Positions 1-32,000 of a stretch of DNA of 32,000 nucleotides are shown here, in pieces. The stretch spans positions 6,166 through 38,165 of the forward strand of contig JANRLS010000270.1 of NCBI GenBank assembly GCA_033762315.1, written 5' to 3'. Numbering within the stretch: position 1 is the stretch's first letter; the number at the start of each line of letters is the position of its first letter. The stretch comes from Pirellulaceae bacterium (GTDB taxonomy: Bacteria > Planctomycetota > Planctomycetia > Pirellulales > Pirellulaceae). The notes beneath the pieces are model-generated. The model was not told the DNA's origin, made no database searches, and saw nothing but the letters and a program-made list of their open reading frames with translations. Position numbers and translations under genes: made by a program.

Positions 1-103
1 CGTCGAACAGCCCAGCCAGCGGGGCCAGGCAGTCGCGCAAATTGTGCTCTTCGTTCCGCGCGATCATGGTGAGCGAGACCGTGGCGCGATGGGGGACAGG
101 CAT
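1..103 (-). CDS. Glycosyltransferase family 2-like protein, N-terminal fragment (continues past window start)
   Basis: Not in the ORF track because it is truncated. Reverse-strand ATG at 103-101. My own translation, MPVPHRATVSLTMIARNEEHNLRDCLAPLAGLFD, has the xxNEExxLxxCL opening seen at the N-terminus of many GT2 enzymes. Only 34 codons are visible, so the family call is tentative. Confidence 0.4.
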   Translation of the reverse strand, partial: MPVPHRATVSLTMIARNEEHNLRDCLAPLAGLFD

Positions 104-453
104 GGAATTCCTAGGGGGCGAAGGGGAGATCCAGATTCGGCGACTGCGACATTCGAACGAGGCGTTAACCCCGTGAAGCAACTCGCGCGCCAGGTGCGGC
201 ACATCGCTAAATCGCCCTGAATTGCCCAGGCATCCCCGCTTCCAACAACGACAATCTGTCCGGCCAACCCGCCCCGGATACGACATTCTGACGTACTCCC
301 TTGGGCAGCCCTCGTGCCGCACCTTGCAAATGCGCGTTTCGTTTGGCGGGGCGAACGCGGTAATCCGCTGGCGGACGCGCCGTGGAACGCAATTTGCCCA
401 TTTGCTGCGACTACTTCTCTTCTCCTCCCGGCAATTCCCGAAAGCCCCGCCCG

Positions 454-1134
454 ATGCTTCGTGCCGATGGTCAGCAGGTTCTGGTCCTCTCGCCTCATCC
501 CGACGACGAAACCTTCGGCTGCGGGGGAACTTTGCGGCTGCTGGCGAGCGCGGGAGCCGAGATCGACGTGCTCTACATGACTCGGGGAGAGCTGGGAGTC
601 GATGCGCCGGAAAGTTCGACCCCCGCCAGCCGCGAGCGACTGGCTACCCTGCGCAGCACCGAAGCGCATGCCGCCTGCCAGCTCCTCGGCGCTCGGGAGG
701 TAAATTTTCTCGCCGGTCGCGATGGCCAATTGTGCGAGCAGCCGGAACTGGCGACCGACATCGCCGCGCAGCTTGGTCGGCATGGCTATTCGCGCGTCTT
801 TTGCCCCTGGAGCGAAGAATCGCACCCCGACCACCGTGCCACCTGCCACTTGCTGAAGTGGGCGCTGGGGGGGTTTTCGGGAACGCTCGATGTCTGGCTG
901 TACGAAGTTTGGACTCCGCTCCGGCCAGCGGTGTATGTCCCCATCGACGCCACGATCGAGGCCAAGCTGGCCGCGGCTCAGTGCCACCAAAGCCAGCTCG
1001 CCTGTCTCGACTATGTCAGCGGCTTTCGCGGTCTCGCCGCTTATCGGGCGCTCGCCTGCGCGGGGGCGAAATTCGCCGAGGCTTTCCAAACGTGCGACGC
1101 GCGGCGGTTCGTGGCGGGGAATGGCCATGCCTGA
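454..1134 (+). CDS. PIG-L/LmbE family N-acetylglucosaminyl deacetylase
   Basis: ORF track 382..1134. The VLVLSPHPDDETFGCGGTL opening and the later HPDH motif (EESHPDHRATCHLL) are PIG-L family hallmarks. ATG 454 (MLRADGQQVLVL) gives the usual short N-terminus; 382 is an alternative start. Confidence 0.85.
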   Translation: MLRADGQQVLVLSPHPDDETFGCGGTLRLLASAGAEIDVLYMTRGELGVDAPESSTPASRERLATLRSTEAHAACQLLGAREVNFLAGRDGQLCEQPELATDIAAQLGRHGYSRVFCPWSEESHPDHRATCHLLKWALGGFSGTLDVWLYEVWTPLRPAVYVPIDATIEAKLAAAQCHQSQLACLDYVSGFRGLAAYRALACAGAKFAEAFQTCDARRFVAGNGHA

Positions 1135-1675
1135 CAACTCCCGCCGGCGATTGCACCTCGGCTGCGGACCGATCACTCCGCTGGGCTGGATCAATTGCGA
1201 CATCCAACCCGGCCCCGGCGTCGATCTGGTCGCCGATGTCCGCGCCGGCCTGCCGCTGCCGTCCGATTCGCTCGACTGCATCGTGGGGATTCATGTGCTG
1301 CCCGAAATTCCCTTTTGCGACCAACTGAAAACGCTGTCCGAACTGCGGCGTTTGCTGCGTCCCGGCGGCGTCTTGCGGCTGGGGCTCCCCGATATGGACC
1401 TGGCGATCCAGGCTTATCGAACGGGGGATGTCGATTACTTCCTGATCGGCGATGAAGTAACCCAGTCGCTGGCCGGGAAGATGATCGTGCAACTCACCTG
1501 GTATGGTCGCTCGCGCTGCATGTTCACCTGGGATTTCACCCGCGAGCTGCTCACCCGCGCGGGCTTTGGCAAAGTCACCCGCTGCGCTTATCAGCAATCG
1601 TCCTATGGCGATCCGCTGCTCACCCAACTCGACGATCGCCCCCTCGAAAGCCTCTTCGTCGAAGCGGTGAAGTAA
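1121..1675 (+). CDS. Class I SAM-dependent methyltransferase (Methyltransf_11-like)
   Basis: C-terminal part of ORF 890..1675. From MAMPDNSRRRLHLGCGP onward it has the LHLGCG SAM loop, DCIVGIHVLPEIP and LLRPGGVLRLGLPD. ATG 1121 or 1127 overlaps the PIG-L stop (TGA 1132-1134), which suggests translational coupling. The region upstream of 1121 in this frame overlaps the PIG-L gene out of frame. Confidence 0.85.
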   Translation: MAMPDNSRRRLHLGCGPITPLGWINCDIQPGPGVDLVADVRAGLPLPSDSLDCIVGIHVLPEIPFCDQLKTLSELRRLLRPGGVLRLGLPDMDLAIQAYRTGDVDYFLIGDEVTQSLAGKMIVQLTWYGRSRCMFTWDFTRELLTRAGFGKVTRCAYQQSSYGDPLLTQLDDRPLESLFVEAVK

Positions 1676-1712
1676 CGCCGCGATAAGCAAGGTTCCATCG
1701 CGACAAAAATAG

Positions 1713-1734
1713 CCGGGACCAAACCTGGTCCCGG
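1713..1734 (+). terminator. GC-rich hairpin downstream of the methyltransferase gene (possible terminator)
   Basis: ccgggacca-aacc-tggtcccgg, a 9-bp perfect stem starting 38 nt after the stop at 1675. The T-tract is weak on the + side (tgtcccggttt) and better on the reverse side (ctatttttg), so direction and function are uncertain. Confidence 0.35.
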
Positions 1735-1821
1735 TGTCCCGGTTTCCCGCCGCCGCATCAATCACGCTGGCATTGGGCCGATAAGTCGGCGATGATAAGC
1801 GAAGGGAAGGCGGGGTGACCT

Positions 1822-2892
1822 GTGGCACTTTCTCGCAACGAATTGCTGGCCGACTGGCGGGCCAAACTGGCCGACGCGACCGCAGCGCAGCAAGTGCCGG
1901 GGCGGTTCGGTTGGCTCGCACGTGTTCGAACGCGGCTCTATCGGTTTTTGCTGACGTGCTATGGCGAGGGAAACTGGACCGCCTCCTCTCCACCGGCACC
2001 GACCGATGACGCCCCCCGCACGGCGGTCGCCAGCGAATCGCCGGAAACGGCCCTGCTGCATGGCAAACCCGCGAAAACGGCCGGCAAAATCCAGGCGGTG
2101 CTGAAAGCCGTCTCGCAGGCCAACGACCATCCCCTTCCGTCGGGGCCGCATGTCACGGGACTCGATCCCGAAAGCTGGTTCCTGATCGCGACGTTCCAGG
2201 GCCTCCCCCAATCGCTCCGCCTGACAACCGCGCTGCGCAAAGCGGGCATTCCCTTCGATCTGCGAACCCACGGCCAGCAGCGGCAAGTGCTGGTGCCGGC
2301 CTATCGACGAATGGAAGCGACCGAAATTGTCGCCAGCCTGGCTGGTCCCGTGGACCGCGCGGCAACGGTCATCAAGTCGAAACGTGACTTGGTCCATGAA
2401 ATCCTGCTGGCGCTAGCTTTGGGGATTCCCGCCCTGCTCGTGGTGACCGTACTGATCAGCCAGGCCGAGGACTCGTGGCGGCAGCAGAATTGGCCGGGGG
2501 TCGCGGTTTGCGGGCTGCTGGCCTTGGGGGTTGTCGCTACGTTGGCCTTTACGTTTGCCACGAATTGGCTGCGGCAAATGGCGGCCAGTATTCAGTGGAC
2601 GGGTTCCTGGCTCGGTGCGCGCGTGCGAGGGGGGCTGCATCTGGCGGCCTTGCTCGTCAGCGTGCTCGTGCTGACCGTGCTGGCCGACATCGCGCTCGAA
2701 GAGCGGCTCCGTGAATCGGCGGACGATTGGCTCCTCATCGCCGCCATTTGCCTGATGACCGCCGTCACGCTCGCCATCGCCTCGCGGTGGTTTATCACGC
2801 CCAAACTTGCGATTCGCCGGTGCGAGCCTCCCGCCGATTCGTCGCCGGGCGATTCCGATTCGCCGCCGCAATCGCTAACCTCCATTGAATAA
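1822..2892 (+). CDS. Hypothetical membrane protein (soluble N-terminal part, four C-terminal TM helices)
   Basis: ORF 1822..2892 with a GTG start and consistently high third-position GC. The segment WFLIATFQGLPQSLRLTTALRKAGIPFDLRTHGQQRQVLVPAYRRMEATEIV resembles small DUF2007-type domains (weak). Hydrophobic helices: ILLALALGIPALLVVTVLI, GVAVCGLLALGVVATLAFTFA, LHLAALLVSVLVLTVLADIAL, WLLIAAICLMTAVTLAIA. Confidence 0.65.
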   Translation: MALSRNELLADWRAKLADATAAQQVPGRFGWLARVRTRLYRFLLTCYGEGNWTASSPPAPTDDAPRTAVASESPETALLHGKPAKTAGKIQAVLKAVSQANDHPLPSGPHVTGLDPESWFLIATFQGLPQSLRLTTALRKAGIPFDLRTHGQQRQVLVPAYRRMEATEIVASLAGPVDRAATVIKSKRDLVHEILLALALGIPALLVVTVLISQAEDSWRQQNWPGVAVCGLLALGVVATLAFTFATNWLRQMAASIQWTGSWLGARVRGGLHLAALLVSVLVLTVLADIALEERLRESADDWLLIAAICLMTAVTLAIASRWFITPKLAIRRCEPPADSSPGDSDSPPQSLTSIE

Positions 2893-2988
2893 CCCGCTTT
2901 CGCCCAAACCGGCGTGGCCCTAGATTGATACCGTCGGTTCCTCGCCGGCGCGTGTGCCGGGCGACTTCCCTTTCCCGCGCCGGCTCCC

Positions 2989-3939
2989 TTGATTCGCTAT
3001 CGCCCTTTCCAGAACTGGGATCCGCCAGCCCTGGCCGAGATTTGGCGGACGCAGCCGCCGCTGCGCGGCCGGGTGCAGGCGGTCACGCCGCCGCTCCTCG
3101 AAAAGCACATCTTCGCCAAGCCTTGGTTCGACCGGCACGGGCTGATCGTCGCTTGCGATGGCGCGCGGCCGGTCGGCTTCGCGCATGTCGGCTTTGGGGC
3201 CAATCGCGATTTGGACGACATCGACCGCTCGGCTGGCACGATCTGCCAATTGCAGGTGGCGGCCCACGAGCGGCGCGGCGAAATCGCCCTGGAGCTGCTT
3301 GCCGCCGGAGAGCACCACCTGCGTCAGCACGGGGCCCAGCAGCTATTCGCCGGCGAGCAATTTCCGTTCACGCCGTTCTATGTCGGCTTTTATGGGGCCA
3401 GCCATTTGCCGGGGGTGCTGGCGAGCGACGTGACGGCGACCGAGCTGTTCGCGGCCGGGGGCTATAAGCCGGCGATAAGCCGCCACTTATATCGCCGGCA
3501 ACTGGCCGGGTTTCGGCCGGCGGTCGATCGGCAGTGGATGCAGGTGCGGCGGCGGTTCGTCATCAGCCGGCGAGATGAAGTCGCCCCGGACAATTGGTTT
3601 GAGGCCAATCTGTGGGCCTGGCACGACTGGACCCGCTTCGTGCTCACCCTGCCCGATGGGGGCGAGCCAATTATTTCGGCCACCTTTTGGGACGTGCAGC
3701 CCTTGTCGCTAAGCTGGGGAGTGCAAACGGTGGGGCTCGTCAGCCTTGACGACACTCCGGAAGCCCGCGAGGCGGGGCTGTCGTCGTACCTACTCGGCGA
3801 GGCGCTCAAGCACTACCTGGCCGAGGGTTACGTTGAATTCGAGGCCCAAGCGCCGGCCGGGGATCAGTCGCTATGCGCCTTGTTCCAGCAACTGGGTCTC
3901 GAACCCTACGACACCGCCGCCTTGTGGCAAAAGACGTGA
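2989..3939 (+). CDS. GNAT-family N-acetyltransferase, apparently two tandem GNAT-like halves
   Basis: ORF 2989..3939 (TTG start). The first half has an acetyl-CoA motif-A-like stretch, QLQVAAHERRGEIALELLAAGEHHLRQHG. The second half repeats the pattern (GLVSLDDTPEAREAGLSSYLLGEALKHYLAEGY ... FQQLGLEP). Confidence 0.7.
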   Translation: MIRYRPFQNWDPPALAEIWRTQPPLRGRVQAVTPPLLEKHIFAKPWFDRHGLIVACDGARPVGFAHVGFGANRDLDDIDRSAGTICQLQVAAHERRGEIALELLAAGEHHLRQHGAQQLFAGEQFPFTPFYVGFYGASHLPGVLASDVTATELFAAGGYKPAISRHLYRRQLAGFRPAVDRQWMQVRRRFVISRRDEVAPDNWFEANLWAWHDWTRFVLTLPDGGEPIISATFWDVQPLSLSWGVQTVGLVSLDDTPEAREAGLSSYLLGEALKHYLAEGYVEFEAQAPAGDQSLCALFQQLGLEPYDTAALWQKT

Positions 3940-3945
3940 GCTACC

Positions 3946-6150
3946 GTGCAAACTCCCTCCTGCATTGAGAATCGCTCGCTGGCGGCCGCCCGGCTGGGCC
4001 GCACCGCGCAGATCGGCTTTGGTTTTTTTCGCCGGCACTTGTGGATCGTGCCGCTCCTCATGGCGGCGATGATTGGCGTCGCGGGGTTCTGGATTCGCCT
4101 CTCGGTCGAAGCGGCCGCCAAGCACGAAGTGGCGAACATCCTGCAAACGATCCTCGCCGCCGATGTGAAGGCCCTCGATATCTGGATGGAAAATCACATC
4201 GCCCAGGTGCAGACCATCGCCAACCAGCCCCAACTGCAAAAACTGGCCATCGAGCTGGCCCGCGAAGTGAAAGGGGCGACCGATCCGACGAGCGCGGCAA
4301 TCGCATCCTCCTTGCGGCCCGAGATCGATGCCCTGCTGCGGCCCGACATGGTCGCCCGCCGCTACATCGGCTTCGTGCTGATTGATACGAGCGGCCTGGT
4401 GCTGGCGAGTTCGCATGTCGAATTGGTCGGCACCACGCCGCCGCCGCCGTATGACGAACTGATTCGCCGCGTGCTGGCGGCGGGGGCGACGGTGACGCGG
4501 CCGGTCCCCAGCAAAGTGCTGCTGCGGGACGAAACGGGGGAGCTGAAGGCGGGGGTGCCGACAATGTTCGCCGCCGCGACGCTGCGCGATCAGACCGGCG
4601 AGCCGATTGGCGTTCTGGCGCTCCGAATTCGACCGGAGGTGGAGTTCACCGAGATTTTGCAAGTCGCCGCGACCGGGGCGACCGGCGAAACCTATGCCTT
4701 CGATAAGGAAGGGCGAATCCTTTCCGAAAGCCGCTTTACAAGCGAGTTGATTCGCGCCGGCCTCTTGCCCGACCAGCCGGGAGTGCGCTCGACGCTCAAT
4801 CTGACGTTGAAGGATCCGGGGGTGAACATGGTGCAGGGGGGGCATCGCGCTCCGCCGCGCGGCAGCCAGCCCTTCACGCAGATGGTGGCGAGCGGCATTC
4901 GGGAGGAAGCGGGGATCAATGTCGATGGCTTTCGCGATTATCGCGGCGTTCCCGTCGTCGCCGCGTGGCAGTGGCTGCCGGCCTACAACTTTGGCGTGGG
5001 AACGCAAATCGACGTGGCCGAAGCGTTTCAGCCCCTGTACATCATGCGGCGGGCATTTTGGGGGCTGTTTGGCCTGCTCGCGACGGCGGGAGTGCTGGTG
5101 CTCGCCTTCACGGTGATTACCGCCCGGCTGCAGGCGGCAGCCCACTCGGCGACCTTGGCGGCGAAGGAGCTAGGGCAATATCGCTTGGAGGAAAAGCTGG
5201 GCGAAGGGGGGATGGGGGTTGTTTATCGGGGGCAACACAAGCTGCTGCGGCGGCCCACGGCGATCAAGCTGCTGCATCCCGAAAAGACGACCGATGCCGC
5301 CATCGCCCGCTTCGAGCGCGAAGTGCAGCTCACCTGTCAACTGAATCATCCGAATACGATCGCGATTTTCGATTACGGCCGCACCCCCGACGGCATCTTT
5401 TTCTATGCGATGGAGTATCTCGACGGCCTGAACCTGGAAACGCTCGTCAAGCGGTTTGGCCACCAGCCGGAAGGGCGCGTGATTCACATCCTGCGGCAAC
5501 TCTGCGGCTCGCTGGCCGAGGCGCACGAAATTGGCCTCGTGCATCGCGACATCAAGCCCGCCAACCTGGTGCTCAATCGCCGCGGCGGCATTGGAGATGT
5601 GCTCAAGGTGCTCGATTTTGGCCTCGTCAAAGCCAACGACGCGACCAAAGAGGCGGCCCTGACGGCGGCGAATACGATCATCGGCACGCCGCACTATATG
5701 TCCCCCGAAGCGGTTGAGGCGTCGGACACGGTCGATGCCCGCAGCGACCTTTATGCGGTGGCGGCGGTCGGCTATTTTTTGCTGACCGGCGGGCCGCCGT
5801 TTGAAGGAGGCTCGATCATGGAGATTTGCCTCGCCCAGATCAACACGCCGCCGACTCCCCCATCGAGCCGCGGGGCCATCGTTTCACCCGAATTGGATGC
5901 GATCATCCTCAAGGGGCTCGCCAAAAAGCGGGACAATCGCTTCGCCTCGGCCCGGGAATTCGCCGCCGCCCTGGCGGCCTGTCCCACCGCAGGCAGCTGG
6001 ACCGCCGAGCAGGCCGACGCCTGGTGGAACGAACTGTCCACGACGGCGAATCCCCCCTCGGCAACCGTAACCGCAGAAGTCCACCAGGTGCCCACGGTGA
6101 CGGTCGCCAGCAACGCGGCAACAATCATCCACCCGGCGAATCACTCCTAA
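3946..6150 (+). CDS. Transmembrane Ser/Thr protein kinase with extracytoplasmic Cache-like sensor region
   Basis: ORF 3946..6150, GTG start 6 nt after the GNAT stop. TM1 is LWIVPLLMAAMIGVAGFWI, followed by an extracytoplasmic region of about 320 aa and TM2 FWGLFGLLATAGVLVLAFTVI. Hanks kinase motifs follow: GEGGMGVVY, AIKLL, HRDIKPANLVL, DFGLVK, GTPHYMSPE. Confidence 0.9.
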   Translation: MQTPSCIENRSLAAARLGRTAQIGFGFFRRHLWIVPLLMAAMIGVAGFWIRLSVEAAAKHEVANILQTILAADVKALDIWMENHIAQVQTIANQPQLQKLAIELAREVKGATDPTSAAIASSLRPEIDALLRPDMVARRYIGFVLIDTSGLVLASSHVELVGTTPPPPYDELIRRVLAAGATVTRPVPSKVLLRDETGELKAGVPTMFAAATLRDQTGEPIGVLALRIRPEVEFTEILQVAATGATGETYAFDKEGRILSESRFTSELIRAGLLPDQPGVRSTLNLTLKDPGVNMVQGGHRAPPRGSQPFTQMVASGIREEAGINVDGFRDYRGVPVVAAWQWLPAYNFGVGTQIDVAEAFQPLYIMRRAFWGLFGLLATAGVLVLAFTVITARLQAAAHSATLAAKELGQYRLEEKLGEGGMGVVYRGQHKLLRRPTAIKLLHPEKTTDAAIARFEREVQLTCQLNHPNTIAIFDYGRTPDGIFFYAMEYLDGLNLETLVKRFGHQPEGRVIHILRQLCGSLAEAHEIGLVHRDIKPANLVLNRRGGIGDVLKVLDFGLVKANDATKEAALTAANTIIGTPHYMSPEAVEASDTVDARSDLYAVAAVGYFLLTGGPPFEGGSIMEICLAQINTPPTPPSSRGAIVSPELDAIILKGLAKKRDNRFASAREFAAALAACPTAGSWTAEQADAWWNELSTTANPPSATVTAEVHQVPTVTVASNAATIIHPANHS

Positions 6151-6566
6151 GTCGCTGTCTGTAAAGGACTTGCAGCGCCATCTTTGGTCGCTGAAATAAT
6201 TTGCAGGAATCTCCGCGAACCTTTTGCACGGCATTCCGTCTAAACGTGCGATCCGTCCGAGCAGGGGTCTTTTGTCGGCCAGTCGCCTCGCACGCGATTG
6301 CCGAACCCCCCATCTGGCGGTAAGATTGCAATATCGAGTGGCCAGTTTGCCGATGGAATAATTGGGTCGCACTGTGTCTCTAAGAGACAAGGACTCTAAG
6401 TAGAGGGAGCGCCCTTTGTGGCGTTCCGGTTCGGTCAGCATTCCTTTGCGACCTGCCGGGACGACACTCAGGGGGAACCCTCTCGCCATCGGCAAGTGGT
6501 CCGATTTGTGTTTCGAGCTTCACGGTTCTCTCGCGCTGTGCGCAAGGCCGCACAGGGGAGTTTGTC

Positions 6567-6842
6567 ATGCGTAGCACGCTTAACGCCATCGCCAATCTGA
6601 CGACCACCGTCATTGCGAACGTCCTCGTTCGCACGGTCGTAGCCGGCGCCAGCGTGCTGCGCGGACCCGCCCCGCACGCCTTGCGCCTCTATGCCGCATC
6701 ACCGTCGAAGCCGTGGTCCGAGTTTGGCGGCAAACAAAAGTCGCCTTGCCAAGGGACCATGCCGGGCGGTGAAAGTCACTGCCACCGGGATGAATCCCGG
6801 TGCCGGCGTCCGCGAACAGGGTGCGGGCGAGGAAGAAGCTAA
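6567..6842 (+). CDS. Candidate small ORF (91 aa) in the kinase-sigma spacer; hypothetical, weakly supported
   Basis: ATG 6567 is preceded by GGGGAG (6555-6560) with a 6-nt spacer. About 80 percent of the first ~55 codons end in G/C, as in real genes here, but this bias decays in the last third. The N-terminus MRSTLNAIANLTTTVIANVLVRTVVAGASVL is hydrophobic. No recognisable family; it may be a gene remnant or non-coding. Confidence 0.3.
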   Translation: MRSTLNAIANLTTTVIANVLVRTVVAGASVLRGPAPHALRLYAASPSKPWSEFGGKQKSPCQGTMPGGESHCHRDESRCRRPRTGCGRGRS

Positions 6843-7050
6843 TCGGTCGGCCGTTAGGCCAGCCTTAGCCCACAACTCGCCAGCCCAATAGCGGACGCCA
6901 GCCGAGCGGAATCGCGGTCATCCACCGCGAAAATCCCTCGCCGCTGCCGGTCGCTGTTTTCTCCCCCTTCCCTCGCGAACGCCGTCCTGGCCACTTGTGG
7001 CCCAGGCCCGGTGGTTCGCGTGTTTTGATCGCTCTTCCGGAGATTCCGCC

Positions 7051-7623
7051 ATGAACTTCGCACTCGAAAACACCGACAAGACCGAGCTGATCGACCTCGT
7101 CGTTCGCGCTCAGCGCGGCGACCGTGCCGCGTTCGGCCGCCTGTTCGAGCGGTTCGAGCGGCACGTCATGGCGGTCGCGGTGCGCCGGCTCGGCGATTTT
7201 GCCGAGGCGCAGGAGCTGTGCCAGGACGTGTTCATCCAGGCGATGGCCAAGATCGGCCAGCTCCGCGAGCCGGCGGCGTTTGCCGGCTGGCTGCGCTCGA
7301 TCACCGGACGGATGGCGATCAACCGGATCGTCCGCCGGCCGGCCGATCGGGCCCTGGAGCAGGAGGCGCTCGATGCCGCGTGCGTCGAAACCGACACCCC
7401 GCTCAGCGAGGTGCTGGCCGACGAGCGGCAGGATCACGTCCGGGCGGGTCTGGCTCGGCTGGGCCGGCTCGATCGCGAGACGCTCGAGGCGTTTTACGTC
7501 CGCGGGCAGTCGCTGATCGAAATGGCCGGCGAGTTCGACGCCCCGGTCGGCACCATCAAGCGCCGGCTGCACGTCGCCCGCAAGCGGCTCGCCAAGCACG
7601 TCGAAGAGTTCGCCGCCGTGTGA
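7051..7623 (+). CDS. ECF-type RNA polymerase sigma-70 family factor
   Basis: ORF 6997..7623; ATG 7051 is preceded by GGAG (7039-7042). Region 2: FGRLFERFERHVMAVAVRRLGDFAEAQELCQDVFIQA and FAGWLRSITGRMAINRI. Region 4 HTH: LDRETLEAFYVRGQSLIEMAGEFDAPVGTIKRRLHVARKRLA. About 190 aa with no region 3. Confidence 0.9.
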   Translation: MNFALENTDKTELIDLVVRAQRGDRAAFGRLFERFERHVMAVAVRRLGDFAEAQELCQDVFIQAMAKIGQLREPAAFAGWLRSITGRMAINRIVRRPADRALEQEALDAACVETDTPLSEVLADERQDHVRAGLARLGRLDRETLEAFYVRGQSLIEMAGEFDAPVGTIKRRLHVARKRLAKHVEEFAAV

Positions 7624-7629
7624 TACTGA

Positions 7630-7763
7630 CCCGCAGCGTCAGCCAAGGTCTGTGTTACACAAGCCCGCAGCGCCAGCAAGGGTCCGTGTTCCACTAACCC
7701 GCAGCGTAAGCAAGGGCCGTGTCACACTCTCCCGCCGCGTCAGCCAGGGCCTAACGATCGTCC
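7630..7763. repeat. Tandem array of four ~34-bp REP-like units (family 1) plus a partial fifth
   Basis: Units start at 7630, 7664, 7698 and 7731. They read cccgcagcgtcagccaaggtctgtgttacacaag / cccgcagcgccagcaagggtccgtgttccactaa / cccgcagcgtaagcaagggccgtgtcacactct / cccgccgcgtcagccagggcctaacgatcgt. The shared core is cccgcagcg-N-agc-aaggg followed by a gtgt..acac mini-palindrome. The array begins 7 nt after the sigma gene stop. Confidence 0.85.
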
Positions 7764-7810
7764 CACCAGCAAGGGCGCGGGTTGGCAACCCGCCGCTCCG
7801 CTAGTAACCA

Positions 7811-7854
7811 GGGGAGCGCGAGGATTCCCCATCCTCGCGCTCCCCAATTTTTTT
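7811..7854 (+). terminator. Canonical rho-independent terminator (plus strand)
   Basis: Perfect 15-bp stem ggggagcgcgaggat / atcctcgcgctcccc with loop tcccc, followed by aa and a T7 run (7848-7854). It is oriented to terminate the sigma-factor transcript after the repeat array. Confidence 0.8.
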
Positions 7855-7905
7855 CGCCGTGAACGGACGAATCGCGGGTGATTGGCATCGCCCAACGGAA
7901 GAGAA

Positions 7906-7960
7906 CCCTTGCTGGCGCTGCGGGCTTGTGTTGGCGCGCTTGTGTTGGCGCGCTTGTGTT
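7906..7960. repeat. Inverted copy of the REP family 1 core, followed by a 14-bp tandem duplication
   Basis: 7906-7931 (cccttgctggcgctgcgggcttgtgt) is the perfect reverse complement of 7657-7682 and is identical to 22825-22850. It is followed by ggcgcgcttgtgtt twice (7933-7946 and 7947-7960). Confidence 0.85.
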
Positions 7961-8038
7961 GCGACGAAAGCGCGTAGGGAGTGCTCCTCCCACCAATCTT
8001 GTTTTCGGCGGGCGGATCCCCACCCTACGGTCAACGAT

Positions 8039-9388
8039 TTATCGTCCCCGTCGCCGCGTGGCGACGAGCGCGGGCTCGACGAACCGGGCGATGAGATGCT
8101 CGTTGGCCGCCAGATTGATGAGCATTCGACTGGCGAGGACATTGCCGCGGCCGAGAATGTCGAACCGCTGGCGATGGTCGGCGGCATAGGTGACGAGCGG
8201 CCCGCGCGGCTCCAGTTGCCAGGCGGGATGGCGATAGCCGCGGAGCACGGTGCCGGAATCGACCATCCAGCTGCCGGCGGCGAAAGTCAGCTCGGTCGGT
8301 TCAGGGGGACCGGCTTCGTCCAAGAGGCGGGCGACGGCGGGCAGAAGTCCGGTCATCGGCAAGCGGCGGCCGCAAGGAAGGGCCATTTCGCGGCATAAAT
8401 AGGCGACGCCGCTCCCCTCGGCATAGATGCGTCCGCCGCCAGCGGCAAAGCTGCGGAGCGATTGCTGCAGGCAATGATTGCCGGCAATCGCCTCGGGCCG
8501 GCGCTCGGGATGGCCACAGCCGAAATAGACGACATCGGCATCGTCGGGCAAAGCGCCGCTGCGAAGCGGCGAAAAGTCGCACAGCTCGGCCCCCGATTGC
8601 TCCAGCAGATCGAGCGTATCGGGAAAATAGCCGCAGCAATCTTCGTCGTAGGCCAAGGCGATGCGGAGCGGGCGATGCGGCAGTTCGAGCAACAGGTCGT
8701 CGGCCGGCAGCGGCGGCAGCGGCCAGCGTTCGGCCAGGGCGAGCAGCTTCTCGAGCCGCAGGTTGGGGCGCAAGCGTTTGCCGAGCGCCAGGCACAGTTC
8801 GGGCGAGGGATCGCGCCCCGCCGGCAGCGTTTCGCAGAGGGTGCGCAGCGCGGGGGCTTCGTCGAGCCAGCCGAGCACGGGGACTTTGGCGACCGCCTCC
8901 AACGTGACTTGCCAGCGGGCGGCATGATCGCGGTCGTGGGCGTTATCGAGCAAGATGCCATCCAGCCGGCGAGGTAATCCCGGCAGCTGGCAGGGGCCAA
9001 GTTGCGCGAGATCGACAATCGCGAGCCGCGGCAGATCGAGCCAATCGCACAAGGTATCGAGGCTGCTGCCGGGTGGGGCGTCGATGGCAGTGTTGGCGGG
9101 GGTAGCGAGGTCGAATTCCCCGGTCACGAGGGAGATTTCGGCATGTTCGGACGACCGCAAAATCGTGCGCAGGCAGCTGGAGCGGCTCATTGCCCAACTG
9201 TCGAGATGACGCGTGCCGGAGCCGATGAGCGAGCGCGTCGGGTCGTGCGGGGCGAGCCACGAGCACGATTGCAACAGGGCGGGGGTGCGTTCGGCGGCGT
9301 GCAAGGCCGCGAGCAATCCCCAGACTAGCGGCTCCGTCTGCGTGGCGGGTTGCACGGTTCCCAGCGCCAGTCGCGACAAATGCCTCAT
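8039..9388 (-). CDS. CbiA/CobB (cobyrinic acid a,c-diamide synthase)-like protein with degenerate catalytic motifs
   Basis: ORF 8039..9388. The C-terminal half aligns by eye with the CobB/CobQ-type amidotransferase domain: RIALAYDEDCCGYFPDTLDLLEQSGAELCDFSPL, DVVYFGCGHPE, GGRIYAEGSGVAYL, the LRGYRHPAW position and the LINLAANEHLIARFV ending. The N-terminal half follows the CbiA ATPase layout but lacks the GxGKT P-loop (LALGTVQPATQTEP). Confidence 0.75.
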   Translation of the reverse strand: MRHLSRLALGTVQPATQTEPLVWGLLAALHAAERTPALLQSCSWLAPHDPTRSLIGSGTRHLDSWAMSRSSCLRTILRSSEHAEISLVTGEFDLATPANTAIDAPPGSSLDTLCDWLDLPRLAIVDLAQLGPCQLPGLPRRLDGILLDNAHDRDHAARWQVTLEAVAKVPVLGWLDEAPALRTLCETLPAGRDPSPELCLALGKRLRPNLRLEKLLALAERWPLPPLPADDLLLELPHRPLRIALAYDEDCCGYFPDTLDLLEQSGAELCDFSPLRSGALPDDADVVYFGCGHPERRPEAIAGNHCLQQSLRSFAAGGGRIYAEGSGVAYLCREMALPCGRRLPMTGLLPAVARLLDEAGPPEPTELTFAAGSWMVDSGTVLRGYRHPAWQLEPRGPLVTYAADHRQRFDILGRGNVLASRMLINLAANEHLIARFVEPALVATRRRGR

Positions 9389-9591
9389 GACGCCACCCTG
9401 TCAGCACGCGAATCGCGGGGCGACGGTCGCCACGCCAAGGCGAAGCGTTGCTCGCCCCGTCGCTCGATTGTTCGACTGGACAGCGGCCCGGTCAAGCGGT
9501 TTGCCGCAGCGAGTGAAAACCGGCTCGGCCATCCGAATTTGGCCGCCGAGCGACCGCAATGCCGGAAAATAGCCCGAACAGGGGGTCTTTG

Positions 9592-10779
9592 CTAAGGTTT
9601 CCGACGCTCAAACTCCAGCGGCTCGTCGGCTCGCGGGTCGGCGATGCGAATCGCCACATCCCCGGCGAGCAAATCATCAATCACCTGACCCACGACTTCG
9701 GCCCGCCACCCACGCGCCAAAAGGGGGACCTCGCCGTCGTCAAAGCCCCCCAAATCGAGCCGATAGGCGATCAAATCGCGCACATCCTGCGCCGTGCCGG
9801 TCAGGCTCGCCGCCACTTGGGCCTTGCGGCAGATGCTGCCGAGGGCGGTGCTGAGGAACTGCCCCAGCAGATTGAGCTGCGGCCGCGAGCTCTTGCGCCC
9901 CAGGCGGGGCAATTCTCGGTCGGGCAAGGCGAGGGCGCGGTCGATGGCCTCACTTAGCTTAGGCAAAAACCGCTGCAAATCGCCCCGCTCCATGCCGCGC
10001 AGGGCCCGAATCCGCTTCGGATCGCTCGTTTGCCGCTTGGCGAGCTCAATCAGAAGGTCGTCGCGCAAAATCCGCCGCGGTGGCTGGTCGCGGCGCTGCG
10101 CCTCGCCATCACGCCAGTTCCACAATTCGCGGACAATCGCCAGGCTGCGCGGATTCAGTCCCGCCAGCCCCCCCATCCGCGGCCACCGCTCGCTTGCCTC
10201 CACCTCGGCCAGCTCGCGCTGCCAGGTGGTCAGCTCCTCTTCGAGCCAGCCGAGCCGGCCCAGCTGAGACAAGCGGCGATGCAAGGCATTGCGGATATCG
10301 GTCAAATCGGCGACATCTTGCAAGGCATATTCGAGCTGCCGGGCCGACAAGGGGCGCTTCCGCCAATCGGTGCGGGTCTCGTCTTTCGACAGCGATTTCC
10401 CCAAGAGCCGCCCGGCGAGAGTGCCATACGACGCGGGAAACTCCATCCCAATCAGCCCGGCGGCAATTTGCACGTCGAACCAGCTTTGCGGCCGGCGGCC
10501 GGCATGGCGCAGGCAAAAGCGAAATTCCTCGCGGCCGGCATGAACGAGCGTCTCCCGCCCCGGGCCCGTCAGCAATTCCCACAGCGGGGCCAAATTCTCG
10601 AACGCCAGCGGATCGACAATCGCCAGGTGCTCGCCAGCCGCCAGTTGCACCAGGCAAAGCTCAGGCTGATAGCTGTCTTCGGAGACAAACTCCGTGTCGA
10701 AGGCGACAATCGGCGCGGTGGCGATGGTGTCGCAGAAATCGCGCAGGTGCTGTTCGGACGTGATGTGTTCGTAGCGCAC
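9592..10779 (-). CDS. rnd: Ribonuclease D (DEDD 3'-5' exonuclease plus HRDC)
   Basis: ORF 9592..10914. Exonuclease motifs: VAFDTEFVSEDSYQPELCLVQL, LVHAGREEFRF, YALQDVADL. HRDC-like helical repeats follow. GTG 10779 (VRYEHITSEQHLRDF) gives about 395 aa, similar to known RNase D. The longer 10914 start falls inside a REP-like element, so I prefer 10779; the start remains uncertain. Confidence 0.85.
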   Translation of the reverse strand: MRYEHITSEQHLRDFCDTIATAPIVAFDTEFVSEDSYQPELCLVQLAAGEHLAIVDPLAFENLAPLWELLTGPGRETLVHAGREEFRFCLRHAGRRPQSWFDVQIAAGLIGMEFPASYGTLAGRLLGKSLSKDETRTDWRKRPLSARQLEYALQDVADLTDIRNALHRRLSQLGRLGWLEEELTTWQRELAEVEASERWPRMGGLAGLNPRSLAIVRELWNWRDGEAQRRDQPPRRILRDDLLIELAKRQTSDPKRIRALRGMERGDLQRFLPKLSEAIDRALALPDRELPRLGRKSSRPQLNLLGQFLSTALGSICRKAQVAASLTGTAQDVRDLIAYRLDLGGFDDGEVPLLARGWRAEVVGQVIDDLLAGDVAIRIADPRADEPLEFERRKP

Positions 10780-10913
10780 GAAAAACGCAGGCTGGGGGAC
10801 GCGACCCACGGATGGGAGGCGAGCACCGGCGGGGCAAGGTGGGAAATCTCCGCACCCGCATCGTAGCGGGCCGCCCTTCCCTTGGCCAGCCGCATGGCGC
10901 GACCGGCGATTCA

Positions 10914-10947
10914 CTGGGTTTTGCTGACGCTAAACGCCAGCCAACCA
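10914..10947. repeat. REP-like hairpin element, family 2 (copy B)
   Basis: ctgggttttgctgacgctaaacgccagccaacca. Its reverse complement matches 24519-24552 at 32 of 34 positions. It has an internal stem, gttttgc/gcaaaac type, flanked by gctgg/ccagc. Confidence 0.8.
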
Positions 10948-11105
10948 ATTCTGCAGTCCTCCTGCCCAAACCCGCCTGATTAGGGTGGACGCTAGCGGCC
11001 ACAAACTCGCCGTAATCGGCAAGGTCGGCAAGATCGTTCAAGTCCAAACCGTTTTCTCCCGAATATTTCCAAGACGAATCGATCTCTCGACATGCGAGCC
11101 GCGGC

Positions 11106-14100
11106 ATGATGCCCCCTACCAGCACGCCCAACAATACTGCCGAGCTGCCGCCGTCTCCGGCGGGAGAAGACGAACGACTGCTTTGGCTGATTCACCGGGC
11201 GAGCCATGCCGGCCGCGTGCTGCGGCGACTTCTGGCCGAACGGGCCGCCGAAGTGGGCCTGAGCGACGGCGAGCTGCTGGTCATCTGGCTATGCGAAGCG
11301 GGGGCGGGGCGGGCGCAAGTCGAGCTCGCGGCCGAGATTGGCGTTTCCCCCGCGCAGATGAGCGCCACGGTCGAACGCTTGCGGCAGCGCGAAATGATCG
11401 AGGTGCAGCGCTCGCCGGTCGATCGCCGAAGGCAGGTTTGGAAAGCCGCCCCGGCGGGCAGGCAAGTCCTGGCCACTGTTCGCGCGGGACTAATTTCCCT
11501 GACGAACCGACTCGACGACGAACTTCCCGCCGCCGAGCAAGGCTCGCTGACCACGCTGTGCGTTTCGCTCACCGCGGCGCTGCTGCGGCTGGATGGCGCC
11601 GGGCTCGCCGGCGCGGCGCGGGCCGCCGTGCTACTGGTGTTGGTGGCCGCGATGGCGTTTTCGTCGGGCTGCGCGCGTTCCTGGTATCGCCGCCAGGCCG
11701 ACTGGGATGCCTACAACCTGATTCGCGAAAAGGCGAATCACCCCCACTGGGCCAATGCGAACTACACCATCGCCCTCGACCCGCGCTCGCGCATGTACGA
11801 CCCGTACTGCGCCGATTGCCCCCCGCTGCCGCCGGACGATCCGACCGCGCACCAGTTCATGCACTGCGTCGATCATCACCGGGGGTGGCCCTTCTGGCAC
11901 AACCACGGCGATACGCCGAACGTCGAGAACCCCGCCTGGCCCGCCTACATCGAATTCGACGAGCAGGGGGTGATGATCGTCGGTGCCGACGATGCGGTGC
12001 GCCTCGGCCTCTTGCACTCGCGCAACTATCAGCAAGAGCAGGAAGACCTGTATCTCTCGGCCCTCGACGTCAGCTTCGAGCGGTTCCGCTTTCAGACGCA
12101 GGGCTTTGCCGGCTATCAGACGTTCTTCACCGCCGATGGCAACCTGCGCAATGCCGGGGGGGAATCTTCAAGCATTTTGCAAGCCTCGACCTTCTCAACC
12201 GGCGCGCGGCCGAATGGCTGGTCGCTGCAAAAGCTGACGACGACCGGCGGCTCGATCGTCGTCGGCTTCGCCAATTCGCTCGTCTGGCAATTCTCGGGGC
12301 CCGACAGCTACACCCCCAACACGCTGATCGATTTCACTGTTTTGCAGCCCCTTCTTCGCAATGCCTGCCGCGATCGGGTGCTGGAGCGCCTGACGCGAGC
12401 CGAGCGGCAGTTGCTCTACAATGTCCGCGCGATGGAGCAATATCGCCAAGGGTTCTATGTGAACATCATGACCGGCCGCGACATCGGCCAAGGAGTGCAG
12501 CGGCAAGGTGGCGTCTTCGGAGCGGGGCTCGAAGGCTTCAGCGGCGTCGGCGGCGGCGGCTTTGGCCGGATCACCACCACGGCCGGCGGCGGCGGTTCCG
12601 CGAGCGGCGGCGGCGGAGCCGGAGGCGGCGGCGCGGGGGGCTATATCGGCCTGTTGCAAAATGCCCAGGTCATTCGCAATCAGGAAGACAATGTCGAGCG
12701 GCTGCGGCGCAATCTGGAGCGGCTCGAAGCCTTTCGCGACGAGCTGAAGCTGCGCAAGGACATTACCATCGGCAGCTTCAACAACATCGTGCGGCAAGAG
12801 CTGCAGGTCGCCCAGGCCCGGCAAGCGCTGTTCAATGCCGAAAGCACGCTGCTCAACACGAATAACCAATATCAGCAGACGCTCGATGCCTTCAAAATCA
12901 CCCTCGGCCTGCCGCCACAGCTCTGTTTCCGCGTGCAAGACAAAATGCTCGACGAATTCGAGCTGATCGAGCCACAGTCCGAGGTGCTGCAGCGACAGGT
13001 GGACCAAATCGTGCGCGATTTCGGCGCGGTCCCGCTGCGGATTTCGCAGCATGTTCGCTCGGTCGAGCCCGATCCCAATGCTCCCGCCGCCACCCGCAAC
13101 GCCCTCGATTGGTATCCGGAACTGGAGCAAGACATCGTCGAGCTGAAAAAGCGGCTGCAATCGATTCGCGGCGTGCGCGAGCGGCTGCTGGCCGATTTGC
13201 TGCCGCAACTGGATGGCGACCTGGCCCGTTTGGAAGCCGCCTTGCCCCGCCGCAAGGAGTCGTTGGCCAAGCTCCGCGAGCGGATTGTCGCCTCGCAAAG
13301 CGAGCCATGTCCGCTGCTCCCCGTCACCGACGTGAATGCCGACATCTTTCGCCCGGACCGGCTCGATCAATCGCTGGCCAATGCCCGGTCCGAGGTCGAG
13401 CGGCTCGCCGCCAAAATCAAGGAGCAATACGAGCAGCACATGAGCGAACGGGCCGCCAAGCTCGACGAAATTCTCGCTCAAGGTAAAACGTGGACTCCCG
13501 AAAAGCTCTACCTGGAGCTGTACGACGGGGTGCTCGTGCCCCGCGCGGCGGCCGGCGGCATTCGGGACATTCTCAACGAGATTCCCAGCGATATTCTCGC
13601 CCTGCAACTGGTGCAGGCCCAGGCACGCAGCGAGAGCATCGAGCTGGCCGCCGTTGACATTCGGGCCGAAAAGGCGCTCGACGTGGCCCGCAAATATCGC
13701 CGCGACTGGATGAACGCCCGCGCCGGCCTCGTCGATTCGTGGCGGCTGATCCAGTTCAATGCCGACCAGCTGCAATCGACAGTCAACATTCTCTTCAGCG
13801 GCGACATCAGCAACGTCGGCGACAACCCGTTCAATCTCAACAGCAACACCGGCCGCCTGCGGACCGGCTTTCAGTTCGACGCCCCGATCACCCGCCGCTC
13901 GGAGCGGAATGTCTATCGCCAGGCGCTGATCGAATATCAGCAGGCCCGGCGGAGCTTCTATGCCTTTGAAGATCAGGTGGCCGCCGCGCTGCGGTCCGAA
14001 CTGCGCACCATCTACACCAACCAAATCAACTTCGAGCTGCAACGCCAGGCGGTGCTGATCGCCGCCCAGCAGATCGAATTCAACGGCTATTTGCAGACCG

Positions 14101-14537
14101 AGCAGGAGCAAAGCCAGACCGCCGGCGTCACCGCGGCTCGCGATTCGGTGTCGGCCCTCAGCGACTTGCTGCAAGCCCAAAACAACTTTCTCACGATCTG
14201 GACCAACTACGAATCGCTCCGGCGGGCCCTCGATTTCGACCTGGGCACCCTGCAGCTCGATGGCGAAGGGCTGTGGATCGATCCGGGCAAGATTAGCGAG
14301 GACTATGGCGAATTCGATCCTTGGATTTGGCGCACGGGCGACGGGGTTCTGCCGCTGCCGCAGCCCGACGAAGTGGTCCCCGCCGACTTGCTGCCGCACG
14401 GCCACCACGGCCATGCCGAACCGCTGCCGATGACCGAGCCGCAAGCGATGGAATCGCCCGAGGCCCCACTGACTCCGCAAATCTATGGCGAATTGCCGCT
14501 GCTGCCGACGGTGCCGGCGGGACCAGCCGAGCGATAA
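11106..14537 (+). CDS. Single in-frame ORF: MarR-type winged-helix domain, lipoprotein-like signal/TM segment and TolC-family outer-membrane channel-like protein
   Basis: ORF 11106..14537 has no in-frame stop. Residues ~25-155 are MarR-like (LSDGELLVIWL, VELAAEIGVSPAQMSATVERLRQREMIEVQRSPVDRRRQVW). Residues ~172-189, RAAVLLVLVAAMAFSSGC, form a lipobox-like segment (Cys codon 11670-11672). The remainder has two OEP/TolC-like halves (VGADDAVRLGLLHSRNYQQEQEDLYLSALDVSFERFRF and ALDVARKYRRDWMNARAGLVDSWRLIQFNADQL). Possible internal starts are GTG 11628 and CTG 11589. Confidence 0.8.
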   Translation: MMPPTSTPNNTAELPPSPAGEDERLLWLIHRASHAGRVLRRLLAERAAEVGLSDGELLVIWLCEAGAGRAQVELAAEIGVSPAQMSATVERLRQREMIEVQRSPVDRRRQVWKAAPAGRQVLATVRAGLISLTNRLDDELPAAEQGSLTTLCVSLTAALLRLDGAGLAGAARAAVLLVLVAAMAFSSGCARSWYRRQADWDAYNLIREKANHPHWANANYTIALDPRSRMYDPYCADCPPLPPDDPTAHQFMHCVDHHRGWPFWHNHGDTPNVENPAWPAYIEFDEQGVMIVGADDAVRLGLLHSRNYQQEQEDLYLSALDVSFERFRFQTQGFAGYQTFFTADGNLRNAGGESSSILQASTFSTGARPNGWSLQKLTTTGGSIVVGFANSLVWQFSGPDSYTPNTLIDFTVLQPLLRNACRDRVLERLTRAERQLLYNVRAMEQYRQGFYVNIMTGRDIGQGVQRQGGVFGAGLEGFSGVGGGGFGRITTTAGGGGSASGGGGAGGGGAGGYIGLLQNAQVIRNQEDNVERLRRNLERLEAFRDELKLRKDITIGSFNNIVRQELQVAQARQALFNAESTLLNTNNQYQQTLDAFKITLGLPPQLCFRVQDKMLDEFELIEPQSEVLQRQVDQIVRDFGAVPLRISQHVRSVEPDPNAPAATRNALDWYPELEQDIVELKKRLQSIRGVRERLLADLLPQLDGDLARLEAALPRRKESLAKLRERIVASQSEPCPLLPVTDVNADIFRPDRLDQSLANARSEVERLAAKIKEQYEQHMSERAAKLDEILAQGKTWTPEKLYLELYDGVLVPRAAAGGIRDILNEIPSDILALQLVQAQARSESIELAAVDIRAEKALDVARKYRRDWMNARAGLVDSWRLIQFNADQLQSTVNILFSGDISNVGDNPFNLNSNTGRLRTGFQFDAPITRRSERNVYRQALIEYQQARRSFYAFEDQVAAALRSELRTIYTNQINFELQRQAVLIAAQQIEFNGYLQTEQEQSQTAGVTAARDSVSALSDLLQAQNNFLTIWTNYESLRRALDFDLGTLQLDGEGLWIDPGKISEDYGEFDPWIWRTGDGVLPLPQPDEVVPADLLPHGHHGHAEPLPMTEPQAMESPEAPLTPQIYGELPLLPTVPAGPAER
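12543..12641 (+). repeat. GGC-rich low-complexity tract encoding a poly-Gly insert inside the TolC-like region
   Basis: Encodes GVGGGGFGRITTTAGGGGSASGGGGAGGGGAGG. It contains runs of ggcggcggcggc at about 12546-12560, 12584-12595 and 12606-12616. Confidence 0.8.
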
Positions 14538-14597
14538 GGGGGATCAGCGGCGGCGAGGCCGATTTCGTCCGCTGGCCGGGCGTGGTATTCTGGCACC

Positions 14598-15017
14598 ATG
14601 TTTTACGGCTTCATCAAGCATCTTTCCGAGCGTGGGTTTGGGTTCATTGGCCAAGAAGGGGGGCTGGATGTCTATTTTCATGCCTCGATCATGCCCCCGG
14701 AGCAATTCGCGAACCTGCGCCCCGATCAGCCGGTGATGTTTGAATATGCGAAGCGCGATCCGGACGAAAAGCCCGGCGAGAAGCGCGGGCCCCGGGCGGC
14801 GAAGGTGCAGCTCATCGACAAGATGCCCGGCGGCGTGTTGCCTCCGCCCCCGCGGCAAATGCTCGCCCAACGGCATCCCAAGGCAATCGGCCGCAAGGCA
14901 ACCTGGAAGCGGCGAATCAGCGTCCCCGCGCTCGAAAAACAGTCCCCGCCCCAACCTGGCAACACCAAGTCTGGCGACACTGAGCTTGGTTCCGCCGAAT
15001 CCTCTCCCGCCGAATAA
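14598..15017 (+). CDS. Cold-shock domain protein with a long C-terminal Pro/basic tail
   Basis: ORF 14598..15017. CSD RNP motifs are RGFGFI and DVYFHAS in the first ~70 aa. A tail of about 70 aa follows (PGGVLPPPPRQMLAQRHPKAIGRKATWKRRIS...). Confidence 0.9.
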   Translation: MFYGFIKHLSERGFGFIGQEGGLDVYFHASIMPPEQFANLRPDQPVMFEYAKRDPDEKPGEKRGPRAAKVQLIDKMPGGVLPPPPRQMLAQRHPKAIGRKATWKRRISVPALEKQSPPQPGNTKSGDTELGSAESSPAE

Positions 15018-15031
15018 CACGGAGCAACCCC

Positions 15032-15673
15032 TTGGCCCACTGCCGCTTGTCGCTTGCGCTGGGGATATTCGCCAGTTGGCTGCTGGTAGCGTTGTGCGCC
15101 TTGCCCGCGCTTTCAGCCGCCGAGCCGCAACTGCTCGGCCGGACACGCGACCAATGGCTGGCGGACCTCGATCCCAATGTCGATCGCCGGAAGCGAACCC
15201 TCGCCGCCTGGGCTTTGTCCGAAATGGCGGTCCAGCAGGCCGAGGGACCCGATAAGCTGATCTGGCTCAACGAGTTGCTCCTCTTGTGCGAGGATGAAAG
15301 CGGCACGATTCGCTATTGGGCGCTGGCCGGCGTGCGGCGATTCGCCCTCAAGCTCCCCGCCGACCATGCCGGCCGGGCGACGGCGGTGACTCTCTTTTCC
15401 GATGCCCTCATCGACTCGTCAGTGGCCTGCCGGATCGTCGCGGCCGAAGGGCTGACGGTGCTGGGCGCGGCCGATAAGGGGCTGCCGGTGCTCGTTGGCA
15501 CGCTCGCCAATCCCCAAGAGGCAGCCCGCATCCAGGCGGTCAGCGCCCTCGAAAGACTGGGGGACACCGCCCAGCCCGCCGAACAAGCCCTGCAAGCGGC
15601 GACCAAAGACAGTAGCGAATATGTCAAACGCATCTCCAGCCGCGCGCTGGAAAAGCTGCAACCCCCGCGGTGA
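15032..15673 (+). CDS. Secreted HEAT-repeat protein
   Basis: ORF 15032..15673. TTG start with GGAG 7 nt upstream (15021-15024). Signal peptide LALGIFASWLLVALCALPALSAAEP. Repeated HEAT/PBS-lyase-like units: RTLAAWALSEM, IRYWALAGVRRF, VACRIVAAEGLTVLG, ARIQAVSALERLGD, YVKRISSRALEKL. Confidence 0.7.
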   Translation: MAHCRLSLALGIFASWLLVALCALPALSAAEPQLLGRTRDQWLADLDPNVDRRKRTLAAWALSEMAVQQAEGPDKLIWLNELLLLCEDESGTIRYWALAGVRRFALKLPADHAGRATAVTLFSDALIDSSVACRIVAAEGLTVLGAADKGLPVLVGTLANPQEAARIQAVSALERLGDTAQPAEQALQAATKDSSEYVKRISSRALEKLQPPR

Positions 15674-15677
15674 ATTC

Positions 15678-17909
15678 ATGCGCCTGTCGCTCGTCTCGCT
15701 GGTTTCGCTTTTTGGGAGCGTCTTGCTCGCTTTTCCAACGGCCGCCGACGAGCCGGCGGCTCCGTCGGTGAAGGAACTGGCGGCACGGGTCAAGGCTTCC
15801 ATCGTCGTCATTTCGCATGGCGGCCGCGAAGGGGGCCAGCAAGGGCTGGGGACCGGCTTTATCATCGATCAGGCGGGCCTCGTGGCGACGAACCTGCATG
15901 TCATCGGCGAGGCGCGGCCAATCACCGTGCAAACCGCCGCGGGAAAATCGCTGAAAGTGACGGCAGTCGAAGCCTCGGACCGGGCGATGGACCTTGCGAT
16001 TGTCCGGGTCGAAACGCTCGACAACCTCCCCGCTTTGGAACTGGCCGATTCCGAGGCCATCGACCAAGGGGAGCCGGTCGTCGTGATGGGAAACCCGCAG
16101 GGGCTCAAGCACAGCGTGGTGAGCGGCGTCGTCTCGGGCCGGCGCGAATTCGACGGCCGCAAAATGATTCAGCTCGCCATGCCGGTTGAACCCGGCAATA
16201 GCGGCGGGCCGGTGATCGATGCCCAGGGGCGCGTGCTGGGGATCGTCACGATGAAGTCGCTCGTCACCGACAATCTCGGTTTCGCGGTCGAGATCAACGC
16301 CTTGAAGACGTTGCTCGCCAGGCCCAATCCCGTGCCCATCGACCGCTGGCTGACGATTGGCACGGTCGATCTAGCCCAGTGGGAACCGCTGTTTGGTGCG
16401 CGCTGGCAGCAGCGAGCGGGGCGCATTCTGGCGGGGGGCTCGGGCTCGGGCTTTGGCGGGCGAGCGCTGCTGCTCGCGCGCGAAGCGCCGCCGGAGCTCC
16501 CTTATGAGATCGCCGTGACCGTGAAGCTGGACGACGAATCGGGAGCGGCCGGCCTCGCCTTTCATGCCGATGGGGACGAAAAGCATTACGGCTTCTATCC
16601 CTCGGCCGGCAAACTGCGGCTCAGCCGGTTCGATGGGCCGGACGTCTTCAGCTGGCGGGTGCTGATCGAGCGCCCTTCGTCCGCTTATTTGCCCGGCGAG
16701 TGGAATCGGCTCAAGGTGCGGGTCGAGAAGGGGAAGCTGTCGTGCTATGTCAACGAAGAGCTGGCCTTCGCCTCGACCGACGATGTTTTCACTTCCGGGC
16801 GAATCGGCCTCGCCAAGTTTCGGACGACCGAAGCGCAGTTCCGCCAGTTCGCCGTCGGCAAGGAATTGCCCAGCCACAAGCCGAGCCCGGAGGCAATCGC
16901 CAAAATTTCGGCCCAGATCGAAAAGCTCCCTGCGTGGGCCGAAACGCTCCCTCCCGCCGCGGCCTCACTCGCCGGTGAACGGCCGCAAGACGCGCAAGCG
17001 GTGCTGCTAACGCGGGCCGCGGAGCTGGAATCGCGCGCTCGCGAGCTGAAGCTGCTTGCTGGCGATGTGCGGCTGGCGAGCGTGCTGGCCGAGTTCGAGA
17101 AGTTGGCGGGGCCGATGGTCAAGGAGATCGACCTGTTGCGAGCGGCCCTGACCATTGCCGCACTCGACGAAGAGGACTTGGATGTCGCGGCGTATGTGAA
17201 GCATGTCGAGCGGATGGCTGCCGAAGTGCAAAAGAAACTGCCGCCGCAGGCCGGTGCTGGTGAAAAGCTCGCGACCCTCAACGATTATCTTTTCAAGGGG
17301 AACGGCTTCCACGGCAGCCGGTCGGATTATTACCACCGGGCAAATAGCTATCTTAATCGCGTGATCGACGACCGCGAAGGGCTGCCCATTACCCTCTCGG
17401 TGCTCTACCTGGAACTGGCCCGCCGGCTAGGGGTGAAGCTCGAAGGGGTTGGCCTGCCGGGGCATTTTGTGGTGCGGCACGTGCCGGAAAGGGGAGAGCC
17501 GCAATTGATCGATGTCTTCGAGGGGGGCGTTCCGCTGTCGCGCGAGGCGGCAGAGAAGAAGGTCCTCGAGTTTACCGGCGAGGCGGCAACGGACGCCCAT
17601 TTCAAAGCCACCGGCGAGAGGCAGATTTTGCTGCGGATGTTGCAGAATTTGCTTGGCGTGGCCCAAGGGGGCAAAGCGCCCGACCGCGAGGCGATTGGCC
17701 GCTATACAAGCGCAATGCTGGTGCTCGATCCGGCGCTCGTTCGCGAACGGGGTTTGCGGGCCGTGGTTCGCTGGGAAACCGGCCGCCGCGATGCCGCCGT
17801 GGCGGATATCGACGCCATCCTCGCCGCGAAACCCGACGGCATCGACCTGGAAGAGTTGCGGAACATGCGCGACTATTTCCAGGCGAACAAGCCGCCGGCG
17901 CTGAAATAG
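15678..17909 (+). CDS. Secreted three-module protein: trypsin-like S1C serine protease, DUF1080/ConA-like beta-sandwich and SirB1-like transglutaminase-fold/TPR domain
   Basis: C-terminal part of ORF 15495..17909. ATG 15678 lies 4 nt after the HEAT gene stop. Signal peptide MRLSLVSLVSLFGSVLLAFPTAAD. Catalytic triad context: TNLHVIG, DLAIVRV, GNSGGPVID. The middle module is WQQRAGRILAGG...GEWNRLKVRVEKGKLSCYVNEE...GRIGLAKF. The C-terminal module, ANSYLNRVIDDREGLPITLSVLYLELARRLGVKLEGVGLPGHFVVRH, is typical of the SirB1/UPF0162 family. Confidence 0.85.
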   Translation: MRLSLVSLVSLFGSVLLAFPTAADEPAAPSVKELAARVKASIVVISHGGREGGQQGLGTGFIIDQAGLVATNLHVIGEARPITVQTAAGKSLKVTAVEASDRAMDLAIVRVETLDNLPALELADSEAIDQGEPVVVMGNPQGLKHSVVSGVVSGRREFDGRKMIQLAMPVEPGNSGGPVIDAQGRVLGIVTMKSLVTDNLGFAVEINALKTLLARPNPVPIDRWLTIGTVDLAQWEPLFGARWQQRAGRILAGGSGSGFGGRALLLAREAPPELPYEIAVTVKLDDESGAAGLAFHADGDEKHYGFYPSAGKLRLSRFDGPDVFSWRVLIERPSSAYLPGEWNRLKVRVEKGKLSCYVNEELAFASTDDVFTSGRIGLAKFRTTEAQFRQFAVGKELPSHKPSPEAIAKISAQIEKLPAWAETLPPAAASLAGERPQDAQAVLLTRAAELESRARELKLLAGDVRLASVLAEFEKLAGPMVKEIDLLRAALTIAALDEEDLDVAAYVKHVERMAAEVQKKLPPQAGAGEKLATLNDYLFKGNGFHGSRSDYYHRANSYLNRVIDDREGLPITLSVLYLELARRLGVKLEGVGLPGHFVVRHVPERGEPQLIDVFEGGVPLSREAAEKKVLEFTGEAATDAHFKATGERQILLRMLQNLLGVAQGGKAPDREAIGRYTSAMLVLDPALVRERGLRAVVRWETGRRDAAVADIDAILAAKPDGIDLEELRNMRDYFQANKPPALK

Positions 17910-17919
17910 CGGCCAGCTC

Positions 17920-18903
17920 TCAGGCCGCTTTGCGGTTCCAGATTTGCCGGACGAGCCGCTTAAGGCCGCGGGCGCGAGGATGCAGCAGGCTGGCCTGCGC
18001 TTCGCGCTCGGTCAGCAGCTTGTCGAGCAGGCCGGGCAAGCGAGCGGGAACGTCGGCCAGCGACCACTGATGATGGATGATCCGGTCGAGCACTTCGGTC
18101 AGCGGCTCGACGAACACGGCCGATTTTCCGCGGGCGAGCGACTGCGTCGCGGCCGTGGTTCGCGCTCCATCGGGCCCCAGGCAGAGCACCGCGCCGACAT
18201 GCCGAAACACCGCCCGGCCATAGCACAGCACCGGCAAGTGGTTGGCCAGCGCCTCGACTCCGCTCGAGGAGTTGATCGTGGCGACCGCCCGGCAGGCGCG
18301 GAGCGATTCGGCCAGCGTCGGAGCCTCGTCCCAGGGAATTTTTCGCTCGCGGGCCAGCTCGACGATCCGCGGATCGACCTCGTGCCGCGGATGTTTGCGC
18401 AGCCGCAGCGGCAGGCGCGAATGTTCGACGAGGAACTTGACCAGCGAAAACATGTCGGGAAACCAGGGGGACATCAGCGGCGAAAGCTGCGTATCGCAAT
18501 CGAACTGCATGATGACGAGCAGGTCTCCCCGGTCCCGGATTGGCAGCGGTGTTTTGGCCTCCGAATGGAGCGGCAGCGAAACCCAACCCGCATTGGCGTT
18601 GATGCCGCTGGGATCGACCTGCCAATGGTCGCGCTGCGGATACCAGCCCGCTTCGGTGTAGAGCTTGGTCGCCCCGGTTCGCTCCAGCCGATAGCGCCAG
18701 CTCCGATGCTCGCAGTTCAGGCCGTTGTAGATGATGACGAGGTCCGGCTTGCCGACGACCAGCAACCGCAAGCTGGTGTCGAGGTTGCCCAGCGAGTGCC
18801 AGCGCAAGCAGCGATGTCCCAGATCGGTGCAGACGCCGGCCATCGCGTCGAGCACCGCCTTGCCGTAGGCGTGCGTGCGGGAGTCCACCAGGATTGTCGC
18901 CAT
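17920..18903 (-). CDS. Capsule polysaccharide biosynthesis (KpsS/KpsC Capsule_synth-like) protein
   Basis: ORF 17920..18957; I prefer ATG 18903 (MATILVD). LLVIMQFDCDTQL...LRLRKHPRH and AVATINSSSGVEALANHLPVLCYGRAVF match the LQxxxDxQ...K.HP...tiNStvGxEAL pattern of Capsule_synth proteins. Confidence 0.65.
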   Translation of the reverse strand: MATILVDSRTHAYGKAVLDAMAGVCTDLGHRCLRWHSLGNLDTSLRLLVVGKPDLVIIYNGLNCEHRSWRYRLERTGATKLYTEAGWYPQRDHWQVDPSGINANAGWVSLPLHSEAKTPLPIRDRGDLLVIMQFDCDTQLSPLMSPWFPDMFSLVKFLVEHSRLPLRLRKHPRHEVDPRIVELARERKIPWDEAPTLAESLRACRAVATINSSSGVEALANHLPVLCYGRAVFRHVGAVLCLGPDGARTTAATQSLARGKSAVFVEPLTEVLDRIIHHQWSLADVPARLPGLLDKLLTEREAQASLLHPRARGLKRLVRQIWNRKAA

Positions 18904-19040
18904 CGCGATTGCTTCACCGCTCGCGCCGGTGCACGGAATTGTCGGGGGCCGAAACAAGCGCGGAAACTAACAGAGCAGGGAGGTGGGGCAAAGATCAATC
19001 ACCGCCGAATCGTCGCTCATGCTAGCAAGGCCTGCCGCTG

Positions 19041-20012
19041 CTAGCGTTTTTGCTTCTCGCCGAGGGGGACATCCCGAAATTGCCGGTGGCAGGTGGCGCA
19101 TGAGAAGTCCACCTCGGTGAAAGCACGGCCGATTTCCTCGGGAGGAGTGGCGGCTGGCGCTTTGAGCCAGGCGCGGAGCGCGGTCTCCAGCGATTCGGCC
19201 GCTTTTTCGCCATCGCGCAGAATCTGCTGGAAAGAGGCCGGTTCGCGCCGCACTTCAGGCCGGCGGAGTAGCTCGTGGTAATGTTCCTTCACCAAAAGCG
19301 CCTCGTGGGCGGGATCAAGCGCGGGCTGCTTGGGCAAGGGCTTCCAGCCGGCGGCTTGAAAGACCTTGAGATTGTCGAAGGCGTGCTCGATTTCGACCAT
19401 CGCGCCGGCCAGCGCGGGAATTTTAGCCGTTTCGGGAAATTCGACCACCAGCTGGTCGAGCGTCTCGTCGGGAACGCGGCGCGCCTCCCGTGCCGATTGA
19501 TACAGACCGCGGTAGTTTTCGCTCGTTCCCGCCGCCTGCAGCACGCCGAGCGCGCTATCGGCCGGCAAGAGGCCCGCCGCAACGCAGGCGACCGCCGAAG
19601 CCGCCGGGCTGCGGTGCTTGCCGTGGTGGCAATGCAAATAGATCGGCCCCGGCAGATCGCGCACCCCCTTGGCGAGCGCGCGCCCCCGCTCGGCCGGAAT
19701 GCCGTCGTAGCCGTGCGGCAGGTGGACATAGCGGAGGCCGAATTTCTTGGCGGTCGCCACGTCGGGCTTCGCCCCATCGACGCTGATGATCGTCTTGATT
19801 CCCAGCTTTTTCAGGGCGGCGAAAGCCTCGTCCCCCTCGGGCAGGCCGCCGGAAATGACCTTCTCCACCACGCGATAAGCATTGGGAAGCAGGGGGTTGT
19901 CGATTTCTTCCGGCGGAGGGGCATCGTCGGCGAGCGAGAATCGCGCGGCGAAAACAAGCGCGAGAACCGTCCCCTTTCCGATAAACCAGCGAGCAATGCG
20001 ACGCATATCCAT
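19041..20012 (-). CDS. Secreted fusion protein: PTP-like (DUF442/DSP-type, CX5R) phosphatase domain and cytochrome c-prime-like four-helix haem domain
   Basis: ORF 19041..20012. Signal peptide MDMRRIARWFIGKGTVLALVFAARFSLADD. HCHHGKHRS matches the HCX5R(S/T) phosphatase signature. The C-terminal ~150 aa are helical with a single CxxCH (FSCATCHRQFRD) close to the C-terminus, as in class II cytochromes c. Confidence 0.8.
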   Translation of the reverse strand: MDMRRIARWFIGKGTVLALVFAARFSLADDAPPPEEIDNPLLPNAYRVVEKVISGGLPEGDEAFAALKKLGIKTIISVDGAKPDVATAKKFGLRYVHLPHGYDGIPAERGRALAKGVRDLPGPIYLHCHHGKHRSPAASAVACVAAGLLPADSALGVLQAAGTSENYRGLYQSAREARRVPDETLDQLVVEFPETAKIPALAGAMVEIEHAFDNLKVFQAAGWKPLPKQPALDPAHEALLVKEHYHELLRRPEVRREPASFQQILRDGEKAAESLETALRAWLKAPAATPPEEIGRAFTEVDFSCATCHRQFRDVPLGEKQKR

Positions 20013-20124
20013 GATCCTTGAGGTTCAGCCGCTCATTCTCAGTCGTGTCGCCATAGAAATCAATCGGCAGGGGAACTGCCCGAAAAGGGCTTGCTGTTTC
20101 ATCGTGGCGGACCAAAATGACGAC

Positions 20125-20463
20125 ATGGCAGCGTTTACCCATCACATCTTTATCTGCGTCAATCAGCGCGACTCGAAAAGCGATCGCGGCAGCTGCGATC
20201 CCAAGGGGGACGAACGCCTGCGGGACGCTTTCAAAAGCGAAGTGAAGCGGCGGGGCCTCAAAACGACGGTGCGGGCCAATTCGGCCGGCTGCCTCGACCA
20301 GTGCGAACTGGGGCCGACCATCGTCATCTATCCGCAAGCGATCTGGTACGGCGGCGTGCGGGTCGAGGATGTGCCCCGAATCGTCGAAGAAACGATTATC
20401 CAGGGCCGAATTCTCGAAGACCTGCGGATTCCCGACGACCAGCTCAATTGCAAGAAAAAGTGA
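20125..20463 (+). CDS. Thioredoxin-like [2Fe-2S] ferredoxin
   Basis: C-terminal part of ORF 19882..20463; ATG 20125 (MAAFTHHIFICVNQR). Four Cys in the family pattern: ICVNQR, GSCDPKG, AGCLDQCELGP. Followed by VIYPQAIWYGGVRVEDVPRIV. Confidence 0.85.
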   Translation: MAAFTHHIFICVNQRDSKSDRGSCDPKGDERLRDAFKSEVKRRGLKTTVRANSAGCLDQCELGPTIVIYPQAIWYGGVRVEDVPRIVEETIIQGRILEDLRIPDDQLNCKKK

Positions 20464-20473
20464 CGCCGAGGTG

Positions 20474-20692
20474 CTATTCCTCTTCCTCGCGGGCGAGTCG
20501 CCGCCGGCGAGCGGCGAGCATTACCAGCCAAAAGCCAGCGAAGAGCACTACCACGCCAAAGACAATCGCCGAACGTTGCCACAACATCGTCCGGCCATGC
20601 AGATACGAGCCGACCGCCAAATATCCTCCCCAGGCCACCAGGGCGGCGATGATCCACAGGGCGATGTTCGGGCCTTTCGCGGATTCGGTCAT
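20474..20692 (-). CDS. Small two-TM membrane protein (72 aa), hypothetical
   Basis: ORF 20474..20692. Its ATG overlaps the stop of the upstream radical SAM gene (ATGA at 20692-20689). Third-position GC is high. It has two hydrophobic helices (IALWIIAALVAWGGYLAV, AIVFGVVVLFAGFWLVMLAA) and a basic/acidic tail, RRRRLAREEEE. Confidence 0.6.
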   Translation of the reverse strand: MTESAKGPNIALWIIAALVAWGGYLAVGSYLHGRTMLWQRSAIVFGVVVLFAGFWLVMLAARRRRLAREEEE

Positions 20693-21558
20693 GGCTGCGT
20701 CGCCCCATAGTAAGCCGTCGCGGGAATGCCGGCGCGGTCGCGCACCAGCCGGACGATGGCATCGACTTCCCCGTCCTCCAAAGGCTGGACGAAGCTCTCG
20801 GCCGGTTTGCGGGCCACGGTGTAAACCTGCACCAGCGAGAGCTGGCCGCCGCCGGCGAGGATCTCTTGCAGACGGTGGGTGAAGGCAACCAGTTCGGCAT
20901 CGCTCGGTGGCTCGTCATTCACCCGCATGAAGAGGGCCTGAATCACCAGCGGCCGGACCCGCGCGGCGGCGGTGATGTTGTCCAGAATCTGGCGGAAGGG
21001 AATCGGCGTGCGATCGACGAGGCGAAAATACGCTTCGGTCCCCGCTTCGAGTTTGGCCCAGATTTCGCCGTTGTTCTGGTCGAGAATCGCCAGGCCTCGC
21101 TCGACATGCGGGCGATGAAACAGGCTGGCGTTGGTGATCAGCACCATTTTGACGCCATCCAGCCCGAGCCGCCGCTTGATCTCGGCACAGGCGGCGACCA
21201 CCTCGTCGAAATTGCGGTGCGACGTCGGCTCGCCGTCGCCGCTGAAGGCGATGTCGTTCAGCCGGCGCAGATGCGGGGGAGTCCCCTGAAATGGCGGATG
21301 GTCGAAAATCTCGCCGCTGGCCGCCAGTTGCAGCGTCTCGTCGAGCTCGACCAGCAGCCGGTCGGTCTCGACGAAGCGGGTTTCCGCCTGGCTCGTCCGA
21401 TCAACCTGGCAATAGATGCAATCGAAATTGCAAACCTTGTCGGGATTCAGATTCACCCCAATCGACACGCCGCCACTCCGCCGGCTGAGGACCGGATAGA
21501 CGAACCGGTTCTGCTCGAACCGGCGCGGATGGAGCGTATGCAGGGGAACGAGCGACAT
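20689..21558 (-). CDS. Radical SAM protein (function unknown)
   Basis: ORF 20689..21609. CNFDCIYCQ is the CxxxCxxC cluster motif, preceded by YPVLSRRSGGVSIGVNLNP. GDGEPT is a SAM-binding-like motif. The start is ATG 21558 (MSLVPLH) or GTG 21609. Confidence 0.85.
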   Translation of the reverse strand: MSLVPLHTLHPRRFEQNRFVYPVLSRRSGGVSIGVNLNPDKVCNFDCIYCQVDRTSQAETRFVETDRLLVELDETLQLAASGEIFDHPPFQGTPPHLRRLNDIAFSGDGEPTSHRNFDEVVAACAEIKRRLGLDGVKMVLITNASLFHRPHVERGLAILDQNNGEIWAKLEAGTEAYFRLVDRTPIPFRQILDNITAAARVRPLVIQALFMRVNDEPPSDAELVAFTHRLQEILAGGGQLSLVQVYTVARKPAESFVQPLEDGEVDAIVRLVRDRAGIPATAYYGATQP

Positions 21559-21711
21559 GGCGGAATGAACGGTTTTGGACAAAGTTCCTTCATTATACCC
21601 GCCGGCCACTGGCCGGCTTAGCGGACAATTGCTCGCCGCGAGCCTTCAGCGGAGGGACTTTCCGGGTAAAATGCGGAGTCGTTTCGCCACTGTCCGCCGA
21701 GGTTTCGCGTC

Positions 21712-22776
21712 ATGAGAATCCACTCGCTTGCCCTGCTCGCCGCGTTGGCGGGAATCCATCCTTCGTTGGCCCTGGCCGAACATCCCGCCCCGCTGCCGGT
21801 CGAAAACGCGGCCGCGAAGACCGCGGCCGAGATGAAGCCCTATGTCGAGCTGATCGAGCACACCGAGGCCAAAATCGAGATGCTGCCAATTCCCGGCGGC
21901 AAGTTCACGATGGGGAGCCCCGACGCCGAACCGGGCCGCAAGGCCGACGAAGGGCCGCGGCACGAGGTGACGCTCGATCCCTTCTGGATGGCGAAGTGCG
22001 AGATCACCTGGGATGCGTACGAAGTCTGGATGGCCGATCTCGACATCGCCCGCCGGCAGATTCTGGGTTCCGCCGAAACCGAACGCGACCGGGTCGCCGA
22101 AAAGTATCAGCTCACCCAGCCGACCAAGCCCTACACCGACATGACCTTCGGCATGGGCAAGCGGGGCTATCCGGCGATTTGCATGACGCAGCACGCGGCT
22201 CGCGTCTTTTGCCAGTGGCTGACCGCGAAAACGGGCCGCTATTATCGCCTGCCGACCGAAGCCGAGTGGGAATATGCCTGCCGGGCCGGCACGACCACGG
22301 CGTATTCGTTTGGCGACGATCCGGCGGCATTGGGGGACTATGCCTGGTACTACGACAACAGCAACGAGAAGTATCAAAAGGTCGGCCAGAAAAAGCCCAA
22401 CACGTGGGGCCTGCACGACATGCACGGCAACGTTTCGGAATGGGTGCTCGATCAGTACACGCGGAAGTTCTATTCCACGAGTGAGGGAGCGAAGAACCCG
22501 CTGGCGATTCCGCTCGTCGAGTATCCGCGGGTCGTGCGGGGTGGCTCGTGGGATGCCGATGCCGCCCTCTGCCGCAGCGCCGCCCGCGTCGGCTCCAGCG
22601 AGGATTGGAAGCAGCAAGACCCGCAAATTCCGCAGAGCATTTGGTATTTCACCGACGCGCTCGGCGTCGGCTTTCGGATCGTCCGCCCGCTCACCGAGCC
22701 GAGCGACGAAGAGAAGGCCGCCAAGTGGGATAAATCCGAACCGCCGCAAATCGATAAGGACAAATCGAAGGGGTAG
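21712..22776 (+). CDS. Formylglycine-generating enzyme (FGE-sulfatase/SUMF1) family protein, secreted
   Basis: ORF 21712..22776. Signal peptide MRIHSLALLAALAGIHPSLALA. Family motifs: GGKFTMGSP, GPRHEVTLDPFWMAKCEIT, YRLPTEAEWEYACRAGT, WGLHDMHGNVSEWV, VVRGGSW. Confidence 0.9.
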   Translation: MRIHSLALLAALAGIHPSLALAEHPAPLPVENAAAKTAAEMKPYVELIEHTEAKIEMLPIPGGKFTMGSPDAEPGRKADEGPRHEVTLDPFWMAKCEITWDAYEVWMADLDIARRQILGSAETERDRVAEKYQLTQPTKPYTDMTFGMGKRGYPAICMTQHAARVFCQWLTAKTGRYYRLPTEAEWEYACRAGTTTAYSFGDDPAALGDYAWYYDNSNEKYQKVGQKKPNTWGLHDMHGNVSEWVLDQYTRKFYSTSEGAKNPLAIPLVEYPRVVRGGSWDADAALCRSAARVGSSEDWKQQDPQIPQSIWYFTDALGVGFRIVRPLTEPSDEEKAAKWDKSEPPQIDKDKSKG

Positions 22777-22795
22777 GACGAAGCCGTGCTTCGTC
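22777..22795. repeat. REP-like hairpin, family 3 (copy 1)
   Basis: gacgaagc-cgt-gcttcgtc, an 8-bp perfect stem directly abutting the FGE gene stop (TAG 22774-22776). With its flank it matches 26853-26875 at 22 of 23 positions in reverse orientation. Confidence 0.8.
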
Positions 22796-22824
22796 GAGCT
22801 CCCGCGCGGGTCTCTTGGCAGATT

Positions 22825-22887
22825 CCCTTGCTGGCGCTGCGGGCTTGTGTGGGGAGAGCTCCCTCGCTGACGCTTCGGGTTAGTGTG
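22825..22887. repeat. Two tandem REP family 1 units (inverted orientation)
   Basis: 22825-22850 is identical to 7906-7931 (26 nt). The second unit, ccctcgctgacgcttcgggttagtgtg (22861-22887), is the reverse complement of a variant of the 7691-7720 unit. The units lie between the convergent FGE-like and PmoA-like genes. Confidence 0.85.
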
Positions 22888-22891
22888 CGGA

Positions 22892-23839
22892 CTACTTCTT
22901 GGCCGGCAACGGCGGGAGATCGCCGATCTTGGCGAAGGCGGCGAATTCCTCGTCGATCGTCGTAGCAGTTGGCATGCCGGCATGGACCCAGAGGCCGTAG
23001 CGCAACTTCAGCGGCTGGCCAGGTTCAATCGTGCGCGGGGCCGAGAAGGTGAGCGCGGCCCCCATCCAGCCGTCGTCCCGCACGTGAAACACCGTGGGAT
23101 GATTCGGATTGAGCGGGTGATCGAACAGCGTGATCCCCTCGCGGGCCTCGCGGGTGATCGGCCCCGAATAATCGACCCAGCGAGCCGGCTTCTCGTGAAC
23201 TTGCGGCTCGTTGATCCCCCCCTCGCTATTGCGGATTGTGCCGCCGCCGTCGTGTACGCCAATCGTCTTCGCCATCCGCACACCAAGCATCCCGAAGTTC
23301 GTCTTGCCGAGCGTCACCGGCTCCTTGGGGGAGGCAAACGTCAAATCGAGGACGAGGAGCCACTGGCCCCCGTCTTGCGGGCGAAAGCGCATCCCCCGCT
23401 GCTCGGTAAGCAGCGTCTTGCCGGCATCGTCTTGCCAGAGGTTCACCACTTCAATCAGCGCCTCGTCGTCGGCATCCTCGTAGCGAACAACCCGCTGCTG
23501 GACGATCCGCCCTTTGCTGCTGGGGGCATCGTTCCAAAAGGCGACGCCCCCCACATCGTGATGCGTCACCCAGACCGAGTTGTGGTGGCTATGGCCGTTC
23601 GGATCGCGCGGATGCCCCATCCGCGTCAGCGATTTGCCGCTAGGCCCGATCAGCGGAAACAGAAAAGGCCGCCGCAGGTCGCCTCCGAAATGGTAGCGCG
23701 AAACTTCCTCCCCATTCCGCTCGATCCGCGCCTCGCCGCGAGGCAGCGGAATCACCTGCATGGCCGGCACCGGCCGGGCGGCGGGAAGATCGACTTGCGC
23801 GGGGAGAGTCACCGCGAAGATTAGCAGTGAAGCGAGCAT
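22892..23839 (-). CDS. PmoA-like (DUF6807) family protein
   Basis: ORF 22892..23839. RPFLFPLIGPSGKSLTRMGHP...HSHHNSVWVTHHDVGGVAFW, GMLGVRMAKTI, ARWVDYSG and GITLFDHPLNPNHPTVFHVRDDGWMG follow the conserved pattern of this family, which is common in Planctomycetota. Confidence 0.8.
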   Translation of the reverse strand: MLASLLIFAVTLPAQVDLPAARPVPAMQVIPLPRGEARIERNGEEVSRYHFGGDLRRPFLFPLIGPSGKSLTRMGHPRDPNGHSHHNSVWVTHHDVGGVAFWNDAPSSKGRIVQQRVVRYEDADDEALIEVVNLWQDDAGKTLLTEQRGMRFRPQDGGQWLLVLDLTFASPKEPVTLGKTNFGMLGVRMAKTIGVHDGGGTIRNSEGGINEPQVHEKPARWVDYSGPITREAREGITLFDHPLNPNHPTVFHVRDDGWMGAALTFSAPRTIEPGQPLKLRYGLWVHAGMPTATTIDEEFAAFAKIGDLPPLPAKK

Positions 23840-23881
23840 GAGGGTGAGAGGGGGCGAGGGGGAAAGGGGGTGAGCGGCTTG

Positions 23882-24376
23882 CTACGCGTCCCCTTCGAGG
23901 TAGTCGAAGGCGATGGAAACGACCTCCAGATCGTAAGCCCCCTTCGGTGCGGGGATTTTGGCTTTCTGACCGATCTTCTTGCCGAGCAGCCCTTGGCCGA
24001 GCGGGCTGGTGACGAGAATCCGCCCCTGGTCGTAGTCCTCTTCGCCGGCACCGACGAGCGTATAAACCTCTTCGTCGCCGTACTTGGGGTCCTTCACCGT
24101 CACCGTGGCTCCGAAGCAAACCTGATCGCGCGGCAGCGTCGTCGGATCGATAATCTGGGCCTTCGCCAGCTTCGTCCGGTTCATGTTGATCTTGGCTTGC
24201 AACAGCCCCTGCGCTTCGCGCTGGGCGTGATACTCGGCATTCTCCTTGAGATCTCCCTCCGCGCGCGCCGCCGCGATCTTCTCGGCAATGCCGGGCATGA
24301 GCACATTTTCCATGTGGTCGGTTTCGGATTTGATCTTCTCAAAGCCCTTGCGGGTCATCGGATAGTAGTCGTCCAT
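23882..24376 (-). CDS. greA: Transcription elongation factor GreA
   Basis: ORF 23882..24376. The N-terminal coiled coil has [29 protein letters not shown]. The C-terminal domain has [11 protein letters not shown]...EEVYTLVG...[19 protein letters not shown]. Confidence 0.95.
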
Positions 24377-24396
24377 GGCAACTTGCTGGGCAGGCG

Positions 24397-24428
24397 AAAA
24401 AAACGCGACCTCCGGTGGGGAGGCCGCG
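24397..24428 (-). terminator. Canonical rho-independent terminator on the minus strand, 20 nt upstream of the greA start
   Basis: The minus strand reads cgcggcctcc-ccacc-ggaggtcgcg followed by ttttttt. The stem is 10 bp with one A.C mismatch, and the T7 run is at 24403-24397. It is about 200 nt downstream of the M28 peptidase stop and immediately upstream of greA ATG 24376. Confidence 0.75.
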
Positions 24429-24518
24429 TAGGGAATTCAACTTGAACTGGCGTTATTGTGGCCCATCGCGCCGGGGGGCACAAGGGCGATGCTACATCCG
24501 CCGGCGGGATTGCTAGGT

Positions 24519-24552
24519 TGGGTGGCTGGCGTTTTGCGTCAGCAAAACCCAG
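24519..24552. repeat. REP-like hairpin element, family 2 (copy A)
   Basis: tgggtggctggcgttttgcgtcagcaaaacccag, 32/34 identical to the reverse complement of 10914-10947. The stem is gctgg-c-gttttgc / gcaaaac-c-ccagc with loop gtca. Confidence 0.8.
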
Positions 24553-24625
24553 CAAGTGGGCAGCCGGGTTTCGCTATCTCGAAACACCTGCACCCCTCCT
24601 GTCGAGGAACGTCGCAGCCGTCCTG

Positions 24626-26692
24626 CTACATCCGCCGGCGGGTCAGGGTCACTTCGGTCTCGATCGTCTCCTGGCCCCGCTTCAGCACCACCTTCACCTT
24701 ATCCCCCGGCTTGTGCTTGCGCAGGGCGCTTTCAAAGTCTTCGAGCACGGTGATTTTGCTTTCGCCAAACTTGATGAGCACGTCCCCCCCTTTCACCCCC
24801 CCCTTTTCGGCCGCGCTGCCGGGAATGACGGCTTCCAGCATTACCCCGTAATCGACGGGGTTGGGATAGGCGGGCATGGAGCCAAACGACGGGCGGTCGC
24901 CTCCAGCATCGTCGGACATGGCGAGCTGCTCGACCTTTTTCACTTCGATGTAGGTCGGCCGGGTCGAGGAACCATCGGTCGCCTCGACAATCGCCGAGAG
25001 CAAATCGGTCACCCGCCGCATTCCTTCAATATTGAGCTTGGGTGCATCGTCGCTGGGGCGGTGATAATCGGTGTGCGTCCCCGTGAAGAGGTGCAGCACG
25101 GGAATTTTCTTGCCGTAGAACGACGAGTGATCGCTCGGCCCAAAACCGCCGGCATGCTTGGTCAATTTGAAGCCGGCCTTGGCGCACAGGGCATCGACCA
25201 GCGGCTCGAATTCCTTCGCGGTGCCGGTGCCATAAATGGCAAGGTTGTCGTCCTTGAGGCGGCCGACCATGTCGAGATTGAACATGGCGATGGTGCTTTC
25301 CAGCGGAAACCGCGGATTGCGAACGTAATAGGCACTGCCCAAAAGGCCCCGCTCTTCGGCGGTGAAAGCCATGAACACAATCCGGTGCTTGGGCTTCTGG
25401 CCGCTGGTCGCCAGGCGAGTTGCCATTTCCAGCAGCGTGGCGGTGCCCGAGGCATTGTCGTCGGCCCCGTTGTGAATGTCGGTCGTCCACGGTGCCAGAG
25501 AGCCGGCGCCGCCCAGTCCGAGATGGTCGTAGTGCGCGCCGATCACAATCGTTTCGTCGGCGTGCGGGCCCTCCCCTTCCAGTACGCCCACGACGTTTTT
25601 CACTTGCGCCTTTTTCTGGACCAGTTGCGTCTCCCCTTCCGCCCGCCAGCCGGTCAGTTCGGCCGAGCGGGGAACGAGATCGCCGTCGATTTCCTTTTCG
25701 AGCGTGGCCAGGTCCTTGCCCAGCGCCTTTTTGACGAGTTCATCGACCGAGCCCCGCGTCGCGAAAAACACGGGGAGCTTGGGATGCGAGGTTTCGTCCC
25801 CCGCGTCGGTGAAGGCAAGAATGGCGTCGGCCGGCGTGGCCAGGCGGCGGCTGAATTCGGCCACTTGCTCGGCCGATTTTTGAATCTCGGCGGCCAGGGC
25901 GGTTTGCTCGCCGGCTGGGGCGGCTTTGAGCTTGTCGCGCAGGACAACTAGCTTTTCGAGTTCCTCGGCCAGCGAATTGGCCGACTTCTCGCGGCGGCCT
26001 TCCAGTTCCAAGCCGTCGTTGACCAAAATGATCGCCGCCGCCCCGTGCTCGCTGGCGTTGGCCAGCTTCGAGCGGAAAATCGCGTGCTGGCTTGGCTTGT
26101 CGCCGTTGAACACGCTCTTGGCGGCCTTTTGCTGCGGCTCTTTGCGGATGACGATGACCACCTTCCCTTTCACGTCGAGCCCGGCATAGTCGTCGTAGGT
26201 GAATTCCTTGTCCCCTTGCTTCATGTTTTTGGCGGTAATGCCATAGCCGGCAAAGACGAGCGGGGCGTCGAACTGCCCAGTGCCGCCAACGGCCAGCGGC
26301 GTGAACGTGTCGCTGAGCTTGAGTTCGATCTTTTCGGGGGAGGCCCCTTCTTTGGCCGGGCCGATAAGCGTGAGCCGGTTCTTTTCTGGCGGCCCCATTT
26401 CGACGGTGACATTCACCTCGAACTTTTGAAACGGGGTGCCGTCGAACAGGTCGGTTTTCAGGCCGAGCTTGGCGAAGTGATCGGCGATGAAGTCGGCTGC
26501 TTTGTCGATCCCCTTGGTGCCGACGCCCCGTCCTTCGAGTTCGTCGGAAGAGAGGTACGTCACGGTTTCCCGCAAGCGCGCTTCACTGACGGCGGCCGTT
26601 TCCGCCCCCCAGCTAGCGAGCGGCAGCATGAGGCCGACGAGGGCCGAGGCAAAAAGGTGACGGAAGCAGATTGGTTTGGCAGATTTCGTCAT
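24626..26692 (-). CDS. Secreted M28-family aminopeptidase with PA domain and C-terminal PDZ domain
   Basis: ORF 24626..26884; I prefer ATG 26692 (MTKSAKPICFRHLFASALVGLMLPLASWGA, a signal peptide). M28 motifs: HNGADDNASGTATLLE, FTAEERGLLGS, GPSDHSSF. The PDZ-like C-terminus is IPGSAAEKGGVKGGDVLIKFGESKI. Confidence 0.9.
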   Translation of the reverse strand: MTKSAKPICFRHLFASALVGLMLPLASWGAETAAVSEARLRETVTYLSSDELEGRGVGTKGIDKAADFIADHFAKLGLKTDLFDGTPFQKFEVNVTVEMGPPEKNRLTLIGPAKEGASPEKIELKLSDTFTPLAVGGTGQFDAPLVFAGYGITAKNMKQGDKEFTYDDYAGLDVKGKVVIVIRKEPQQKAAKSVFNGDKPSQHAIFRSKLANASEHGAAAIILVNDGLELEGRREKSANSLAEELEKLVVLRDKLKAAPAGEQTALAAEIQKSAEQVAEFSRRLATPADAILAFTDAGDETSHPKLPVFFATRGSVDELVKKALGKDLATLEKEIDGDLVPRSAELTGWRAEGETQLVQKKAQVKNVVGVLEGEGPHADETIVIGAHYDHLGLGGAGSLAPWTTDIHNGADDNASGTATLLEMATRLATSGQKPKHRIVFMAFTAEERGLLGSAYYVRNPRFPLESTIAMFNLDMVGRLKDDNLAIYGTGTAKEFEPLVDALCAKAGFKLTKHAGGFGPSDHSSFYGKKIPVLHLFTGTHTDYHRPSDDAPKLNIEGMRRVTDLLSAIVEATDGSSTRPTYIEVKKVEQLAMSDDAGGDRPSFGSMPAYPNPVDYGVMLEAVIPGSAAEKGGVKGGDVLIKFGESKITVLEDFESALRKHKPGDKVKVVLKRGQETIETEVTLTRRRM

Positions 26693-26852
26693 GGCGAAAG
26701 GGCGTTGAAAAATAGCGGGAAGTGGACGGAAGCGTGGGGCGTGGAGTTGCCTGATTATACGCACGGGGCGGGGGTTCGCGCCTGGTGTTTGTCGCGGATC
26801 GAGTTTAGGGTGAGAAAAAGCCCCGCCCACCTTTGGCAATCCCCCGACCGGC

Positions 26853-26875
26853 GACGAAGCATGGCTTCGTCCTAC
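26853..26875. repeat. REP-like hairpin, family 3 (copy 2)
   Basis: gacgaagc-atg-gcttcgtc plus ctac. The ATG at 26861 sits in the hairpin loop, which argues against it being the plsC start. Confidence 0.8.
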
Positions 26876-26887
26876 GCGAAGCACCCC

Positions 26888-27565
26888 ATGCCCCGTTCCC
26901 TATTCCAGCGCCTGGGCTACAACGCCCTGCGAGTGCTTTGCCGACTGGTGGCGGTGTGGCTGTTTGGCCTGCGCGTGGCGGGTCGCGAGCATTGGCCGGC
27001 CGCGGGGGGCGGGCTGGTCTGCGCGAATCATCAAAGCTATTTCGATCCGCCGCTGGTGGGCCTCACATGCGGCCGCCGGATGAACTATCTGGCGCGGGAC
27101 ACGCTGTTTCGCGTGCCGGTGCTGAGCCAACTGATTCGCTTTCTGGACGCCATTCCGATTGATCGCGACGGCGGCGGCCTGGCGGGCCTCAAAGAGACGC
27201 TCCGCCGCCTCAAGGCGGGCGAGCTCGTGCTGATTTTCCCGGAAGGAACCCGCAGCAGCGACGGCGAGGTTGCCCCGCTAAAACCGGGGTTCATCGCGGT
27301 GGCCCGGCGGAGCAAGGTTCCCCTCATTCCGGTCGGGCTTGACGGCGCGTATCAGGCCTGGCCGCGGACGGCAAAGTGGCCGCGGCTCTCCCGGTTGGGG
27401 GTGGTGGTCGGCCGGCCGATTTTGCCCGAGGAAGTAGCCCAGCTTTCCGACGAAGACCTGCTCGCCGAGCTAGAGCAGCGCCTGCTCGATTGTCACGCCC
27501 AAGCCCGCGAAATGCGAACCAGGCGGATTCGTGGTGATTCCCCGGCGATTATCGGATCGCTATAA
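26888..27565 (+). CDS. plsC: 1-acyl-sn-glycerol-3-phosphate acyltransferase (PlsC family)
   Basis: C-terminal part of ORF 26045..27565. NHQSYFDP is the HX4D motif. Other family motifs are FPEGTRS and PLIPVGLDGA. The start is ATG 26888 (MPRSLFQRLGY) or 26861. Confidence 0.85.
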   Translation: MPRSLFQRLGYNALRVLCRLVAVWLFGLRVAGREHWPAAGGGLVCANHQSYFDPPLVGLTCGRRMNYLARDTLFRVPVLSQLIRFLDAIPIDRDGGGLAGLKETLRRLKAGELVLIFPEGTRSSDGEVAPLKPGFIAVARRSKVPLIPVGLDGAYQAWPRTAKWPRLSRLGVVVGRPILPEEVAQLSDEDLLAELEQRLLDCHAQAREMRTRRIRGDSPAIIGSL

Positions 27566-27592
27566 AAATGACGCGAATCTCCACACCGCAAG

Positions 27593-28318
27593 GTGCCTCG
27601 GGGAAATAATCCTTGTCAATCGCCTTATCATCCAGCCGGCAGCTCGTTTCCGACGGGAAATCCTAAGCCGACGTCGGTCACCGTGTTTGGCGTGCTCAAC
27701 ATCGCCTTTGGCCTGATGGGCCTGTGCGGCGTGGCGTTTTCCTCGGTGATCTTTTTCATCCCAGCCGATGCCGCCGGCCCGAACCCGATACTGCAATTGA
27801 TGGAAGAGTATCCGCTCTATCGGACCTTCATGATGGTCTCGGTGGGGCTGGGACTGATCGCGACGCTCGTGCTGATCGTCGCTGGCATCGGCCTCATGCA
27901 ATTCAAAAACTATGGCCGATTGCTATCGCTGGACAATGCCTTCTACGCCATTGTTTCCGGCTTGGTGGGAACCGTCGTCAACTTCGTATTCGTGGTCATG
28001 CCGCTGATGGAAAAGTTGGGAGACGGTCCGGAAGCGGCTGGAGCGATGGGGGGCATGATCGGGAGAACTATTGGCGGCCTGGTTGGGCTGATCTATCCGG
28101 GGCTGCTGATCTATTTCATTCATGACCCGGCCGCACGTCGTACGGGCTTTGAATTGACTGGCGAAGAACCGGATTCCCTGCTGATGTCGGCCAGCGAATC
28201 AAAATCTGTCAGTTGGCTGGAATGGGCCGTTTTGATTGCGATTGGCATGTTCGCGATAGCGTGCTTCGTCGCCATTTGGCTCTGGCTGGGCGATTTCCCA
28301 ATCGGTCCGCCGGGATAA
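27593..28318 (+). CDS. Hypothetical multi-pass membrane protein
   Basis: ORF 27593..28318 (GTG start). About five hydrophobic helices: VFGVLNIAFGLMGLCGVAFSSVIFFI, FMMVSVGLGLIATLVLIVAGIGL, FYAIVSGLVGTVVNFVFVVM, IGGLVGLIYPGLLIYFI, WAVLIAIGMFAIACFVAIWLWL. Third-position GC is lower than in neighbouring genes. Confidence 0.7.
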   Translation: MPRGNNPCQSPYHPAGSSFPTGNPKPTSVTVFGVLNIAFGLMGLCGVAFSSVIFFIPADAAGPNPILQLMEEYPLYRTFMMVSVGLGLIATLVLIVAGIGLMQFKNYGRLLSLDNAFYAIVSGLVGTVVNFVFVVMPLMEKLGDGPEAAGAMGGMIGRTIGGLVGLIYPGLLIYFIHDPAARRTGFELTGEEPDSLLMSASESKSVSWLEWAVLIAIGMFAIACFVAIWLWLGDFPIGPPG

Positions 28319-28328
28319 AATCGTCGGG

Positions 28329-29126
28329 ATGAGTGCATCGCACAATCGCCGCGCGTGGGACGAAATGGCGGCACGGGGCCAGCGGTTCACCAAGCCGGCT
28401 CCAGACGAGGATTTTGTCAACCCGCTGGCCAAGGTCGATCAACTCGGCTGGCTGGGGGGGGACATTCGCGGCAAGTCGCTGCTTTGCCTGGCGGCGGGGG
28501 GCGGCAAACATGGCCCGCTCTATGCCGCGGCGGGGGCCAGCGTGACGGTGCTCGATCTCAGCCCCGCGATGCTGGAACTCGACCGGCAAGTGGCGGCCGA
28601 GCGCCGCTTACCGCTACGAACCATTGAGGGCTCGATGGAAGACGTCGCCATGCTGGCCGCCGGAGAGTTCGACATCGTCGTTCACCCGGTCAGCACCTGC
28701 TACGTTCCCCGCATCGAACCGGTGTATCGCGAAGTGGCTCGCGTGACGCGGCCGGGCGGCATCTACATCAGCCAGCACAAGTCTCCCCCCAGCTTGCAGG
28801 CGGGCATCGCACCGGCAGCGCGGGGCTATGAGCTGACCGAGCCGTACTATCGATCAGGCCCGCTGCCGCCGGTTGTCGGCAGCCCGCATCGCGAGGAAGG
28901 GACGCTTGAATACCTGCACCGCTGGGAAGAGCTGCTCGGCCTTTTGTGCCGCAGCGGCTTCGTGATCGAAGACCTGGTGGAACCGCTCCACGCCAAGCCG
29001 AACGCCCCGGTCGGCGATTTTGCCCACCGAAGCCGGTATGTCGCGCCGTATGTGCGGATCAAGGCTCGGCGGAGTGGCGGTACCTCGGCCAATGGCGGGA
29101 AGCTATTGTGGACGCCGGCGGAGTAA
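28329..29126 (+). CDS. Class I SAM-dependent methyltransferase
   Basis: ORF 28329..29126. LLCLAAGGGKHGPLYAAAGASVTVLDLSPAML covers motif I and post-I. FDIVVHPVSTCYV and VTRPGGIYIS are also present. Confidence 0.85.
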   Translation: MSASHNRRAWDEMAARGQRFTKPAPDEDFVNPLAKVDQLGWLGGDIRGKSLLCLAAGGGKHGPLYAAAGASVTVLDLSPAMLELDRQVAAERRLPLRTIEGSMEDVAMLAAGEFDIVVHPVSTCYVPRIEPVYREVARVTRPGGIYISQHKSPPSLQAGIAPAARGYELTEPYYRSGPLPPVVGSPHREEGTLEYLHRWEELLGLLCRSGFVIEDLVEPLHAKPNAPVGDFAHRSRYVAPYVRIKARRSGGTSANGGKLLWTPAE

Positions 29127-29168
29127 TCTTCGGCCCTTTGGCCTCCGATAAATAAACATCAAAATTGC

Positions 29169-29197
29169 TTGATAGGTCGCGCTCGCCGTGGCAGAAT
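29169..29197 (+). promoter_or_regulatory. Sigma-70-like promoter candidate upstream of the small zinc-ribbon ORF
   Basis: TTGATA (29169-29174), a 17-nt spacer, then CAGAAT (29192-29197), in a locally AT-richer intergenic stretch. Promoter consensus for this lineage is not established, so this is tentative. Confidence 0.25.
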
Positions 29198-29254
29198 AAT
29201 GGACGTTCTCCTGCTCTTTAGGGTGATTAATTCACCAAGTGCGAGGGCCCTCTT

Positions 29255-29461
29255 ATGGCGACGTCCGCGATTCTCGTGCGCTGTCGGCAGTGCCAACAGG
29301 AGGTGGCACCGATTCAAACGGCGACCTGGTGGTTCTGCCCGAACTGCGGCGAGCGGCTGGTGCCGACGGCTGGAGGCGGCGGGCAGGCAAGCTCCTCAAG
29401 CGTGAAAAAACCGCCCGACGGCAAGGAGAGCGGGCCGGGCGATGTTCAAAAGGGCAAATAG
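29255..29461 (+). CDS. Small zinc-ribbon protein (68 aa), hypothetical
   Basis: ORF 29255..29461. Two CxxC pairs (CRQC...CPNC) with the spacing typical of a zinc ribbon. Third-position GC is high. The C-terminal tail is Gly/Ser/Lys-rich. Confidence 0.55.
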   Translation: MATSAILVRCRQCQQEVAPIQTATWWFCPNCGERLVPTAGGGGQASSSSVKKPPDGKESGPGDVQKGK

Positions 29462-29496
29462 TCGATTCCCGTGACTGGTACGCAAGCAACTCGTGA

Positions 29497-29555
29497 GACG
29501 AAGCCTTGCTTTCTCGAAGAGCACTCGGCCGACGCGAAGCATGTCTTCGCCCTGC
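29497..29555. repeat. Two degenerate REP family 3-like hairpins in the acylase leader
   Basis: gacgaagc-ctt-gctttctc (29497-29515) and gacgcgaagcatgtcttcgccctgc (29531-29555) resemble gacgaagcatggcttcgtcctac but carry mismatches. Confidence 0.4.
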
Positions 29556-29621
29556 AAATCCCTGGGGCATAGCGCGGTCCACTCCCTTACAATGCGGGGC
29601 CTCACACGAAAGGCACCGCCG

Positions 29622-32000
29622 ATGATGAACTACCGTCTTTTGTCTCTGGTCGGAATATTGCTGATGACGACCAACGCCGTATCCGCCGCCGAAACAGCCG
29701 AGGGGATTCGGACGCGGGCGAAAACCGTCCTCGCGCCGCTCGCCGGTGATATTTCGCTCGCAGGGCTCGAGCAGCCGGTGGAAGTGCTCCGCGACGAGTG
29801 GGGCATTCCGCATATTTACGCCCAGAACCAGGACGACATGTTCTTCGCCCAGGGGTTCGTCGCCGCGCAAGATCGGCTGTTTCAGCTGGATATGTGGCGG
29901 CGAGTGGCGCTCGGCGAAACGGCTGAGATTTTCGGCGACGACGCCATTCCCGCCGACCGCTTTGCCCGGCTGCTCTTGTATCGCGGCGACATGCAAGCCG
30001 AGTGGACGAGCTATGCCCCCGATACACAGGCGATTGCCACGGCGTTCACCGCCGGAATCAATGCGTGCATCGACCAGATGCAAGGCAAGCTGCCGATTGA
30101 GTTTCAACTCGCGGGGTATGCGCCCCAGCGCTGGCGGCCGGAGGACATTTTGGGGCGGATGTCGGGGATCGTGATGGTGAGCAACTGGCAGCGCGAAGTG
30201 GCTCGCGCGCGGCTCGTGGCGACGGTCGGCGTCGAGGAGGCGCGGCGACTGGCCCCGACCGATCCGCCACGCGACTTCGCCCCGGCCGACGGTCTCGACC
30301 TGGCCGCGATCACGCCCGAAATCTTCAACGGCTATCAGGCGGCGACGCGGGGGCTCAAGTTCCCGCCAATCACTACCGAAAGCAACAACTGGGTGGTCGA
30401 TGGCGCGCTCTCGGCTTCCGGCAAGCCGATGCTGGCGAGCGATCCGCACCGGGCGATTGGCCTCCCCTCGCTGCGATACATGGTCCATTTGCACGCCCCC
30501 GGCTGGAATTGCATCGGCGCGGGGGAACCGGCCCTGCCGGGCATTGCCCTGGGGCACAACGAGCGAATCGCTTGGGGAATCACGATTGTCGGCACCGATC
30601 AGGCTGATTTGTACGTGGAAGAGACGCACCCCAACGACCCGCGACAGTATAAGGTCGATGGGCAGTGGCTGCCGATGCGGGTGATTCACGAAGAGGTGGC
30701 CGTGCGCGGCCGGAAAGCGCCGCTGACGCTGGAGCTGCGCTACACCCGGCATGGGCCGGTGATTTATCAGGACGATAAGCGGCAGGTGGCGATTGCCCTG
30801 CGCTGGGCCGGTGCGGAGCCCGGCGGCGCGGCCTATTTGGGGGGGCTGTCGGTCGCCCGCGCTCAAAACCGGCAGCAGTTCGTGAAGGCGCTCGAGTCGT
30901 GGAAAGTCCCCGGCCTGAACTTCGCCTATGCCGATGTCGAGGGGCAGATCGGCTGGGTGGCGGCCGCTTTGACGCCGATTCGCGACGGCTGGGACGGCCT
31001 CTTGCCGGTGCCGGGGGCGGCGGGCAAACACGAGTGGCGCGGGTTTCTGCCGGTGGCCGAGTTGCCGCAGACATGGAATCCGCCGAGCCACTTCGTCGCC
31101 ACCGCCAATCACAATATTCTGCCGCCAGGCTACACCCGCGAGATCGCCTACGAATGGTCGTCGCCACATCGCTTTTTGCGCATTCAGGAGCGGCTGACGG
31201 AGAAAAAGCAGTTCACGCTGGCCGATTTTCAGAGCATCCAGCACGATAGCGTTTCGCTGCCGGGGCGGGCCTTGGGGCGAATGCTGGCCGAGGTCGAATT
31301 GCCCACGGAACTGGCCCCGTTCGGCAAGTTGCTGACCGAATGGAATGGCCTGCTATCGAAGGATTCGCCGGCTGGGCCGCTCTATGCCGCCTGGCTGCAA
31401 GAGCTGGTGGCTGGGTTCTTCGGCAGTCGCCTGCCGGCCGACACCCGGACTGAGCGGGGAGATTTGCGCAGCACTTCGCTCTTGCTCAAGCAATTGGCCG
31501 AGCCGACGGCGCCCTGGTTTGGCTCCGAACCGGTGAAGGCGCGCGACGAATTGGTGTGCAAGACACTGGCGGCGGCAGTCGAGCGGATCAAGAAGCTGCT
31601 AGGGGACGACCCGCGCGATTGGGCCTGGGGAAAGCTGCATACGGCGAGTTTGACGCACCCGCTGGCGAGCCTGGGCCAGCTCTATGAGAAGGCGTTCAAC
31701 CTGGGCCCCGTTTCGCGAAGCGGGGATGTGCATACGCCGAACAACACCCGGCACGACGACCAGTTCAACCAGGTGCATGGGGCGTCGTTTCGGCAGGTGC
31801 TCGATTTAGCCGACTGGGATCTTGGGATGGCGACGAGCGTGCCGGGGCAATCCGGCCAGCTTGGCAGCCCGCATTACGACGACCTGTTGCCCCTGTGGGC
31901 CGAGGGGAAATACTTCCCGCTGGCCTATTCGCGGGGAATGGTCGATAAGGTGTGCCGGAACAAGCTGGTTTTGCAACCGGCGGAGAGGGCGACGAAGTAA
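29622..32000 (+). CDS. Penicillin acylase family (Ntn-hydrolase, S45) protein, secreted
   Basis: C-terminal part of ORF 29493..32000; ATG 29622 (MMNYRLLSLVGILLMTTNAVSAAE, a signal peptide). Family motifs: RDEWGIPHIYA, FAQGFVAAQDRLFQLD and the putative autoproteolytic nucleophile context TESNNWVVDG...ASDPHR. The stop is TAA at 31998-32000. Confidence 0.9.
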   Translation: MMNYRLLSLVGILLMTTNAVSAAETAEGIRTRAKTVLAPLAGDISLAGLEQPVEVLRDEWGIPHIYAQNQDDMFFAQGFVAAQDRLFQLDMWRRVALGETAEIFGDDAIPADRFARLLLYRGDMQAEWTSYAPDTQAIATAFTAGINACIDQMQGKLPIEFQLAGYAPQRWRPEDILGRMSGIVMVSNWQREVARARLVATVGVEEARRLAPTDPPRDFAPADGLDLAAITPEIFNGYQAATRGLKFPPITTESNNWVVDGALSASGKPMLASDPHRAIGLPSLRYMVHLHAPGWNCIGAGEPALPGIALGHNERIAWGITIVGTDQADLYVEETHPNDPRQYKVDGQWLPMRVIHEEVAVRGRKAPLTLELRYTRHGPVIYQDDKRQVAIALRWAGAEPGGAAYLGGLSVARAQNRQQFVKALESWKVPGLNFAYADVEGQIGWVAAALTPIRDGWDGLLPVPGAAGKHEWRGFLPVAELPQTWNPPSHFVATANHNILPPGYTREIAYEWSSPHRFLRIQERLTEKKQFTLADFQSIQHDSVSLPGRALGRMLAEVELPTELAPFGKLLTEWNGLLSKDSPAGPLYAAWLQELVAGFFGSRLPADTRTERGDLRSTSLLLKQLAEPTAPWFGSEPVKARDELVCKTLAAAVERIKKLLGDDPRDWAWGKLHTASLTHPLASLGQLYEKAFNLGPVSRSGDVHTPNNTRHDDQFNQVHGASFRQVLDLADWDLGMATSVPGQSGQLGSPHYDDLLPLWAEGKYFPLAYSRGMVDKVCRNKLVLQPAERATK

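Follow-up and report, generated by a model that had tools for sequence, protein, structure and literature searches.

An open reading frame of a Pirellulaceae bacterium joining a MarR-family domain, an internal lipoprotein signal sequence and a TolC-like channel part

The window (the whole stretch of 32,000 nucleotides that was analysed) holds an open reading frame of 1143 amino acids plus stop at 11106..14537 on the forward strand, exactly as the first-pass annotation had described it, with no stop and no frameshift over its 1143 codons. The frame combines a MarR-family domain, a lipoprotein-type signal sequence and a part resembling outer-membrane factors (OMF), and its unprocessed product is predicted from the sequence and the AF2 model to place an N-terminal DNA-binding domain in the cytoplasm and, after one hydrophobic segment, the remainder outside it. 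The features of the locus are the following.

9592..10914 (-), RNase D-like gene (3'-5' exonuclease and HRDC), divergently oriented (context)
10985..11002 (no strand), near-palindrome GTGGACGCTAGCGGCCAC, a tentative candidate for a MarR operator, about 105 nt upstream of the start (weak evidence)
11106..14537 (+), fused open reading frame: MarR domain, internal signal peptide with lipobox, OMF-like lipoprotein (ORF, Pfam, conservation, AF2, Foldseek)
11106..11585 (+), MarR-family winged-helix domain, residues 1-160, with the Pfam core at residues 51-109 (11256-11432) and the wing motif DRRRQVW (Pfam, AF2, Foldseek)
11586..11618 (+), junction linker, residues 161-171, RLDGAGLAGAA (DNA alignment with the closest relative, L001)
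11619..11669 (+), internal signal sequence: R172 and a hydrophobic stretch of 16 residues with the lipobox at its end (AAVLLVLVAAMAFSSG) (sequence, AF2, homologue alignment)
11628..11654 (+), the only in-frame canonical starts near the junction, GTG 11628, GTG 11637, TTG 11640, GTG 11643 and ATG 11652, all without SD
11670..11672 (+), TGC codon of the lipobox residue Cys189, putative site of Lgt acylation and LspA cleavage (conservation)
11673..14534 (+), mature OMF (TolC-like) lipoprotein part, residues 190-1143 (AF2, Foldseek, dN/dS of 0.11 relative to L001)
12510..12629 (+), Gly-rich insert between two long helices, residues 469-508, predicted to be disordered (pLDDT below 50)
13752..14216 (+), Pfam OEP stretch, residues 883-1037, corresponding to the second OMF repeat: beta-hairpin 893-924, then a helix of 77 residues, 927-1003 (Pfam, AF2)
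14244..14534 (+), Pro-rich and poorly conserved C-terminal tail, residues 1047-1143, predicted to be disordered (conservation, AF2)
14598..15017 (+), cold-shock-domain protein gene downstream of the fused frame (context)

The winged helix recognised earlier in the N-terminal part belongs to the MarR family according to both Pfam profiles (MarR_2, 35.1 bits against a cutoff of 27 over residues 51-109; MarR, 27.3 bits against 24.6), and the predicted fold agrees. In the AF2 model, helices at residues 21-94 and 116-163 surround a wing at 98-114, with dimerisation helices flanking the wHTH, and residues 21-163 matched MarR crystal structures in Foldseek (MarR, RovA, ST1710 and HpaR) with target-normalised TM-scores of 0.55-0.61. 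Residues 22-159 are 63% identical to the stand-alone MarR gene of L001, and the MarR parts of fused loci are no more diverged than expected. No NCBIfam equivalog was reached by this half (best score 47 bits, cutoff 200), so that an assignment to a MarR subfamily is not possible. MarR regulators act as dimers on a palindromic operator that usually lies in their own promoter; besides the near-palindrome listed above, no sigma-70-like promoter was found for the fused frame.

Beyond the linker follow, in this order, R172, AAVLLVLVAAMAFSSG and C189, with a lipobox that reads SSG-C189 and a helix predicted by AF2 at residues 169-186. The lipoprotein signal suspected here from the letters alone is borne out by the homologues: the segment aligns with the N-terminal signal peptides of about 110 unfused proteins, C189 aligns with their cleavage-site Cys, and this Cys does not vary among the aligned homologues (54 of 54). 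The basic n-region, hydrophobic h-region and lipobox of a signal peptidase II substrate are thus all present; the signal is, however, not N-terminal, since it begins at residue ~172 of the only frame with a plausible start. The same arrangement was found at all 13 fused junctions, where K or R stands ahead of a run of 15-17 hydrophobic or small residues that leads to G/C, resembling the signal peptides of the unfused members.

The remaining ~950 residues had been called TolC-like, which holds for the fold and for the family but not for the Pfam score of the fused protein itself. Members of the OMF family form trimeric 12-stranded outer-membrane barrels that dock to a periplasmic adaptor or pump. 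In the fused protein OEP gave one sub-threshold match, at residues 883-1037 (16.8 bits, cutoff 22), and not two repeats above threshold, and no OMF was recovered when the family profile was run against PDB sequences. At the level of the family, OEP is matched by 26 of 44 members (best E 1.5e-8). The AF2 structure, which is a monomer only, places a conserved N-terminal region (190-330) before strands (339-388) and long helices (414-456 and 512-600), followed by an extra helical region (608-850) and the second repeat (854-1046). Its top 39 PDB matches in Foldseek were OMF channels only (E 5e-7 to 4e-3, ~480 aligned columns), among them TolC, ST50, VceC, OprM, OprN, CusC, CmeC, MtrE and SilC, with low TM-scores (0.2-0.35) and low pLDDT in the strand regions. 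The fold thus has the strands (339-388 and 893-924) and the helices of up to 77 residues of an OMF. From the OEP matches of the family and the 39 structural matches over ~480 columns it follows that, on these models, about half of the ~950 residues is OMF core and the remainder consists of family-specific additions.

The channel family appears to be restricted to Pirellulales-type planctomycetes, with matches to at least 575 stretches among species-representative genomes and to 224 cluster representatives at E below 1e-30, and it occurs mostly without MarR (62-71 of 151 loci). Most members are annotated as 'hypothetical'. One sub-clade of the family has a conserved marR partner; in most others, a divergent membrane/coiled-coil gene is the conserved neighbour. 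The RNase D-like gene of the window sits where most relatives carry this conserved gene of ~500 aa. The channel was earlier regarded as an orphan, and indeed the cold-shock-domain gene comes next and no MFP, RND or ABC component is found among the long open reading frames of the 32-kb window. The other long genes of the window are undamaged and match their domains over the full length, as would not be expected of an assembly riddled with indels.

In relatives with separate genes, marR lies directly upstream of the lipoprotein gene in 50 loci, and the two are tightly packed. The lipoprotein start overlaps the marR stop ((A/G)TGA) in 27 of these 50 and lies 2-5 nt away in most others, the frame offset of overlapping stops and starts is fixed (offset 2 in 23 of 25 loci), and a strong SD-like motif, mostly GGAGG or AGGAG at 6-10 nt upstream, is found inside the marR 3' end in 48. 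The closest relative, L001, whose OMF part is 88% identical, likewise has separate genes with an ATGA overlap. The alignment of orthologues proposed in the first-pass annotation therefore places a stop and an overlapping start exactly between the MarR and TolC parts. A stop at 11560-11630 in orthologues had been taken in advance as a sign of artefact or recent pseudogenisation; the stop is there, but it indicates a derived fusion rather than an artefact, and the unfused two-gene state is, judging from the sequences, the ancestral one.

Aligned with L001 at the DNA level, the window lacks ~74 nt at the junction, in otherwise diverged sequence, and with them the stop, the SD, the ATG and the n-region. 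The linker stands in for the MarR tail of 25-45 residues, stop codon, SD, start codon and n-region of the unfused relatives, and the two frames join cleanly ahead of the basic residue, the 16-residue hydrophobic stretch and the lipobox. The counterpart of the missing stretch in L001 holds a perfect hairpin-forming palindrome, a deletable kind of sequence. No SD-like motif is present within 130 nt upstream of Cys189, no in-frame start codon precedes R172 near the junction or lies in the linker (11586..11618), and all five candidate starts at 11628..11654 are inside the hydrophobic core, downstream of R172.

The fusion is not confined to the window. In-frame fusions make up 11 of the 312 retrieved proteins and occupy scattered positions on the tree, mostly as shallow tips (the window; L015/L095; P0131; P0047; P0066/68; P0062; P0064; P0058/57/71/75); the proteins were drawn from independent JGI, Logan and NCBI assemblies. 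Being mostly shallow, the fusions could be mildly deleterious and short-lived. The start signals are largely lost: an SD is present in one of the eight fused loci for which DNA was available (weak, with 11 nt spacing) against 48 of the 50 unfused loci (Fisher p = 9e-7). A canonical start ahead of the basic residue is absent in four of the eight; besides the window, L152, L153 and L154 have no usable start. L015, L003, L095 and L151 keep the old initiator position in frame as ATG/GTG plus a basic residue. A separate entry, P0169, is an erroneous database read-through from MarR into the wrong frame of the channel gene.

Relative to L001, dN/dS of the window is 0.35 for MarR and 0.11 for the OMF part; for the fused pair L003-L154 the values are 0.07 and 0.09, at a dS of 0.7-1.2. 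Judged by these ratios, both halves are under purifying selection, also between two fused descendants, a claim of divergence after fusion that presupposes a single event inherited by L003 and L154. The junctions of these two loci look homologous, yet the MarR part of L153 is closest to that of an unfused locus.

We consider the fused frame, with moderate confidence, a real and evolutionarily derived in-frame joining of two normally separate, translationally coupled Pirellulales genes, and, with a similar degree of confidence, its product a genuine precursor in which an internal signal peptide directs export of the channel part and which is probably cleaved by Lgt/LspA processing at Cys189. Since stop, SD, ATG and n-region were lost, the channel could be produced only behind MarR, at the C-terminal end of a common precursor. 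An internal (N-in) signal sequence would be provided by the hydrophobic stretch that remained, so that Sec would move the channel part across the membrane and MarR would stay behind in the cytoplasm. Cys189 would then be lipidated by Lgt and LspA would cut before it, yielding the same mature lipoprotein as in the unfused relatives, bound for the outer membrane, whereas MarR with the signal-peptide remnant would be left at the inner membrane, either tethered or freed later by signal-peptide proteolysis. The lgt and lspA genes would lie outside the window. Functionally, regulator and channel would make up one self-sufficient module, much like other MarR-controlled efflux operons; here the fusion, in place of translational coupling, would ensure that they are produced one to one. 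The topological conflict seen earlier would be resolved by the N-in signal-anchor topology. In the literature we found neither a precedent for LspA cutting a signal peptide behind a folded N-terminal domain of 170 residues nor a description of a MarR-led fusion to an exported channel.

A bolder version, which we put forward only tentatively, is that of a transmembrane 'polyprotein', in which a folded cytoplasmic transcription factor forms the N-terminal extension of a lipoprotein signal and is split from the outer-membrane channel by signal peptidase II. For each channel exported, one MarR would then stay tethered at the inner membrane through its signal-peptide remnant, and the availability of the regulator, through tethering or later proteolytic release, would be stoichiometrically coupled to successful export of the protein it regulates. 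In that case, fusions that recur in Pirellulales and are kept by selection would indicate that Sec, Lgt and LspA can cope with a large passenger domain at the N-terminus.

It is unlikely that the lipoprotein is made separately from an internal start nested in the marR frame. The in-frame codons named in the first-pass annotation, GTG 11628 and CTG 11589, both exist, as do the other GTG, TTG and ATG codons up to 11652, and the surviving in-frame initiators of L015, L003, L095 and L151 make dual products conceivable at those loci. In the window, however, signal peptides from the internal starts would be only 7-15 residues long and devoid of a basic n-region, and none of the candidates is preceded by an SD-like motif of the kind present in nearly all unfused loci. 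The non-canonical CTG 11589 has no SD either, and CTG is a very rare bacterial start codon. The loss of usable starts in L152, L153 and L154 is likewise at odds with nested genes.

It also seems improbable to us that the junction is a deletion made in assembly or sequencing, or a deleterious one of very recent date that silences export of the channel (an incipient pseudogene). The junction of the window is absent from every other sample in all databases searched, so that for this locus such an error or lesion could be at work; the unfused state of L001, the hairpin-forming nature of the missing stretch, read-through errors like P0169 and the shallowness of most fused lineages would fit it as well. 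Nevertheless, the change relative to L001 is not an indel of 1-2 nt but leaves a clean join before the basic residue with hydrophobic core and lipobox intact, all 1143 codons are open, both halves are under purifying selection at normal relative rates, comparable fusions are found in independent assemblies and have lasted through a dS of ~1, and the other genes of the window are intact. Of the earlier suggestion that a lost stop or an assembly indel joined two genes, the stop loss stands, as L001 and other orthologues indicate, while a simple assembly indel does not agree with ~74 missing nucleotides, recurrent inherited fusions and the absence of decay.

Least probable is a permanent ToxR/CadC-style one-component regulator, uncleaved, with MarR on a single transmembrane helix and the TolC-like part as periplasmic or envelope-spanning sensor: the predicted topology matches ToxR-like receptors, and ToxR and CadC can bind DNA while tethered to the membrane (PMC10629549, PMC5430869), but the channel family, which mostly lacks MarR, always begins with a cleavable lipoprotein signal with invariant Cys, the hydrophobic stretch of 15-17 residues has the length of a signal peptide and not of an anchor, the OMF fold requires insertion into the outer membrane as a trimer, and the unfused state appears ancestral. 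A membrane-inserted fusion protein, as had been suggested, is therefore the best reading, with a precursor cut at the invariant lipobox Cys more probable than a permanent sensor.

If the fused precursor is made and processed, lipoprotein export and maturation would accept a signal peptide behind a folded domain of ~170 residues, which would be useful for export biology and engineering. To our knowledge no membrane-tethered MarR-type regulator has been described before; this would be the first, and it might tie the export of an envelope protein directly to the activity of the regulator of that protein. The analysis also delimits a family of TolC-fold lipoproteins of double length that is large, uncharacterised and found throughout Pirellulales, the fused forms of which are annotated merely as 'MarR family transcriptional regulator' by gene callers and annotators, thereby hiding an outer-membrane protein.

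MarR-controlled efflux operons with the regulator as first gene include emrRAB/mprA of E. coli. There, a MarR-family gene immediately precedes an envelope efflux component and shares its transcript; the unfused relatives follow the same operon logic with tight translational coupling. The window differs in that the partner is an outer-membrane factor only, pump and adaptor being absent nearby, and in that both parts share one reading frame. With lipidated OMFs (OprM, CusC, CmeC, MtrE, VceC; NodT-type) and TolC the channel part shares the fold (Foldseek probability 1.0) and the family-level OEP-repeat signal, and, as in the lipidated ones, the mature part begins at the lipobox Cys. At ~950 versus ~450 residues it is, however, about twice as long, and it carries in addition an N-terminal region of high conservation, an insert rich in Gly, a further helical region and a tail rich in Pro. 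In the fused protein its sequence similarity stays below the Pfam threshold.

The recurrence of the marR-channel fusion resembles Rosetta-stone-type fusions of adjacent, translationally coupled operon genes, and the overlapping stop and start with their fixed frame offset mean that a small deletion easily gives an in-frame fusion. Unlike in such fusions, MarR and channel belong to different cell compartments, so that the fusion would be viable only with a working internal signal sequence. ToxR and CadC, as membrane-integrated regulators, show that a topology with cytoplasmic wHTH, single segment and extracytoplasmic part is feasible (PMC10629549, PMC5430869), and the unprocessed frame is predicted to share their N-terminal cytoplasmic winged helix, one hydrophobic segment and large extracytoplasmic part. 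It differs from them in that the DNA-binding domain is of the MarR and not the OmpR/PhoB type, the hydrophobic segment has the make-up of a lipoprotein signal peptide with lipobox, and what lies outside the cytoplasm is a channel-fold protein normally found alone.

The fused ORF (window 11106-14537, +) runs without interruption for 1143 codons, in a window where the G+C content (~0.62-0.68) shows no compositional break. The first-pass annotation had described a MarR domain, a lipoprotein signal with lipobox and a TolC-like channel in this one frame, and this observation was correct as written. Residues 172-189 read R-AAVLLVLVAAMAFSSG-C, and the cysteine (Cys189) was unchanged across all 54 aligned homologues. 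The profile check that it had proposed was clear only for the regulator: MarR scored above the cutoff and the outer-membrane factor (OMF) profile OEP stayed below threshold in the fused ORF itself, as did all matches to the MarR-type equivalogs of NCBIfam.

Residues 51-109: MarR_2 (Pfam), 35.1 bits (cutoff 27)
Residues 51-109: MarR (Pfam), 27.3 bits (cutoff 24.6)
Residues 883-1037: OEP (Pfam), one sub-threshold match, 16.8 bits (cutoff 22)

The origin of this architecture became apparent from its relatives. A protein search yielded more than 1100 homologues; among the best 120, ~110 have 930-1100 residues and no MarR domain, and ~10 carry MarR in the same polypeptide. The ~110 unfused homologues start 15-40 residues before a cysteine, the cleavage-site residue of an N-terminal signal peptide, that aligns with Cys189. 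The closest homologue (P0001, 88% identical, encoded on a 253-kb contig at locus L001) is preceded by a separate 171-residue MarR gene (5489-6004), which shares an ATGA overlap with the lipoprotein gene (6001-8838); in Anatilimnocola floriformis this overlap is 13 nt. The annotation's suggestion to look for a stop between the two parts in orthologues was thus answered in both ways, as a stop with an overlapping start is present in these two and other relatives are fused in frame.

We classified every junction in 80 loci from species-representative genomes and 67 from metagenomes. The species-representative genomes with channel matches (at least 575 matching stretches) were all from Pirellulales-type planctomycetes. 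A separate marR lies directly upstream in 50 loci, 62-71 have no marR within 4 kb, and five, including the window, are fused. Insensitivity of tblastn as the cause of 55 "no MarR" loci was rejected, as an HMM made from the detected MarR partners matched nothing up to 4 kb upstream. The separate loci have a constant architecture: MarR ends in ...AA*, the lipoprotein frame is offset by 2 (23/25 loci), its start codon (43 ATG, 7 GTG) overlaps the marR stop in 27/50 and lies 2-5 nt past it in most others, and a Shine-Dalgarno (SD)-like motif (mostly GGAGG or AGGAG) is found 6-10 nt upstream of the start, within the marR 3' end, in 48/50. Judged from these junction sequences, marR and the channel gene form a conserved, translationally coupled two-gene unit.

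Compared with L001, the window lacks ~74 nt at the junction (a 6-nt and a 68-nt gap), a loss that takes in the C-terminal tail of MarR, its TGA stop, the ATG start and the signal-peptide n-region. Inside the absent stretch, L001 has a perfect hairpin-forming palindrome in the n-region (~6030-6070; CCCTCTCCCAAGGGGAGAGGG, translated ...PSPKGRG...), which resembles a small REP-like insertion within a coding region. The join in the window is clean: the last MarR helix leads through a linker of 8-11 residues to R172, behind which the hydrophobic core and the lipobox are intact. The window ORF is derived, by fusion, from a coupled pair of marR and OMF lipoprotein gene. The channel gene has lost its stop-proximal initiation signals, and the export signals, like both coding parts, remain intact and under constraint.

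Could the channel still be initiated internally? The former initiator position, read in eight distinct fused loci with DNA, is an in-frame ATG in L015 and GTG in L003, L095 and L151; it is GTC in L152 and absent from L153, L154 and the window. With GTG in P0062 but GTC in P0068, conservation of the old initiator as an internal start did not hold generally. Of the eight, only L003 has an SD-like motif (GGAG, with a suboptimal spacing of 11 nt), compared with 48 of the 50 loci with separate genes (p = 9e-7, Fisher's exact test); in the window, none was found within 130 nt upstream of the Cys189 codon. The sole in-frame canonical starts near the junction (GTG 11628, 11637 and 11643, TTG 11640 and ATG 11652) all fall within the hydrophobic core, 3' of the codon for the single basic residue, and would yield signal peptides of 7-15 residues. 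The two internal starts proposed by the annotation were thus disfavoured, CTG 11589 being non-canonical and without an SD motif, and GTG 11628 having this same position and no SD motif upstream. Of its three explanations, a lost stop that joined two genes gained support and an internal start, lacking both SD motif and usable codon, did not; we therefore regard internal initiation as unlikely. In contrast to the SD motifs, which are mostly gone, the export signal was retained at 13/13 fused junctions as K/R, then a stretch of 15-17 residues that are hydrophobic or small, then G-C, indicating that the fused loci lost the signals for independent initiation and kept those for export.

The fused architecture is rare, as 11 of the 312 proteins compared were fused and none of 143 new 50%-identity cluster representatives. 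In a neighbour-joining tree of the mature (channel) part, the fused members are scattered among unfused ones: the window (sister to unfused L001), L015 with L095, P0047, P0066 with P0068, P0062, P0064, and P0058 with P0057, P0071 and P0075, while P0131 falls in yet another lineage. A single deep all-fused clade P0047-P0075 was rejected, as both the tree and metagenome loci place unfused members between the fused ones. Within it, the unfused members of the P0057 sub-clade have a common conserved SD-stop-start sequence (CAAGGAGGCGGCCTAACCATGA), which makes the separate state ancestral there and the fusions derived. The unfused L131 (87% identical to P0057) was not accepted as nested in the fused trio: its MarR groups with that of unfused L010 and L090, and the high identity reflects a short and highly conserved available stretch. 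A conservative count gives at least four independent fusion events, and there were probably six to eight.

The fused loci were drawn from independent JGI, Logan and NCBI assemblies. The junction of the window itself was found in no other sample, and a junction-spanning query of two protein databases gave no second copy. This is the main weakness for the window locus and speaks for an artefact or a fresh deleterious deletion; on the opposite side, the other long genes of the window are intact and their domain matches full-length, and we consider such an origin improbable. An actual error of this kind can be seen elsewhere: P0169 (351 aa, from an ENA contig of 29.8 kb) runs from the C-terminal half of MarR into the channel gene in a wrong frame, giving nonsense rich in Arg, Ser and Thr, before it returns to the correct one. 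It is a genuine frameshift error or pseudogene, illustrating an artefact at the same marR-channel junction.

Both halves of the fusion are under purifying selection. Between the window and L001, dN/dS was 0.35 for MarR (dS 1.0) and 0.11 for the channel (dS 0.73). The MarR parts of the window and L001 are equally close to each of six outgroups, so there was no relaxation. Over all pairs, MarR identity tracks channel identity (r = 0.71), with residuals of the fused loci at or above zero. Pairs of fused loci with homologous junctions gave the following values.

L003-L154: dN/dS MarR 0.07, channel 0.09; dS 0.7-1.2
L015-L095: dN/dS MarR 0.28, channel 0.22; dS 0.7-0.9
L151-L152: dN/dS MarR 0.12, channel 0.18; dS about 1.5

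Provided that the members of each pair share a single inherited fusion event, both halves were long maintained while fused. This holds with good support for L003-L154 and plausibly for L015-L095; it is uncertain for L151-L152 (which lie apart on the tree) and for L153.

The claim that the channel is TolC-like was strengthened by further tests. OEP was matched individually by 26 of 44 family members (best E 1.5e-8). A family-profile search of PDB sequences returned no OMF, only coiled-coil noise, and a fold comparison was needed instead. An AlphaFold2 model of the fused ORF (54-sequence alignment; mean pLDDT 71.3, pTM 0.65) has a MarR fold at 21-163, a single helix over the hydrophobic stretch at 169-186, low-confidence beta-hairpins at 339-388 and 893-924, and very long helices at 414-456, 512-600, 673-795, 927-1003 and 1008-1046. 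With Foldseek, the top 39 PDB matches were all OMFs (TolC, ST50, VceC, OprM, OprN, CusC, CmeC, MtrE, SilC and TOprJ; E 5e-7 to 4e-3, probability ~1, ~480 aligned columns), and MarR structures, matching the N-terminal domain, ranked next. The OMF matches had low TM-scores (0.2-0.35 by target), which is to be expected because the model is a monomer and the protein is twice as large as TolC. From these results we conclude that the channel part is an OMF core with large family-specific additions.

Residues 190-330: N-terminal region, highly conserved
Residues 469-508 (window 12510-12629): Gly-rich low-complexity insert GGVFGAGLEGFSGVGGGGFGRITTTAGGGGSASGGGGAGGGGAGG flanked by two long helices, predicted disordered
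Residues ~608-850: extra helical region
Window 14244-14534: Pro-rich C-terminal tail of ~95 residues, poorly conserved, predicted disordered

N-terminal lipidation is common among characterised OMFs, so a lipobox on an OMF-like protein is normal.

The marR-channel unit stands alone in the window, flanked upstream by an RNase D-like gene on the opposite strand and downstream by a cold-shock-domain gene. The channel was rightly called an orphan here, as no adaptor, RND or ABC genes occur within the 32 kb; E. coli tolC is likewise unlinked to pump genes. Scans for promoters, terminators and inverted repeats gave nothing above chance except one weak palindrome. Other genes observed in the window were:

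3946-6150 (+): Ser/Thr protein kinase with a sub-threshold N-terminal dCache_1 match (34.5 bits, cutoff 45)
6997-7623 (+): ECF-type sigma factor (Sigma70_r2 and r4_2), like the kinase gene a few kb upstream of the unit
14598-15017 (+): cold-shock-domain protein of 139 aa, ~2x the usual length, with a ~70-residue Pro/Lys-rich C-terminal extension
15495-17909 (+): 804-aa protein with trypsin-like peptidase, 3-keto-disaccharide-hydrolase-like, transglutaminase-like core and TPR regions; as listed, the ORF overlaps the HEAT-repeat ORF before it (15032-15673) by ~180 nt, so that translation probably begins further downstream

Most Pirellulales relatives, with or without marR, have a divergently transcribed gene of ~500 codons directly upstream of the unit (25-60% identity; L003 4118-5623 (-), L002 3572-5104 (-), and the corresponding place in ~75 of the loci fetched). 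The window does not have this gene, nor is it among those called around the unit in L001. Its product combines two hydrophobic helices in the N-terminal part with a coiled coil in the C-terminal part, matches no Pfam family, and is a possible functional partner of the channel. The P0057-type sub-clade consistently has a gene for a fatty-acid desaturase (PF00487, Lipid_DES) 3' of the channel gene (L003 9735-11078; likewise in fused L151, L153 and L154, in the P0064 and P0066 contexts and in unfused L010), followed in L003 by an MFS transporter and an MMPL protein. This gene context hints at a lipid-related role of the channel in that sub-clade.

For the fused protein, we propose that the channel is made only within a MarR-led precursor. 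Its internal hydrophobic stretch would insert N-in, as happens in ToxR, CadC and further bitopic proteins whose large N-terminal domain is cytoplasmic, the channel part would be translocated by Sec, and Lgt and LspA, acting at the lipobox, would release a normal mature lipoprotein, with the signal-peptide remnant keeping MarR attached. We give this chain as a whole about an even chance. Given such insertion, the earlier objection that a cytoplasmic repressor and an exported protein are hard to reconcile in one polypeptide does not hold. A permanently uncleaved ToxR-like protein is the least probable alternative, since the 15-17-residue stretch of the fused junctions suggests the geometry of a signal peptide and not of a permanent anchor of ~20 residues, though the unprocessed fused ORF resembles ToxR and CadC in topology (PMC10629549, PMC5430869).

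In an incomplete literature search, which offers absence of evidence only, we found no description of a membrane-anchored MarR, of an internal lipobox behind a folded domain or of planctomycete lipoprotein processing. A recurrent, selectively maintained fusion of a regulator with an exported lipoprotein, in which the internal ribosome-binding site is lost, would surprise protein-export specialists. Unlike ToxR and CadC, the fused ORF has a MarR domain and a predicted cleavable lipoprotein signal. The marR-channel unit is similar in its operon logic to MarR-led efflux operons such as emrRAB, and the channel belongs to the OMF fold class as a divergent member of double length, with a Gly-rich insert and a Pro-rich tail that have no counterpart in classical OMFs.
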